Positions 1 through 64,000 of a DNA stretch of 64,000 bases are shown here, piece after piece. The position numbers and the translations under genes were made by a program. Origin of the DNA: a bacterium (GTDB lineage Bacteria > SAR324 > NAC60-12); contig CBDDTI010000747.1 of assembly GCA_965233585.1 (NCBI GenBank), positions 960,001-1,024,000 of the forward strand, given 5' to 3'. How positions within the stretch are numbered: the stretch's first letter is position 1; every line of letters starts with the position of its first letter. The notes under the pieces are model-generated. The model made no database searches and was not told the DNA's origin. It saw nothing but the letters and a program-made list of their open reading frames with translations.

Positions 1-117
1 GTCTGAGTCTTCACCACCTAAATCATCTTCCATCAACTCATCAAATTGATCGGAAGACAAGCCATCATCGGCATCAAAATCATCCATGCCTTGTAGTTCA
101 TCATCTTCTTCTGCCAT
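1..117 (-). CDS. Partial CDS (5' end only), very acidic N-terminus, unknown function
   Basis: ATG at 117 on the minus strand reads MAEEDDELQGMDDFDADDGLSSDQFDELMEDDLGGEDSD and stays open to the window edge. Confidence 0.55.
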   Translation of the reverse strand, partial: MAEEDDELQGMDDFDADDGLSSDQFDELMEDDLGGEDSD

Positions 118-178
118 GACTTATTGACTCAATTTAGCAAAATGGTTTAAAGGTGTGTTGGATTTTAACCTTTGTTTG

Positions 179-958
179 TCATTGGGTTTTTTGATTATCC
201 AAAAAAAGCTGATACGCTCCTTTGAGCGTCAAAAATTCATCAATGACCTCAATGTCAGCAATTTCACGACCCAATGTTTGACTCCAACCACCTGTTGCAA
301 AAATCTTTGGTGTTCGGGGTTTATAGGTTTTTAGCTCTTGAATTGTTTGTTGCAACAAACCCTTAATCATTGCAACATATCCATAAAAAAGACCTGATTG
401 TAGGCTTTCTATTGTGTGAGTTCCAATCAGTTGTTTTGGTTTTTCAAGGGGGACATAAGTCAGTTGCGAGGCATTTTGGAACAATGCCTCTGCTGATGTT
501 GAAAACCCTGCACAGATCAATCCGCCTTCAAAGCGATTCTCATCAACAATGTTGAGTGTTGTTGCCGTGCCAAAATCTACCACAATGGACAATCCTTGAT
601 GCAGGCGTCTGACAGCAACGGCATTAGCTAGTCGGTCAGCACCTAGACAATTTGGAGATTTGACACAAAGTTCTAAGTCTGAACATAGCTCATGGCTGAC
701 ACACACCACATGAGGAGTTAAGCGACGGCTTGCCTTTTCTATCACCTCTTGCAAAGCAGGCACGACACAAGACACAACAGCACCTTGAACCCCAAACTTT
801 TCTAACCCACATGCTAAAATCATGCCTCTAATGGACAAAAGATAATCATCAGCTGTTTTTATGGGGAAGGTGGTCAAACGGCAATGATTGACAATTTGCC
901 CATCTACTGCAAACCCTAGCACAATGTTCGTGTTCCCAATATCCCAAACAAGAATCAT
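179..958 (-). CDS. coaX: Type III pantothenate kinase
   Basis: DIGNTNIVLG, LGADR and VDFGTATT motifs. Confidence 0.95.
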   Translation of the reverse strand: MILVWDIGNTNIVLGFAVDGQIVNHCRLTTFPIKTADDYLLSIRGMILACGLEKFGVQGAVVSCVVPALQEVIEKASRRLTPHVVCVSHELCSDLELCVKSPNCLGADRLANAVAVRRLHQGLSIVVDFGTATTLNIVDENRFEGGLICAGFSTSAEALFQNASQLTYVPLEKPKQLIGTHTIESLQSGLFYGYVAMIKGLLQQTIQELKTYKPRTPKIFATGGWSQTLGREIADIEVIDEFLTLKGAYQLFLDNQKTQ

Positions 959-973
959 GTTTTTTTAAGAAAT

Positions 974-3112
974 CTAAACAAGCTCTATTTTTTTGAGGTC
1001 TAAACGTTCAGAGACCTGCTCTACAATTTGAAGGCAAAGCCATAAGCGGTTTTTCCTCACTTTTTCATCTTGGTCTAAAATCATCACTGCGTCAAAAAAT
1101 GCTGTGATGCAGGGTTCAAGCATCAACAATCCTTGAAAAAACTGGCTTGACACAGTCTGAAAAACTGGCTCATGTTGTCCATCATTCCCCTCTTCTAAAG
1201 TAGCATTGTTGCCATCAAGTGCTTTTTCAAATAAATCACGGTTTTGAAGTTCTGTGACTTTTTTGAACAACTCCCTTTCTTGGTCTGTTTGAGCTAACTC
1301 ATCATTCCAATCTAGGTCTTGGTTTTCCACTTCAGACAGATTGGTTTGCACAATATTGACTACACGAACCACCGATTCTATGGTTTGTTTAAATTGCTTA
1401 TGTTTTGAGAATTGAAGCAGTCCTTGAGCAAGGCATAATTGCCAGTAAGGTTTGGAGTCCAATGACATTTTTGCAGTGACAGACTCAATGAAGTCATGGC
1501 GCATGCCTTGTTGTTTCATTGCAAAAGTGAGGCGTTCTTTGAAAAAATGAACCAAATCTTCAAAAATCGTTAAATTCTCCAAACTTTCAAAATTGGGAAT
1601 GAGTTGTTTGAGGGAGAGAGAGATTTTTTTTTCAAAAAGAATTTGTATGATGCCATTCGCCGCACGCCTCAAAGCATAGGGGTCAGAAGACCCAGAAGGC
1701 TTTTTACCAGTAGAGAAAATAGTCGCGATTAAATCCATTTTTTCTGCCAAAGCAACAGGTAATGTGGTGGGGTCGCTAGGTAGAATGTCGCCATAAAATT
1801 TGGGTAAATAACGTTCCTTCAGACCTCTAGCAACTTGGGGCGATTCTCCATGTAAAAGTGCGTATTGTTCTGCCATGACACCTTGTAATTCAGGAAATTC
1901 ATAGACCATTTGAGTTTGCAGGTCAAAAAAAGCAAGTTCTGCAACCCTTTTGGAGGTGGCAATTTTTTCAGAATCAGTAGAATTGTTGTGGTCAAACAAG
2001 GAAGAACAGATTTGTTCCACTTGTTGCACAAGACGAGTTGTCCGATCTAGTAGGCTTCCTTTGTTGTGAAAAAAGGTCACACTGGCTAACTGCTGCACAA
2101 AGTCATTAGGTTTGTGTTTGCAATCATTTTCATAAAAAAATTGTGCATCTTTGAGACGTGCGTTGAGTACCTTCTCATTGCCTTTGACGACCGTGTCTTG
2201 TGCATGTTTAGAACATTGAGCGACTAGAATAAATTGGGGAAGCATCTGACCTTGTGCATCATAGACGCTGAAATAACGTTGATGCGTACTCATGGCAGTA
2301 GAAAGAGCTTGTGCAGGAACATTTAAAAAATCCTGATTAAAACAACCTTGCAAGACTGTTGGGTTTTCCACCAAATTTGTAGTCTCGTGAAGCAAATCCT
2401 CATCTAAATCTACATGAAATTGATTGGTTTGTTCCAGTTTGCGAATCTGCTCTACAATCGCTTGTTTTCGCAAGTCGTAAGAAACTATGACATTGTCAAA
2501 TGATGACGGATAATGTTGTGCATTGGTGATTTCTATCGTGTCAGTATGCTGCAAGCCGTAAGTCGTTCTTCCTGCCTGAATGCCTTCTATTTGCACGGGT
2601 AAGACTTCATCATTCCACAAGGAAACAATCCAATGAATCGGACGCACGTAGCTTAACTTGCTATTCCCCCAACGCATAGATTTAGGAAAAGACAACTCCA
2701 AGATCCATTTTTGCAACTGACTTTGAAACAACTTTTTTGACTCTTCCCCTTTGAGAGTTTGACGCACAAAAACAAACTTCTTGCCTTTGTCTTCTTGGAT
2801 TTGAAGCTGTTCTGCCAAAAGACCATGTTTTTTGGCAAAACCACGAGCGGCTTGAGTCCATACTCCGTTACTGTTTTGGGCAATTTCTAAGGAAGGTCCT
2901 TTGCTTGTGAGATGTCTGTCTTCTTGAAAATTTTCAATCTGTTGCACAAGCACAGCCAGACGCCTGGGGGTGGAAAATCCTTGAATGGTCTGGAAGTGGA
3001 TTTTGGATTGTGTGCAATAAGTTTTGATGAGAGATTCAAGCTGTTTTTGTGCAGGTAAAATGGCACTGGCTGGCATCTCTTCCATGCCAATTTCTAGTAA
3101 GTAATGATTCAT
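974..3112 (-). CDS. glyS: Glycine--tRNA ligase beta subunit
   Basis: LLEIGMEEMP, STPRRLA, YVRPIHW, EFPELQG, SSDPYALRR; start set at MNHYLL (3112). Confidence 0.95.
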   Translation of the reverse strand: MNHYLLEIGMEEMPASAILPAQKQLESLIKTYCTQSKIHFQTIQGFSTPRRLAVLVQQIENFQEDRHLTSKGPSLEIAQNSNGVWTQAARGFAKKHGLLAEQLQIQEDKGKKFVFVRQTLKGEESKKLFQSQLQKWILELSFPKSMRWGNSKLSYVRPIHWIVSLWNDEVLPVQIEGIQAGRTTYGLQHTDTIEITNAQHYPSSFDNVIVSYDLRKQAIVEQIRKLEQTNQFHVDLDEDLLHETTNLVENPTVLQGCFNQDFLNVPAQALSTAMSTHQRYFSVYDAQGQMLPQFILVAQCSKHAQDTVVKGNEKVLNARLKDAQFFYENDCKHKPNDFVQQLASVTFFHNKGSLLDRTTRLVQQVEQICSSLFDHNNSTDSEKIATSKRVAELAFFDLQTQMVYEFPELQGVMAEQYALLHGESPQVARGLKERYLPKFYGDILPSDPTTLPVALAEKMDLIATIFSTGKKPSGSSDPYALRRAANGIIQILFEKKISLSLKQLIPNFESLENLTIFEDLVHFFKERLTFAMKQQGMRHDFIESVTAKMSLDSKPYWQLCLAQGLLQFSKHKQFKQTIESVVRVVNIVQTNLSEVENQDLDWNDELAQTDQERELFKKVTELQNRDLFEKALDGNNATLEEGNDGQHEPVFQTVSSQFFQGLLMLEPCITAFFDAVMILDQDEKVRKNRLWLCLQIVEQVSERLDLKKIELV

Positions 3113-3265
3113 AAGGGAAAATGATGACTTGCTGATGAGCTTGGGAAAAAGTGTAAGAGAAAGCGAGAGAAAACTCAAGAAGTCTGACCAAACTTGAGTT
3201 TTCTGCTCATGTTTTCTAAAATTCTTGATTTGTCAAGATTTGATTTGTCAAAAGATGCACAAAAC

Positions 3266-4279
3266 ATGATTATAGGATTCCCGCACCCTGCCCCAGAAAT
3301 TGGAGGACCTGGTACATTTCAAACGCGAATTTGTCAAGTACTCAAAGACAAGGGTCATCAAATCATCTATCCTGAACACCGTCAAATCCCTGATGTCATT
3401 CTGGTAGTTGGAGGGACAAGAAAATTGCAATGGATTTGGAAGTGCAAACAACAAGGGGCAAAAGTTGTGCTGAGGCTTGATGGCTTGAACTGGCAACATC
3501 GTTTGGAGTCTAAGAAGTCATGGGCATACTGGCGTGCAGAGGCAGTCAATTTATTGGTGCAGACCATTCGCAAACATTTTGCCGATGTTGTGGTCTATCA
3601 AAGTGAATTTATCCGCCAATGGTGGCAATTCCGTTACGGGTCGTCTCTCAAACCTGAACATGTCATTTACAATGCCACAGATTTAAACCTGTTTTCTCCA
3701 CTGGCATCACAAAATAAAGAATCTTCAAAGCCAGATATTTTATGTATAGAGGGTTCAATCCATGACAATCCTTTGACCCGTGAAGTGCTGTCAAAATTAC
3801 CAACGCGGTTAGTTGAATCGTCCATTTGTTCAGACTTTAAAGTTTATGGAAAGGCAAGCACGGATTTGCGTCATTTTATGGATTCAGTAGAAGGCTTAAA
3901 TTATCGGGGGACAGTCCAACGTTCAGAAATTCCAGAAATGATGAGAGGGAATCATCTTTTTTTACCTCTTGAACCTCAACCGCCATGTCCCAATGCTGTG
4001 ATTGAAGCACTGGCATCAGGATTGCCCGTTGTTGGTTTTGACACAGGAAGTCTCAGGGAATTAGTGCCACCTGAAGCGGGGATTTTAGTGCCATACGGAG
4101 GCGACGCTTGGGCGATAGACAAACCAGATGTTGACGCATTACAATCTGCCATAGAGGAACTTGTTCCACAGATGAAAACTTTTCAAATTCGGGCAAGGCA
4201 AGTTGCAGAAGAGAGGTTTGATATAGACCAGATGACAGACAACTATCTCCATGTCATCAAGTCTTGTTTGAACTCCTAA
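3266..4279 (+). CDS. Glycosyltransferase family 4 (GT-B)
   Basis: PNAVIEALASGLPVVGFDTG motif; likely start ATG 3266. Confidence 0.85.
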   Translation: MIIGFPHPAPEIGGPGTFQTRICQVLKDKGHQIIYPEHRQIPDVILVVGGTRKLQWIWKCKQQGAKVVLRLDGLNWQHRLESKKSWAYWRAEAVNLLVQTIRKHFADVVVYQSEFIRQWWQFRYGSSLKPEHVIYNATDLNLFSPLASQNKESSKPDILCIEGSIHDNPLTREVLSKLPTRLVESSICSDFKVYGKASTDLRHFMDSVEGLNYRGTVQRSEIPEMMRGNHLFLPLEPQPPCPNAVIEALASGLPVVGFDTGSLRELVPPEAGILVPYGGDAWAIDKPDVDALQSAIEELVPQMKTFQIRARQVAEERFDIDQMTDNYLHVIKSCLNS

Positions 4280-4443
4280 TGACCTTTGACAAGAACACCT
4301 TTGAACTGACTTATCTCACTTATTCTAAGAAAAAAGTCAAGATTTTGGCAATCATTCTGGGTGCAAGAAAAACTCTGCATTGTATCTTTGGAAAGATTGC
4401 ACTATGATTTTCTGGTCAGGGTAACTTTTAGCACAAGAAAAAT

Positions 4444-5544
4444 ATGAGTAAATATAGAACACCTTTGCATGACTTGCATGTTGAGGCAGGTGCAACAATG
4501 GTGAATTTTGGAGAGTGGCGAATGCCCCTTCGTTACACAGGGGACAAAAAAGAACATCATGCCGTGCGTGAGAAAGTCGGCTTGTTTGATGTGAGTCACA
4601 TGGGAGAAATCAGAGTAGAAGGCAAGCATGCTTTTGATTTATTGCAATACGTCACTTGCAATGACTTGTCTCAAGTCAAAATTGGACAAGCTCAATACAA
4701 TGTCTTGCCCTCTGAAAGTGGGGGATTTATTGATGACATTGTCATCTACAAACGAGGAGAAGACACTTACTGGATTGTAGTCAATGCCGCAAATCAACAC
4801 AAAGATTTTGAATGGCTTCAACTGCAAAATCAAAAATTTGGGGCAACTCTACATTTTGAATCAGATGACTGGATTCAGCTAGCTGTTCAAGGACCTGATT
4901 CTTCTAAACTCACGTCCCTTCTTACGGAAAAATCTGTTGAGGACATGACTTATTACCACTTCCAAGAAGGTCATGTCATTGGGCATGAGGCAATCATCAG
5001 TCGCACAGGCTACACGGGTTCAGATGGCTTTGAAATCTATTTACACCCCAAGCATACCCAAGACATTTGGCATGCCATTCTTGAAGAAGGACGTGCTTTT
5101 GGCTTAACGCTTTGCGGTCTTGGAGCAAGGGATAGTTTGCGGATTGAAGCCAAGATGCTGTTAATGGGAACAGATGCTGATGAATCTACCAATATTTTAG
5201 AAGCTAGTTTGGGTTGGGCAGTGAAGCTAGACAAAGGGGAGTTTATTGGTCAAAAGGCATTGGCTCAAAAGAAGGAGTCTGGACTTTTGAGGCGATGGGT
5301 TGGTTTGGAAATGATAGACCAAGGCATCGCAAGAGCGGGCTATGACATTGAGCATGAAGGTCAAGTCATTGGGCAGGTCACCAGTGGTGTCTTTTCCCCA
5401 ACACTCAATCAAGCCATTGCTCTTGCCTCCATTCAAACTCCTTTTGCAAAGATTGGCACAGAGTTTCAAGTCAATGTGCGTGGAAAATTGAAGCGGGCTA
5501 AAGTGGTTAAAACTCCATTTTATCAAATCCCAAGAAATCGTTAA
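4444..5544 (+). CDS. gcvT: Glycine cleavage system T protein
   Basis: RTPLHDLH, GLFDVSHMGEI, SRTGYTG, GLGARDSLR. Confidence 0.97.
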   Translation: MSKYRTPLHDLHVEAGATMVNFGEWRMPLRYTGDKKEHHAVREKVGLFDVSHMGEIRVEGKHAFDLLQYVTCNDLSQVKIGQAQYNVLPSESGGFIDDIVIYKRGEDTYWIVVNAANQHKDFEWLQLQNQKFGATLHFESDDWIQLAVQGPDSSKLTSLLTEKSVEDMTYYHFQEGHVIGHEAIISRTGYTGSDGFEIYLHPKHTQDIWHAILEEGRAFGLTLCGLGARDSLRIEAKMLLMGTDADESTNILEASLGWAVKLDKGEFIGQKALAQKKESGLLRRWVGLEMIDQGIARAGYDIEHEGQVIGQVTSGVFSPTLNQAIALASIQTPFAKIGTEFQVNVRGKLKRAKVVKTPFYQIPRNR

Positions 5545-5567
5545 TTTTAAAACTAATTGAGGACATT

Positions 5568-5957
5568 ATGAGTAATATACCAAAAGAATTACTTTACACG
5601 AAAGACCATGAATGGATTCAGTTGACTGGGGATACAGCAGTCATTGGAATTACAGACCATGCACAAAATGCGTTGGGCGATGTGGTTTATGTAGATTTGC
5701 CAATGGTTGATGATGAATTTGAAGTAGGAGAAGAATTTGGCACGGTGGAGTCTGTCAAAGCAGTGTCTCCTCTTTATATGCCCATCACAGGTGTTGTGCT
5801 TGAATCTAATACAGAACTGAACGATCAACCAGAACTCATCAATTCTGATTGCTATGAAGATGGTTGGCTTGTCAGGATCAAAATCACTCACGATGAACGG
5901 GAGCATCTTCTTGATGCAGAAACTTATGAACAATTTTTAACAGACGAGTCAGAATGA
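5568..5957 (+). CDS. gcvH: Glycine cleavage system H protein
   Basis: YTKDHEW, GITDHAQ, lipoyl-Lys motif ESVKA. Confidence 0.97.
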   Translation: MSNIPKELLYTKDHEWIQLTGDTAVIGITDHAQNALGDVVYVDLPMVDDEFEVGEEFGTVESVKAVSPLYMPITGVVLESNTELNDQPELINSDCYEDGWLVRIKITHDEREHLLDAETYEQFLTDESE

Positions 5958-8800
5958 AGCTAGGGAGCTTTGAGTCAAGGCATTTAGGTCCCAGAGACGA
6001 TGAAGTCCAGCAAATGCTTGATGTCGTTGGTGTAAAGTCTTTGGACGAATTGATGGAACAAACCATTCCTGCAAGCATCAGAAGAGTTCAAGATTTAAAG
6101 CTAGATGATGCCATCAGTGAACATGAGTTGATGACAGAAATGACTGCATTTGCCAAACAAAATCAGGTCTTCAAATCTTACATTGGTCAAGGATACCACC
6201 CTTGTATCATTCCACCAGTCATCAGACGAAACATTCTGGAAAATCCTGCATGGTACACTTCATACACCCCCTATCAAGCGGAAATTGCACAGGGTCGCCT
6301 AGAAGCGCTTTTAAACTTCCAGACGATGGTGCAAGACATGACAGGAATGGAGATTGCCAATGCTTCATTACTTGACGAAGGCACTGCAGCCGCAGAGGCG
6401 ATGTCCACTGCCTTTCGCATTAGAAACCGTTCATCACGTCAGGGACAAGCACGAGAGTTTTTAGTTTCAGACCAATGTTTTCCTCAAACACTTGCCATTT
6501 TAGAAAATTATGCACAAACACTGGGTTTTGAGCTTAAAATCTGTGAGATTTCCAACATGAAACCCACTGACCAAACCTTTGGTCTTTTGGTGCAACTTCC
6601 TGATGCAGAGGGGCTTGTGTCAGATTATTCTGAACTTTTTGAACAAGTGAAGGCAGTGAAAGGTTTGGTGATTGTTGCTGCAGACTTACTAAGTTTGGCA
6701 TTGATTAAGCCACCGGGCGAGATGGGGGCTGATATTGTCGTTGGAACAACGCAACGTTTTGGTGTCCCGATGGGATATGGTGGACCTCATGCCGCTTATT
6801 TTGCAACACACCAAAGCCATGCCAGAGACATACCCGGGCGAATCATTGGCGTTTCCAAAGACCGCTTAGGCAATTTAGCATACCGCATGGCACTCCAAAC
6901 ACGTGAACAACACATCAAACGTGAACGGGCAACCTCCAATGTCTGCACAGCCCAAGCATTGCTTGCCAACATTGCAGGTGCATACGCCGTTTATCATGGT
7001 GCAGAAGGGATTTTAAACATTGCCAAGACCATTCATCAAAAGGCAGCCAACCTTGCAAAATCTCTCACCTCCAAAAGTTATCGTCTCAAACATCAACATT
7101 ATTTTGACACGATTGTTGTGCAAACATCTTCCAAAGCAGAGACAGAAAAAATTGCACAAAAAGCGATTCAGGAACAAGTCAATTTTCATTATTTGACTGA
7201 TGATTTCATTGGTATTTCTCTCAATGAAACGACTAGCCACGCAGACCTAGAGACTCTTGCCAGCATCTTTGAAACCAACCTTGTTGCATGTTCTTCAGAA
7301 GAAGAAAGCACGATTCCAGAACCACTCAGACGTCATTCTACGTTTTTAACACATCAGGTGTTTCACAAGTATCATTCAGAAACGGAGATGATGCGTTACT
7401 TGAAACGATTGGAAAGCAAAGACCTGTCGCTAGTACATGCCATGATTCCTCTTGGATCCTGCACAATGAAGCTCAACTCTGCAGCGTCTATGACTGCTAT
7501 CACTTGGGAAGAGTTTGCCAACATGCACCCTTTTTGTCCCAAAGACCAAGCAGCAGGTTATCAACAAATTTTAGAAAGACTTGAGAAGGATTTGTCTGAA
7601 ATCACAGAATTTGAAGCCACAAGTTTACAGCCTAACTCTGGCGCTCAAGGAGAATTGACAGGACTTCGCATGATTCGGGCATATCATCACTCAAGGCAAG
7701 ACCAGCAACGCCATGCCATTTTGATTCCATCTTCTGCACATGGGACAAACCCTGCCAGTTGCACCGTTGCAGGCATGACGCCTGTGATGATTAGTTGTGA
7801 CATATACGGCAACATTGACCTTGAGGTTCTAAAACAAAAACTTGAAAAATATTCAGGGCAGGTGGCTGGGTTGATGATTACTTACCCCTCTACTCATGGA
7901 GTGTTTGAAGAATCAGTCACAGACGTTTGTGAGCTTGTGCATCAGGCAGGCGGGTTAGTTTACATGGACGGGGCAAACATGAATGCTCAAGTGGGTTTGA
8001 CTTCTCCCGCACGGATTGGTGCAGATGTCTGTCATTTAAATCTACACAAGACTTTTGGGATTCCACATGGTGGAGGTGGACCGGGTGTCGGTCCTGTTTG
8101 TTGTAATGAGAAACTTGCACCTTTCTTGCCTAATCACCCCCTTATCAAGGTACAAGAGCAAGACAATCCCCCTGCTTCCTCTGCACCTTGGGGAAGTGCT
8201 TTAGCGTGTTTGATTTCTTATGCTTATATCAGAATGTTAGGAAAGGAGGGGCTGATTCAGTCCACAAAATATGCCATTCTGGGTGCAAATTATCTCAAAA
8301 GACGGCTAGCGCCTTATTATCCGATTCTTTATTCAGGACACAATGGACGTGTTGCCCATGAGATGATTCTTGACACACGTGGATTTAAAAAAGCAGCGGG
8401 CATGACTGCTGAAGACATTGCAAAACGTTTGCTGGATTACGGATTTCATGCACCAACTCAGTCTTTTCCTGTGCCTGAAACTTTGATGATTGAGCCAACA
8501 GAAAGTGAATCTAAAGCTGAGCTTGACCGATTTTGCGAGGCGTTCATTTCCATTCGTCGGGAACTCTCTGAGGTAGAACGAGGTGTGATGGACAAAACTG
8601 ACAACCCCCTCAAAAATGCACCTCACACTTTGCAAGAAGTGTGTGCTAGTGAATGGAATCATCAGTATTCACGAGAAGTGGCAGCCTATCCTGTGGCGTC
8701 CCTTCACGCTCATAAGTTCTGGCCTTCTGTGTCAAAAATTGATGGTGCATACGGAGACCGACATTTGTACTGCTCCTGTCCTGACATAGACCATTCTTGA
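5954..8800 (+). CDS. gcvP: Glycine dehydrogenase (P protein)
   Basis: YTPYQAEIAQGRLE, PLGSCTMK, LNLHKTF PLP motif. Confidence 0.98.
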   Translation: MKLGSFESRHLGPRDDEVQQMLDVVGVKSLDELMEQTIPASIRRVQDLKLDDAISEHELMTEMTAFAKQNQVFKSYIGQGYHPCIIPPVIRRNILENPAWYTSYTPYQAEIAQGRLEALLNFQTMVQDMTGMEIANASLLDEGTAAAEAMSTAFRIRNRSSRQGQAREFLVSDQCFPQTLAILENYAQTLGFELKICEISNMKPTDQTFGLLVQLPDAEGLVSDYSELFEQVKAVKGLVIVAADLLSLALIKPPGEMGADIVVGTTQRFGVPMGYGGPHAAYFATHQSHARDIPGRIIGVSKDRLGNLAYRMALQTREQHIKRERATSNVCTAQALLANIAGAYAVYHGAEGILNIAKTIHQKAANLAKSLTSKSYRLKHQHYFDTIVVQTSSKAETEKIAQKAIQEQVNFHYLTDDFIGISLNETTSHADLETLASIFETNLVACSSEEESTIPEPLRRHSTFLTHQVFHKYHSETEMMRYLKRLESKDLSLVHAMIPLGSCTMKLNSAASMTAITWEEFANMHPFCPKDQAAGYQQILERLEKDLSEITEFEATSLQPNSGAQGELTGLRMIRAYHHSRQDQQRHAILIPSSAHGTNPASCTVAGMTPVMISCDIYGNIDLEVLKQKLEKYSGQVAGLMITYPSTHGVFEESVTDVCELVHQAGGLVYMDGANMNAQVGLTSPARIGADVCHLNLHKTFGIPHGGGGPGVGPVCCNEKLAPFLPNHPLIKVQEQDNPPASSAPWGSALACLISYAYIRMLGKEGLIQSTKYAILGANYLKRRLAPYYPILYSGHNGRVAHEMILDTRGFKKAAGMTAEDIAKRLLDYGFHAPTQSFPVPETLMIEPTESESKAELDRFCEAFISIRRELSEVERGVMDKTDNPLKNAPHTLQEVCASEWNHQYSREVAAYPVASLHAHKFWPSVSKIDGAYGDRHLYCSCPDIDHS

Positions 8801-9771
8801 CGCTCATCACTTCTGACCAGCACACTGAGCTACAATTTCAATACATGTCAGTCAATGGTAACGAGGAGACGTTGTTGCAATTCCTTGTCAGACGTTTCCG
8901 TTACCATGATGACAGAGTTTGGCAAGACCATATCTCACACGAAAGGCTTTGGGTGAATGGTCAGTTGGGACACGCACATCAAATTCTGAAAAATGGTCAA
9001 AAAGTCACGTATCTTCGTCCTGATTATCTTGAACCTGATGTAGATAGAAGGTTTGAGGTTGTGTATGAAGATGATGTCTTGGTTGCTGTCAACAAGTCTG
9101 GAAACCTACCTACTAGCCCCTCTGGAAAGTATTTTAAAAATACACTGGCACAGATTCTTGCAAAAGAAATGAATTGGGATAAGGTTTATACACTTCATAG
9201 ATTAGACCGTGAAACCAGCGGACTCCTACTTTTTGCAAAGAACAAAGAAGTTGCTCAGCTCATGGCAGAGAAAATACGAAAAAGGGAGTTGGAGAAAGAA
9301 TACATTGCCATCGTTCATGCTCAAAAACCTCTTGAAGACTCCTTTTTTGTTTCCGTTCCAATTGGACGTTCAAAAAATAGCGACATTAGAATCAAGCAAG
9401 CTGTCATTCCAGATGGCAAACCTAGTCAGACATTTTTTGAGAAGGTGGCACAAACGGTAAACTATGCTCAACTGAAAGTGAAGCCCTTGACGGGCAGGAC
9501 GCATCAAATCCGAGTCCACTGTGCCTATTTGAATTTGCCGATTTTGGGAGACAAACTTTATAGCCTGCCTGAAAAAGATTTTATCTGCTGGATCAACCAA
9601 GGAGATGATTACCTCATGCAAAAGCAGATTCCGCACTGTCGGCAAATGCTTCATGCCTCACAACTGACTTTCCAACACCCCATCACTCAAAAAAAACTTA
9701 CGCTTCATGCTTCGGTTGAGGTTTGGGAAGATTTTGTCAATTTTGTGTCAATTCACATGGGGACTTGTTAG
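8797..9771 (+). CDS. RluA/RluD-family pseudouridine synthase
   Basis: HRLDRETSG and TGRTHQIRVH motifs. Confidence 0.92.
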   Translation: MTLITSDQHTELQFQYMSVNGNEETLLQFLVRRFRYHDDRVWQDHISHERLWVNGQLGHAHQILKNGQKVTYLRPDYLEPDVDRRFEVVYEDDVLVAVNKSGNLPTSPSGKYFKNTLAQILAKEMNWDKVYTLHRLDRETSGLLLFAKNKEVAQLMAEKIRKRELEKEYIAIVHAQKPLEDSFFVSVPIGRSKNSDIRIKQAVIPDGKPSQTFFEKVAQTVNYAQLKVKPLTGRTHQIRVHCAYLNLPILGDKLYSLPEKDFICWINQGDDYLMQKQIPHCRQMLHASQLTFQHPITQKKLTLHASVEVWEDFVNFVSIHMGTC

Positions 9772-10688
9772 TTTGCAATTCCTTTCTTCTTATGAACGTC
9801 AGACTCTTGCAACAATTTAAGATAGCTGTTGTAACGTTGCTGTGAGATTTGGTTTGCATGGACGGCATCTTTGATTGCACATTGGGGTTCATGCTGATGA
9901 AAACAAGGGCTAAAGCGACATTGACTTTGGAAGGGTTGAAACTCTACAAACCCTTTTTGTGCCAGTTCTTGAGGTGTCAGGGTCAATGACCATTCTCTGA
10001 TTCCCGGTGTGTCAGCAAGGTGTCCCCCTTGGGGCAATGGATAAAGTTCTGCAAGTGTTGTCGTATGCCTGCCTTTGCCTGTCATGGCACTCACTTGTCC
10101 CATGATGATTTGTTCTTCAGGAAATAACATTTGAATTAATGAAGATTTGCCAACTCCAGAATGTCCTGTCATCACAGAAATTTTGCCTTGAAGTAATCGT
10201 CTGACAGACTCAATTCCTACATTGTTTTGGACACTGGTTTGAAGTACTGAATAACCCAAAGCCGTGTATTGTTCGCAAATATAAGCAGAAATCGGTGTCG
10301 GCTCAAGGTCAATTTTGTTTAAGACAATGACAGCATGAATGCCAATGGATTCTGCAGCCGCGATGAAACGGTCAATCAACCCAAGACGTGGCAACGGTTG
10401 TTGTTGTGAGACTACAATGAATAGCAAATCTATGTTCACCACCAAAATCTGTCGTTTTTTGTTTTGATGAATCAAACGTGCAAGTTCATTTTGACGTGGT
10501 AAGACATCGTAAATCCAGTTTTCTTTCTGGGACTCCACTAAATCAATCATCACTCTGTCCCCAACGGCAAGGCTGGTCTGTTGCTTGATGAGTGTGTTTT
10601 TGACACGGCAAAGATAGACTTGACGATTCACTTCTACGTCATAAAATCCCTTGACTTTTTTGACGACAAAACCCTCTTTTTTCATCAA
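9768..10688 (-). CDS. rsgA: Ribosome small subunit-dependent GTPase A
   Basis: Circularly permuted GTPase NKID / GHSGVGKSS / KGRHTTT / DTPG plus C-terminal Cys/His Zn motif. Confidence 0.95.
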   Translation of the reverse strand: MMKKEGFVVKKVKGFYDVEVNRQVYLCRVKNTLIKQQTSLAVGDRVMIDLVESQKENWIYDVLPRQNELARLIHQNKKRQILVVNIDLLFIVVSQQQPLPRLGLIDRFIAAAESIGIHAVIVLNKIDLEPTPISAYICEQYTALGYSVLQTSVQNNVGIESVRRLLQGKISVMTGHSGVGKSSLIQMLFPEEQIIMGQVSAMTGKGRHTTTLAELYPLPQGGHLADTPGIREWSLTLTPQELAQKGFVEFQPFQSQCRFSPCFHQHEPQCAIKDAVHANQISQQRYNSYLKLLQESDVHKKKGIAN

Positions 10689-10689
10689 T

Positions 10690-12927
10690 TCAATGACCCT
10701 CTTTTTCTTCTAAATGACTTTCAATTTGTTCAACAATAGACTCCAAACGTTTGTCCCATGTGTTGAGCTTGGCTAGAGCAATTCCATTTTGAACCTTTTG
10801 CTTGACTTCTTCATCACACTTGACAGCTTGTTGCAAGGCTTCTACGAACTCTTGTGGTGTTTTTGCGATGAAGGAAACATCACTATAATCTTCTAGGGCA
10901 GGTAATGCTGTGGTCACCACAGGCACTCCAGCGGCAAGGTATTCAAAGAATTTAAGAGGAAACATGTTTGTTGTGTAATCATTGAGAGGACAAGGCAGGA
11001 CGGCGACCTGAAATTCTTTGAGGTAAGCAGGGAGTTCCTCATAAGGCTTGACCCCAAGTAAGTGAACATTCAAGGCTTGATGCAAACCTTTGATTGACGC
11101 ATGAGGTTCTCCTTCTCCTACCATGCCCAACAGAACGATGCTCCATTCAGGATGCTTCTGTGCAACTTCTTGCACCAATGAAAAATCTACTTTGTAAGGA
11201 CTCAAGGCACCAATGAATCCAATTCTAGGGGCAGGAATGTTTTGTAAGTCGCTTGGCACTGGCAAGTCTGTTGTAGCAGTATGGAAGTGTTCAAAATCAC
11301 AAGGATTTGGTAGATAAATTGTTTGACGATTCCATTGCAGACGACTTTGCAGAAGTGTCTTTGTTGTCACTACAACAAGGTCTGAAGAACGACAAAAAGC
11401 AGGCTCTGCTTCTTGTAACACTTCAACGGGCATATTGGGTGACGCTTTTAGGTCATCAACGCAATGATACATCTGGAGCTTGGGTTTGAGTTCGTTAGCA
11501 AGTGTTTCAACTAAAGGGTTATACGACCAGAACACAATGTCATGAAAAGAGAGCTTTTGGCAAAAGTGCTGAATGAATCGGGTCAATATCCATTGGTTTA
11601 AAACTCTAATACATTGAAATTTATGCAAAGGAATAATTAAAGGAGACCAGACATACAGCCCCGGATAAACGGTACGTGTTCCCCAAAGGGAGAGTAGTAA
11701 CCTCTTGAAAATCCTTGATAAATCACGTTTAGAAGTCGTCATTTGTCGCAATCCTAGAGATTCCACATACAGCACTCGTCTGCCATTTTTAGCAAGACGG
11801 CAAGCAAGGTGTTGTTTATTTGTCCAAAAAGGGTAGTCCCAATCAGCAGTTGAAATCATCACAATATCATACGAGTGAGGACGTTGAGTCACTCCTACTT
11901 TTTTTAACCACTGTTCTTTGCAAAATTGGGGTGCTTTGCCATATTTGAAACGTCCTAAAATCCTATAAGTCAGCATGACCCAAGGCACCAAAGGTAAGAG
12001 AGGGAGTAGCAGCAAAAAGTCTTTGAGCATTTTGACACTTTTGAAACTGCGATAGGTGAAAGTGAAGGCAACGAACAGACACATCGTGCCTAAAAAAAGA
12101 GAGGCTGGGAGAACGAAAAGAGACGAAACCAGAGCAATAAAAAATGTGATTTGAGAGCATAGAAACACAAAACAAAGTCGTTGTTTCAGATGAGGAATGG
12201 AAAAATAAAACAGGCGGTGACAATCTAAATCATAGCGATAGCGATACGGGAAACGCCTTTTGAGCAAGGCATCATAATAATAACGTTTGGCAAGTTTGAG
12301 AGGTTTCCAATAGCTTGGAGCAAGAGGTGGGTGATAGACTAAGAGTTCAGGGGAAAAATGAATCGTATAGCCAGATTCCAAAATAGAAAATGCCAAATCT
12401 GAATCTTCACGGAAGGCTGCTCTGTAATCTGTGTTAAAGAGGCAAAACTCTTTACGAAGAATCAAATTACATGTAGGGTAGCGACCTCCGTTTAAATTTT
12501 CTGTCTGATGTGTAAAAGGTGTCCAATTCTCTCTTTCACTGACCTTTGTCCGACCTTCAAACCCTACAACACTTGGAAATTGATTGATTAATTCTGCCGC
12601 TTTTTGCAGCCAATTTGGGCAGGCGATGACGTCTGCATCTAAAAGTGCAATCCAGTCATATTTGGCATGAGATGCTCCTGTGTTTCTGGCTGCTGCAGGT
12701 CCTGAATTTGCAATACTCACAAAAGAAAAATCTATCCTCGTTGACTTTTGAAAGTCTGCAAGCATGGCTTTTGTCTCGTCTGTTGAGCCATCATCAACTA
12801 CAATCACCTCAAATTGAGACACAGCAAAGGTTTGTTTTTCCAACGAATCTAGGCAACGTTTTAACAAGTCTTTGCTGTTATAAGTTGGAATGATGACAGA
12901 CAGATCATTTTTTTGTTCGGTTTTCAT
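10690..12927 (-). CDS. Fused glycosyltransferase: GT2, transmembrane segment, GT4 (TuaH-like)
   Basis: SVIIPTYN and LDAD in the N-terminal half; YHCVDD and PLKFFEYLAAGVPVV in the C-terminal half. Confidence 0.85.
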   Translation of the reverse strand: MKTEQKNDLSVIIPTYNSKDLLKRCLDSLEKQTFAVSQFEVIVVDDGSTDETKAMLADFQKSTRIDFSFVSIANSGPAAARNTGASHAKYDWIALLDADVIACPNWLQKAAELINQFPSVVGFEGRTKVSERENWTPFTHQTENLNGGRYPTCNLILRKEFCLFNTDYRAAFREDSDLAFSILESGYTIHFSPELLVYHPPLAPSYWKPLKLAKRYYYDALLKRRFPYRYRYDLDCHRLFYFSIPHLKQRLCFVFLCSQITFFIALVSSLFVLPASLFLGTMCLFVAFTFTYRSFKSVKMLKDFLLLLPLLPLVPWVMLTYRILGRFKYGKAPQFCKEQWLKKVGVTQRPHSYDIVMISTADWDYPFWTNKQHLACRLAKNGRRVLYVESLGLRQMTTSKRDLSRIFKRLLLSLWGTRTVYPGLYVWSPLIIPLHKFQCIRVLNQWILTRFIQHFCQKLSFHDIVFWSYNPLVETLANELKPKLQMYHCVDDLKASPNMPVEVLQEAEPAFCRSSDLVVVTTKTLLQSRLQWNRQTIYLPNPCDFEHFHTATTDLPVPSDLQNIPAPRIGFIGALSPYKVDFSLVQEVAQKHPEWSIVLLGMVGEGEPHASIKGLHQALNVHLLGVKPYEELPAYLKEFQVAVLPCPLNDYTTNMFPLKFFEYLAAGVPVVTTALPALEDYSDVSFIAKTPQEFVEALQQAVKCDEEVKQKVQNGIALAKLNTWDKRLESIVEQIESHLEEKEGH

Positions 12928-13007
12928 AAAAGTTCAATCAGTAAAGTTCAATTAGTGATGTTGTGTCATTTAGGTTTCAGACAACGTTCAATCATTTTCA
13001 GAAGTCC

Positions 13008-14246
13008 ATGAGTTTCATCAAAAAATTACGTGAATCCCTCCCCTATTTAGAACAATTTGACAATCAAGTTTTTGTCATAAAAATCAGTGGAAAACAGGCA
13101 ACCAGTCCACACTCATGTTTAGAAGATTTACTGCTACTTAAACGCATTGGCATTCGCATTGTGTTAGTGCATGGCATTCATTCTACACTCCAAGACTACT
13201 TCCAAAGCATTAACTATGAAGTGGACTATGCAGAACATTGCATGCTCATTTCTAACATTTATTCTGAAGCCGTACAGCAACTGGTTGCGGTGCTGAATTG
13301 GAAGTTTCTCACGCAAATCGGCAGTTATCAAAGTCAAGTTTCTGCATATTCAGGGCATTTTGTCACAGCCAAGCCGTTATCTAAAGGGAATGATTGCAGC
13401 GGAAGAATTGACCAAATCACTTTCAACATTCACGACTTCAAAGGGTTGCCTGTCTTTTCGCCTTGTGGCATTGGTCCCAAAGGACGTTTTTTTATACTCA
13501 ATGCCAATGAATTAGCTCTCCAATTAGCCTGTCAACTCCGTGCCAAAAAGCTCATCATCATCACAGAAGAAGATGAACTTTTACATGTCATGCCTTCTCA
13601 AGAAACCCAAACTTCTCATCTTCAACGGAAAATTGACTCCAGCACACTTTCTCATTCATCAAAGAATCAGATGCAAACGTTGCTTCAAGCTAGTGAGAAA
13701 GGAGTAGAACGTTGCCATCTGCTTCATTCTTCACAAAACGGGGGAATCTTGCAAGAGGTTCTGACGTCTACTGGTGTTGGTATGATGGTGACAAATAGTG
13801 TCTATCGTCATATCCGCCCTGCTCAACTCAAAGATGTGAGGTACATTGAAGAGCTTCTTGAAAAACCAACTCAAGAAGGTTCAATCGTCAACAAAGGGCA
13901 AGCATACGTTGCCAAGCATATTCATCAATTCTTGGTGTTTTGTATTGACAGCGAGATGATTGGGTGCTGTGAAATTGTGCCTTTTGAAGAGGAAAATTGT
14001 GCTGAACTGGCTTCTTTGTCTGTCAGGCATCATTATCGGAATCAAGGAGTGGGACATTCACTGATTCAAGAAGGTTTGAGAAAGGGACGTGCTGGTCAGA
14101 TGAAGATGCTTTTTGCTTTGACACAAGGTGCTTCTGGTCTCTTTCTTAAAAATCATTTTCAACAAATCAGTAGTCGGCAATTACCAAAAGCCAAGCAACA
14201 AAATTATGATTCTGAATCTTCACAAATTTATGCGTATTTTTTCTAA
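13008..14246 (+). CDS. argA: Amino-acid (N-acetylglutamate) acetyltransferase
   Basis: AAK-like domain (ESLPYL, VLVHG) plus C-terminal GNAT (AELASLSV..YRNQGVG); start ATG 13008. Confidence 0.8.
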   Translation: MSFIKKLRESLPYLEQFDNQVFVIKISGKQATSPHSCLEDLLLLKRIGIRIVLVHGIHSTLQDYFQSINYEVDYAEHCMLISNIYSEAVQQLVAVLNWKFLTQIGSYQSQVSAYSGHFVTAKPLSKGNDCSGRIDQITFNIHDFKGLPVFSPCGIGPKGRFFILNANELALQLACQLRAKKLIIITEEDELLHVMPSQETQTSHLQRKIDSSTLSHSSKNQMQTLLQASEKGVERCHLLHSSQNGGILQEVLTSTGVGMMVTNSVYRHIRPAQLKDVRYIEELLEKPTQEGSIVNKGQAYVAKHIHQFLVFCIDSEMIGCCEIVPFEEENCAELASLSVRHHYRNQGVGHSLIQEGLRKGRAGQMKMLFALTQGASGLFLKNHFQQISSRQLPKAKQQNYDSESSQIYAYFF

Positions 14247-15541
14247 TCTTTTTGTGTTGCGAGGGCTTTCAAAGAGTGTTGAATCGCTTTTTTTGTGTGT
14301 TCAAGGTCTTCGTCAGTATGACTATTTGACATAAAACATGCCTCAAATGGAGAAGGGGGTAAATAGACGTGCTGTTTCAGCATTTCTTTAAAAAATGTTT
14401 GAAACAAGGCAATATGAGTTTGGGGAATGTCTTGATAGCACTGCACAGCAGTTTCAGAAAAGAAAAACCCGAACATGCCACCTGCAAAATGAGTTTGTAT
14501 TGGAATCTCGTGACGATTTGCCTCTGTTTGTAAGGTTTCTATAAGTTGTTGGCTCTTCATGTTAAGTTCTGCATGAAAGTCAACATTGTTGATGAGTTCT
14601 AACGTTTTGAAGCCTGCCGCAACCGCAATGGGATTGCCTGAAAGCGTTCCCGCCTGATAAACAGAACCCAGAGGTGCAAGATGACTCATAATGTCTTTTC
14701 TTCCACCATACGCACCGACAGGCAAGCCTCCACCAATCACTTTACCAAACATGGTTAAATCAGGTTGCACGTGGAAAAGCTCTTGCGCCCCACCACGAGC
14801 CACACGAAAGCCTGTCATCACTTCATCAAAAATCAACAAGGCTCCTTCTCTGTCACACAACGCACGAAGTCCGTTTAAAAACCCTGCAACAGGCGGAATC
14901 ATACCCATATTGCCCGCAATCGGCTCAACGATTACTGCCGCAATCTGATTGCTAAACTCATCAAACAAATCAGAAACGGCATCAAGATTGTTAAAAGGAG
15001 CCATTAATGTTGTTTGTGCTATGCTTTCAGGCACGCCCGCTGAGTCTGGAGTCCCTAAAGTTGCCGCACCAGAGCCTGCCTTGATTAGCAAATAATCTGC
15101 CCCCCCATGATAGCAACCTTCAAATTTGACGACCTTGTCACGCCCTGTGTAGCCTCTTGCCACACGGATTGCTCCCAATGCCGCTTCTGTCCCCGAATTG
15201 ACAAACCTTAACATTTCCACAGAAGGCATCATTTCACAAATCAACTCTGCGATTTCTACTTCTGCTTGGGTTGGCGCACCAAAGGAAAGTCCTTGCTCTA
15301 CTTTTGACTTGACTGCATCTAACACACGTTTATCGCTGTGTCCTAGAATCATTGGACCCCATGAGCCAACATAATCAATCCACTCATTGTCATCTACATC
15401 ATAAATTTTTGACCCTTTGGCATGATGGATAAAAATTGGGTTCATGCCAACAGATTTAAAAGAACGTACAGGACTATTGACGCCACCGGGAATCACTGTT
15501 TGTGCGCGGGTAAACAACCTTTGAGATGTTTGAAATTGCAT
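14243..15541 (-). CDS. hemL: Glutamate-1-semialdehyde 2,1-aminomutase
   Basis: IPGGVNSPVR, SWGPMILGH, FDEVMTGFR, GKVIGGGLP. Confidence 0.97.
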   Translation of the reverse strand: MQFQTSQRLFTRAQTVIPGGVNSPVRSFKSVGMNPIFIHHAKGSKIYDVDDNEWIDYVGSWGPMILGHSDKRVLDAVKSKVEQGLSFGAPTQAEVEIAELICEMMPSVEMLRFVNSGTEAALGAIRVARGYTGRDKVVKFEGCYHGGADYLLIKAGSGAATLGTPDSAGVPESIAQTTLMAPFNNLDAVSDLFDEFSNQIAAVIVEPIAGNMGMIPPVAGFLNGLRALCDREGALLIFDEVMTGFRVARGGAQELFHVQPDLTMFGKVIGGGLPVGAYGGRKDIMSHLAPLGSVYQAGTLSGNPIAVAAGFKTLELINNVDFHAELNMKSQQLIETLQTEANRHEIPIQTHFAGGMFGFFFSETAVQCYQDIPQTHIALFQTFFKEMLKQHVYLPPSPFEACFMSNSHTDEDLEHTKKAIQHSLKALATQKD

Positions 15542-15559
15542 TTTTGAATGTTTTTGAGG

Positions 15560-15997
15560 TTAGTAAAATTTAAGCCAAAATGCTCCTGACCCCCCAAGAT
15601 GACGAGGAGCATCTGTAAAATTAATGTGACGATGTTCAAGCCAATGTCTAACTTGTCTCCTAATCACGCCTTCTCCCGTAGGAGAGTGCGACCCCTTCCC
15701 AGTGATGATGAGTGCAAATTGAATTTGATCCAGATAGCAGGATTGGACAAATCGTTCCACCTGAGCTAAAGCCTCATGTACATACAACCCATGCAAATCA
15801 ATTCGTCTTTGAGGATAGGTTTTTTTGGAAGTCGGTTTTTGAGATTTATGTGCCTTGCTGGAAGTCAGTTTTTGAGGGTTGAGAGGTTCAGTATAGATGC
15901 TGTCTTTTTGCAGTTGATGGTCAGGAATCCGATTGAAGACGTCTTCCATGTCTTCATCACTGATTTCCTCTTCGCTGATTTCATCAAACTTGAACAT
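15560..15997 (-). CDS. Smr/MutS2 C-terminal domain protein
   Basis: IDLHG, IITGKG.HS, GGSGA motifs. Confidence 0.9.
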   Translation of the reverse strand: MFKFDEISEEEISDEDMEDVFNRIPDHQLQKDSIYTEPLNPQKLTSSKAHKSQKPTSKKTYPQRRIDLHGLYVHEALAQVERFVQSCYLDQIQFALIITGKGSHSPTGEGVIRRQVRHWLEHRHINFTDAPRHLGGSGAFWLKFY

Positions 15998-16020
15998 CTT
16001 GAAATGCTATCTTTTGAGTT

Positions 16021-17064
16021 TTAGCTGATGCGATGAATGGTCAGATAATCCACCAATTCGTCAAGTAAAGACTTGATGGGGTGTTGAGGTAATTGGTCTA
16101 AATGGACTTTGGCGATGTTGACCTGTTCTTCACAGTAGGCAATCGCTGTGTCAATCGCACCTGATGACTTGGCAGCGTCTAAACACCATTGAATCTCATC
16201 ATGTTCTACTTGTAAACGGCTTTTATTTAAGATTTGGTAGAGTTTTTTTGAGTCGTCTTCATTGAGCCTCTCCAAAAGTTCAATCATAATCAAGGTGCGT
16301 TTTCCTTCTGCAATGTCGCCTCCTCTTTCTTTGCCGTAAGGTTGTTTGTCATCGGCAATGGTTAAATTGAGAATGTCATCGCGTACTTGAAAGCCAATAC
16401 CTAAAGCCTCCCCAAATGCTTGAAGTGTTTGTAAATCTTCCTCTGATGCACCTGCAATCATACCCCCAAACAAAGCAGGTCCCTTGCCTGAATACCAACC
16501 TGTTTTGAGCTTAATCATCTCCTTGTACTTCTCTGCATTAGGAAAGATGCCATTGACAATCCAACCAATATCAAGGGCTTGTCCATTAAATGTCTGTTTG
16601 GCAACTTCGTTAAACAATTCTAAAAGTTGCAAAGTTTTTTGGGGTCCAAACCTTTCTGTGTTTTTTAGCAAGGCTTCATAAGCCAGACCATGCAAGGCGT
16701 CCCCTGCATTGATGGTGAGTGAAATGCCATATTGCAAATGGAGTGTCGGCTTGCCACGTCTGATTAATGATTCATCTTCAATGTCATCATGCACCAGTGC
16801 AAAGTTATGAAACAATTCGTATGCCACGCCAGAGTCCAGTGCATCTTCAAGACTCCCCCCAAATAACTCACAACACAGATAAAGCAGACCAGACCTGAAG
16901 AATTTACCCCCACGCATGGGGTATTCTCGCATCAACTCCACCAAGTAGGTTTCATTCATGTCAGTTGGCAGCATCTCAAGCAAATGCTTAAGAGTCCGTT
17001 GACGATTTTGGTCTAAGTAATCTTGTAAATTGGGGGCGTTCAAACTTGGGGGGGCTAAAGTCAT
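16021..17064 (-). CDS. Polyprenyl diphosphate synthase (short-chain GGPP/FPP type)
   Basis: GGK.FR, FALVHDDIED..RRG, FQVRDD; Phe five residues before the first Asp-rich motif. Confidence 0.9.
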   Translation of the reverse strand: MTLAPPSLNAPNLQDYLDQNRQRTLKHLLEMLPTDMNETYLVELMREYPMRGGKFFRSGLLYLCCELFGGSLEDALDSGVAYELFHNFALVHDDIEDESLIRRGKPTLHLQYGISLTINAGDALHGLAYEALLKNTERFGPQKTLQLLELFNEVAKQTFNGQALDIGWIVNGIFPNAEKYKEMIKLKTGWYSGKGPALFGGMIAGASEEDLQTLQAFGEALGIGFQVRDDILNLTIADDKQPYGKERGGDIAEGKRTLIMIELLERLNEDDSKKLYQILNKSRLQVEHDEIQWCLDAAKSSGAIDTAIAYCEEQVNIAKVHLDQLPQHPIKSLLDELVDYLTIHRIS

Positions 17065-17357
17065 TGGTCTGTCGTTTCAGGTTGAAAGCCAAAGGGTGTG
17101 AGTTCTTCGCACTGCTGTCCATAGCAACGTCCTTCGTGAGAGAATTTGTAGTAAATGGTGCTTTTCGGGGGTGGAGTCTTTCCCAACCCTTCTAAAAAAT
17201 CACAATCACCACATTTTTCCCAAAGAATATAGCGGTCAAAAGGAGTCGGGTGAGGGGGAGGCTCTTTGGAAGCACACCCCGAAAGAATAGCGAAAACAAT
17301 CAATAAATACCAGTATTTTATTGATAGTATGCGGTTGAAGATTTGGCAACCTCCCAT
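17061..17357 (-). CDS. Small putative lipoprotein with additional Cys residues
   Basis: Hydrophobic stretch plus LSGC lipobox; stop overlaps the next start; true start uncertain. Confidence 0.55.
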   Translation of the reverse strand: MGGCQIFNRILSIKYWYLLIVFAILSGCASKEPPPHPTPFDRYILWEKCGDCDFLEGLGKTPPPKSTIYYKFSHEGRCYGQQCEELTPFGFQPETTDQ

Positions 17358-17770
17358 ATTTTTTCAAGTTCTTTGTCAAGCAATGCTTGTTGTTTTGCCC
17401 ATTGAATGAGTTCATTGATGAACGGAATCTCAAAGCCTAGACGCAAGCCAATTTTTTTCAAAAATTGACCTTCTGAAGAAGCCAATTTCCCATCAGAGAC
17501 AGTGATACAAGTCAAATGACGCAACATAAAGAATGCAGGCTCACGGTCTAACTTCAAGATAGATAGCTCTGGCAGTGCCTTTTGTTTGACCATTGCTACT
17601 AACTTTTGGATTTCTTCGGGGTCATCAAGAAAGCTGATTGCCTCCTTGAGATACTTCAATTCAGAGTCGTCAACTTGTTTGTCAGCGCAGATGATTCCAG
17701 CGATTGCGTGAGAGAACCATTTTTTTGCTTCTGGTGAAATTGAGCTGACTTCAAAATCTGGTAATGCCAT
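17318..17770 (-). CDS. TerB-like (tellurite resistance family) protein
   Basis: Two AD/SDGx(L/V)xxxE motifs in a helical protein. Confidence 0.7.
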   Translation of the reverse strand: MALPDFEVSSISPEAKKWFSHAIAGIICADKQVDDSELKYLKEAISFLDDPEEIQKLVAMVKQKALPELSILKLDREPAFFMLRHLTCITVSDGKLASSEGQFLKKIGLRLGFEIPFINELIQWAKQQALLDKELEKIWEVAKSSTAYYQ

Positions 17771-17849
17771 ATGTATTCCTAAATAAAATGATAATAGAGA
17801 GAAGAATCAAAATATTTGATTCTTGAGTGAATAGATTCTTTTTCATGTT

Positions 17850-18725
17850 TTATGATTTGGATTTGAGCCAATTTGAAAACAAGCCTTTGGCGGCAGTATG
17901 AAAGTCATACTGACTGGAAAGTTTTTGGTAAATTTCTGAAGAAACATTTTGGAGCAAAGGAAGTTGTTTAAGCATGTCTTCCTGATGTAACAGTTTTAAA
18001 ATTTGGGTCACTTGCTTGGCTTTGGCATCGCGTCTGGCAATCAGCAGAGGGTATTGAACAAGAACGCTCCTTGATTTTTCAAGCTGTGTCTTGGCTGGAA
18101 ACATCTCTTGCAGGAGCCATGGAGCTTGTTTTTGATAAAACTCTAAAGTAGAGGTGTTCATTTTAATTTGCTTTAAATTTGGATAATTCTTGAATACGCC
18201 ACTTGGAGCATAAAACACCAGAATCTCCTTGGGATTTAGATTGTCCAGAGTCTTGAAAAGAGACGATGCCTTCAACGGTTTCCATGCGACCTGATTTGAC
18301 GCAGACTGCAAAAATCTGACCTTCGTTTGCAAAAAATCTGATGCGTTTTGATGAAAATAAACGATGCCATTAAAACTTTGCAAGGTTTGATTGGAATGTC
18401 CCAAAACATACAATCGGTTTTTCCACAATGGGCTGACTACTGACAACGTTGGATACTTTGAAAGCATCTCAAATGCCTCCTTTGCTCCAATGACGGCAAG
18501 TGTTCCTTGACCATTGACCAGCCTTTGCAATCTGCGGTGAGCCAAAGGCTCTACCTGACTCAAAAAAGCCACAGTATGCAGTGCATTCCAACGTTTGGCA
18601 AATTCATTTGCAAAGAAAAATGAGCCTGTCCCACTCTTGCCAACAAGTATTGTATCATGTTTTCTTTGAGCAAAAAGCAGAAAAGGTAAAATAATGAGAG
18701 TAAAAAACAGAATTAACTTTGGCAT
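17850..18725 (-). CDS. Secreted protein, weakly similar to TAXI-type solute-binding proteins
   Basis: Signal peptide MPKLILFF; G-rich N-terminal motif and YDFH near the C-terminus. Confidence 0.45.
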   Translation of the reverse strand: MPKLILFFTLIILPFLLFAQRKHDTILVGKSGTGSFFFANEFAKRWNALHTVAFLSQVEPLAHRRLQRLVNGQGTLAVIGAKEAFEMLSKYPTLSVVSPLWKNRLYVLGHSNQTLQSFNGIVYFHQNASDFLQTKVRFLQSASNQVAWKPLKASSLFKTLDNLNPKEILVFYAPSGVFKNYPNLKQIKMNTSTLEFYQKQAPWLLQEMFPAKTQLEKSRSVLVQYPLLIARRDAKAKQVTQILKLLHQEDMLKQLPLLQNVSSEIYQKLSSQYDFHTAAKGLFSNWLKSKS

Positions 18726-19522
18726 GCAGGACAATAAAAAGAACTTCGTTGTTGTTGGCGAATACAAATGAGGGGTATTTGACAAACTTGGCACGTCTGA
18801 CCTTTGCGTCCATAAACTTTTAAAAAATTTTGAAATTCCCCCGTCTTTTCATCAACTCCACGAAAGTCAGAGATAGAAGTGCCATTGCATTTGATGGCAT
18901 GATTTAAGATGTGCTGGATAGACTGAAAGAGTGAGTGGACTTCATTTTTCTGCAAACTCTTTGCCTGACGCAATGGAGAGATTTTGGCGTCAAACAAAAT
19001 CTCAGAAGCATAAATATTGCCAATCCCTGTCAGTTTGGTTTGGTCAAGTAACCATGTTTTGATAGGAGATGCACTGTTTTGAAGCAACTGCTTTAACTCT
19101 CTTTCTTTCACCTGCAAAGGTTCAATCCCTAATGGTTTTTGTTGTTCAAAATGTTCCATTGAGTCAAAAAGCTCTACTGTGCCAAGACATCGTTTGTCAT
19201 GAAAATTTAAAACTTGCTGATTCCCCAAAATGAATTGAATCCTTGTCCAAGAATCCAAAGCCTCTTGTTCGTGCAAAAGAACAAATTTGCCTGTCATTCG
19301 CAAATGGACTGCCATGACATTTTGAAGGGATAACTTAAACAGCAAATACTTAGCACGTCTTGAGACAGAGACAATGCTTGTGCCTTCTAACGCCTTGCAA
19401 AATTCATCAATCCCTAGCTTTCCAAGAGGTCTTTGACGAAGTACGTGGACTTGGTCAATCTTCTGACCGACCACACTTTGCAGACCATTTGCCACACTCT
19501 GGACTTCAGGTAATTCGGGCAT
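18713..19522 (-). CDS. mutM: Formamidopyrimidine-DNA glycosylase
   Basis: MPELPEV, RRAKYL, HLRMTG, GIGNIYASE, C-terminal Zn finger. Confidence 0.97.
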   Translation of the reverse strand: MPELPEVQSVANGLQSVVGQKIDQVHVLRQRPLGKLGIDEFCKALEGTSIVSVSRRAKYLLFKLSLQNVMAVHLRMTGKFVLLHEQEALDSWTRIQFILGNQQVLNFHDKRCLGTVELFDSMEHFEQQKPLGIEPLQVKERELKQLLQNSASPIKTWLLDQTKLTGIGNIYASEILFDAKISPLRQAKSLQKNEVHSLFQSIQHILNHAIKCNGTSISDFRGVDEKTGEFQNFLKVYGRKGQTCQVCQIPLICIRQQQRSSFYCPACQS

Positions 19523-19566
19523 GAGTTAGCTCATTTTCTAAAATAAGATGGATTGAACGTTTCATT

Positions 19567-20646
19567 TCATTGAGCTTTCAGTCTTTGTTTTGAATCTTGG
19601 TTTTGATAGTACTCATAGTCAAAATTTCTTCTTACAGGTTGAAAGCCTGCCGATTGCAGATATTGCATGGCTTCTTTTTCAGTTTTCAAGCCGTAAGACT
19701 TCAAGACGTTTTCTTCTAACACGACTGAACTGACATCATCAGCCCCCACACGCAAAGCCAACTTGCCAACATCTTTGCCAAGCACCATGACGCTTGTTTC
19801 AAGATGAGGGACATTGTCCAAATAAAGCCTGCACAACGCCAGCAGTTTCAAAAATTCATCTGTCCGTGGGGGCGTGGCTTTGAACCGCTTCGTCTGCTGT
19901 TGATACACCCAAGGAATGAACGACCAAAACCCTGCAGTTTTGTCTTGAATGCCACGAATGACTTCCAGATGTTCTATGACTTCTGCATCGGTTTCTCCTG
20001 CACCAACGACCATCGTTGCAGAGCCTTTGAGACCTACCTCGTGACAACGTTCAACAGCATGTACCCATTCTTGAGTGGTTGTTTTATGGGGACTCATTTT
20101 TTGACGCATACGTTCTACCAAAAGCTCGGCACCTGCCCCGGGTATAGAATCTAACCCTGCCTTTTTTAAAAGACTGACGACCTCCTCAAAAGGTTTTTGA
20201 CAAACTTCTGACAAAGACAGTAACTCAATGGCAGAAAATCCGCGAATATGCACATGAGGAAAGCGGCTTTTAAGCGATGTCAACAAGTCCAAATAATAAT
20301 CTAGTGGCAAATCAGGATTGACTCCTCCTTGTAAAAAAAGCTGGTCTGCATTGTTCTCTACACCATCTTGCATTTTGGCAAGGACTTCATTGGTGTTTAA
20401 GACATAAGCAGAACGTTGGTCAGGCGTGCGTTGAAAACTGCAGAATTTACAATCTACATTGCAAATATTGGTATAGTTGACAAGACGGAAGACAGTGTAA
20501 GAGGCAAACCGACTGCCATGCTTGATCTTCCGTAACTCCCAGCCTGCCTCGCAAACTTCAAACCAACTTAAATTCTGCAAAATCCACAATCCTTCTTCTG
20601 GCGTCAGACGATGCCCTTGTAGTGTGTTTTGTAGTAATGTGTCCAT
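19567..20646 (-). CDS. mqnC: CofH/MqnC-family radical SAM protein (probably dehypoxanthine futalosine cyclase)
   Basis: NYTNICNVDCKFCSF, QGG.NP, SIPGAGAE, LEENV. Confidence 0.75.
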   Translation of the reverse strand: MDTLLQNTLQGHRLTPEEGLWILQNLSWFEVCEAGWELRKIKHGSRFASYTVFRLVNYTNICNVDCKFCSFQRTPDQRSAYVLNTNEVLAKMQDGVENNADQLFLQGGVNPDLPLDYYLDLLTSLKSRFPHVHIRGFSAIELLSLSEVCQKPFEEVVSLLKKAGLDSIPGAGAELLVERMRQKMSPHKTTTQEWVHAVERCHEVGLKGSATMVVGAGETDAEVIEHLEVIRGIQDKTAGFWSFIPWVYQQQTKRFKATPPRTDEFLKLLALCRLYLDNVPHLETSVMVLGKDVGKLALRVGADDVSSVVLEENVLKSYGLKTEKEAMQYLQSAGFQPVRRNFDYEYYQNQDSKQRLKAQ

Positions 20647-20739
20647 CTCACCAGTTGCAATTTTGAGAGTGTTTCAGTCAGGTTTTTTAATTCTGTAAAT
20701 TGAGAAGATGAAAGGCTTGCAAGCGGGTTTCTTCCTTCA

Positions 20740-22614
20740 TCATTGCCTAGTTGCGTAAAGACTTTTTAAATAAATTTTGAGAATATTCAAAGCGACAGGA
20801 GTGATGCCACTGATTCGCTGTGCTTGTCCTAAATTGAGAGGTTGATACTCTTTGAGCTTTTGGACAACTTCGTTGGAAAGTCCTGCAATCTTGGAATAGT
20901 CAATCGTTTGGGGCAGTGTGATTTTTTCCAACTCTGCTAGTGGTTGAAACTCTTGATTCTGCCTTGAAATGTAGCCCTCATAACTGGCTTCTATTTTGCT
21001 TTGTTCTTGTGATTCATTGGAAAACTCTGACCAAAATTCGCTGTCAGGTAACACTCCAGCCTCTGCCAACAAGGACACTGTCATGGCTGACCTCTTCAAC
21101 AAATCAAAAGCAGAACACACTTTGTTAATTGCCCCTCCTTCAATCTGTGAAAGAGCCTGTTCATTCTTAACCGAAGGCGTGATGCGGCATTGTTTGAGGG
21201 CAGAAATCAGCTTTGTCGTTTCTTTACGTTTTTGTTCTACTTGCTCGTATTGCCAGCTTTCTAAGAGTCCAATCTCCCAACCTTTCTGGCTTAAACGCAG
21301 GTCTGCGTTGTCTTCTCTCAAACTCAAACGATGTTCTGAGCGGGAGGTAAACATGCGGTAAGGTTCGTTTGTGCCTTTGGTGACGAGGTCATCAATCAAA
21401 ACGCCAATGTAGGCGTCGCTTCGTTTGAGGGAAAAAGTAGGAAGTTGCTGAACGTTTCTTGCGGCATTGATTCCTGCAATCAAACCCTGTGCGGCAGCTT
21501 CTTCATAGCCTGACGTCCCATTCACCTGACCTGCAAAAAACAAGTTCTTGATGCTTTTCATCTCCAAAGTGGGCAAAAGCTGGTTGGGCATCACAAAGTC
21601 ATATTCCACTGCATAGCCTGCTTGGAGTATTTCTGCTTCTTCCAATCCTTCAATCGTTCTAATAAATTCAAGTTGGACTTCTGCAGGTAAGCTGGTGGAA
21701 ATACCATTGGGATAGACAGCAGGGAGGTTTAGCCCCGTGGGTTCTAAGAAGATTTGATGCCTTGGCTTGTCTTTGAAGTTGACAAGTTTGTCTTCAATAG
21801 AGGGACAATAACGGGGACCTACTCCTTGAATGGCTCCACTGTACATGGCAGAAGATTTAAGATTTTTGAGAATGACCTCATGCGTTCTAGGGTTGGTGTA
21901 AGTCATGTAGCAAGGTCTTTGGGGTAAAGGCGTCTTGGAATCCCAGAATGAAAATTTAGGAATGGGGACTTCCCCCCATTGCACAGCCAAAGCAGAGTAG
22001 TTGATGGTCTTTCTGTCAAGTCTTGCAGGTGTTCCTGTCTTGAGTCTTCCCATTTTTAAATCTGCCAAAGATTGACTGAGTTGAATAGAAGGCGGGTCTC
22101 CAACACGCCCCTCTGCTTTTTGGACTCTCCCACAGTGAGTGATGCCATTCAAAAACGTCCCTGTGGTCACAATGACTGTTCTTGCGTGTAACGTCTCTTT
22201 GCCTGTGTTGATGCCAACAACACGATTGCCTTCAAAAATCAATGACTCTACCATGCCCTCTTGTAACTCTAAATTGTCTTGTTTTTGAAGGGTTTGAAGC
22301 ATGTAGGAATGGTAAAGTTGCATGTCTGACTGACATCTTGTGCCACGTGCGGCATGCCCTTTGGAGCGATTGAGAATGCGGAACTGAATCCCTGTCCAGT
22401 CTGCTGCCTTAGCCATTTCTCCACCCAGTGCATCAATTTCACGGGTCAAATGTCCTTTTGCTAGACCACCGATGGCGGGGTTACAAGGCATGTGTGCCAC
22501 TTTGTCAAGCGAGATGGTCAAGACAAGCGTTTTTGACCCCAGCCTTGCAGAAGCAAGGGCGGCTTCGCAACCTGCATGACCTGCACCGATGACGAGGGTG
22601 TCATATGTTTTCAT
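20740..22614 (-). CDS. mnmG: tRNA uridine-5-carboxymethylaminomethyl(34) synthesis enzyme
   Basis: GAGHAGCEAA, MPCNPAIGG, GPRYCPSIEDK, GTSGYEEAAAQG; start MKTYD (22614). Confidence 0.97.
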   Translation of the reverse strand: MKTYDTLVIGAGHAGCEAALASARLGSKTLVLTISLDKVAHMPCNPAIGGLAKGHLTREIDALGGEMAKAADWTGIQFRILNRSKGHAARGTRCQSDMQLYHSYMLQTLQKQDNLELQEGMVESLIFEGNRVVGINTGKETLHARTVIVTTGTFLNGITHCGRVQKAEGRVGDPPSIQLSQSLADLKMGRLKTGTPARLDRKTINYSALAVQWGEVPIPKFSFWDSKTPLPQRPCYMTYTNPRTHEVILKNLKSSAMYSGAIQGVGPRYCPSIEDKLVNFKDKPRHQIFLEPTGLNLPAVYPNGISTSLPAEVQLEFIRTIEGLEEAEILQAGYAVEYDFVMPNQLLPTLEMKSIKNLFFAGQVNGTSGYEEAAAQGLIAGINAARNVQQLPTFSLKRSDAYIGVLIDDLVTKGTNEPYRMFTSRSEHRLSLREDNADLRLSQKGWEIGLLESWQYEQVEQKRKETTKLISALKQCRITPSVKNEQALSQIEGGAINKVCSAFDLLKRSAMTVSLLAEAGVLPDSEFWSEFSNESQEQSKIEASYEGYISRQNQEFQPLAELEKITLPQTIDYSKIAGLSNEVVQKLKEYQPLNLGQAQRISGITPVALNILKIYLKSLYATRQ

Positions 22615-22981
22615 CAGAAGTGGAGTTTGAGACAGGAAAGGCAAATTCTGAATCCAAAACATGCTGACGAAGCCTTCTTTGAAACCAGAACAAAAAAACG
22701 ATGCTACACAGCACAGACAAGACAATCAGCATGAGCGTTCCAGATGAATGAAATCCACACAAAAACTTCGCATTATACTTTGAAAAAGCATCTTGTGTCA
22801 ATTTGATTCAAACGTTAACTTGATTTAAAACCCAGTTTCAAAAGTGTCTGGGATATTGATTAACCAAGTATGTTTTTTTAATCCAAAAATAGAAGTAGAA
22901 ATCTTGGGAATGGTGTTTGAAAACAAAGGAAGCAGAACACTACCTTTGTTTGAAAAACGGAATCTCAAAAAACAAAAGAGA

Positions 22982-23062
22982 GATTGCGTGTCAAGGTGGC
23001 AAAATCCTCCCGTCACTTGAGTGCTTGACACGGAATCCCAAAAAAGAGTGAAAACAGAATGA
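22982..23062. repeat. REP/dRS3-like hairpin cluster 1
   Basis: GATTGCGTGTCAAG half-site plus GTCACTTGAGTGCTTGACACGGAATC. Confidence 0.75.
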
Positions 23063-23068
23063 CAAAAC

Positions 23069-23350
23069 TTAATAAAATTTGCTTAACATGACGCCTAGCA
23101 TGACGAGGTTCACAGCTAAAATCATGCCTAACACCCAGCGAGTTGAGTCTATTTTAGAATCAAGTCTTTCTATTTTGGCATTGACTTCTATTTTGATATT
23201 TTCAACGTCTGCCTTAGTTGCTATTTGGTCTTTCAGAGCATGGTTGAGTGTTTTATCTAAGGTCAAAGCATGGGCTTCTGCTTGCTTTTGTTCTACGCCT
23301 GCATCAATCAGTAAACGAGCATACTCTAATGTGTTAATGGCAACGTTCAT
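23069..23350 (-). CDS. DUF1640/CCDC90-like membrane-anchored coiled-coil protein, copy 1 (divergent head)
   Basis: INTLEYARLL..AG..QAEA head, IATKAD neck, C-terminal TM; start MNVAIN at 23350. Confidence 0.8.
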   Translation of the reverse strand: MNVAINTLEYARLLIDAGVEQKQAEAHALTLDKTLNHALKDQIATKADVENIKIEVNAKIERLDSKIDSTRWVLGMILAVNLVMLGVMLSKFY

Positions 23351-23472
23351 TGGTCTTTGGTTGAGAAATGGTTTTAAAGGAGCCATCTTAACAAAAACGT
23401 CATGATGAATCAAACCTTGATGTATGCAGGAAGTGTAGCGAAAGAAATAAGAATGACTTAAACACAAGCCTG

Positions 23473-23590
23473 CAAACTCCTCCCGTCATTCCGTGCTTGA
23501 CACGGAATCTAAAAAACGAGTGAAAACAGAATGAAACGAAGGGAGATTGCGGGTCAAGGTGAGCAATGACTGACACAAGCCCGCAATGAC
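23473..23590. repeat. REP/dRS3-like hairpin cluster 2
   Basis: GTCATTCCGTGCTTGACACGGAATC at 23485; GATTGCGGGTCAAGGTGAGCAATGAC at 23545. Confidence 0.85.
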
Positions 23591-23639
23591 GAAAGGCGAG
23601 GTGGTTTTTTACAGAAGATGAGTTGACGTGTAGCTGAAT

Positions 23640-24995
23640 TTAGGGACCAAATTCCCAAACATCGTTTTTCTTGCCAGCATCAAATCCTCCTAGCACCCAG
23701 ATTTTGTTATTGAACACGATGCTTCTGTGAAACATACGAGCAGACCAACTTGCTGAAGCTGTGCTTTGAGTCCAATTCTTGCCATCAGAAGAACTCCAGA
23801 CATCGTTTTTCCTGCCACCATCAAGTCCTCCTAGCATCCAGATTTTGTTATTGAACACGGCGCTTGTGTGATACTGACGAGCAGACCAACTTGCTGAAGC
23901 TGTGCTTTGAGTCCAATTCTTACCATCAGAAGAACTCCAGACATCGTTTTTATTGCCACCATCAGAACCTCCCATGACCCAGATTTTGTTATTGAACACG
24001 ACGCTTGTGTGTCCAGCACGAGCTGCCCAACTTGCTGAAGAGGTTTCTTCTGTCCAAGTCTTGCCATCAGAAGAACTCCAGACATCGTTTTTGTTACCAC
24101 CATCAGAACCTCCTATGACCCAGATTTTGTTATTGAACGCAACGCTTGCGTGGGAATCCCTACCAGACCAACCTGCTGAAGAGGTTTCTTCTGTCCAATT
24201 CTTGCCGTCAGAAGAACTCCAAACATCATCTTCCCTGCCACCATCATGTCCTCCTATCACCCAGATCTTATTGTTGAACACGATGCTTTTGTGATACGCA
24301 CGAGCAGACCAACCTGCTGAAGCTGTGATTTGAGTCCAATTCTTGCCATCAGCAGAAGACCAGACATCATTTTTTCTGCTACCAGCAAAACCTCCTAGCA
24401 CCCAGATTTTGTTATTGAACACGACACTTGCGTGTTCGTCACGAGCAGACCAACCTGCTGAAGAGGCAACACGTTTCCAAGTGTGTTTGGAAACGTCAAG
24501 TCCGTTACCACCTGTAGGCGTGTTCTGGTTTCCAGAAACCACTGTAAAATCCCAGTTTGATTTTTTGCTCAAGATTTTGAACTTGAGTTGTCCCTTGCCT
24601 GCTGTGACTCCTGTCAACTTCAACTTAGCTTGAAACTCTTTTTTTCTAGGTAATTTATAGTTTAAAGTTCCGCTTTGTCCGACTGTTTCTTCACCTGAGA
24701 CGACCAGCTTCAAGGAAGCCAAACTTTCATCATAGGCAATGTTGAGACGTTTACCTTGGTAAATGGAGGTGGCAGTGCAGGTGAGGTTGGCAACCAGTTC
24801 TTGACCTGTTGCCAAAGAATTGCCAGAGGAGACCTCGCAAGTAGCGTTACCTTTTTCGGTTTTTTCATCTTCCTGTTCTTCAGCAGGTGGCACACAACCT
24901 ACCAAGACCAGAAGTGCCAAGAAAACGATTATTTTGTCATAAAAAGAGTTTCTTCTGACAAAAGAGTTTTGAATGGATTTGATTTGTTCTAACAT
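23640..24995 (-). CDS. Kelch-repeat (six-blade beta-propeller) lipoprotein, copy 1
   Basis: Lipobox LVGC (Cys34), AGGAGG RBS, six ~47-aa repeats R-x-x-H..KIWVxGG..DVWSSxDGKxW. Confidence 0.9.
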   Translation of the reverse strand: MLEQIKSIQNSFVRRNSFYDKIIVFLALLVLVGCVPPAEEQEDEKTEKGNATCEVSSGNSLATGQELVANLTCTATSIYQGKRLNIAYDESLASLKLVVSGEETVGQSGTLNYKLPRKKEFQAKLKLTGVTAGKGQLKFKILSKKSNWDFTVVSGNQNTPTGGNGLDVSKHTWKRVASSAGWSARDEHASVVFNNKIWVLGGFAGSRKNDVWSSADGKNWTQITASAGWSARAYHKSIVFNNKIWVIGGHDGGREDDVWSSSDGKNWTEETSSAGWSGRDSHASVAFNNKIWVIGGSDGGNKNDVWSSSDGKTWTEETSSASWAARAGHTSVVFNNKIWVMGGSDGGNKNDVWSSSDGKNWTQSTASASWSARQYHTSAVFNNKIWMLGGLDGGRKNDVWSSSDGKNWTQSTASASWSARMFHRSIVFNNKIWVLGGFDAGKKNDVWEFGP

Positions 24996-25047
24996 AAAAA
25001 CCTCCTAAATAATGGTTGATCACAACGAACAAAAAAAGAAGATTAAG

Positions 25048-25077
25048 ATTTTAGCAGACTGTCCAAAACAGTTGCAA
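25048..25077 (-). promoter_or_regulatory. Sigma70-like promoter of Kelch copy 1
   Basis: TTGCAA-18 nt-TAAAAT with TG extension; conserved before all four Kelch genes. Confidence 0.6.
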
Positions 25078-25114
25078 CTCTGAATGTTAAAAACGATGAA
25101 AAAAAAGACTTTTC

Positions 25115-25381
25115 TTAATAAAACTTGCTTAACATCACGCCTAACATGACGACATTCACCGCTAAAATCATACCCAACACCCAGCGAGTTGAGTCTATTT
25201 TGGACTCTACCGAGTCTATTCTTGATGCCACTTTTGCTATGTCTGCTTTGGTTGCAATTTCTTCTTTCAAAGCCTCATTGAGTGTTTGATTCAAAGTGTT
25301 TGCTTGGACTTCCGCTTGTTCTGCTGTGAAGCCTCCTGCAATCAAGGCTTTGGTATATGCAAGGGTGTCTATGGCAATCAT
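25115..25381 (-). CDS. DUF1640/CCDC90-like membrane-anchored coiled-coil protein, copy 2
   Basis: IDTLAYTKALIAGGFTAEQAE head, IATKADI neck, heptads, TM tail. Confidence 0.85.
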   Translation of the reverse strand: MIAIDTLAYTKALIAGGFTAEQAEVQANTLNQTLNEALKEEIATKADIAKVASRIDSVESKIDSTRWVLGMILAVNVVMLGVMLSKFY

Positions 25382-25522
25382 AAGGCTGTCAGTTTGTCAA
25401 GTCTAAAGATGCTATTCTAACACGATTTTCAAAAAAAGAAATAAGCATGACTTGGGCAATCACGAAAAGAAACAGGCGGGTCAGCTTTTGAAATAACGGT
25501 TTTTTGGAAGAAGAAAGTTTGA

Positions 25523-25696
25523 GATTGCGGATCAAGTCCAGCAATGCAGTTTTCAAGGTGAGCAAAATCCTCCTGTCATTTGAGTGCTTGAGGCGGAATC
25601 TATCACCAAACCAAGCACAGATTCCTACATGATTGGATTCCTGTTTTCGCAGGAATGACGGTTGTAGTGAGATTGCGGGTCAAGGTGAGCAATGAC
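25523..25696. repeat. REP/dRS3-like hairpin cluster 3
   Basis: Several GTCATT..AATC / GATT..AATGAC hairpins. Confidence 0.85.
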
Positions 25697-25743
25697 TTAA
25701 TCACAAGCCAGCGGATAACAAAAAGGAAGGTTTGGTTTTGCGT

Positions 25744-25788
25744 AAGAAGAAACCACCCCGCTTGGTCATTCAAGCGAGGTGTTTTTTT
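25744..25788 (-). terminator. Intrinsic terminator of Kelch copy 2 (possibly bidirectional)
   Basis: CACCTCGCTTG-loop-CAAGCGGGGTG then GTTTCTTCTT on minus; T7 on plus. Confidence 0.65.
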
Positions 25789-25817
25789 AGAGAAGATGAA
25801 TTGACGTGCGTCTGAAT

Positions 25818-27182
25818 TTAGGGACCAAATTCCCAAACATCGTTTTTTCTGCTACCAGCATCTCCTCCTAGCACCCAGATTTTGTTGTTGAACACGACGC
25901 TTGTGTGAGCAGCACGAGCAGACCAACCTGCTGAAGAAGTTTCTTTTGTCCAATTCTTACCATCAGAAGAACTCCAGACATCATTTTCCCTGCCACTATT
26001 ATCAACTCCTCCCAGCACCCAAATTTTGTTGTTGAACGCAACGCTTGCGTGAGAATTCCTACCAGACCAACCTGAAGAAGTCTCTTTTGTCCAATTCTTA
26101 CCATCAGAAGAACTCCAGACATCGTTTTTTCTGCCACCACCATTTCCTGCTAGCACCCAGATTTTGTGATTGAACACGATGCTTCTGTGATACGCACGAG
26201 CAGACCAACCTGCTGAAGAAGTTTCTTTTGTCCAATTCTTACCATCAGAAGAACTCCAGACATCGTTTTTCATGCCACCAGCAAATCCTCCTAGCACCCA
26301 GATTTTGTGATTGAACACAACGCTTCTGTGTCCAGAACGAGCAGACCAACCTGCTGAAGAAGTTTCTTTTGTCCAATTCTTACCATCAGAAGAACTCCAG
26401 ACATCGTTTTTTCTGCCACCAGCACCTTCTCCTCCTAGCACCCAGATTTTGTTGTTGAACACGACGCTTGTGTGTTCCTCACGAGCAGACCAACCTGCTG
26501 AAGAAGTTTCTTTTGTCCAATTCTTGCCATCAGAAGAACTCCAGACATCGTCTTCGCTTGTAAATCTTCCTATAAATCCTCCTAGCACCCAGATTTTGTT
26601 GCTGAACACAACGCTTGTGTGAGAATCACGAGCAGACCAACTTGCTGAAGAGGCGACCCGTTTCCAAGTGTATTTGGAAATGTCAAGTCCGTCGCCACCT
26701 GCAGGTGAGTTCTGGCTTCCATTGACCACTGTAAAATTCCAGTTTGATTTTTTGCTCAAAATCTTAAACTTGAGCTGTCCCTTGCCTGTTGTGACTCCTG
26801 TTAACCTCAGTTTGGCTTGAAATTCTTCTTGTTTAGGTAAGGTGTAGGTGAGTTTTCCACTTTGCCCCGTTGTTTCTTCACCTGAGACGACCAGCTTCAA
26901 GGAAGTCAAACTTTCATCGTAAGTGATGTTTAATTTTTTGCCTTGATAAATTGATGTGGTAGTGCAAGTGAAATTGGCAACCAATTCTTGACCTGTTGAG
27001 ACAGAACTGTTTGAGCTGACCTCGCACGTGGCTTCACCTTTTTTGGTTTCTCCATCTTCCTGTTCTTCAGCAGGAGGTGTGCAACCCGCTAAGACCAGAA
27101 GTGTCAAGAAAACGATTATCTTGTCATAAAAAGCCCCCCCCCTGACAGCAGGGTTTTGAATGGATTTGAGTTGTTCTAGCAT
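25818..27182 (-). CDS. Kelch-repeat lipoprotein, copy 2
   Basis: LAGC lipobox; six blades. Confidence 0.9.
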   Translation of the reverse strand: MLEQLKSIQNPAVRGGAFYDKIIVFLTLLVLAGCTPPAEEQEDGETKKGEATCEVSSNSSVSTGQELVANFTCTTTSIYQGKKLNITYDESLTSLKLVVSGEETTGQSGKLTYTLPKQEEFQAKLRLTGVTTGKGQLKFKILSKKSNWNFTVVNGSQNSPAGGDGLDISKYTWKRVASSASWSARDSHTSVVFSNKIWVLGGFIGRFTSEDDVWSSSDGKNWTKETSSAGWSAREEHTSVVFNNKIWVLGGEGAGGRKNDVWSSSDGKNWTKETSSAGWSARSGHRSVVFNHKIWVLGGFAGGMKNDVWSSSDGKNWTKETSSAGWSARAYHRSIVFNHKIWVLAGNGGGRKNDVWSSSDGKNWTKETSSGWSGRNSHASVAFNNKIWVLGGVDNSGRENDVWSSSDGKNWTKETSSAGWSARAAHTSVVFNNKIWVLGGDAGSRKNDVWEFGP

Positions 27183-27243
27183 AAAAATCTCCTAAATCAT
27201 GGTTAAATCAGAATGAAAAAAAAGAAATAAAAGAGAGTTAAGG

Positions 27244-27273
27244 ATTTTAGCAGACCTTGAAAAACAAATGCAA
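27244..27273 (-). promoter_or_regulatory. Sigma70-like promoter of Kelch copy 2
   Basis: TTGCAT-18 nt-TAAAAT, extended -10. Confidence 0.6.
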
Positions 27274-27342
27274 CTTTTAAAATCGTTTTTTTTGATTATT
27301 TTTGATGAGTTGAGCAAAAAAGAAAGTCTGTAAACGTCATCA

Positions 27343-27542
27343 GTCATTCTGTGCCTGACACGGAATCCATCTTAAACCAAGCATGGATTCCTACATGACT
27401 GGATTCCTGCTTTCGCAGGAATGATAAAAAACAAGCCTACAACGAAGAAAAGAAAAAGGGAAGAAGGAGAAAAAGAACTGAGATTGCGGGTCAAGCCCGC
27501 AATGACGGTTGTAGAGAGATTGCGGGTAAGGTGAGCAATGAC
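27343..27542. repeat. REP/dRS3-like hairpin cluster 4
   Basis: Inverted hairpin doublet plus GATTGCGGGTCAAGCCCGCAATGAC at 27482. Confidence 0.85.
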
Positions 27543-27593
27543 TTAAATACAAGCCATTGGGTGAGGAAAAAGAAGAAGGGAAAAAGACTTTTC

Positions 27594-27881
27594 TTAATAA
27601 AACTTGCTTAACATCACGCCCAACATGACGACATTCACAGCTAAAATCATGCCTAATACCCAGCGAGTTGAGTCTATCTTAGATTCTACCAAGTCTATTT
27701 TGGACTCAACCGAGTCTATTCTTGATTCTACTTTTGCTATGTCTGCTTGGGTTGCAATTTCTTCTTTCAAAGACTCATTGAGTGTTTGATTCAAAGTGTT
27801 TGCTTGGACTTCTGCTTGTTCTGCTGTGAAGCCTCCTGCAATCAAGGCTTTGGTATATGCAAGGGTGTCTATGGCAATCAT
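27594..27881 (-). CDS. DUF1640/CCDC90-like protein, copy 3 (one extra heptad)
   Basis: 95 aa; IDSVESK-IDLVESK-IDST stalk. Confidence 0.85.
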   Translation of the reverse strand: MIAIDTLAYTKALIAGGFTAEQAEVQANTLNQTLNESLKEEIATQADIAKVESRIDSVESKIDLVESKIDSTRWVLGMILAVNVVMLGVMLSKFY

Positions 27882-28013
27882 AAAGCTGTCAGTTTGTCAA
27901 GTCTAAAGACGCTATTTTAACACGATTCTCAAAAAAAGAAATCGGCATGACTTGAGCAAAAAATCAAAGAAACAAGCGGGTCAGTTTTTGAAAAATGAGA
28001 AGTTTAAGACCTG

Positions 28014-28352
28014 AGGGTCAAGGTGAGCAATGACAGGGGAATGAGAAAAAGAGCAAACCGTCATTCCGTGCCTGACACGGAATCCATCGTCAACATCGCA
28101 TGGATTCTTGCTTTCGCAGGAATGACAAAGAAAAGAGTCAGAAATGACCAAATGCAAGACTGCAATCTCTCTTAGTCATTCGGTGCTTGACACGGAATCT
28201 ATCTTAAACCAAGCATGGATTCCTGCTTTCGCAGGAATGACAAAAGTTGTCATTTGGTGCTTGACACGGAGTCTCAAAAAATAAAAGAGAGATTGCGGGT
28301 CAAGCCCGCAATGACGGTTGTATAGAGATTGCGGGTCAAGGTCAGCAATGAC
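28014..28352. repeat. REP/dRS3-like hairpin cluster 5
   Basis: Multiple hairpins, e.g. GATTCCTGCTTTCGCAGGAATGAC at 28218. Confidence 0.9.
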
Positions 28353-28426
28353 GGAAGAACGGGGTGACCAATGACCAAAACACAAGCCATTGGGTGGTGA
28401 AAAGGAAGAAGGGAAAAAGACTTTTC

Positions 28427-28693
28427 TTAATAAAACTTGCTTAACATCACGCCTAACATGACAACATTCACAGCTAAAATCATGCCTAATACCCAGCGAG
28501 TTGAGTCTATCTTAGACTCTACCGAGTCTATTCTTGATTCTACTTTTGCAATGTCCGCTTTGGTTGCAATTTCTTCTCTCAAAGCCTTATTGAGTGTTTG
28601 ATTCAAGGTGTTTGCTTGGACTTCTGCTTGTTCTGCTGTAAAGCCTCCTGCAATCAAGGCTTTGGTATATGCAAGGGTGTCTATGGCAATCAT
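28427..28693 (-). CDS. DUF1640/CCDC90-like protein, copy 4
   Basis: 88 aa, near-identical to copy 2. Confidence 0.85.
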   Translation of the reverse strand: MIAIDTLAYTKALIAGGFTAEQAEVQANTLNQTLNKALREEIATKADIAKVESRIDSVESKIDSTRWVLGMILAVNVVMLGVMLSKFY

Positions 28694-28835
28694 AAGGCTG
28701 TCAATTTGTCAAGTCTAAAGATGCTATTTTAACACGATTCTCAAAAAAGGAAATCAGCATGACTTGAACAATCACGAAGAGAATCAAGCAGACGTTTCTT
28801 TTGAAATAATGGTTTTTTGGAAGAAGAAAGTTTGA

Positions 28836-29178
28836 GATTGCGGGTTAAACACGCAATGACATTTTTCAAGATGAGCAAAGTCCTGCCGTCATTCCGTGCT
28901 TCTGTTAGTCATTCCGTGCCTGACACGGAATCTATCACCAAACCAAGCACAGATTCCTGCTTTCGCAGAAATGACCAAATGCAAGACTGCAAACTTCACC
29001 GGTCATTCAGTGCTTGACACGGAATCCATCGTCAACATCGCATGGATTCCTGTTTTCGCAGGAATGACAACAGCGGTCGTTCCGTGCTTGACATGGAGTC
29101 TCAAAAAATAAAAGAGAGATTGCGGGTCAAGCCCGCAATGACGGTTGTAGTGAGATTGTGGGTTAAACCCGCAATGAC
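28836..29178. repeat. REP/dRS3-like hairpin cluster 6
   Basis: Multiple hairpins in alternating orientation. Confidence 0.9.
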
Positions 29179-29221
29179 TTAGAATCCAGCAAGTGATAAA
29201 AAGGAAGATTTGGTTTTGCGT

Positions 29222-29266
29222 AAGAAGAAACAACCCCGCTTGGTCATTCAAGCGAGGTGTTTTTTT
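29222..29266 (-). terminator. Intrinsic terminator of Kelch copy 3
   Basis: Near-identical hairpin to 25744-25788. Confidence 0.6.
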
Positions 29267-29295
29267 AGAGAAGATGAATTGACGTGCGTCTGAAT

Positions 29296-30624
29296 TTAGG
29301 GACCAAATTCCCAAACATCGTTTTTCGTGCCACCATCACTTCCTCCTAGCACCCAGATTTTGTCATTGAACACGATGCTTCTGTGAAACCAACGAGCAGA
29401 CCAACCTGCTGAAGAAGCTTCTTTTGTCCAATTCTTGCCATCAGAAGAACTCCAGACATCGTTTTCTCTGCTACCATCACCAAGTCCTCCTATGACCCAG
29501 ATTTTGTCATTGAACACGACGCTTGTGTGATACTGACGAACACCCCAACCTGCTGAAGAGGTTTCTTTTGTCCAATTCTTGCCATCAGAAGAACTCCAGA
29601 CATTGTTTGTGTTGCCACCATCAGTACCTCCCATGACCCAGATTTTGTGATTGAACACAACGCTTGTGTGTCCAGAACGACCAGACCAATCTGCTGCAGA
29701 AGTTTCTTTTGTCCAATTCTTACCATCAGAAGAACTCCAGACATCGTTTTTGTTACTACCTCCTATGACCCAGATTTTGTGATTGAACACGACGCTTGTG
29801 TGTCCAGCACGAGCAGACCAACCTGCTGCAGAAGTTTCTTTTGTCCAATTCTTGCCATCAGAAGAACTCCAGACATCGTTTTTACTGTTACCATCAAAAC
29901 CTCCTATGACCCAGATTTTGTGATTGAACACGACGTTTGTGTGATGCCAACGAGCAGACCAACCTGCTGAAGAAGTTTCTTTTGTCCAATTCTTGCCATC
30001 AGAAGAACTCCAGACATCGTTTTTCGTGCCACCATCATCAAAACCTCCTATGACCCAGATTTTGCCATTGAACACGACGCTTGTGTGTGTAGAACGAGCA
30101 GACCAACCTGCTGAAGAGGTGACTTTTTTCCAAGTGTATTTGGAAATGTCAAGTCCGCTTCCATTAATCACTGTAAAAGCCCAGTTTGATTTTTTACTCA
30201 AGATTTTGAATTGCAGTTGACCTTTGCCTGCTGTGACTCCTGTGAGCTTCAGCTTGGCTTGAAATTCTTTTTTTCTAGGTAAAATGTAAGACAACTTTCC
30301 ACTTTGTCCAACTGTTTCTTTCTCTCCAACGACCAGCTTCAAAGACGTCAAACTTTCGTCATAGTCAATGTTGAGACGTTTGCCTTGATAAATTGTTGAT
30401 GTGGTGCAGGTGAGGTTGGCAACTAATTCTTGACCTGTTGAGACAGAACTGCCAGAGGAAACCTCGCACGTGGCATTACCTTTTTCGGTTTCTCCATCTT
30501 CCTGTTCTTCAGCAGGAGGCGTGCAACCTGCCAAGACCAGAAGTGTCAAGAAAACGATTATCTTGTCATAAAAAGCCCCCCCCCTGACAACAGGGTTTTG
30601 AATGGATTTGATTTGTTCCAACAT
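29296..30624 (-). CDS. Kelch-repeat lipoprotein, copy 3
   Basis: LAGC lipobox; six blades; shorter linker. Confidence 0.9.
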   Translation of the reverse strand: MLEQIKSIQNPVVRGGAFYDKIIVFLTLLVLAGCTPPAEEQEDGETEKGNATCEVSSGSSVSTGQELVANLTCTTSTIYQGKRLNIDYDESLTSLKLVVGEKETVGQSGKLSYILPRKKEFQAKLKLTGVTAGKGQLQFKILSKKSNWAFTVINGSGLDISKYTWKKVTSSAGWSARSTHTSVVFNGKIWVIGGFDDGGTKNDVWSSSDGKNWTKETSSAGWSARWHHTNVVFNHKIWVIGGFDGNSKNDVWSSSDGKNWTKETSAAGWSARAGHTSVVFNHKIWVIGGSNKNDVWSSSDGKNWTKETSAADWSGRSGHTSVVFNHKIWVMGGTDGGNTNNVWSSSDGKNWTKETSSAGWGVRQYHTSVVFNDKIWVIGGLGDGSRENDVWSSSDGKNWTKEASSAGWSARWFHRSIVFNDKIWVLGGSDGGTKNDVWEFGP

Positions 30625-30685
30625 AAAAAACTCCTAAATCATGGTTAAATCAGAATGAAAAAAAAGAAATAAACAAGAGTTAAGG

Positions 30686-30715
30686 ATTTTAGCAGACCTT
30701 TAAAAATAGATGCAA
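30686..30715 (-). promoter_or_regulatory. Sigma70-like promoter of Kelch copy 3
   Basis: TTGCAT-18 nt-TAAAAT, extended -10. Confidence 0.6.
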
Positions 30716-30831
30716 CTTGAAATTATAATTTTTGGTTTGTGAGAGATTTAAGAGTGGCTTGTATGGCATTGGGTTTAAGAGTCATGTTATTCTTTTAATC
30801 GTCATTTTAAAATTTATTTAAGGAGTCTGTG

Positions 30832-31374
30832 ATGTTAAGTTCCATAGAGATTGCCAAAGAAATCATAGCAAGGAGTCAACCTGATTTGGGTCAGGTCATC
30901 TCCAATTTGAAGTTACAAAAGTTGCTTTATTATGCTCAAGGATTTTCATTGGCGATAGAGAAAAAGCCGCTCTTTTTAGAGGGTTTAGAAGCGTGGGAAT
31001 TGGGACCTGTCGTGCCAGATGTCTATCATCATTTTAAGAAATATGGACAATCTGCCATCTTGATTGATTATAAACCACAAAAGGTTGACCCGATTCTTGA
31101 TGCCATCAAAGAGACTTACATGCAGATTGACGCAATCAAGTTATTTCAAATGACTCACGAAGAATCACCTTGGCTGGACTCTTACCAAGAGGGTCAAAAT
31201 ACTCCCATCACCCATGAGTCTTTGCTAAATTTTTTTCAAAGTGAGTTTGCAATGAAAGATAAGTTTGTTGAGGTTTATATTGAACTCAAAGAAAAGCCTG
31301 TGTCTGTTGTTTTGCCAAACTATAAACCCGACTCTGAACGTATGAAAAAGATAGAATCTTATTTTGGAATATAA
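30832..31374 (+). CDS. Panacea-domain (DUF4065/SocA/GepA-like) antitoxin
   Basis: ISNLKLQKLLYYAQG, EAWELGPVVPDVY, THEESPW; AAGGAG RBS before ATG 30832. Confidence 0.9.
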   Translation: MLSSIEIAKEIIARSQPDLGQVISNLKLQKLLYYAQGFSLAIEKKPLFLEGLEAWELGPVVPDVYHHFKKYGQSAILIDYKPQKVDPILDAIKETYMQIDAIKLFQMTHEESPWLDSYQEGQNTPITHESLLNFFQSEFAMKDKFVEVYIELKEKPVSVVLPNYKPDSERMKKIESYFGI

Positions 31375-31663
31375 GACATCGCAAGACCATTATCTTTGTA
31401 AAAATGAGGCAAAAGTTTGTAAATTTTACCCACACACAGGAGCATTAGATTTTTTTAATTCTTTACCTGATGAAGAAAAGGATTTGTTATGTGATGTTTT
31501 TTGTTATTTACATCTTAAGTTTCAGTCCTTAAAACAAAGCAAACATTTACAAGCATTAGATACAGACTTGCAAATTTACCAGACAACCTATCAAAAATAT
31601 TGGATTAAGTTCAAGAAAAACCAATCCCTCCCTCTGACAGTCATTGAACTCAAGGCAATTTGA
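31364..31663 (+). CDS. Hypothetical protein, putative toxin partner of the Panacea antitoxin
   Basis: Reads TTG GAA TAT AAG ... TGA on the PLUS strand (track label is wrong); overlaps the antitoxin 3' end by 11 nt. Confidence 0.6.
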   Translation: MEYKTSQDHYLCKNEAKVCKFYPHTGALDFFNSLPDEEKDLLCDVFCYLHLKFQSLKQSKHLQALDTDLQIYQTTYQKYWIKFKKNQSLPLTVIELKAI

Positions 31664-31760
31664 GAGACAATGACAGACAGTTCACAGGTGTTGACGCCTA
31701 ACTCAAGAATAAGAACTCCGCCAACATACTAGCCCAAAAAAGAAAAATGAAAAGAAGAGA

Positions 31761-32388
31761 GATTACGGGTCAAGCCTGCAATGACGGAAGAACAAGGTGA
31801 GCAAAGTCCTGCCGTCATTCCGTGCCTGAAACGGAATCTATCTTAAACCAAGCATGGATTCCTACATGACAGGATTCCTGCTTTCGCTCCGAATGACAAT
31901 AGTTGTCACTTGAGTGCTTGAGGCGGAATCCATCGTCAACATAGCATGGATTCGGAGCTTTTGCAGGAATGACAATAGTTGTCACTTGGGTGCTTGACAC
32001 GGAGTCTCAAAACAAAAGAGAGATTGCGGATCAAGTCCGCAATGACATTTTTCAAGATGAGCAAAATCCTGCCGTCATTCCGTGCCTGACACGGAATCTA
32101 TCGTCAATCAGGGCATAGATTCCTGCTTTCGCAGGAATGACAATAGTTGTCACTTGGGTGCTTGACACGGAGTCTCAAAACAAAAGAGAGATTGCGGATC
32201 AAGTCCGCAATGACATTTTTCAAGATGAGCAAAATCCTGCCGTCATTCCGTGCCTGACACGGAATCTATCACCAAACTAAGCATGGATTCCTAACATGGC
32301 TGGATTCCTGCCCCTGTTTTCACAGGGGTGACGTTCTTTCGCAGGAATGACGGTTGTAGAGAGATTGCGGGTCAAGGTGAGCAACGAC
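31761..32388. repeat. REP/dRS3-like hairpin cluster 7 (largest; includes a perfect 140-bp duplication)
   Basis: More than ten hairpins; 31963-32102 equals 32131-32270. Confidence 0.92.
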
Positions 32389-32460
32389 GATTTTCAAGAT
32401 ATGCTATGACTAAAAGGCAAGCAATCATGTGAAAAAAAGGAAGGTTTGGTTTTGCGTAAG

Positions 32461-32499
32461 AAGAAGCCACCCCGCTTGATCATTCAAGCGAGGTGGTTT
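32461..32499 (-). terminator. Intrinsic terminator of Kelch copy 4
   Basis: CCACCTCGCTTG..CAAGCGGGGTGG then CTTCTT on minus. Confidence 0.6.
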
Positions 32500-32530
32500 G
32501 AAGAGAAGATGAGTTTATGGGTGGCTGAAT

Positions 32531-33898
32531 TTAGGGAGCAACTTCCCAAACATCGTTTTTCCTGCCACCACCAAGACCTCCCATGACCCAGATTTTGTTG
32601 TTGAACGCAACGCTTGTGTGATCACCACGGGCAGACCAACCTGCTGAAGAGGTTTCTTTTGTCCAAGTCTTACCATCAGAAGAACTCCAGACATCGTTTT
32701 TGTCGTCATCATCAACTCCTCCCATGACCCAGATTTTGTTGTTGAACGCAACGCTTGTGTGAGCAGTACGAGCAGACCAACCTGCTGAAGAGGTTTCTTT
32801 TGTCCAAGCCTTACCATCAGAAGAACTCCAGACATCGTTTTTCCTACCACCATCAAATCCTCCTATGACCCAGATTTTGTTACTGAACACGACGCTTGCG
32901 TGTCCATTACGAGCAGACCAACCTGCTGAAGAGGTTTCTTTTGTCCAAGTCTTGCCATCAGAAGAACTCCAGACGTCGTTTTTCCTGCTAGGATCATATC
33001 CTCCTATGACCCAGATTTTGTTATTGAACACGACGCTTGTGTGATACTCACGAGTAGACCAACCTGCTGAGGCAGTTTCTTTTGTCCAAGTCTTACCATC
33101 AGAAGAACTCCAGACATCATTTTTCCTGTTCGATAACAAATCACCATCATATCCTCCTATGACCCAGATTTTGTTATTGAACACGACGCTTGCGTGTCCA
33201 TTACGAGCAGACCAACCTGCTGAGGCAGTTTCTTTTGTCCAAGTCTTGCCATCAGAAGAACTCCAGACGTCGTTTCTCCTGCGACCATCATATCCTCCTA
33301 TGACCCAGATTTTGTTATTGAACACGACGCTTGTGTGATCACCACGGGCAGACCAACCTGCTGAAGAGGCAACCCGTTTCCAAGTTTGTTTGGGAATGTC
33401 AGGTCCGTTGCCACCTGCAGGTGAGTTCTGGTTTCCATTGACCACTGCAAAAGCCCAGTTTGATTTTTTACTCAAGATTTTGAACTTGAGTTGCCCCTTG
33501 CCTGCTTTGACCCCTGTGAGCTTTAGCTTGGCTTGAAATCGTTCTTGTTTGGGCAAGGTGTAGGTCAGTTTTCCGCTTTGCCCAGCTGTTTCTCTGCCCG
33601 ACACGACCAGCTTCAAAGACGTCAAACTTGCATCGTAAGTGATGTTGAGACGTTTACCTTGATAAACAGATGTAGCAGTGCAAGTGAGGTTAGCAACCAA
33701 TTCTTGACCTGTTGTCAAAGAACTGCCAGAGGAGACCTCGCACGTGGCGTTACCCTTCTTCGTCCCTCCCTCCTTATTTTCTTCAGCAGGAGGTGTGCAA
33801 CCTGCTAAGACCAGAAGTGTCAAGAAAACGATTATTTTGTCATAAAAAGCACCACGCCCGACAGCAGGGTTTTGAATGGATTTGATTTGTTCCAACAT
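32531..33898 (-). CDS. Kelch-repeat lipoprotein, copy 4
   Basis: LAGC lipobox; six blades. Confidence 0.9.
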   Translation of the reverse strand: MLEQIKSIQNPAVGRGAFYDKIIVFLTLLVLAGCTPPAEENKEGGTKKGNATCEVSSGSSLTTGQELVANLTCTATSVYQGKRLNITYDASLTSLKLVVSGRETAGQSGKLTYTLPKQERFQAKLKLTGVKAGKGQLKFKILSKKSNWAFAVVNGNQNSPAGGNGPDIPKQTWKRVASSAGWSARGDHTSVVFNNKIWVIGGYDGRRRNDVWSSSDGKTWTKETASAGWSARNGHASVVFNNKIWVIGGYDGDLLSNRKNDVWSSSDGKTWTKETASAGWSTREYHTSVVFNNKIWVIGGYDPSRKNDVWSSSDGKTWTKETSSAGWSARNGHASVVFSNKIWVIGGFDGGRKNDVWSSSDGKAWTKETSSAGWSARTAHTSVAFNNKIWVMGGVDDDDKNDVWSSSDGKTWTKETSSAGWSARGDHTSVAFNNKIWVMGGLGGGRKNDVWEVAP

Positions 33899-33959
33899 AA
33901 AAAACTCCTAAATCATGGTTCAATCAGAATGAAAAAAAAGAAATAGACAAGAGTCTTGG

Positions 33960-33989
33960 ATTGTAGCAGACCTTTCAAAATAGATGCAA
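33960..33989 (-). promoter_or_regulatory. Sigma70-like promoter of Kelch copy 4
   Basis: TTGCAT-18 nt-TACAAT, extended -10. Confidence 0.6.
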
Positions 33990-34001
33990 CTCTTAAAACG
34001 T

Positions 34002-37000
34002 TCAAGTTTGGTTTTTGAGAGATTTGAGAGTGGTTTGTATGGCGTATTGGAGTTGTGCGTCTGTGGTGTCTTCAGGGTGTAGGTCAACAATCGTGTCTGG
34101 AACAACGCCTTTATTTTCTAGGCTCCAAGCACCTTGATAAAACCATGCGGCATATTGAGGTTGCGTGACAGTCGTCCCATCAGCCAATCGGTAACGGCTA
34201 TCTATCCCAATGACCCCGCCCCACGTCTGCTTGCCAATCACCTCACCCAGCTCAAGTTCCCTAAAACTATGGGCGAACATGTCCCCGTCAGACCCTGTAA
34301 ATTCATTGACCAGCAAGGTCAAGCAACCTTTGTGCGTGTGTGCAGGATAGACCTCAGCCCCTCCCCAACGGGGGAAATCATAACCCAGCCTACGATTTGA
34401 CAACTTTTCTAAAATGATGGGAGACGTCATGCCCCCTTCGTTATAACGAGCATCAATGATGAGAGCTTCTTTTTCTACTTGAACTAAATAAGCACGGAAA
34501 AACTCGGCAATCCCCCTTCTTTGCATGTCTGGAATATGAAGGTATCCGATTTTGCCTTCTGATAACTTATCAACAAGGGTTTGATTGTGATGCACCCAAT
34601 GGCGATAACGCACTTGTCTGTCAGAATGAAGGGGGATTACTGCAAACTTGAGAACTTCCCCTTGCCTGTCAATTTGTAAATCCACAGGTTGTCCCGCCTG
34701 TTGCAACAACAGCTTTTCTGGGGGTGTCTTGGGCTTCACAGGTTGCCCATTGATGCTTAAAATGGCATCGCCTTCTTGCAAATTGACCCCAAACTCTGCC
34801 AGTGGTGAATGTTCGTTGGGATTCCAGACATCGCCACGATAAATTTGATGCAAAAGATACTTCTGACTAGCTTGGTCATAGTGCCAATCTGCACCCAGTT
34901 TGCCAACTGACACATCAGGCACTGCCTCGTAATCGCCCCCGTATTCGTAAGCATGAGAAGTGCCAAGCTCTCCTTGCATCTCCCAGATTAAATCTGACAA
35001 CTCTGCACGAGTACTGACACGTGGCAATAGGTCTGCGTAAAGCTGATGAATGGAATCCCAATCCAAATGAGGTGCGTCTTTTTTCCAGAAAAACTCTTTT
35101 TGCAACTGCCATGTTTCTTGGAACATCTGATTCCATTCTTTTTGGAAGTCAATGCAGACTTTGAATCGGTCAAGGTGAATCCAACCGTGTTCATGTCCAT
35201 AATCTTTTGCAGATGCAGGCAGCGGAGGTGCGTCATTTTCAATGACTCCTGCTTCTGCCAACCTGACGTCTTTGTCATAAAAATAAAGAGCTGTCTGCCC
35301 AGATGGTGTGACTTGTACAAAGTTGACATCTTCAGCCGCCACTTCATAATCGTTTTTTTGCAGGTCATAGACCCAAAGTGTGCCTTGAGGTGCAGATTGA
35401 CTTTGAAAGGTTTCATGGTCTTGGGGGTATTCTACAAGTAACACTTTGTTAGTCAGAGCCACCATCTGCTCAAAACGTCCTGCATGGATGGGGAACTCTG
35501 CAATCCGATGTTCCAGTCCTTCAAGGTCAATGCTCATTTTTTTGCTAGCCGTTTCTTCTTCAGATTCTTTGACGCCTGGAATAGGGGCAGGCTTCTTGAA
35601 AGGATTGGGAGACTCTGCTTGAAGTGAGAGCAGATAAGGTTTGATGGCATAAGGAAACGAGGCGTTGAAGTGTGTTTGCTCAATGATGGGGTAGTATTCA
35701 CGTTGAGACAAGAAATAAAGATACCTGCCTTTGAGGTCAAAGGTTGGGGAAAAGTCTTGCCTGATGGGATTGGTCACTTGAATGGGTGTGGCATGAGCGT
35801 CTTCAAGATGAAGTAAAAAAATAGCACGTCGTTCCAAAGTGATTGATTTGCTGTAAGCAATCCATCTGCCATCAGGCGAAAACGTCATGTCTTGAATTTC
35901 TTTCAATTCAGAAGAATCCAGCAAGCGGTAACTTTTTTTAGAGATTTCAATCAGGTATAACTCCAGACGATTGGTTGCGGCAACCAATGCCAGTTTAGCA
36001 GGAGAAGCAACCAACTCTTGCACTCTACCTTGAGGCAAAGAGATTCGTTTGTGGGCTGAACGTTGTTGGCTTTTGAAGACAAGAAGCTGGTCTTGTTTGA
36101 GGACAGCTAGGCTTTGATTGCAAAGCCATGTAGGCAGACGGTAACGTTCTTCATCAAGTCCATATTGGGGCATAGGTCCTTGCCAGACATGACCCATAAA
36201 CAACTTGCCCCGACAAGTTCCTGCAATAGACTGCCCCGACTGACTCAGTGCTAAATGTTCCACATAGCGACTTCCATCAAAAAAAGAATGGTGAGGATAG
36301 GTTTTTTCATGCCATTCAATTTCAATCAAATGCTGCTTGCCTGATTGAAGATTGAGAGCAAACAAATCACAACCTGCTTGATACACCAGAGTTTTGCCAT
36401 CGGTTTGCAATGCCCTTGCATAATACTTGGGCTGTGAGGTTTCTGCCCTTAAATCTGAACCATCTACTGCACAAGAATAAATTTGCCCGATGCCTTCTGC
36501 ATCATAGAGAAAGTAAATTCTTTCATTAGCATAAAGGGGAGAAACGGCATTGCCTTCATGTGTTGATTCAATTTTAAAAAAAGGCTGGTCATCTAACGAC
36601 ACCCAGATTTCTCCACGCATTCCCCCCTTGTAATGCTTCCAAGATGAATTAGAAAGAGCATGGCGACCAATGAGTCTGCCACGTGTCCCTTGATGCTCAA
36701 ATTCATCAAAAAAATAGGCTTTGCCAAAGGGTAGCTTGTTCACTGCACCACCTTGAACAGACACACAATAAAGCTCTGACCCCACCGTGCCATGAGCCGA
36801 TTGATGTGAGCTTGAAAACAGAATGTCTTTGGAAGATGGCGACCACGAAGCAATCCGAACGACTGAATCAAGGTAAGTGAGCCTTTGTAACTTGCCACCT
36901 TGTGATGAAAGCAGATAGACATCTTTAGCACCTTCTTCTGTGGACAGGCATGCAATCCATTTTCCATTAGGTGAAAGTAAAGGTGATTTGACCAGACCCT

Positions 37001-37136
37001 TTGTGCTGCTGAGGCGTCTGGCAACACCCCCCGAAAGTGGCACGTTCCAAAGGTCATCTTCACAAATAAAAACAACTTGATTGCCACACACTGTGGGCGA
37101 GCGGTAATATCCTTTTTTTTGAGTGTCAGAGGTCAT
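34002..37136 (-). CDS. Tricorn protease homolog (peptidase S41)
   Basis: EDDLW/PD40-like propeller, GELGTSHAY, PDZ, GYLHIPDM, GSDGD, TWGGVIGI. Confidence 0.93.
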   Translation of the reverse strand: MTSDTQKKGYYRSPTVCGNQVVFICEDDLWNVPLSGGVARRLSSTKGLVKSPLLSPNGKWIACLSTEEGAKDVYLLSSQGGKLQRLTYLDSVVRIASWSPSSKDILFSSSHQSAHGTVGSELYCVSVQGGAVNKLPFGKAYFFDEFEHQGTRGRLIGRHALSNSSWKHYKGGMRGEIWVSLDDQPFFKIESTHEGNAVSPLYANERIYFLYDAEGIGQIYSCAVDGSDLRAETSQPKYYARALQTDGKTLVYQAGCDLFALNLQSGKQHLIEIEWHEKTYPHHSFFDGSRYVEHLALSQSGQSIAGTCRGKLFMGHVWQGPMPQYGLDEERYRLPTWLCNQSLAVLKQDQLLVFKSQQRSAHKRISLPQGRVQELVASPAKLALVAATNRLELYLIEISKKSYRLLDSSELKEIQDMTFSPDGRWIAYSKSITLERRAIFLLHLEDAHATPIQVTNPIRQDFSPTFDLKGRYLYFLSQREYYPIIEQTHFNASFPYAIKPYLLSLQAESPNPFKKPAPIPGVKESEEETASKKMSIDLEGLEHRIAEFPIHAGRFEQMVALTNKVLLVEYPQDHETFQSQSAPQGTLWVYDLQKNDYEVAAEDVNFVQVTPSGQTALYFYDKDVRLAEAGVIENDAPPLPASAKDYGHEHGWIHLDRFKVCIDFQKEWNQMFQETWQLQKEFFWKKDAPHLDWDSIHQLYADLLPRVSTRAELSDLIWEMQGELGTSHAYEYGGDYEAVPDVSVGKLGADWHYDQASQKYLLHQIYRGDVWNPNEHSPLAEFGVNLQEGDAILSINGQPVKPKTPPEKLLLQQAGQPVDLQIDRQGEVLKFAVIPLHSDRQVRYRHWVHHNQTLVDKLSEGKIGYLHIPDMQRRGIAEFFRAYLVQVEKEALIIDARYNEGGMTSPIILEKLSNRRLGYDFPRWGGAEVYPAHTHKGCLTLLVNEFTGSDGDMFAHSFRELELGEVIGKQTWGGVIGIDSRYRLADGTTVTQPQYAAWFYQGAWSLENKGVVPDTIVDLHPEDTTDAQLQYAIQTTLKSLKNQT

Positions 37137-37228
37137 GTTTTGAAATTTTTTGAATATCTTTGCCTTGAAATATCTTTGCCTTGAATATCTGTTGTTTGTT
37201 GAATGACTGTTTCTGAGTTTTGAGAAAA

Positions 37229-37423
37229 TTATTTGAGAAATTGGGGAAGCACCACAGCTTGGGCACAGAACATCATTTGTTCTTTGTCATTGTAGGTATG
37301 GCAAGGATTTCCGTAAAGCTGGTAGCCGTCTTCTAATGCTTGGGCAACTCGTTTGCAAAATTCTGCGTCGTCTTTGCCTGTGATGAAACGATAGGCTTGT
37401 TTTGATGATGGGTTGTGTTCCAT
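37229..37423 (-). CDS. DUF1737 family small protein
   Basis: YRFITGKDDAEFCKRV..AL.DGYQLYGNP. Confidence 0.85.
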   Translation of the reverse strand: MEHNPSSKQAYRFITGKDDAEFCKRVAQALEDGYQLYGNPCHTYNDKEQMMFCAQAVVLPQFLK

Positions 37424-37516
37424 AAATGCTCCTTTGAAGTGAGGTTGTTTTTAAAATTAAGTTGATTGCAGTTGATTCAAAATGATTGAGAAATAAGCGG
37501 GTTCTTTGATTTTTTG

Positions 37517-38620
37517 CTAACAAAGTCTGTGGTAAAGGCTTTTGAGTAAGAGAGTGTTGTCTAATTGCAAATATTTAAACTCTCCCCCCATGCGTGAGAA
37601 GGATTTGCAAAAACGCAAATAATAGGCAGGGTGATTTTTGGGAGGTTCTCCTTGACTCCAGTCCCATTGACCCTCTTGAATGTCATTCACAATTAAAAGA
37701 TAATTTTTTAAGGGGCGACCTTCTTGCAAAGCGATGTTTCTTGCCATAGAAACGGACTTCTCAAATGTCATGGGTGCCATAATTGCAGAACCGACTGAAA
37801 GAAAAACCCCACCTTCTAAATGAGAGACACTGTTAGCAAATGCCAGAAAATCGGCAAGAGTGCTGCGACCAATGGCAGAGCCATTGTTTAATGGGTGTCC
37901 GTAAATGATGTCATACCCAATGCCTGGGCAGACACTGAATGGGATTTGTAAGCAATACGCATGATGCTGGATACTCACTTTTTTATGAGGATGCAGGATT
38001 TCCATTTCTCCAGCAGGGATTTTGAAATTTTGGATAGATGCCAGTAAATTGGCAACGTCTGCGACCCTTTCAGACATGGGTTGTTGTTGCATCAAAAAAT
38101 CCATCTGATAGTGAAGCACTTCAGTTGCTGGAATAGACAAGCCGTCGTCATAAATCATCTTGCCAACTGATTCACCATATCCCAAACCGTATGCTGCACC
38201 CACTAACACTGCAAGATTGAGAAAAAAACCTGTCTCTTGCCATAAACCAAATTGTCCTTCTTGAATGTAACGTTTGACGTCTTCTTCAGTTTCTCCATGG
38301 AAGGCTAACTCCCAATCATGGATACTGCCTGCCCCATTGGTCAAGAGGTGTTGAATCCAACCTTTTTTCATCAGTTCAATCAGCAAGGGGGCAAGTCCAT
38401 TTTTGAACAGATGCGCCCCATAAGCAAATAGGATTGGCGCACTCTTAGACTTGGCTTGCTTCATTCGCTCTACAATCGTTTCTACAATGGCTTCTGATTC
38501 TTCTGACAATTCAGGGGGAGGCTCATCAAGAGAGGCTAAGATGTTGAGGTCGCTTTTAGATTGTCGCTGGGACAATGGCTTAAAAATGATTTTTCTACGG
38601 TCAAAAAGAGGATACGGCAT
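37517..38620 (-). CDS. Deoxyhypusine-synthase-like fold protein of unknown function
   Basis: YGAHLFKNGL, TNGAGSIHDWELA, GSAIMAPMTFEK; start MPYPLF. Confidence 0.55.
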   Translation of the reverse strand: MPYPLFDRRKIIFKPLSQRQSKSDLNILASLDEPPPELSEESEAIVETIVERMKQAKSKSAPILFAYGAHLFKNGLAPLLIELMKKGWIQHLLTNGAGSIHDWELAFHGETEEDVKRYIQEGQFGLWQETGFFLNLAVLVGAAYGLGYGESVGKMIYDDGLSIPATEVLHYQMDFLMQQQPMSERVADVANLLASIQNFKIPAGEMEILHPHKKVSIQHHAYCLQIPFSVCPGIGYDIIYGHPLNNGSAIGRSTLADFLAFANSVSHLEGGVFLSVGSAIMAPMTFEKSVSMARNIALQEGRPLKNYLLIVNDIQEGQWDWSQGEPPKNHPAYYLRFCKSFSRMGGEFKYLQLDNTLLLKSLYHRLC

Positions 38621-38682
38621 AGTTTTTGTTAAATTTGAAAAGACCATTTAGGATTACACAATCGTCAAAAGATTTCAAAGAC

Positions 38683-39213
38683 ATGATTCTTTCAGATAAT
38701 GAACTTCAAAAATTGGTAGATGCTGGTTGCTTGCCAGAGTCTGTCAAAATCGGACCTTCTAGCATTGACCTTTGTTTGTCTCGCTCCTTTAGCCGTCCAG
38801 TTCCAACAGGTGAGCAGATTTCTTTGGGCGAAGATGTCCCGCATCATTCTTTTGAGTCAGAACAACTCGTCTTAGCTCCACAAGAATTTATTCTTGCCAG
38901 TACTGAAGAATTTATCAAAGTTCCCAGTCATCTTGCCGCCTATGTTGAGGGTCGTTCAAGTATTGGTCGTTTAGGTTTACAAGTTCAAAATGCAGGGTTC
39001 ATTGACAGTGGCTTTCATGGAAGAATCACTTTAGAGCTTGCCAATCAAGCCCCCTTTGGTATTGAATTGAAAGCAGGTCTCCGAATCTGCCAAATTGTCT
39101 TTTTAAAAATGACTTCTGCTGCAAGTCAAGTGTATTCAGGAAAATATCAAGGTCAGTTTTTAGCCACTTCAAGCCGTCTTAGCCAAGATGAAGAATTTAG
39201 CGAACAAGGTTGA
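38683..39213 (+). CDS. dcd: dCTP deaminase
   Basis: MILSD, PSSIDL, EGRSSIGRLG, AGFIDSGF.G.ITLE, RICQ. Confidence 0.93.
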   Translation: MILSDNELQKLVDAGCLPESVKIGPSSIDLCLSRSFSRPVPTGEQISLGEDVPHHSFESEQLVLAPQEFILASTEEFIKVPSHLAAYVEGRSSIGRLGLQVQNAGFIDSGFHGRITLELANQAPFGIELKAGLRICQIVFLKMTSAASQVYSGKYQGQFLATSSRLSQDEEFSEQG

Positions 39214-39263
39214 CTATTCACAAATTGAAAAACTTGGGTCAGTTTGATTTGCGTCAAATGGAT

Positions 39264-39737
39264 TCATGTCAAAGTCCCTTTCATTGTCCCTTCTGGATAA
39301 ATATTTTCTAATTGGAAACGAGCCAAGACTTTTTTTTCTAGGCTCAACATCTCCCTTTCTTCTTCTTGTGTTTGGTGGTCATAACCTAGCAAATGGACGC
39401 AGCCATGCACCAGCAACCGAATCGCTTCCGTTTCTGTACTCCATTGATTTTGCTTTGCCTGTGTTCTAACTTTGTCCCATGACAAAGCAAGTTCTCCTAA
39501 ACATTCCTGACTTTCATCAAAATAAGACCATGACAAGATGTCAGTGGGTTTTGAAACGTGACGATATGTTTCATTGAGTTGAGCAAGTTCTTGGTTGGTG
39601 GTGATGTAAAGAGACACGTTTGCATTTGGAACATTCAAAACTTGAGTAATTTTGGACAAAATGTTGTCTATTTTTTTGTGTGATACTAGATTTTGCAAAC
39701 TTTCTGCGATGCGAATGTCTATCATTTGGAATATCAT
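39264..39737 (-). CDS. ybeY: rRNA maturation endoribonuclease
   Basis: PTDILS and HGCVHLLGYDH. Confidence 0.93.
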   Translation of the reverse strand: MIFQMIDIRIAESLQNLVSHKKIDNILSKITQVLNVPNANVSLYITTNQELAQLNETYRHVSKPTDILSWSYFDESQECLGELALSWDKVRTQAKQNQWSTETEAIRLLVHGCVHLLGYDHQTQEEEREMLSLEKKVLARFQLENIYPEGTMKGTLT

Positions 39738-39745
39738 TTGGAATG

Positions 39746-40726
39746 TTAACTTTTTTGAATGTCTGCCGTATTTTGAATGTCAACGATGGCTTGGTCTGCA
39801 TCGTTTTTTTGAAAAATGCGGAGTTTGGCGCTGCGACTTCTTGAGTTTGCTTGCACTTCCTCAACAGAAGGTTTGACAGGCTTGCGGGTGGTGATTTGAC
39901 CTAATGAACGTTTTTGACATTGACAAATGGGCAGACGAGGAGGGCAGAGACACGATTTTTGCCAATGCTTCAAGGTGTGTTTGGTCAGCCTGTCTTCCAG
40001 TGAATGAAAGGCAATCACTGCAAATCGCCCACCAGCTTTGAGCAAAGAAGGGACGAGGTCTAGCAACGTCTCAAGCTCTTGTAACTCTTGATTGACTTCC
40101 ATACGCAATGCCTGAAAGACACGTGTTGCAGGGTGAATTTTGGTTTGCTTTTGTCGGGGGATTGCATCAGCTACCAACTTTGCAAGCTCTCCTGTGGTTT
40201 CAATTACTTTCATCTTTCTGGCATTGACAATATTTTTGACAATGCGTCTGGTGTATCGTTCTTCCCCATATTTCCAAAAAATCTTTTCTAATTCTTCTGC
40301 TTTCATGTCATTGACTAAGTCATAAGCAGTTTTTGATGAAAGTGTTGGACTCATCCGCATATCTAATCTTGCATTTTGCATAAAGGAAAAACCCCTTTCT
40401 GCCACGTCTATTTGAAATGATGACACTCCTAAATCTGCAATGATGTAGTCAAATTGTTGGGAAGTTGGCAATGTTTCTGAAAGGTCAGAAAATCTAGCAT
40501 GTAAGAATTGACATTGAGCTTGGTACGGGTGCAAATTTTTCTTGGCAATGTCCAGTGCAGAAAGGTCTCGGTCTATGCCAATCAACACAAGGTTTGAAAA
40601 GTGTTGAAGAAGAGCTAAGGCATGCCCTCCACCACCTAAGGTGCAGTCTAAGACTGCTTTCGTGGCTTCAGGGGCAAATTGGCAAATCTCACGTTTTAAA
40701 ACAGAAAGATGACGGGGTTCATTCAT
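39746..40726 (-). CDS. rsmH: 16S rRNA m4C1402 methyltransferase
   Basis: DCTLGGGGH, DLGVSS.Q, LDMRM, FHSLEDR, RSRSAKLR; start MNEPRH. Confidence 0.95.
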   Translation of the reverse strand: MNEPRHLSVLKREICQFAPEATKAVLDCTLGGGGHALALLQHFSNLVLIGIDRDLSALDIAKKNLHPYQAQCQFLHARFSDLSETLPTSQQFDYIIADLGVSSFQIDVAERGFSFMQNARLDMRMSPTLSSKTAYDLVNDMKAEELEKIFWKYGEERYTRRIVKNIVNARKMKVIETTGELAKLVADAIPRQKQTKIHPATRVFQALRMEVNQELQELETLLDLVPSLLKAGGRFAVIAFHSLEDRLTKHTLKHWQKSCLCPPRLPICQCQKRSLGQITTRKPVKPSVEEVQANSRSRSAKLRIFQKNDADQAIVDIQNTADIQKS

Positions 40727-41987
40727 AACGGAGAGATTCAGCAGGCAGGAGGCGTGCCGCTTTATTGGCAGGGTAAAGTGTTGCAAAAAAGCAGATTGAG
40801 AAGGCAGACAAGACAATCCATGCGACTTCATCAAAATAAAGAGCAATGGGGATTTTGCCTCCGCCTGGGTAGACTCCAGCAGGGACGTCAATGATTTGAA
40901 AGTTCATCAAAACCCAAGCGGCTAGTAAGCCAAGTAGCAATCCTGAAAGTGAGCCAATCCAACCAATCAATGCACCTTGTAGCATAAAAATCACTCCAAT
41001 ACTGCGGTCTGTTGCCCCAATGGATTTGAGAATGGCAATTTCTTTGGACTTTTCCAAAACCAACATAGTCAATGAGCTTAAAATGTTAAATGACACGACA
41101 ACAATGATTAAAGAAAGTAAGAGAAATAAGCCTATTTTTTCCAGCTTCATCACTTGAAAAATAGACTGATTGTCTGATGCCCAGTTGCTGGTGAGGAATC
41201 TTGGAAATGACTTTTGAAGTTTTTGGGCAATATCTGGGGCTTGTTCCACATGTTCAATACGGATTCCTAAGCCGCTGACATGGTTGGGGATTTGATAGAG
41301 TGTTTGAATGAGCTGGTAGTCCACAAATGACAAGGTTTCGTCATATCCAGAAATCCCTGATTCAAAAATGCCAATGACTTCAATTTGTTTCAGACGAGGG
41401 ACGCTTCCAAGTGGAGTAAGACGTTCTTGGGAAGAGACCAACCTGACAAAATCACCTGTATTGACATTGAGTTTTCTGGCAATTCTTGCACCCAGAATAA
41501 TCCCCCCATCTTTGAGCGAGTGGACAATCTGTGTTCCCATTTCAAGTTGTTGTTCTTCATCAAGTTCTTCTAAGAGACTTAAATCTTGACGCACAAACAG
41601 GGCAATATCGGTGACGTCAAGCTCATGCACTGGGTCAATGCCCCTGATGAGTGTGCCAAGACTTTCTTGCTTTGACATGAGTAAGGTTTGTTTAACAATG
41701 TATGGAGACACAGCAAGCACGCCTTCATGTTCCAAGATTTTTTGATTCATCTCTGGAGAGTTTGCAATGTTGTCTATGACGCCATAGATGTTGATATGAG
41801 GCAAAGAGCCGATGATGGAACGTTGCAGGTTGTCGCGGAAGCCATTCATTAGGGAAATAGCGATGATGAGTGCCGCAACCCCAAGTGCCACCCCAATCAT
41901 GGAAACCCATGTGATGATAGAAATGGAGTGGTCTTTGCGTGGAGAACGGAAGTAACGTAGAGCGACAAAAAGTTCGTAACTGCTCAT
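40719..41987 (-). CDS. Lipoprotein-releasing ABC transporter permease (LolC/E family)
   Basis: FVALRY, GVALGVAALI..MNGF, KEIAILKSIGA, YPA.KAA..P.ESLRYE. Confidence 0.9.
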   Translation of the reverse strand: MSSYELFVALRYFRSPRKDHSISIITWVSMIGVALGVAALIIAISLMNGFRDNLQRSIIGSLPHINIYGVIDNIANSPEMNQKILEHEGVLAVSPYIVKQTLLMSKQESLGTLIRGIDPVHELDVTDIALFVRQDLSLLEELDEEQQLEMGTQIVHSLKDGGIILGARIARKLNVNTGDFVRLVSSQERLTPLGSVPRLKQIEVIGIFESGISGYDETLSFVDYQLIQTLYQIPNHVSGLGIRIEHVEQAPDIAQKLQKSFPRFLTSNWASDNQSIFQVMKLEKIGLFLLLSLIIVVVSFNILSSLTMLVLEKSKEIAILKSIGATDRSIGVIFMLQGALIGWIGSLSGLLLGLLAAWVLMNFQIIDVPAGVYPGGGKIPIALYFDEVAWIVLSAFSICFFATLYPANKAARLLPAESLRYE

Positions 41988-44629
41988 GTTTGGTGAAGCA
42001 AGTTTTGCATGAGTTGAGGAGCTTGTTTGAGTGCGGCAGTCAGTTGGTCAGGGTTTTTGATGCCTGCTTGTGCAAAATGAGCTTTTCCACCTCCTTTGCC
42101 ACCAGCTAGCTGAGCGACACAATTTAGGGCAGTTGGTGCTTGAATCTTTTTGGTGAGAGAATCAGAGACGGCACAAATCAAAGCATGCTTGCCTTTCATC
42201 TCTGCAGATAAAAAGACAATACCAGCAGACATCTGGGAACGTAAAGATTCTGCAAGGTCTCGCAAGACGTCTTGGGATTCTACATTGACAGGTTTTGCAA
42301 TGACTTGAACATCTCCAATCATTTGAGCCTCTTGTAAAAATTGCTCAACGTTGCCAAGCGTGAGTTGTTTCTTGAGTTGGACAAGTTGTTTTTCTAAATC
42401 CCGCTTGTCTTGCATGAGTTGCTGTATTTTTGGGGCAATGGCATCGGTTTCTACATTCAACAATGTTCTCACGTGGGCTAGGGTTTGAAACTCTTGACGG
42501 CAATGTGCTTCTGCTTGTTCCCCTGCCACTGCAACAACTCGCCTGACTCCTGCGGCTAAGGCTGTTTCTGACAAGATTCTGAATGCCCCAATGTCCCCAG
42601 TAGATTTGACGTGGCAGCCACCGCATAGTTCCATAGAATGCTCTTTCATCTTGACCACTCTGACAACAGAGCCGTACTTTTCCCCAAATAACGCAATGAC
42701 TCCAGAGTTGATGGCTTGGTCGTACGATTCTTGATAAATCTCTACATGATGGTTTTCATAGATTCGTTTTTTGACAAAGTTTTCCAGTTGTTCTAAGGTG
42801 TGCTGGCTTAATTTTTCGTGGTGTGTGAAGTCAAACCTTAAATAATCAGGGTTAACAACACTGCCTGCTTGATGCACATCTTCTCCAAGTTCTTGACGCA
42901 ATGCCGCATGAAGCAGATGCGTTGCAGTGTGATGCCTTGTTGCAGATGCACGGAGTTTCTGGTCAATGCTAGCCTGCACAGGTTCTTGGTTTGGTGTGTC
43001 TTGACCTTGACATAAGCAGACAATCCAATCTCCTTTTTTTTGAGTGTCTTTGACCTGCCAAATTGCTTGTCCTTGCTTGATGATGCCTTGATCGCCAACT
43101 TGTCCGCCTCCTTCTGGATAAAAAGGGGATTCTTCCAAAACGACTAACCAGTGCTGGTCTTTTTGTTGAACGTAACGTAACACTTTGGTTTGAATCTCAA
43201 AAGTGTCATATCCTACAAATGTTGTGGAGTTTCCTTCCTGAAGCACCTCCCAGACTTCTGAATCTGCTTGAAATTTGTTGGCACTCCGTGAACGTGTGCG
43301 TTGTTCCTCAAGCATGTGTTCAAAACTTGTCTCATCAAGTTCAAGACCTCTTTCTTCACAAAGCAGCCTTGTCATGTCTATCGGGAATCCGTAAGCATCG
43401 TAAAGTTTAAAGGCATGTTCTCCTGATAGTTGAGTTTGCGTGTTTTTGGCAAATGTTTCAAAAACCTCTAGCCCTCTGTCCAGTGTTTTTTCAAAGAGTC
43501 TTTCTTCATACTCAATGGTTCTTCTGATTTCATCTTGCATCTTGTGGAGTTCAGGAAAAGTTTGCCCCATCAAATGCACTAAAGTTGGCACAAGCTGATA
43601 AAGAAAAGGTTTGGTCTGTCCTAGCTTTCTTCCGTAACGTGAGGCACGCCTTAAAATTCTCCTCAACACATAGCCTCGTCCTTCGTTGGAAGGTCTTGCT
43701 CCGTCTGCAATGGCAAATCCTAAAGAACGTAAGTGGTCGCTGATGACGTAAAATGAAATTTCGTGGGGGCTTCCAATCTTGTATGCTATGCCTGTTTGAG
43801 CGGTAATGGATTCAACAATCGGTTGGAATAAGTCTGTATGGTAATTGGAATCTACACCTTGCAAGACACGGCAGAGTCTCTCTAACCCAAGCCCTGTGTC
43901 AACATGCTTGGCTTGTAAAGTCTTGAGCTGTCCTGTTGCCAGACGTTCATATTGAATGAAGACCAGATTCCAGAGTTCTACAAAACGCCAACAGCCATCA
44001 ACATTGACTGCGCATTGGTGTTGCTGGGACAAAGGGCATGTCCCCTCACCTAAATCAATGTGTAATTCAGAACATGGACCGCATGGACCCACATCTCCCA
44101 TCTCCCAGAAATTATTCTTCTTGCCAAATGACAAAACTTGATGAGGTAAGACTGATGTTTCAGAGATCCAAAAGTCTCTTGCTTCTCTGTCTTCCTCTGT
44201 TCCCTCTTTTTGACAACCTGCAAAGTACGTTGCCCAAAGTTTTTCAACAGGCAGACCAAATTTTTGGGTGCAAAGTTCCCAAGCCCATGCGATAGCTTCT
44301 GCTTTGAAGTAATCGCCCAAAGACCAATTCCCAAGCATCTCAAAAAAAGTATGATGGTAATTGTCACGTCCGACATCTTCTAAATCATTATGCTTTCCAC
44401 TGGCACGGATACATTTCTGGGAGTTGACAGCACGGTTGTAGTCCCGTGAACCAGTCCCCAAAAAGACGTCCTTGAATTGATTCATGCCTGCATTGGTAAA
44501 AAGTAGGGTAGGGTCATCAAGGGGGGCAACAGGGGAACTTCTGACGTGGCGATGGTGACGTTGCTCAAAAAAAGAGATAAATTCACTGCGAATGGAATCA
44601 GCAGTGAAAGAGTGGGGTTGGAAGGTCAT
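41984..44629 (-). CDS. alaS: Alanine--tRNA ligase
   Basis: LLFTNAGMNQFK, HHTFFEMLGNW, HTATHLL, ELCGGCHV. Confidence 0.98.
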   Translation of the reverse strand: MTFQPHSFTADSIRSEFISFFEQRHHRHVRSSPVAPLDDPTLLFTNAGMNQFKDVFLGTGSRDYNRAVNSQKCIRASGKHNDLEDVGRDNYHHTFFEMLGNWSLGDYFKAEAIAWAWELCTQKFGLPVEKLWATYFAGCQKEGTEEDREARDFWISETSVLPHQVLSFGKKNNFWEMGDVGPCGPCSELHIDLGEGTCPLSQQHQCAVNVDGCWRFVELWNLVFIQYERLATGQLKTLQAKHVDTGLGLERLCRVLQGVDSNYHTDLFQPIVESITAQTGIAYKIGSPHEISFYVISDHLRSLGFAIADGARPSNEGRGYVLRRILRRASRYGRKLGQTKPFLYQLVPTLVHLMGQTFPELHKMQDEIRRTIEYEERLFEKTLDRGLEVFETFAKNTQTQLSGEHAFKLYDAYGFPIDMTRLLCEERGLELDETSFEHMLEEQRTRSRSANKFQADSEVWEVLQEGNSTTFVGYDTFEIQTKVLRYVQQKDQHWLVVLEESPFYPEGGGQVGDQGIIKQGQAIWQVKDTQKKGDWIVCLCQGQDTPNQEPVQASIDQKLRASATRHHTATHLLHAALRQELGEDVHQAGSVVNPDYLRFDFTHHEKLSQHTLEQLENFVKKRIYENHHVEIYQESYDQAINSGVIALFGEKYGSVVRVVKMKEHSMELCGGCHVKSTGDIGAFRILSETALAAGVRRVVAVAGEQAEAHCRQEFQTLAHVRTLLNVETDAIAPKIQQLMQDKRDLEKQLVQLKKQLTLGNVEQFLQEAQMIGDVQVIAKPVNVESQDVLRDLAESLRSQMSAGIVFLSAEMKGKHALICAVSDSLTKKIQAPTALNCVAQLAGGKGGGKAHFAQAGIKNPDQLTAALKQAPQLMQNLLHQT

Positions 44630-46857
44630 ACTTGAGTAGGACTCTTGCTTAATTTGTAGGTGTGTTTAGAGTGGCTTTCCAACAGCTTCCAACGAACGAT
44701 TGGAATATCTAAAAGGTGTTCTGCTCTTAAAAAACAGATTTCTGTTTTCTCCTTCGCTTTCGTGTAGTAAGGGTAGGGAATTTCCTTTTCTAACATGTTG
44801 TACTCCCCCCAAAATTCTCTTGCTCTAATCTCTTGGTGTGTTTTGTCAGATGATTTGTCTATGATTTCAACAACACCTTGTCTTAAAAGGTGGACTCCTT
44901 CGGCATATTCGTTGAGCCTCTCACCTGCATTGACGTAGTAAGAATGAAGAGAAAGAGAAAGCTGGTTCTGTACGCTGTATGGAATGGCTTCACAAAACAG
45001 CCATGTACTTTTCAAAAACTCACGATTCCCTGATATACGTAAAATGCTGTCATACAGACCATTTTGTCTGACAAACCGATAATAAACGCGTGAGTGGATT
45101 TCTAAAACCTTCACAGAACTTGCTGCACGGAAGGTGGACTCAAGCGGTACTTCTAAGATTGAGGAAAGCTCGCCCAAAAATGCACCTGCTGAAAAAACAT
45201 TGCCTACGGTGGAGACTTGAATTTGTTCTACATTCCCTGAAAGAATCAAATAAACATATTCTGTCTTGGCGCCTTTTTTTAATAAAATAGACCCTGCATT
45301 GAAGTAGTTGATGCGTCCATTGAGCAAAGTTTCTATCTGATCAACGGCAACGTCAGGAAAATAGGAGTAAAGGCAAGACTCTGCGTAGCGGATATGGTAG
45401 TTGCTTCTGGTAGGGATTAAGACTTCTGTGGTGGCAAACGGGGCTTCTGAACCAATTTCTTTTTCATGGTCAAATAAATCTCGGTTGATATGAGAGAAGA
45501 TAATCTTGTGAGATTCGTCTTCAATAAAGTCATCGGCTGCACCATGAATGAGACCACCCCCAATGTCTATTTTTTTAAGGTCAACATGAGTGAGATAAAG
45601 GCTTTTAATTTTGTCATAAAATTTGTCATAGACATCATCTTTTTCACGGGAGTTATTCGTTTTCTGTTTGTCTAAGATGGTTCTTAATCGTGGCAAAGCG
45701 ATGATGTCTGCCAAGTGAGCGTAAGTGTAGTATTGATTTGCCCAGTGCGCACGGAAGATAAAAAAGCTGGTTTCCACAGGGTGAGGTGAATAGATGGGTT
45801 TGACCTCCAAACCATTGACGTTGTTCCACGAGTCAAAATCTAAATCATGGATTTCAAAGTATCGTGTAAATTCCTTCTCATCGGTGTCAAGTAAGGCACT
45901 GAGCTTCTTCATCACAGAATGCCGAACCATCTTGGTTGCGTAGTATTTGATGCGATGCCCAGACCTCATCAGTGTTGGAATCCCTGCAAAATGGTCATCA
46001 TGGGAGTGCGTGTGAAAAACCCCCTCAACTTCATTGACAGCAATGCCAAGAGCAGTCAGTGAGTAAAGAATGTTGGGACCTGCATCAATCAAATAGATTT
46101 TACCTTGAAACATGACGATACTTCCCATACAAGGACGTTTGACGTCCCAGCCATCTCCTTCGCCTGAATGAATGACCGAAAAGTATTCTCTGTTGACTTC
46201 ATGGTATCCCAGTTGATAGGGGGGTGAGTACGACTCGCCAGACTTTAAGTTGAGGTCTATCTCAACGCTTTCTCCTTGGTAAGAGATTTCAAAGACATTC
46301 AATGCTTTACGTTGAACATGACAGCCTTCTTTTATCTCAGCAGGAGTGTCTCTGTCCACTTTCAAAGTGTCTATCAGACTACTTGCTTCTCTAATTTGAC
46401 CAAATGCAAACTCTAACTTGATCTTCATGTAGATGTCTGCTTGGTTGTCTGCCACCCCTGAATTTTTGATTTCATCTAGGGAGATCAAGCCGTAGTTTCC
46501 GCGATAGATGTAGGCAAGCTGCGATTTGATTTGGCTAGGAGAGCCAATGAGTAAAGGTTTTGACCCATCATTGTTGGGGTGATTTGGCAGGATCATTCCC
46601 TGTCTGTAAAGCATTTGCAAAACGGGAAATTCTGCAAGGTTGGAAAACATACCATTCTGAATCAAGATGTCAGAAAGAAGCACGGCATTTGGACCAGATT
46701 CATAAGTGACTTCTCCTTGATTCCTTTCCACGACGAACCCACAGTTCATCAGATGTTTGACTGAATCAGCAGGACAACCACAGAGGATTCTAAGGTTGAT
46801 TTCAGGAATATGCACCCAATAGACTCCATTCGTTACTCTTGTTTTTTCTATCTTCAT
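44626..46857 (-). CDS. Metallo-beta-lactamase-fold plus cyclic-nucleotide-binding domain protein
   Basis: LIDAGP, HTHSHDDHFAG, HPVET; two cNMP-like segments (LILSG.V..FLGE; GVV..FWGE); start MKIEK. Confidence 0.75.
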   Translation of the reverse strand: MKIEKTRVTNGVYWVHIPEINLRILCGCPADSVKHLMNCGFVVERNQGEVTYESGPNAVLLSDILIQNGMFSNLAEFPVLQMLYRQGMILPNHPNNDGSKPLLIGSPSQIKSQLAYIYRGNYGLISLDEIKNSGVADNQADIYMKIKLEFAFGQIREASSLIDTLKVDRDTPAEIKEGCHVQRKALNVFEISYQGESVEIDLNLKSGESYSPPYQLGYHEVNREYFSVIHSGEGDGWDVKRPCMGSIVMFQGKIYLIDAGPNILYSLTALGIAVNEVEGVFHTHSHDDHFAGIPTLMRSGHRIKYYATKMVRHSVMKKLSALLDTDEKEFTRYFEIHDLDFDSWNNVNGLEVKPIYSPHPVETSFFIFRAHWANQYYTYAHLADIIALPRLRTILDKQKTNNSREKDDVYDKFYDKIKSLYLTHVDLKKIDIGGGLIHGAADDFIEDESHKIIFSHINRDLFDHEKEIGSEAPFATTEVLIPTRSNYHIRYAESCLYSYFPDVAVDQIETLLNGRINYFNAGSILLKKGAKTEYVYLILSGNVEQIQVSTVGNVFSAGAFLGELSSILEVPLESTFRAASSVKVLEIHSRVYYRFVRQNGLYDSILRISGNREFLKSTWLFCEAIPYSVQNQLSLSLHSYYVNAGERLNEYAEGVHLLRQGVVEIIDKSSDKTHQEIRAREFWGEYNMLEKEIPYPYYTKAKEKTEICFLRAEHLLDIPIVRWKLLESHSKHTYKLSKSPTQV

Positions 46858-47061
46858 AGACCTATGTGTAGGATTTTGTTGGTTCTCACACTCAAAACGA
46901 AAAGTCTTATAGACTATCATCAATGAAAAAATAAATCAAAGCAATCATAGACTATTATCAGTAATTAGAAAACAAATCAAAAAAGCTATGACTGAATTTC
47001 TCTTTTGTTTTTAAAAGTTATTGGATACAATCGCATAATTTTTGAGCGTTAAACCTAAATT

Positions 47062-47757
47062 ATGTCCACACTGGTTGTCATTCCAACTTACAATGAGAAG
47101 CATAACATTGCTAAGCTGATGACCAATATTTTTGAAAATGTTCCTGACTCCACCGACGTTCTAGTGGTAGATGATTCATCTCCTGACGGAACAGGTGAGT
47201 TTGTGCAAGAACTGGTAAATCAGAATCAAAGGATTCATTTGTTTTCAAGAGAGGGAAAGCAGGGGCTAGCCAGTGCATACATTCTTGGCTTTCAATGGGG
47301 AATCAAGCAAGGGTATGACTATTTGATTCAGATGGATGCAGATTTTTCGCACCACCCCAAGTATTTGCAGGCAATGATCAAGCATCTGCAAAGTTATGAT
47401 TATGTCATTGGTTCTCGTTATGTGAGTGGTGGCGGAGTTGTCGGTTGGGGTTGGGACAGAAAGTTCATCAGCAGAATGGGAAGTTTCTACGCAAGGCATG
47501 TTTTATGTCTGCCAATACAAGATTTTACTGGTGGTTTTAATGGCTGGAATAGTCAAGTCTTAGAAGTCATCGGTTTAGACCAAATCATCTCAAAAGGATA
47601 CTTGTTTCAGATTGAAATGAAGTATCGTGCCTTTCAAAAAGGTTATCGCTTTTTGGAAATTCCTATCATCTTTGAAGATAGGGTCGCTGGTCATTCAAAA
47701 ATGAATCAAGGTATTTTCTGGGAGGCAGTGACCAAGATATGGGATATTAAAAAATAA
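47062..47757 (+). CDS. Polyprenol monophosphomannose synthase (Dpm1-like GT2)
   Basis: VIPTYNE, VDDSSPDGT, QMDADFSH, GSRY, FQIEMKY. Confidence 0.9.
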   Translation: MSTLVVIPTYNEKHNIAKLMTNIFENVPDSTDVLVVDDSSPDGTGEFVQELVNQNQRIHLFSREGKQGLASAYILGFQWGIKQGYDYLIQMDADFSHHPKYLQAMIKHLQSYDYVIGSRYVSGGGVVGWGWDRKFISRMGSFYARHVLCLPIQDFTGGFNGWNSQVLEVIGLDQIISKGYLFQIEMKYRAFQKGYRFLEIPIIFEDRVAGHSKMNQGIFWEAVTKIWDIKK

Positions 47758-47835
47758 CATGGGGTTTGAAAAATGACGAATCAATAACAAAGATTCAAGC
47801 AAGTTCAGGCTATTGTAGAATCTCATTTTTATCTA

Positions 47836-48252
47836 TTAGTCTAAAAAATCATCTAAATACAAAACATCTATTTCTTCAATAGATTTAAATTGCTTATCAT
47901 TTGTCACGATTGAAGAACAGCCACTTTGTATTGCTGTTGCTATATGAATTGCATCAAAATGTTTGATTCCATACTTTGCTCTGACTTCTGATGATTTAAC
48001 AAGTATATCTCTATTAATTGGAATACTTTCAACTAAAGAATTATAAAAAATCATCTGTATATAAAAGTCTTCCAACTCCTTATTATGATTCATCTTGGGC
48101 TTTACAAGACATTCTGATAAAGTCAACTCACTCGTTGTCACTTGACTACTATTGTTTAGAAAATGATTTGATAAAGTTTGATACTTTTCTATACCTTCCA
48201 CTAAATAAATAAAAATATTTGTATCAAAATACACTCTATTTTGATTTAACAT
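47836..48252 (-). CDS. VapC/PIN-domain toxin, copy 1
   Basis: YFDTN, E, DAIH.ATA, TND acidic PIN motifs. Confidence 0.9.
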   Translation of the reverse strand: MLNQNRVYFDTNIFIYLVEGIEKYQTLSNHFLNNSSQVTTSELTLSECLVKPKMNHNKELEDFYIQMIFYNSLVESIPINRDILVKSSEVRAKYGIKHFDAIHIATAIQSGCSSIVTNDKQFKSIEEIDVLYLDDFLD

Positions 48253-48518
48253 TCTTCTCTTGAATGACGAATGAAAGTATCTACTTCTTCAGCAGTTTCA
48301 AACTCTCTACAATGTTTTGCAATGCCAAACATTGAACGAAGATCAATAGCGACTTTCTCTCTTGGTTGTATCGTTTGGGGTTCTAAGATGATTTTTCCAT
48401 TTTCAGCTCTTGCTTCCAAAGTATCGCCTTCACTAATTCCAATCTCTTTACGAACTGCAACAGGAATTGTAATTTGACATTTTTGTTTCACTTTGACGTA
48501 TGGCATTGCGTTCTCCAT
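48246..48518 (-). CDS. AbrB/MazE-type antitoxin, copy 1
   Basis: QITIP..VR...GI.EGD.L; start may be MPYVKV at 48506. Confidence 0.9.
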   Translation of the reverse strand: MENAMPYVKVKQKCQITIPVAVRKEIGISEGDTLEARAENGKIILEPQTIQPREKVAIDLRSMFGIAKHCREFETAEEVDTFIRHSREEC

Positions 48519-48542
48519 TTTAAGTAAGGGTTAGAAAGTGAG

Positions 48543-48573
48543 ATTTTAGCAGATTCAAATTACATTGTGTCAA
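48543..48573 (-). promoter_or_regulatory. TA promoter, copy 1
   Basis: TTGACA-19 nt-TAAAAT with TG extension; identical in all three modules. Confidence 0.55.
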
Positions 48574-48706
48574 CTTTGTCTTTCTTTTTGTGATTTTGTT
48601 TCTGCTCTTCAGAAAAAGTGCCGAAAAGAATGATTTAGGGCAGGTGGTTTGACTTTGGCCTTTGTTTCTGGAAGGAATCAAGTTGTTTTTCATTTACCTG
48701 ATGATT

Positions 48707-49138
48707 TCAATTTAAAAAATCATCTAAATACAACACGTCTATTTCTTCAATAGATTTGAATTGCCTATCATTCGTCACGATTGAAGAACAACCACTTTGA
48801 ATCGCTGTTGCTATATGAATTGCATCAGGAAGTTTAAAGCTATACTTTGCTTTGATTTCTGATGCTAATATCCATATACCCATATTAGGTTTAACTAACA
48901 ACACATTTTCATTGTCCACAAGAAAATTCAAATAAATTTCTTCTAAAACTTGATCATTTAGCTTTTTAGGCTGAACGAGACACTCTGATATTGTCAATTC
49001 ACTTGTTATAATCTGGTGACCATCTTTGAGTAATGATGAAAAAAATTGATAAATAGAAAATTCATTAATTTCAATTTCTTCTATGACATAAATAAAAATA
49101 TTTGTATCAAAATATATTTTATCGTTCAATGGTTTCAT
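48707..49138 (-). CDS. VapC/PIN-domain toxin, copy 2
   Basis: Same PIN motifs; ATGA overlap with its antitoxin. Confidence 0.9.
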   Translation of the reverse strand: MKPLNDKIYFDTNIFIYVIEEIEINEFSIYQFFSSLLKDGHQIITSELTISECLVQPKKLNDQVLEEIYLNFLVDNENVLLVKPNMGIWILASEIKAKYSFKLPDAIHIATAIQSGCSSIVTNDRQFKSIEEIDVLYLDDFLN

Positions 49139-49404
49139 TCATCTCTCAAACTACGGATATGAATATTCACTTCTTTCTGTGTTTTGAAACTTCTGCAATG
49201 CTTACCAGCACCTATCATTTCAAGTAAGTTCGTTTTTTTCTTTTTTCTTGGTTGTATCGTTTGGGGTTCTAATATGATTTTTCCATTTTCAGCTCTTGCT
49301 TCCAATGTATCGCCTTCGCTGATTCCGACCTCTCTGCGAACGGTAGCAGGAATTGTAATTTGACATTTTTGTTTGACTTTGACATATGGCATTGCGTTCT
49401 CCAT
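49135..49404 (-). CDS. AbrB/MazE-type antitoxin, copy 2
   Basis: Paralog of 48246-48518; track start at 49458 lies inside the promoter. Confidence 0.9.
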   Translation of the reverse strand: MENAMPYVKVKQKCQITIPATVRREVGISEGDTLEARAENGKIILEPQTIQPRKKKKTNLLEMIGAGKHCRSFKTQKEVNIHIRSLRDE

Positions 49405-49427
49405 TTTAAATAAGGTTAGAAAGTGAG

Positions 49428-49458
49428 ATTTTAGCAGATTCAAATTACATTGTGTCAA
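49428..49458 (-). promoter_or_regulatory. TA promoter, copy 2
   Basis: Identical to copy 1. Confidence 0.55.
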
Positions 49459-49645
49459 CTTTGTCTTTCTTTTTGTGATTTTGTTTTTTCTGGTTGAGAA
49501 GTTTCATTCCTTCCCTTGTGGCATAACTGGTTTTGCTAATACACGAGCCAGAAAAGGTGTGAAAAAGAATGATTTAGGGCATGTGGTTTGACTTTGATCT
49601 TTGTTTCTGGAACGAATCTAAATTGTTCTTCATTCACTGATGACG

Positions 49646-50083
49646 TTAGTTTAAAAAATCATCTAAATACAACACACCTACTTCTTGAATAGATTTGAAT
49701 TGTCTATCATTCGTCACGATTGAAGAACAACCACTTTGTATTGCTGTTGCTATATGAATTGTATCAAAAAGTTTAACCTGATAATCTGCTCTAATCTCTG
49801 ACGATTTGATCAAAATTTCTGTACTTATCTGTTGACATTGAACATAGGAATTGAAAAGTATTGCTTGCATATAAACATTTTCTAGGTCTTGGTTTTTATC
49901 TTTTTTAGGTTTAACAAGACACTCTACAATCGTCAAAGTACTAGTCACAATTTGATGATTTCTTCCTTTTAGAACATTAAAAAAATCGCCAGCTAAACTT
50001 TGATATTTTTCTACTCCTTCAAAAACATAGATAAATACATTTGTATCAAAGTATAAAGGTCTATCAAAAAACTTATCTTTCAT
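49646..50083 (-). CDS. VapC/PIN-domain toxin, copy 3
   Basis: YFDTNVFIY, VE, FDTIH, TND. Confidence 0.9.
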   Translation of the reverse strand: MKDKFFDRPLYFDTNVFIYVFEGVEKYQSLAGDFFNVLKGRNHQIVTSTLTIVECLVKPKKDKNQDLENVYMQAILFNSYVQCQQISTEILIKSSEIRADYQVKLFDTIHIATAIQSGCSSIVTNDRQFKSIQEVGVLYLDDFLN

Positions 50084-50095
50084 TGAACTTGTCTT

Positions 50096-50365
50096 TCATT
50101 CACTTCTTAGATGACGGACGTATTCATTGATTTCTTCAGCAGTTTCAAAGCTTCTATGTTCTTTTGCTATTCCTAACATAGAATGAAAATCAATAGCGAC
50201 TTTTTCTCTTGGTTGTATCGTTTGGGGTTCTAAGATGATTTTTCCATTTTCAGCTCTTGCTTCCAATGTATCGCCTTCGCTAATTCCGACCTCTCTGCGA
50301 ACGGCAGCAGGAATTGTAATTTGACATTTTTGTTTGACTTTGACGTATGGCATTGCGTTCTCCAT
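50096..50365 (-). CDS. AbrB/MazE-type antitoxin, copy 3
   Basis: Paralog of copies 1 and 2. Confidence 0.9.
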   Translation of the reverse strand: MENAMPYVKVKQKCQITIPAAVRREVGISEGDTLEARAENGKIILEPQTIQPREKVAIDFHSMLGIAKEHRSFETAEEINEYVRHLRSE

Positions 50366-50389
50366 TTTAAATAAGGGTTAGAAAGTGAG

Positions 50390-50420
50390 ATTTTAGCAGA
50401 TTCAAATTACATTGTGTCAA
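50390..50420 (-). promoter_or_regulatory. TA promoter, copy 3
   Basis: Identical to copy 1. Confidence 0.55.
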
Positions 50421-50572
50421 CTTTGTCTTTCTTTTTATGGATTTTGTTTCTGCTCTTCAGAAAAATTGTTGATTGTTGAAGATGAACAAAAAATTTTTTT
50501 AAAGACAGCATATAAAAGTAGTGAATATAATAAAATTTATAACTTAAATAACTAATTATGAAAGGAGAAGAA

Positions 50573-50851
50573 ATGAAATATTTTGATGAAGAAGAAAAAG
50601 AATTGATTGAATCAATAGAAAATGGAGTCAATCAAGTTGATAGCGTTGCAAATTTAGAGGAAGAGAAGGCGAGGTATCAAGAAATATTTGCAAAAAATTT
50701 TTCTAAAAGGAAGGCAATAAGTTTGCGTATTTTAGAAAGTGATTTGTTTGATTTAAAAAGCCGAGCATTGGAAGAAGGAATACCTTATCAAACATTGATA
50801 AATTCAATTTTGCATAAGTATTTAAAAGGTTCTTTAAATCAAAAAAGCTGA
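50573..50851 (+). CDS. CopG/BrnA-like ribbon-helix-helix antitoxin (orphan)
   Basis: DEEEKELIESIE..ISLRI..DL..LK.RALEEGIPYQTLINSILHKY; AAGGAG before ATG 50573. Confidence 0.8.
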   Translation: MKYFDEEEKELIESIENGVNQVDSVANLEEEKARYQEIFAKNFSKRKAISLRILESDLFDLKSRALEEGIPYQTLINSILHKYLKGSLNQKS

Positions 50852-50964
50852 TAACACTCAATACACGAGCAAAAAAAGTGCCGAAAAGAATGATTTGCAG
50901 CAGGTTATTTGACTTTGGTCTTTGTTTTGTGAGAGACTAACGGATTTTTCATTAGGAAAACGAT

Positions 50965-51708
50965 ATGATTCAACTCATTGCAGGCAACTGGAAAATGAAT
51001 GGGTCGCGTGCTTTACTTCAGGAGATGGTGGAACGATTAGAAGCATTTGACCCCACAAAAATTCAGATTGCAGTCTGTCCTTCTTTTGTTCATCTCTCTG
51101 ATGCCCTCCAGCTTTTTGAAAAGACTCCTTGGACGATTGGGGCGCAAAATATTTCTGACCAATTATCAGGTGCATTGACGGGTGAGACTTCTGTTTTGAT
51201 GCTCAAAGAATATCTTGTGCAGTTGTGTATTGTGGGGCATTCGGAACGGCGTCAATTTTTTCAAGAAAATGATGTGTTGATTGGCAAAAAAGCCTCGTTG
51301 TTACTGGAACATGGAATCCGTCCCATTATCTGTGTAGGTGAGACATTAGAGCAACGTCAAAACAACGAACATGAAAAAGTTGTCTGTCAGCAGTTAACAG
51401 ATATTTTTGAGCAAATTGCTCAAGACCATGTTGGTCAATGTGTGATTGCTTATGAACCTGTCTGGGCGATTGGAACAGGCAAGACAGCATCTGCACAAGA
51501 TGCCAATGCGATGCACATGGTGGTCAGGCATTTTTTGAAGGAATTGCATGCTCCTGTTGCTGATGCAATACCCTTGCTTTATGGTGGTAGTGTCAACGAA
51601 AGTAACTCTGAAGAATTGATGAAACAACCCCAAATCAATGGTGCATTGGTAGGTGGGGCAAGCCTGAAACCTGATAGCTTTGCCAACTTGATTCAAGCCA
51701 CACTTTAA
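50965..51708 (+). CDS. tpiA: Triosephosphate isomerase
   Basis: AGNWKMN, GHSERR, AYEPVWAIGTG, YGGSV, LVGGASL. Confidence 0.98.
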   Translation: MIQLIAGNWKMNGSRALLQEMVERLEAFDPTKIQIAVCPSFVHLSDALQLFEKTPWTIGAQNISDQLSGALTGETSVLMLKEYLVQLCIVGHSERRQFFQENDVLIGKKASLLLEHGIRPIICVGETLEQRQNNEHEKVVCQQLTDIFEQIAQDHVGQCVIAYEPVWAIGTGKTASAQDANAMHMVVRHFLKELHAPVADAIPLLYGGSVNESNSEELMKQPQINGALVGGASLKPDSFANLIQATL

Positions 51709-51741
51709 ACCTATTTTTTACTTTAAATTTATTTTTTGACC

Positions 51742-52143
51742 ATGTTTGAACTAATTCTAACAATACACATTGCGATTGCCGTGATCCTCATTTTTACTGT
51801 TCTTCTTCAATCTGGGAGGGGGTCGGAGATGGGCGCAGCATTTGGTGGACTTGGACAAGCCGCATCTGCCCGTGGTGAGATGAGTGGGCTTGCCAAATTT
51901 ACCAGCTCCATTGCTGCTATTTTTATGGTGAGTTCTCTGACCCTTGCTTATCTTTCCTCCAAAGAAGTAGGTACCTCTGTCATCTCTAAAATTCAAGAGA
52001 CTCCGATTTCTGCTTCTGCAACTGATACCACTCAAGAAGGTCAGGAAGAGACAACAGAGACGCCGACTTTAGACCAAACTGACGCTCCAGACCTGCAAAA
52101 TTCTGGTGCTTCTCCTTCTGAAACAACTCCACAGGATCAATGA
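51742..52143 (+). CDS. secG: Preprotein translocase subunit SecG with acidic tail
   Basis: VLLQSGRG..MGAAFGG between two TMs; follows tpiA. Confidence 0.92.
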   Translation: MFELILTIHIAIAVILIFTVLLQSGRGSEMGAAFGGLGQAASARGEMSGLAKFTSSIAAIFMVSSLTLAYLSSKEVGTSVISKIQETPISASATDTTQEGQEETTETPTLDQTDAPDLQNSGASPSETTPQDQ

Positions 52144-53837
52144 TTCAAATCTTTCTTCTTACTTTTCTGTAAGGAGGAAGCCAACATTTCTTCAGCCGTT
52201 TCTATGGCTTGGGAACTTACAGTTTTTCCCCCAATGAGTTTGGCAAGACCTAGAGGAAGATTTTTTTGTGTGAGTGTTTGGGCTTTGGTGTAAACCGCAC
52301 CTTGTTTGGTCGTTTTGCTGACCACGATGTGCTGTTGTGCAAACGATGCAATTTGTGGCAGATGCGTAATACAAATCGTTTGCCTCTCTTGAGAAAGTGA
52401 AAGAATTTTTTCTCCAACCATCTCTGCAATTCTGCCGCTGATTCCTGCATCTATCTCATCAAAAATGATGGAACAGTACTCATCTTGTTGTCTCAGGACT
52501 GTCTTGATGGCAAGCATCACTCTTGAAAGCTCTCCTCCTGATGCAATTTTTTCAAGAGGTCGCATTTCTTGTCCAAGATTTGCAGAAAAATAAAATTGCA
52601 CAAGGTCAATGCCATTTTCACTATATGGGGGTGTTTTTTCAGAAGACCTTGTTTGAACGTTTGCTTGAAATTGGGCATTAGGCATTCCCAAATCATGCAA
52701 CTGTCTGCAGACTTGGGCGTCAAACTGTGTGGCAAGTGCTGAACGTTGTTGCGAAAGTTTTTGCGAGGCGTTTTCAAGTTCTTTGGTTAGCTGAAGCAGA
52801 CGTTTTTCTGTCTCTTCTACCTCTAGTTCTAAATGTTCCAGCTGTGTCCGTTCTGCTTTTGCTTTTTCAAGGAAGGCAAGAATCTCATCAAGCGACCTGC
52901 CGTATTTCCGTTTGAGTTGCTGAATGGTATTTAAGCGGCTGTTAATTTGCTCAATACGTTCAGGGCAAAACTCTACTTTTGAATGGTAATCTGAAACCTG
53001 ATAGAAGGTTTCTTGTAGTTGTAAGAAGGCATCTTCTGCAGATTGCAACAAAGGTTCTAAGGAAGGATCTATTTGGACAAGGTGAGAAAGTGAGTCCCGC
53101 GTTTTGTCAAGGTGGCTCAAGATGGATAGGTCGCTTTCAATACCTTGTTCAATGATGTCATAAGAGAGTGTTGCAAGTTTTTGGGCATTGACCAGCTTTT
53201 TGGATTCTTCTTGCAATTCTTGTTCTTCATTCTCTCGGAGTTGTGCATCAGTGATTTCACGAATTTGATAATCCAATAAATCTATGCGCAAGGCACGTTC
53301 TTGAAGCTGTTGCTGAATTTTACAGAGCAGTTTTTGTGCATCATGCCAAGCATGATAGAGGTCATAGACATGGAGTGTTTTCAAATTCCCAAAAGTATCC
53401 AAAAAAGTCAGATGTGCTTGCCTGTCTAATAAATTTTTATTTTCATGTTGTCCATGAATCTGCACTAAAGATGAGCCGATGGCTTCCAATGTTCTTAAAT
53501 TGACATTGACATCGTTGAGGAAAATGCGTTGTGAGCCTGCTGATTTAATGATTCGCCTAACAATCAAGGCATCATCAAAATCAATTTCTGCTTCAGATAA
53601 TAGTTTTTGGGTATGAGGTAGTTTTTTAATGTCAAAAATGGCTTCAACTGACAACTTTTCGCATTGATCCCGAATGAGACCATAATCTGTTTTTTTCCCG
53701 ATCGCTAATTGAATCGCCTTAATGATGGCAGACTTCCCTGAACCTGTCTCGCCCGTGAGAACAATAAACCCAGAATCCAAAGATAACTCTAATAACTCTA
53801 TCGTTGCCAGATGAGAGATGCGAAGATTCGTCAGCAT
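52137..53837 (-). CDS. recN: DNA repair protein RecN
   Basis: LTGETGSGKS, IHGQH, ASGGELSR, FDEIDAGISG, ITHLPQIA. Confidence 0.97.
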   Translation of the reverse strand: MLTNLRISHLATIELLELSLDSGFIVLTGETGSGKSAIIKAIQLAIGKKTDYGLIRDQCEKLSVEAIFDIKKLPHTQKLLSEAEIDFDDALIVRRIIKSAGSQRIFLNDVNVNLRTLEAIGSSLVQIHGQHENKNLLDRQAHLTFLDTFGNLKTLHVYDLYHAWHDAQKLLCKIQQQLQERALRIDLLDYQIREITDAQLRENEEQELQEESKKLVNAQKLATLSYDIIEQGIESDLSILSHLDKTRDSLSHLVQIDPSLEPLLQSAEDAFLQLQETFYQVSDYHSKVEFCPERIEQINSRLNTIQQLKRKYGRSLDEILAFLEKAKAERTQLEHLELEVEETEKRLLQLTKELENASQKLSQQRSALATQFDAQVCRQLHDLGMPNAQFQANVQTRSSEKTPPYSENGIDLVQFYFSANLGQEMRPLEKIASGGELSRVMLAIKTVLRQQDEYCSIIFDEIDAGISGRIAEMVGEKILSLSQERQTICITHLPQIASFAQQHIVVSKTTKQGAVYTKAQTLTQKNLPLGLAKLIGGKTVSSQAIETAEEMLASSLQKSKKKDLNH

Positions 53838-53947
53838 AGTAGAAAAGACAATTTGAAAGATTGACAAGACAAGATCGTTTCATTATCCTGCATTCTATGT
53901 TCCATATTCTGTGTTCCATAGTTTGATGCCATTAAGAAGGAAAAAAG

Positions 53948-54226
53948 ATGAATAAATTAGAACTTGTACAAAGACTCTCTGAAAAGCTGGGAAGAGATAA
54001 AGAAATCCTTGCTAAAAAAACAGTAGATTTATTTTTTAATCAAATCAAGGAATCCTTGCTTTCAGGGGAAGATGTTGAAGTGAGAGGCTTTGGAGTGTTT
54101 AGAGTGAAAACGACAGAGGCTCATGTTGCTAGAAACCCCCGAACAGGTGAGCAAGTGCAAGTCCCTAGCAGAAGGCGCCCTGTCTTTAAGGTTGGGTTGA
54201 ATCTTAAAGAACGTATCAATAAGTAG
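53948..54226 (+). CDS. HU/IHF-family DNA-binding protein
   Basis: MNK.EL, RGFG.F, ARNPRTGE, P.FK. Confidence 0.93.
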   Translation: MNKLELVQRLSEKLGRDKEILAKKTVDLFFNQIKESLLSGEDVEVRGFGVFRVKTTEAHVARNPRTGEQVQVPSRRRPVFKVGLNLKERINK

Positions 54227-54239
54227 TTTGCTATTCTTG

Positions 54240-56150
54240 TCATTCTTTTTCTTGAAGCTGTTGTAATAGCTTCAAATTGTCTTTGGCTTGAGTGTATTGG
54301 GGGTCAATTTGAAGAGCCGCATTGAAAGCAGTTTTTGCCTCTTCTGCCTGACCTGCATTGGCTAAGATGACGCCTAAATTGTTAAACACTTCTGGGTCAT
54401 TTGGATTGATTGACACCGACTGTCTTAAATGTTGAAAGGCTTTTTCGTAGTTTCCCGCTTGTAATTCTTGTTGACCAAGTGCTTTGTGTGCTGTGGCAAG
54501 GGTCAATCTTCCTTGATTTTGATTTGCAACAGCAGGACGTCGTTGCAACAGTTCAATGATTTTTGAATATTCTCCTCTTGTTCCGTGCAGTTGTGCTTGT
54601 TCCAAGAAAGCATCGTTAATAATCCCCTGAACTTCCCACATACTGACATGAGGTGCAATTTTGGTAATGATTTGGTATTCCTTCAGACTTTGGTCATAAT
54701 TCCCCATAGAGCGATAGACACGAGCAAGATTGATTCTTGCTAATAAAAATCGTGACGCACTTTGTAAAGATTTATTGAAATAGACCTTTGCCGCACGAAA
54801 TTGCTTTTGTTCTCCATAAGCAAAGCCCAAATTGTGCAAAGTTCGGGCTTTTGTAGGGGCTTTGTGTGCGGCATCTTTCCAAAGTGTCTCTGTTGTCTCA
54901 TAAACAGCATTTCTTTGGCGAGTCCCCCAGATTCCAAAAAGGACGAAGGCGACCAATCCACAACCTATGATTTTTGATTTTTGATTTTTGATTGCCCAAA
55001 AAATGACATCTGCTAAAAAAAGCATCCAGCCAATCATTGGCAAGTAGGCTTTGTATTCCACCAAAATATCCCGCTCTGGGACAATAATATAAGGTCCAAA
55101 AGTGAGATAAAACCAAAATCCCCCAAATGCACACAAACGGAACTTTTTATGAGCTAAGAAAAGCAACATTGCAATTACTGCGACATGAAAAGCGACGGCA
55201 TACAATGTCAAATCCTGACCAACTGCGGGGTCAAAATTATGATCAACGTTCATCCAATTTAAAACTGGTAAAGTGATGAGCTTCCAATAAAACACCATCA
55301 CGCGGGACATCGTTTGCCAATGTTCAGTAGCAGACCACAAAGTGTCAGAGCCAAAACCAACAAAATAATTCCCATCTTTAAATAAGGCATTGTCTTTTAA
55401 AAAATAAAACAAAACCCCAGCGATTCCTAAAGTACCTAAAATGACAGGCAACAAGGCACGTTTGATTTTTTGCCAGCTGTCTAAGTGCATGAGGGCTTCA
55501 TAAAGCACTGGCACAACGAGCCATGTCATTGCCATTGATTTAGAACCTGCCGCCACCCAGTATGATGCTAATGCCAAAGAAACCCAAATGACAGAAGGTT
55601 TGTAATTTTTATCAAAAAAGGAGTCCCTTGCCTTCACATAGCAAAGTGTTGCAAGCATGTAAAACAAGGTTGCCATTTGGGACGTGCGTTGTGTCAGGTA
55701 GGTGACTGCTGCACTTGCCAGAGGGTGAATTGCAAAGATGGTCGCAACACTCATGGCTGTTAGGAGGAGAGAATATTGACGTTCTTGATGCTGAACGTAT
55801 GTACTTTTAAGCAAAGTATAAACCAACAGGCACAAAACCCAAGCATTGATGATGTGGATAGCAATATTAACAATGTGGTATCCGTAAGGATTCAATCCGT
55901 CCCACTGGTGATTGAGGGAAAATAAAATCAACGCAAAGTTTCGCCCTCCCAGACTAGAAAAAGCCTCTTTGAAGTAATAAGTCCAACTTTCCCAATTCCG
56001 TTCTACAAGAAATGGAATGTCGTCAAAGTGAAAAACAGCGTTCAGAGAGTTGGAATATCCTAGCCAAATAATGCTAGGAACCCAGATGACAAAGAAAAAT
56101 GTGAGGTTTCTTTTGCTGAGAAACTGATTGAAAAGATTGGATTGCATCAT
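54240..56150 (-). CDS. Multi-TM protein with C-terminal TPRs (TMTC-like, putative GT-C glycosyltransferase)
   Basis: FHFDD after TM1, YHIVNIAIH, HP...AVTY..QR, many TMs, TPR repeats. Confidence 0.75.
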   Translation of the reverse strand: MMQSNLFNQFLSKRNLTFFFVIWVPSIIWLGYSNSLNAVFHFDDIPFLVERNWESWTYYFKEAFSSLGGRNFALILFSLNHQWDGLNPYGYHIVNIAIHIINAWVLCLLVYTLLKSTYVQHQERQYSLLLTAMSVATIFAIHPLASAAVTYLTQRTSQMATLFYMLATLCYVKARDSFFDKNYKPSVIWVSLALASYWVAAGSKSMAMTWLVVPVLYEALMHLDSWQKIKRALLPVILGTLGIAGVLFYFLKDNALFKDGNYFVGFGSDTLWSATEHWQTMSRVMVFYWKLITLPVLNWMNVDHNFDPAVGQDLTLYAVAFHVAVIAMLLFLAHKKFRLCAFGGFWFYLTFGPYIIVPERDILVEYKAYLPMIGWMLFLADVIFWAIKNQKSKIIGCGLVAFVLFGIWGTRQRNAVYETTETLWKDAAHKAPTKARTLHNLGFAYGEQKQFRAAKVYFNKSLQSASRFLLARINLARVYRSMGNYDQSLKEYQIITKIAPHVSMWEVQGIINDAFLEQAQLHGTRGEYSKIIELLQRRPAVANQNQGRLTLATAHKALGQQELQAGNYEKAFQHLRQSVSINPNDPEVFNNLGVILANAGQAEEAKTAFNAALQIDPQYTQAKDNLKLLQQLQEKE

Positions 56151-56170
56151 GTTAAAAAATTAGCAAAGAA

Positions 56171-57205
56171 CTATGAGGATTGGTCTGTGGCAACAGGGAG
56201 TATTTTGATTTCATGTTGACCATCAGAAGTGGTCAATGTTGTTTGACCAGCAATACTTTTGTAGTTGACCATGGCGATTGCATGATAGGTGTCTTGATGT
56301 TGTAATTTGCTGACACTGGTGACGGTGGCAACTTTTTTTTCATTCTCAAATTTTCCATTTTCAAAAAGAGAATCTTGGGCTTGAAGCTGAACAGAACAAG
56401 GGACTTTTAGCCCCATCAATTTTTTATTTGGGTGTCCAAGATGTTTCATTCTTGCATGGGTTTCTTGCCCAAGATAACAGCCTTTGCGATACGACATGTG
56501 CGATGTCAAAGAGGCTTCTTCAGGCAGACAGTTTTCATAATCTACACCATAGCGGGGAATCAGCTCATCAATTCGTTTATTTTCTAACACTTGAAACCCG
56601 ATTAAACAAACGTTTTCTTGGCAAGATAAGTTCTGAAAGACCTCAAAATAATCCTGATAAGGAATGAGAAGACAGCAAGCTGAAGTGTTGCCAAAAGGTA
56701 GAGACCACCAGAAGCATTGATGGAATGTTTGACAGAATTGAGAGGCAATCACTTCTGCATTTTGACCAATGAGCTGACAATACACAAATTGTTCTTCCAG
56801 AAGAATTTCAACGTCCTCTTGAATGTGGAATTTTTGCAGATGGTCTATGACAAAAGATGCGTGATTTGGCTCAGTCAAGAGGATAAGGTCTTCTTCAGTT
56901 CTTTGCAAAATGTCAATTCGTGTTAAAATCTTGCCTCTGTGTTGACAAATTAAACTTTGTTGGGATTCTCCATTTTGTAGAGTCAATACGTGATTTGTCA
57001 CCATTCCATTTAAAAAATGCCGAACATCTTTTCCCCACAAACGCACCAATTCAAATGCCTTACAATCCAGCAAACCGCATTGGTTTGAAAGGTGATTTTG
57101 CTCTTCTTGTGCATAAGAGATGGGTAGCTTGCCTTTGGGCAGTTGAACAAACTTGGCTTGGTGGTCTTGATGGAACAAGTCAATTTTTTCAAAAGGTTTC
57201 ATCAT
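56171..57205 (-). CDS. ygfZ: Folate-binding protein YgfZ
   Basis: KGCYLGQE signature on a GcvT-like fold. Confidence 0.9.
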   Translation of the reverse strand: MMKPFEKIDLFHQDHQAKFVQLPKGKLPISYAQEEQNHLSNQCGLLDCKAFELVRLWGKDVRHFLNGMVTNHVLTLQNGESQQSLICQHRGKILTRIDILQRTEEDLILLTEPNHASFVIDHLQKFHIQEDVEILLEEQFVYCQLIGQNAEVIASQFCQTFHQCFWWSLPFGNTSACCLLIPYQDYFEVFQNLSCQENVCLIGFQVLENKRIDELIPRYGVDYENCLPEEASLTSHMSYRKGCYLGQETHARMKHLGHPNKKLMGLKVPCSVQLQAQDSLFENGKFENEKKVATVTSVSKLQHQDTYHAIAMVNYKSIAGQTTLTTSDGQHEIKILPVATDQSS

Positions 57206-57316
57206 GTCTGGAAGATTGTGTCTGGAATATTATGGCATTTGAAGAACGATTTTTATTATAGCTAAACACACACTTTTATCTAGCACTTATATTTTTATCT
57301 AGCATTTATCTGGTTT

Positions 57317-58792
57317 ATGAAATTACAAACTCCGTATGTCGCATGTCTTGTCTTATCAGTCACTTTCCTCTTCAATTATCTTGCTGTCAACATTGGACTT
57401 CACACTGTTGCAGAAGTCGTCACTTATGCACTGCCTGCAATCTTGCTTCCTTTGATATTTTTACTATGTTCTGTCTGGTCTTTAGAAAAGCTATTTCAGG
57501 GTTCACCAAAGGCGATTAGTAGTTTTTTTATGTTCATCACGCTTGCGGCTGTTGTGGAGCCTCATCGTCAGAACAACCCTGAAATGCCCCTTTTGATCTT
57601 TTGGTCTTATGTCACTCCTTTGCTCCTGTTTGTCACGTGCTTGGGATATTTTTTTTGGAAAAAATCACTTCAACTTTTGCTGGTGTTTTTAATCGTTTTT
57701 GGGGCAGAGAGAGCGTATCAAACGAGCTTAAAACTTTATGAAAGGTGGGAAAAGCAGAGTTATGTTGAATCAGAAAGCTACCAAAGAGAATCAGCAAACT
57801 ATTTCAATGACACCCAAGATGTGAAGCCATTTGTTGAGAGATTGAATGTGTACCATGTCTTGATTGATAGTTATCCTTCATTGGAGGGACTTAAACGTTT
57901 TAACGCAAATAATGAATCCTTTTATCAAACACTAGAGTCCAAAGGGTTTCGTGCGTATCGGCATGCGTTTTCAAATTATCCCAATACGCAAGAAAGTTTA
58001 ATCTCTATGTGGGCTATGCAACATACTTACAACAATTCAGATGACAATTTTGACCCGTATGCACTGTATGGACGCAATGAAAGTTTTAGACGTTTGATCC
58101 AAGAAGACTATCAAATCTATTGTGATTACCCTTGTTATTCAAAAACACAAAGTCCAAGTCAACCTGTCTCTCCCAATATCAAATCTCAACTCCGTTTAAG
58201 GAATGACAGGCTTTTGCAATATTACATGCTTTATTATTTGGGACCGATTATTTCTACACTTTTAGGCACTTCTGAAAAACCTCAAGACTCCCTTGCAAGA
58301 GAATGGCTTTTGATCAATGATCACCTTCAAAACCCTGCTTTTGTGTATTTGCACGACCTTTCTCATCAGGCACACCACCAAAAAAGACGCGAGGTTCTAA
58401 ATCGCTCTATTCTGAAAATTGTTGACGACATTTCTCAAAAACAAGAACCTAGCATCATCATTTTGAGTTCAGACCATGGAAACAGAAAAGAATGGGCAGA
58501 AAATAACACTGAAAAAGAGACGCCACTTCATAACTTTGGGATTTTGCTGGCAATCAGATGGCCCCAAATGTGTGAGTCGTTCAATCAAGTAGAACGCATC
58601 ACGCCTGTCAATTTGTATGCTTATGTTTTTGCTTGTTTAGATGGAAGCCCTGAACCTGAAGAATTGCAACCTGATGACAGCTACATGAAGGGAAAGACTT
58701 TGCTTGAAGACATCAACATCGGGGAAGACAATTATTTGCACATTCAAGATCATAAACCACTGAAGATGCCAAAACTTGTAGAGCAAAATTAA
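57317..58792 (+). CDS. Membrane-anchored alkaline-phosphatase/sulfatase-superfamily protein
   Basis: N-terminal TMs; NVYHVLIDSY, SNYPNT, IILSSDHG. Confidence 0.65.
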   Translation: MKLQTPYVACLVLSVTFLFNYLAVNIGLHTVAEVVTYALPAILLPLIFLLCSVWSLEKLFQGSPKAISSFFMFITLAAVVEPHRQNNPEMPLLIFWSYVTPLLLFVTCLGYFFWKKSLQLLLVFLIVFGAERAYQTSLKLYERWEKQSYVESESYQRESANYFNDTQDVKPFVERLNVYHVLIDSYPSLEGLKRFNANNESFYQTLESKGFRAYRHAFSNYPNTQESLISMWAMQHTYNNSDDNFDPYALYGRNESFRRLIQEDYQIYCDYPCYSKTQSPSQPVSPNIKSQLRLRNDRLLQYYMLYYLGPIISTLLGTSEKPQDSLAREWLLINDHLQNPAFVYLHDLSHQAHHQKRREVLNRSILKIVDDISQKQEPSIIILSSDHGNRKEWAENNTEKETPLHNFGILLAIRWPQMCESFNQVERITPVNLYAYVFACLDGSPEPEELQPDDSYMKGKTLLEDINIGEDNYLHIQDHKPLKMPKLVEQN

Positions 58793-58809
58793 AGATGTCT
58801 TGAGGACGC

Positions 58810-59928
58810 TTAAAAACGTAGGCTGACACCTATATTGAGGAGAGTGCTGCCGATTTTTTCGGTGTTGAGAAGTCTTTCTTGTTTGGAGAAAAAGCCATGT
58901 AAGCGGTAGCCTTTTAAATCATCAAAAGGGAAGATTTCTACACCAATGGTAGAGCTGTTAAATTCTTCCCGTTTCTCTAGTTGAATGGCATCAATAGACC
59001 ACTTGACAAAAGGCTGGAATCGCTGCCCTTGATGTTGTGCTTTCACGACGATGGAATCTTCCTGTTCTGAATCATGGTTAATAATTTCATCTTTGTCATT
59101 CAGCTCTTTATAAGCATCTTGTTGTCTATTTAAAAAATCAAAATCAATGACTCCGTTTTGTGTTTTCAAAGATGCCCCAATAGAATAAACTCTTGATGTA
59201 AATGCTTCTTTTGTTTGAACTTTTTCGTTCTCACTATCAAGCCGAAATTCTTCTGCAGAGGGAAAGAAACCATATTGAATGACAGGTTTAAAATTCCCAT
59301 CTATAAACTCTCCATACCATGCAAGATTGTATGACATGGCATATTGATTTTGATTGCCACTTGGAATCTGATTGAGCAGTTGCAAAATCAGAGTTTGTTC
59401 TTTGATTTCAGGCATGGCTTGTTTCAGATTGAGCAAAAGCGATGCGCCTACTGTGTATAAATCTTTGAGACGGTTACCGATGTGTGAATAATGAAAAACG
59501 TCAATGGGATTTTTGCTCCCTTCTATGCCACCTTGCAAGACAAACTGCTTGCCAATACGAAACTGCATGAGTTCTGAAAAGTGATGACGAAGATACCAAT
59601 ACTCTAATCCTAAGCTGGTGTTATCTTTTTGTTGTTGAAAATCACGATTCCATCGGACTCGCATGTGGTAGTCTATTTTTGGACTGACAGCACCCCTAAG
59701 GTTGAGGTGCGCTCGGTTGACCACAAACTGTGTGGTAGTGCCTGATGAAGAGTTGTTTTTAGAATGGTCATCACTGAAGCCTGATTGTAAATCTGTTCGG
59801 AATTCAGGTTCTAATAATAGTAATTCTTCTGCAGCCAATACAGATGTTTGAAAGGCGAGGAAACACAGTGTGCAAACAATGCGTCTGATAAGAGAGAAGC
59901 AATCTTTTTCTTGTTGCATAGTAACCAA
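58810..59928 (-). CDS. Putative outer-membrane porin
   Basis: Signal peptide, amphipathic strands, FRIGKQF motif, C-terminal Phe. Confidence 0.65.
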   Translation of the reverse strand: MVTMQQEKDCFSLIRRIVCTLCFLAFQTSVLAAEELLLLEPEFRTDLQSGFSDDHSKNNSSSGTTTQFVVNRAHLNLRGAVSPKIDYHMRVRWNRDFQQQKDNTSLGLEYWYLRHHFSELMQFRIGKQFVLQGGIEGSKNPIDVFHYSHIGNRLKDLYTVGASLLLNLKQAMPEIKEQTLILQLLNQIPSGNQNQYAMSYNLAWYGEFIDGNFKPVIQYGFFPSAEEFRLDSENEKVQTKEAFTSRVYSIGASLKTQNGVIDFDFLNRQQDAYKELNDKDEIINHDSEQEDSIVVKAQHQGQRFQPFVKWSIDAIQLEKREEFNSSTIGVEIFPFDDLKGYRLHGFFSKQERLLNTEKIGSTLLNIGVSLRF

Positions 59929-60041
59929 TTTAAACCTGTCAATCTATCATGGGATTAAGAAAGAATCCATTGAATAGTGGTGAGGGCTTATGATACGATA
60001 AGAGTTTTGCTTCATCGTTAAAGAGTGACCAAGTTTAGAAA

Positions 60042-60413
60042 ATGATTAAGGACGCATTAAGTTATTTATCACCTGATTTAGAAATTGAAGGGACTGTGAT
60101 TTGCAGTGGTCCTATTCGTGTTGATTCAAAGATACGGGGAAAAATAGAGTCAAAGCAGCAAGTCAACATTGGCACTCCTGCTTTAATTCAAGGACCGATT
60201 CGGGCAAAAACAGTAGTCGTAAATGGCACAGTCAAAGGAGATTTGCATATTTCAGAAACGGTTGCGATTCTTTCACAAGCCAAAGTTGAAGGAGACATTT
60301 ATGTCCCCGAAGGCGGGTTGTCTGTTGTGAAAGGAAGCAGAATTGAAGGAAGATTGAAGATAGGTTTTCCAAAAATTCCTAAACTAAAATCTATGCAACA
60401 GTCTGGCGTGTAG
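60042..60413 (+). CDS. Bactofilin (polymer-forming cytoskeletal protein)
   Basis: IEG..IRVD..I.G.I..V.G.V.GD beta-helix pattern. Confidence 0.88.
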   Translation: MIKDALSYLSPDLEIEGTVICSGPIRVDSKIRGKIESKQQVNIGTPALIQGPIRAKTVVVNGTVKGDLHISETVAILSQAKVEGDIYVPEGGLSVVKGSRIEGRLKIGFPKIPKLKSMQQSGV

Positions 60414-61011
60414 GACTTGGAGCATTGGCAGCTTTGATTGCACTGGCAGCTTGTGCTGTCTTAATCTTCTGCATGGCTATATTTTCAGGCTTGATTTCTG
60501 CGGGCTTTTCAGCCTCCACTTTCTGATGAGTCGCAGGCTGGTCTTTTGCTGTTTCATTTGATTGAGGTGAATATGTTGCTTTTGGCTTGTCCTGCATAAA
60601 CTCCATGAATTTAGGGTTTTTTAGGAGAGCAAGAGTTTCTTCTTTTGTCTCGTCATTAAGCAAACCTTCTTTAATTTTAGGTGCAAAATCTTCCACCTTT
60701 TCAATATCCAAATCCTCCACAGCATCAAGTTCTAAAATTTGCTCACGTTCTTGGTCTGTCACTTCTTTAAGCCTTCTTTCTATGGCAGCTGAAAAAATAT
60801 CAACGGCTTTTTCTTTCAAAGCTGGGTCGCCTTCTATATTTTCAATGCGTGAAAGCACTTTGGCATATGCAGAGGTTTGTTCTGTTTTTTCTCCTTTCTC
60901 ACTGCCTTGGGCTTGAGCTGTGTTGACCTGAGGTTTCTTGACCTGTGCCTCTTCAGATTTGACTGTGCGTTGTTCTAAACGTGGTTGTACAGTTTGAGCT
61001 TGAACCTGCAT
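60391..61011 (-). CDS. Hypothetical protein
   Basis: 206-aa ORF with AAGGAG RBS; low-complexity termini. Confidence 0.65.
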   Translation of the reverse strand: MQVQAQTVQPRLEQRTVKSEEAQVKKPQVNTAQAQGSEKGEKTEQTSAYAKVLSRIENIEGDPALKEKAVDIFSAAIERRLKEVTDQEREQILELDAVEDLDIEKVEDFAPKIKEGLLNDETKEETLALLKNPKFMEFMQDKPKATYSPQSNETAKDQPATHQKVEAEKPAEIKPENIAMQKIKTAQAASAIKAANAPSPTRQTVA

Positions 61012-61271
61012 GGAACTCCTTTTGTTAAATCAATTTTTCACTATGGATAACTAGCCTAAAGTCATTCAATAATGATGCCAATGTCTGAAAATTTGATGAT
61101 TGATGATGAATCACGAATCTTTAAACTTGTAAAAGTTTGAAGGATTTGCTTTCGGCATTTGAAAACTTGACTCAATCATTTCTTTCTTGTACATGTTTTG
61201 CTGTCTTTAAAATTAAGAGTGATTTATGTTATTTATAAAAAAGCGTCAATATTATGTAAAATAATTTTAAA

Positions 61272-61688
61272 TTGAAAAAAAAAGAGAAAACAGAAATAAT
61301 AGAAAAATTAATACAAAAGACCAAAATGAAATCACACAAAATCAATAACAACAACTACTTCATTTTTGACAAAGATTTAAAAGATCAAAAACTTCATTTC
61401 TTGTGGGGTAAATTTGACTTTCGCATCAAATTTCGTTCCGTAGAAGATAGAAAGCAAGCACAATATCAAGACCATGCTGGAAACTTCTTTGCAATGGACT
61501 ATTTGGAAGGATTTTTAAAAAAGCAATGGCATCGCTTTGAACGTGTGACAGGACATGGCTTTACTTTTGAGGAAACTTGTTGGAGTTTTGATGGAAGTTT
61601 GTTCTATGTAGAATTACCCAAAAATTTGAAACGAGCCGCAATGGAACTGGCAGCAATAGAATTTGATTGGGAATCAACTCAATCTTGA
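61272..61688 (+). CDS. Hypothetical protein coupled to clpB
   Basis: Open frame whose TGA overlaps the clpB ATG (TGATG); start may be ATG 61326. Confidence 0.6.
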   Translation: MKKKEKTEIIEKLIQKTKMKSHKINNNNYFIFDKDLKDQKLHFLWGKFDFRIKFRSVEDRKQAQYQDHAGNFFAMDYLEGFLKKQWHRFERVTGHGFTFEETCWSFDGSLFYVELPKNLKRAAMELAAIEFDWESTQS

Positions 61689-64000
61689 TGATACCACACC
61701 GCCTTTCTCCTCTTGCCCAAGAGGCATGGCAATCTGCCAAACAAAATTCATCTTCTGCCTTACAACCAGAACAACTTGCGATCGCGTTGCTTCAGCAACA
61801 AGAATCATTGCTGATTCCTTTCCTACAACTCACTGCGAAAGATATTTCTCATTTAATTGATGATTTAGAACTTTCTTTAAAGGCTTTGCACCCTTCAAAA
61901 GACTCAGGATTTTCTGACGAACTTCAAACTCTTCTTTCTCAAAACCAAGATGAATTAATCACTCCAGAAGTTTTATTTTTGAAGATTGTCAACATCTCTC
62001 GCTTACAAAAACTTTTTGAAAAACATGGCATTTTTGCAAATGAGCTTCAGCAAAAAATTACTCAAACCAATTATCAGCAGCATTCTGGAGTCCAAGATGT
62101 TTTTCAACTGTATTGTGTAGATTTAGTTGAACTTGCCAAACTGGAAAAATTTGACCCCGTCATCAGCAGAGAAAAAGAACTCAAACGTGTCATTCAAATT
62201 CTTTGCAGACGTTATAAAAACAATCCACTTTTGTTAGGAGACCCTGGAGTTGGAAAAACCGCCATTGTGGAAGGTTTGGCGTGTAAGATTGCATCAGGTA
62301 AAGCACCAGAGACGTTAAAAAACAAACGTCTTTTAAGTTTGGACATTGGTGCATTGATAGCGGGGGCTTCCTATCGTGGAGAGTTTGAAGACCGTCTGAA
62401 AAAACTGATTAAGGCACTAGAAAACGACGAGGGTGAAACATTGTTGTTCATTGATGAATTTCAAACCTTGATGGGAGCTGGTAAAACTGATGGTGGTATT
62501 GATGCTGTCAATTTGTTCAAGCCTGCTTTGGCACGTGGAAAATTGAGGTGCATCGGGGCAACAACTTTTGACGACTTCAAACAAATTGCAACAAATACTG
62601 CTCTGACAAGACGTTTTCAACAGGTCATGATTGTTGAACCAGATTTTGAAGCGTCTCTTGAAATCCTACGAGGTTTGAAACCTAGATATGAATCGCATCA
62701 CAGCATCAAAATCAAAGATGAAGCTCTTGTTTCATCTATTCGGCTTTCACAAAGGTATCTACCTGAACGTCAGTTACCTGATAAAGCGATTGATTTGATT
62801 GATGAAGCCTCTGCTAACTTAAAAATTCAAAGAGAATCACCTCCTGAAGAACTCACACAACTCAATGAGCAGATTGCATCGTTGGAAGCCAAACCGCTCT
62901 CCAAAATTGAAGAAAAGCATCATTTGCAAGAATTGCGAGAACGTCAAGAATCGTTACAAAAAATTTGGAATGACGAGCTGGCACATCGTTTGGAACTTCA
63001 AAAACTTAAAAATAAACTAGAACAAGTCAAGCATCAAGAAAAGATTGCCCAACAAAATAAAGATTTTGAACTTGCTGCCAAACTTCGTTATGAAACTTTA
63101 GAGACTTTAGAAAGTCAGCTTGACTCACATCAAGCCAAGCAACCCCGTTTTGCATTTAAGGAGTTTGTGGAACAAGAAGACATTGCCCAAATTATTTCAG
63201 AATGGAGCAGTGTGCCAATTTCAAAAATTTTAGATACAGAACAAGCAAAACTGACACAGATGGAACAAGCGTTGGAGTCCAGAATTGTAGGACAAAGAGA
63301 AGCTGTTTTGGCAGTTTCTAACGCCATTCGCAGAGCAAGGGCTGGTGTTCAAGACCCAAACCGTCCCATCGGGTCGTTCATTTTTTTAGGTGTTTCTGGT
63401 GTTGGAAAAACGGAACTGGCACGTTCGCTGGCAGAATATCTTTTTGATGATGAAAAAGCCTTAATCCGCTTTGACATGTCTGAATATATGGAACGTTATT
63501 CTGCAACCCGTTTGATTGGCGCACCTCCGGGATATGTTGGGTTTGAGTCTGGAGGAGAATTGACAGAGATCATTAAACGCAAGCCATATGCTGTCATTTT
63601 GTTTGATGAAATTGAAAAAGCACACCCTGATATTTTTAACCTGTTCTTACAAATCCTTGATGATGGCAGACTGACAGACACCAAAGGTCGTAGTGTCCGA
63701 TTCAATGATACGTTAATCATTATGACCACCAACCTTGGCAGTGACCAACTACTGAACATGCAACAAAATCAAACGGCTCAAGATGTGGCACAGACGATTG
63801 AACAAGAACTTTTTACACATTTTAAACCAGAGTTTTTAAATAGGATTGATGAAATCATTGCATTCAATCGTTTGGGGGTTCATGCCTTTGAAAAAATTGT
63901 GAGGATTCAGCTGGAAGGCATTCAAAAAAGGTTAGCTGAACAAAACAGAAGTATTGAGTTTCAAGACAGCATTAGACACGAACTTGCTAAAAAAACGGCT
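61688..64000 (+). CDS. clpB: ClpB-like AAA+ chaperone, truncated by the window edge (absent from the ORF track)
   Basis: From ATG 61688: KNNPLLLGDPGVGKT, YRGEFEDRLK, LFIDE, LPDKAIDLIDEA, coiled-coil middle domain, FLGVSGVGKTELA, LFDEIEKAHP. Confidence 0.9.
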   Translation, partial: MIPHRLSPLAQEAWQSAKQNSSSALQPEQLAIALLQQQESLLIPFLQLTAKDISHLIDDLELSLKALHPSKDSGFSDELQTLLSQNQDELITPEVLFLKIVNISRLQKLFEKHGIFANELQQKITQTNYQQHSGVQDVFQLYCVDLVELAKLEKFDPVISREKELKRVIQILCRRYKNNPLLLGDPGVGKTAIVEGLACKIASGKAPETLKNKRLLSLDIGALIAGASYRGEFEDRLKKLIKALENDEGETLLFIDEFQTLMGAGKTDGGIDAVNLFKPALARGKLRCIGATTFDDFKQIATNTALTRRFQQVMIVEPDFEASLEILRGLKPRYESHHSIKIKDEALVSSIRLSQRYLPERQLPDKAIDLIDEASANLKIQRESPPEELTQLNEQIASLEAKPLSKIEEKHHLQELRERQESLQKIWNDELAHRLELQKLKNKLEQVKHQEKIAQQNKDFELAAKLRYETLETLESQLDSHQAKQPRFAFKEFVEQEDIAQIISEWSSVPISKILDTEQAKLTQMEQALESRIVGQREAVLAVSNAIRRARAGVQDPNRPIGSFIFLGVSGVGKTELARSLAEYLFDDEKALIRFDMSEYMERYSATRLIGAPPGYVGFESGGELTEIIKRKPYAVILFDEIEKAHPDIFNLFLQILDDGRLTDTKGRSVRFNDTLIIMTTNLGSDQLLNMQQNQTAQDVAQTIEQELFTHFKPEFLNRIDEIIAFNRLGVHAFEKIVRIQLEGIQKRLAEQNRSIEFQDSIRHELAKKTA

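Follow-up and report, generated by a model that had tools for sequence, protein, structure and literature searches.

CGTC-tagged hairpin mosaic arrays beside lipoprotein-family genes in a SAR324 bacterium: probable founding by an Ssn-type nuclease and probable later carriage as passengers

What are the interleaved hairpins that occupy the gaps between genes in this SAR324 genome, and how did they multiply? We analysed a window of 64,000 nucleotides (the whole stretch of DNA under study), in which positions 22982..32388 carry 42 whole or partial hairpins, in agreement with an earlier note that had estimated about 40 copies by eye. A pairing-blind scan for the tag across 22900-32450 gave 55 matches, 41 of which were judged to be family members, and one further hairpin with a changed tag (27402-27425) lies outside the tag-scan matches. 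Of these 42 hairpins, 27 have at most four mismatches to a seed, and the strand split is complete, with all 17 A-type copies on the plus strand and all 25 B/C-type copies on the minus strand. The individual copies quoted for each type were found in place (A at 23485; B at 28218 and C at 27482, both minus), as were the GCGGA/TCCGC variant at 32022 (minus) and the spacer arms at 29021 and 32093. The arrays alternate with genes (Table 1), among which the four Kelch units are mutually 80-84% identical across 1.5-1.8 kb. The coiled-coil ORF at 23069..23467 is listed as called; its real start is possibly downstream.

Table 1. Hairpin arrays and neighbouring genes, in window coordinates
Feature	Coordinates	Strand	Content or basis
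Array I	22982..23037		degenerate C remnant (-), broken-stem A variant (+, 23012)
CCDC90/DUF1640-like coiled-coil gene	23069..23467	-	Pfam PF07798 E 3.9e-4, below cut-off; paralogue family of 30
Array II	23485..23590		A (+, 23485-23509), broken-stem C variant (-, 23545-23570), C half-site
Kelch-repeat protein 1, predicted lipoprotein	23640..24995	-	Pfam Kelch; LxGC near N-terminus by sequence reading
DUF1640-like small gene	25115..25381	-	paralogue clustering
Array III	25521..25696		degenerate C', A variant (+, 25575), B (-, 25636-25659), C variant (-, 25671-25696)
Kelch-repeat protein 2, predicted lipoprotein	25818..27182	-	Pfam Kelch
Array IV	27343..27542		A (+, 27343), B (-, 27402), C (-, 27482), C variant (-)
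DUF1640-like small gene	27594..27881	-	paralogue clustering
Array V	28009..28352		C variant; doublets A>B, A>B, A>C; C variant
DUF1640-like small gene	28427..28693	-	paralogue clustering
Array VI	28836..29178		C; A half-site; doublets A>B, A>B, A>C; C
Kelch-repeat protein 3, predicted lipoprotein	29296..30624	-	Pfam Kelch
SocA/Panacea antitoxin-like gene	30829..31374	+	PF13274 E 2e-16
Array VII, longest in stretch	31761..32388		14 whole/partial copies, incl. GCGGA/TCCGC at 32022, 32190
Kelch-repeat protein 4, predicted lipoprotein	32531..33898	-	Pfam Kelch

Strict hairpin matches numbered 443 in the whole assembly (433 on bacterial contigs) compared with 13 in one block-shuffled copy, and pairing-blind matches numbered 567 in the six bacterial contigs compared with 1, 3 and 1 in three shuffles. 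Because shuffled sequence yields so few matches, the hairpins exceed chance expectation: they are real and present in about 500 copies in the genome. All six seed types have an 8-bp stem, with loops of 4 nt in type B and 5 nt in types A, C and D, and 6 nt in a minor C form (37 copies). Each position of the GTC tag deviates in at most seven copies per type, and 323 of the 433 strict copies have C or T directly before the tag. A conserved tail follows the hairpin; it reads CCA in 41 of the 63 B copies, and the usual tails in A and C are CTC or CTA. Only 30 of 531 copies fall inside ORFs of at least 150 aa, several of which are spurious. Copies have inserted at new sites, within restriction-modification genes.

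These properties place the hairpins in a published repeat class, the CGTC-tagged REPs, of which they are ordinary members. By the published definition (8-9 bp stem; loop of 4 nt in family 1 or 5 nt in families 2-4; tail mostly CCA; Di Nocera 2013, PMC3733652), type B is CGTC-1-like and types A and C are CGTC-2-like. The proposed likeness of type B to Neisseria dRS3 holds for the geometry but not for the consensus, which is ATTCCT-N8-AGGAAT here versus ATTCCC-N8-GGGAAT, with one pair changed. The sole, weak Rfam match, to FtrB (32 bits versus a gathering score of 66; E = 0.08), was rejected.

The earlier note had also argued from compensatory changes that structure rather than sequence is recognised. 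Judged by pair counts, inner stem pairs do covary between subfamilies, but within subfamilies copies decay and broken-stem variants reach about a hundred copies (107, 31 and 24 in the variants counted). Mismatches within types were divided almost evenly between G-T (118) and A-C (111; p = 0.69), indicating decay without strand bias. Genome-wide, the claimed covariation of spacer arms failed: among 86 A-B spacers, the quoted fully paired forms account for only 15 (CAT/ATG 11, TAT/ATA 4), while other combinations are equally common or commoner (TAT/ATG 27, TAT/ACA 14, CAT/ATA 11), and in the two-by-two table the tendency is away from pairing (odds ratio 0.375, p = 0.04). That claim reflects a selected pair of examples. 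Recognition of structure over sequence is unsupported, both for this reason and because sequence is near-invariant at the tag, at the first stem pairs and at the C that follows the stem, broken-stem variants are abundant, and altering the palindrome with the hairpin retained is reported to abolish SsnA activity (Chenal 2025, PMC11893778).

What did stand was the doublet rule, by which A is followed by an inverted B or C: inverted neighbours pair A with non-A in 225 of 233 cases, and 125 of the 130 head-to-head neighbours combine A with B or C. Other organisms likewise carry type C mainly as one half of a head-to-head heterodimer, exact A1 and D being among its partners, which indicates that the A-C doublet predates this genome. 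Arrays flanked by paralogues usually differ in length from their counterpart (37 versus 9 that do not), and a search for filled and empty sites returned 56 candidate pairs, none with clean ends or a target duplication. In 94 co-directional gaps, B/C tags lie on the transcribed strand by 73:21, and a terminator scan accepts four C or C' copies that are trailed on the gene strand by T-rich stretches. That the hairpins function in RNA, whether by terminating transcription, stabilising mRNA or yielding processed small RNAs, is nevertheless very improbable, given that the orientation bias disappears between non-family genes (14:16), G-T mismatches are not in excess over A-C, a separate, stronger hairpin stands directly behind three Kelch genes, and SsnA is reported not to bind RNA (Chenal 2025, PMC11893778). 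The loss of bias between non-family genes indicates that paralogue descent accounts for the apparent link to transcription; incidental termination by single copies is possible. A replichore bias was also rejected, because GC skew is too flat and polarity switches between 50-kb windows.

Hairpins lie within 600 bp of 46 of 73 lipoprotein-family, 19 of 30 DUF1640-like and 22 of 24 DUF3782-like ORFs, and of 105 of 2050 singleton ORFs. This enrichment, the loss of orientation bias between non-family genes and the length differences between paralogous arrays support duplication of the hairpins together with these genes. A Kelch lipoprotein query found 55 matches in this genome versus no more than four in each of 30 relatives, and the first 157 residues of the query also occur without the Kelch part. 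This expansion and modularity, together with arrays that cluster near lipoprotein genes and vary between paralogous sites, would suit selection that keeps the arrays as recombination hot spots diversifying surface lipoproteins, an idea already put forward for the NIME arrays of Neisseria. We regard this as possible but somewhat doubtful, since the same pattern is expected from hitch-hiking with duplicated genes, 27 of the 73 family members have no hairpin inside 600 bp, and paired hairpins were found at none of 15 Kelch loci of relatives; it is compatible with the explanation that we prefer below. It is unlikely that orphaned Ssn-type hairpins have become a NIME-like device for diversification here, in which polarised A/non-A arrays, lacking Ssn or using a substitute nuclease, would drive the duplication of about 70 surface-lipoprotein genes and the shuffling of their domains while copies continue to insert into new genes. 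If true, the Neisseria arrangement would have a convergent counterpart in a remote lineage, and the genome would provide a natural test of the way in which CGTC repeats multiply.

Which enzyme could have made the copies? The suggested association with RAYT transposases was not borne out, as no RAYT/IS200 transposase (PF01797, Y1_Tnp) was found in a search whose control matched in 6 of 14 genomes, and CGTC repeats are described as not flanking RAYT genes (Di Nocera 2013, PMC3733652). By analogy, the partner is likely the GIY-YIG single-stranded DNA nuclease Ssn, which binds and cuts such hairpins only as single-stranded DNA, strand-specifically, reading both sequence and stem (Chenal 2025, PMC11893778). 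At one metagenome locus, a small GIY-YIG ssn-like gene is flanked on both sides by exact type C hairpins, and in a genome of the same family (G015) an ssn-like gene lies between C-like and B-like hairpins, although only 2 of the 135 type C loci examined contain such a gene. In G015, the small GIY-YIG proteins share 56-60% identity with the one encoded within an NTS array in a Neisseria gonorrhoeae record, where two stem types alternate on opposite strands, as here. As no NCBIfam model names these proteins, they were identified by this identity and by their flanking hairpins. In favour of the link, the most hairpin-rich relatives, G005 (315) and G015 (201), are also the pair in which ssn matches several times (22 matches in G015); G009 has two fragments. 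Against it, G018, G019 and G016 show no ssn match despite 55-99 pattern matches, while only 5-10 pattern matches accompany ssn in G025 and G029. Close relatives known from proteins alone have TIM sequences that are 84% and 77% identical.

In this assembly, which is 92% complete, ssn gave neither a profile match nor a remnant (best E = 0.39 and 4.5 by tblastn, and 0.77 by hmmsearch --max), so that the enzyme link is one of analogy. A GIY-YIG search of the assembly gave 45 matches, with only UvrC in the six bacterial contigs, with the stretch present in pieces in four contig runs from one study, possibly the source, and in no RNA run among those listed. Compared with a relative's ssn gene at 80% likeness, the four runs gave only short pieces at depth 2, too little to weigh on either side. 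The incompleteness of the assembly, the many identical hairpin copies, the presence of ComEC and DprA, and the report that 137 of the 169 genomes in which SRMs exceed 200 have ssn (Chenal 2025, PMC11893778) speak for an ssn gene in the unassembled part and a system still active that would restrict or steer uptake of hairpin-bearing DNA, as in Neisseria. We give this little credence, because the contigs are long (0.6-1.07 Mb) and traverse many arrays, not even a fragment was found (versus the matches in G015 and G009), and conservation of the copies shows no strand bias. That another nuclease, the expanded coiled-coil and PD-(D/E)XK-like family (DUF3782/DUF8196-like), took over the hairpins is extremely unlikely. 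Nearly all of its members adjoin hairpins (22 of 24), some tandem genes have a hairpin group between each, and Atlas look-alikes bear DUF3782, DUF8196, NERD or Hjc in 12-33% of members, but the flanking orientation is inconsistent and two unrelated gene families share the same neighbourhood. The family was rejected as partner on its neighbourhoods in other genomes, where 17 of 18 homologue loci lack a tagged hairpin and the AT-rich match at the remaining locus does not resemble the family.

Overall, we consider it likely that these mosaic arrays of CGTC-tagged REPs were founded by an Ssn-type nuclease and have since been enzyme-less passengers alongside lipoprotein-family genes. After binding the hairpin in single-stranded DNA, such a nuclease would nick immediately 5' of its tag; it probably founded and first spread the copies, its gene having been lost, we infer, rather than left unassembled. 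Later, hairpins would have duplicated and recombined jointly with the adjoining genes, without the enzyme; heterodimers may persist by avoiding long perfect palindromes, and current turnover is presumably ordinary homologous recombination between arrays. The 245 of 531 copies that are identical to a seed point to recent copying, which is in tension with a long-lost enzyme.

The finding itself is ordinary, because the repeat class (2013) and the nuclease (2025) have already been published. Literature searches returned no Ssn/SRM work beyond Chenal 2025 and, among the matches listed, nothing relevant to SAR324, coral and REP. Cutting by Ssn is reported (Chenal 2025, PMC11893778), and mobilisation by it is putative. 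For the question of CGTC repeat multiplication, the modest value of this genome lies in its roughly 500 copies, strict polarity rule, natural stem variants that escape the published SRM pattern, insertions into genes whose homologues are free of hairpins, and Neisseria-like arrays by surface lipoproteins in a distant lineage.

Among known systems, the GTAG REPs, REPINs and BIMEs that accompany RAYT resemble these hairpins in forming tagged single-stranded DNA hairpins in doublets and arrays, but the tag here is GTC rather than GTAG and no Y1 transposase was found. In E. coli, two hairpin classes alternate (Y versus Z1/Z2), much like the A/non-A alternation here. The resemblance to CGTC-tagged REPs as described by Di Nocera (2013, PMC3733652) extends to the unpaired (C/T)GTC tag, the 8-bp stem starting with A-T, the short unpaired tail, loops of 4 nt (B) or 5 nt (A and C), head-to-head heterodimers, several families per genome, and a mainly intergenic location with some intragenic copies and without RAYT. 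Differences from that description are the large clusters, common here and rare there except in Neisseria and Wolbachia, the frequent tail-to-tail neighbours, and the A and C tails, mostly CTC here and CCA there; the passages of that paper on which we draw do not mention a SAR324-like lineage. NTS/SRM-Ssn systems (Chenal 2025, PMC11893778) share the same tag and the conserved C following the stem, type B being 2-5 letters off the NTS consensus; type C adjoins an ssn-like gene elsewhere, and clusters lie close to surface-protein genes. Unlike those systems, this assembly yielded no ssn, and the published SRM search pattern fits 1 of 433 copies, exact copies being off by 1-4 letters and type D by 6. 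NIME arrays (Bentley 2007, PMC1797815) differ in that the three stem classes here are none of the dRS3 consensus and in lineage, ours being distant from Neisseria, outside which such arrays were unseen in 2007; no IS110-type recombinase was found here. Both are nonetheless dynamic hairpin arrays with spacer families between, IS elements and other repeats close by, and variable mosaics adjoining surface-protein genes, here expanded surface-lipoprotein paralogues.

Each hairpin copy quoted in the earlier note was found at the position given there. A pairing-blind tag scan of window positions 22900-32450 returned 55 matches, 41 of which we read as family members, with 14 left out as unrelated words; one further copy carries an altered tag (Table). 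Across the hairpin stretch (22982..32388), all 17 A-type copies are on the plus strand and all 25 B/C-type copies on the minus strand, forming seven intergenic arrays amid four Kelch-repeat genes, four DUF1640-like small genes and one SocA-like gene. The Kelch-repeat proteins have lipoprotein-like N-termini, and the four Kelch units share 80-84% identity across 1.5-1.8 kb. Terminator-like hairpins distinct from the arrays stand directly behind three Kelch genes, and PIN-domain genes occur elsewhere in the window.

A strict scan of the 12-Mb assembly (747 contigs) identified 443 hairpins versus 13 in one shuffled copy, with 433 falling within six contigs totalling 2.96 Mb. The hairpins are real and well above chance, and their class is already known. 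The other 741 contigs (about 9 Mb), which hold 10 strict hairpins, are probably foreign to this bacterium. Among named proteins, those most similar to the triose-phosphate isomerase of the window come from 'Deltaproteobacteria bacterium TL4' (55%) and a SAR324 cluster bacterium (51%), suggesting a lineage that is tentatively SAR324-like. At ≤4 mismatches to six seeds there were 531 copies, 245 of them exact. A second, GTAG-tagged family has 51 copies in the six bacterial contigs and none in the window; 47 lie ≤300 bp from a CGTC hairpin, and a RAYT gene was not found. One CRISPR spacer is a palindromic form of type C; neither the assembly nor the fetched loci contain a second copy at ≤1 mismatch.

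Hairpin seeds and located features. Copies are out of 531 at ≤4 mismatches; C745-C747 are contigs of the window's assembly and L numbers are fetched loci.
Feature	Location	Copies	Description
Seed A1		143	
Seed A2		116	CCGCA/TGCGG
Seed B		67	
Seed C		156	
Seed C, 6-nt loop		37	
Seed D		12	CTGAA/TTCAG
Further family copy	window 27402-27425		tag altered
Terminator-like hairpins	window 25754-25781, 29233-29258, 32467-32496 (-)		
PIN-domain genes	window 47836-50083		three consecutive
GTAG-tagged hairpin	C746 near 89600		example
DUF3782/DUF8196-like genes (L051)	C746:88540-93393		five tandem coiled-coil + PD-(D/E)XK-like genes, hairpins between each; family of 24
Res-like fragment (L054)	C747:2919-4091		type III; internal hairpin
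Methyltransferase (L055)	C747:107301-109448		type III
Type ISP enzyme gene (L056)	C747:164894-169579		
CRISPR spacer	C745:403044-403070		198-repeat array; type C made perfectly palindromic (complement of tail in place of tag)

The pairing of type A with an inverted non-A holds genome-wide: A is joined with non-A in 225 of 233 inverted neighbours (label permutation, 116 ± 8), and same-direction neighbours share a class in 97 of 113 (56 ± 5), counts that are not independent events because copies are related by duplication. A heterodimer preference has been described and was suggested to avoid long perfect palindromes (Di Nocera et al. 2013, PMC3733652, available text); for the doublets here, both a two-hairpin fold and a single long stem are possible.

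The stem covariation claimed earlier stands only between subfamilies. For 18 hand-chosen copies, 15 of them from the window, 95% of cells were paired, double changes occurred at three of eight pairs, and the covariation score (0.414) was reached by none of 500 shuffles (0.181 ± 0.026); the number of covarying pairs was not above shuffles (274 of 500). This signal stems from a few founder subfamilies, but within subfamilies one-sided changes dominate (336, versus 16 compensatory, of three kinds, and nine other doubles). There, G-T mismatches (118) are as common as A-C mismatches (111; p 0.69), and individual copies thus show no visible strand-specific selection. Broken-stem variants have also increased in number, to 107, 31 and 24 copies; their folding energies are about −1.4 to −2.7 kcal/mol, whereas the main seeds reach −7.8 to −9.1. 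Inner pairs are Watson-Crick at 57-70% among 104 distinct 25-base copies of the assembly and at 89-100% among 35 copies from other contigs, the latter biased by the paired search pattern. Covariation of the spacer arms fails over 86 spacers. Recognition of structure in place of sequence, as the earlier note had proposed, is not supported: the sequence of the outer letters does not vary, so recognition likely needs sequence and stem together.

Insertion of copies at new sites has happened. Restriction-modification genes account for three of 11 long ORFs with internal hairpin matches. At a C/A2 doublet, the type III methyltransferase contains 32 residues that are missing from two homologues; the doublet lies in the loop between GGQSTEEG and EIFFN, where the N. 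gonorrhoeae homologue has an AGCC repeat tract. A second extra stretch (residues 225-242) resembles a GTAG-type hairpin. In the type ISP enzyme gene, two hairpin sites coincide with additional stretches, and at a third the frame changes near residue 1460.

The earlier note linked REP doublets to RAYT transposases; a Y1 transposase was not found in the window's assembly. Other DNA points to ssn, the gene for the small GIY-YIG ssDNA nuclease Ssn. Among the matches listed for the type C pattern in viral and metagenome DNA, 135 loci were fetched. Two of these have an ssn-like gene, and in most the type C hairpin faces a different stem head-to-head, with exact A1 and D among the partners. In L133, a metagenome locus, exact type C flanks the ssn-like gene on either side. 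Seven of 30 relatives have ssn matches. In relatives G005 and G015 the ssn genes sit between tagged hairpins facing inward, one with a C-like hairpin on one side and a B-like on the other, and the small GIY-YIG proteins of G015 share 56-60% identity with an ORF inside an N. gonorrhoeae array of NTS (the Neisseria hairpin of Ssn), in which two stem types alternate on opposite strands. In G015, of the same family, ssn matches number 22; several are intact, many are broken, and most of the fetched ones lie between inverted 26-base hairpins; a recent burst of the cassette there is possible. Among the relatives, hairpin matches are highest in G005 (315) and G015 (201), both with ssn. In G018, G019 and G016, with 99, 63 and 55 matches, ssn was not found, whereas ssn is present in G025 and G029 alongside few hairpin matches.

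In the window's assembly, a profile search for ssn gave no match, tblastn a best E of 0.39 and 4.5, and unfiltered hmmsearch a best E of 0.77. Of 45 GIY-YIG matches, 44 lie in the 741 probably foreign contigs. Absence of ssn from the genome is likely rather than proven, because assembly completeness is 92%; a hidden ssn gene is an unlikely alternative. A substitute nuclease acting in its place is very improbable.

The likeliest course is that the lineage acquired an ssn cassette, whose tagged hairpins then spread as A/non-A doublets, presumably via ssDNA nicking near the tag; mobilisation by Ssn is a hypothesis also for Chenal et al. 2025 (PMC11893778, available text). The ssn gene would subsequently have been lost, leaving arrays that today appear to duplicate and recombine with adjoining gene families. 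ComEC and DprA are present, which would allow an Ssn, were there one, to act on DNA entering the cell.

Using a simple custom ORF caller, we found hairpins ≤600 bp from 46 of 73 lipoprotein-family, 19 of 30 DUF1640-like, 22 of 24 DUF3782-like and 42 of 91 IS1-family ORFs, compared with 105 of 2050 singletons. The 91 IS1-family ORFs, split transposases, are those of the six bacterial contigs. A Kelch query gave 55 matches in the assembly versus ≤4 in any relative. For 37 of 184 arrays, the array at a paralogous site differs in length, and for nine it is of similar length. Arrays might be selected recombination hot spots, a possible though doubtful reading that is compatible with cassette entry and loss. 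In co-directional gaps, B/C tags follow the direction of transcription in 73 of 94 cases; between non-family genes the figure is 14 of 30, a difference that suggests the hairpins were inherited along with duplicated genes. A function of the hairpins in RNA, which the overall bias might suggest, is quite improbable.

In CGTC-tagged REPs the (C/T)GTC tag is unpaired, the stem is 8-9 bp long and begins with A-T, the loop has 4-5 nt and the tail is short. They form head-to-head, often heterologous dimers; CGTC-1 is equated with Neisseria dRS3, and in the available text none was found flanking a RAYT gene (PMC3733652). Our hairpins fit these features, with a tail only partly CCA. Neisseria NTS is bound and cut by SsnA as ssDNA only and on the tag strand only; the C after the stem counts most for binding, the three bases preceding it for cutting, and activity is lost when the palindrome is changed, even if the hairpin is preserved (PMC11893778, available text). 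Type B differs from NTS by 2-5 letters, yet only 1 of 433 copies fits the degenerate pattern of the Ssn-related motif (SRM) in that text. Because the CGTC features are present and type B is near NTS, yet the SRM pattern is so rarely fitted, we class the repeats as CGTC REPs, possibly with an SRM-like mode of action, rather than as SRMs in the formal sense. The context and length variation of the arrays are similar to those described in the available text for the NIME arrays of Neisseria (PMC1797815).
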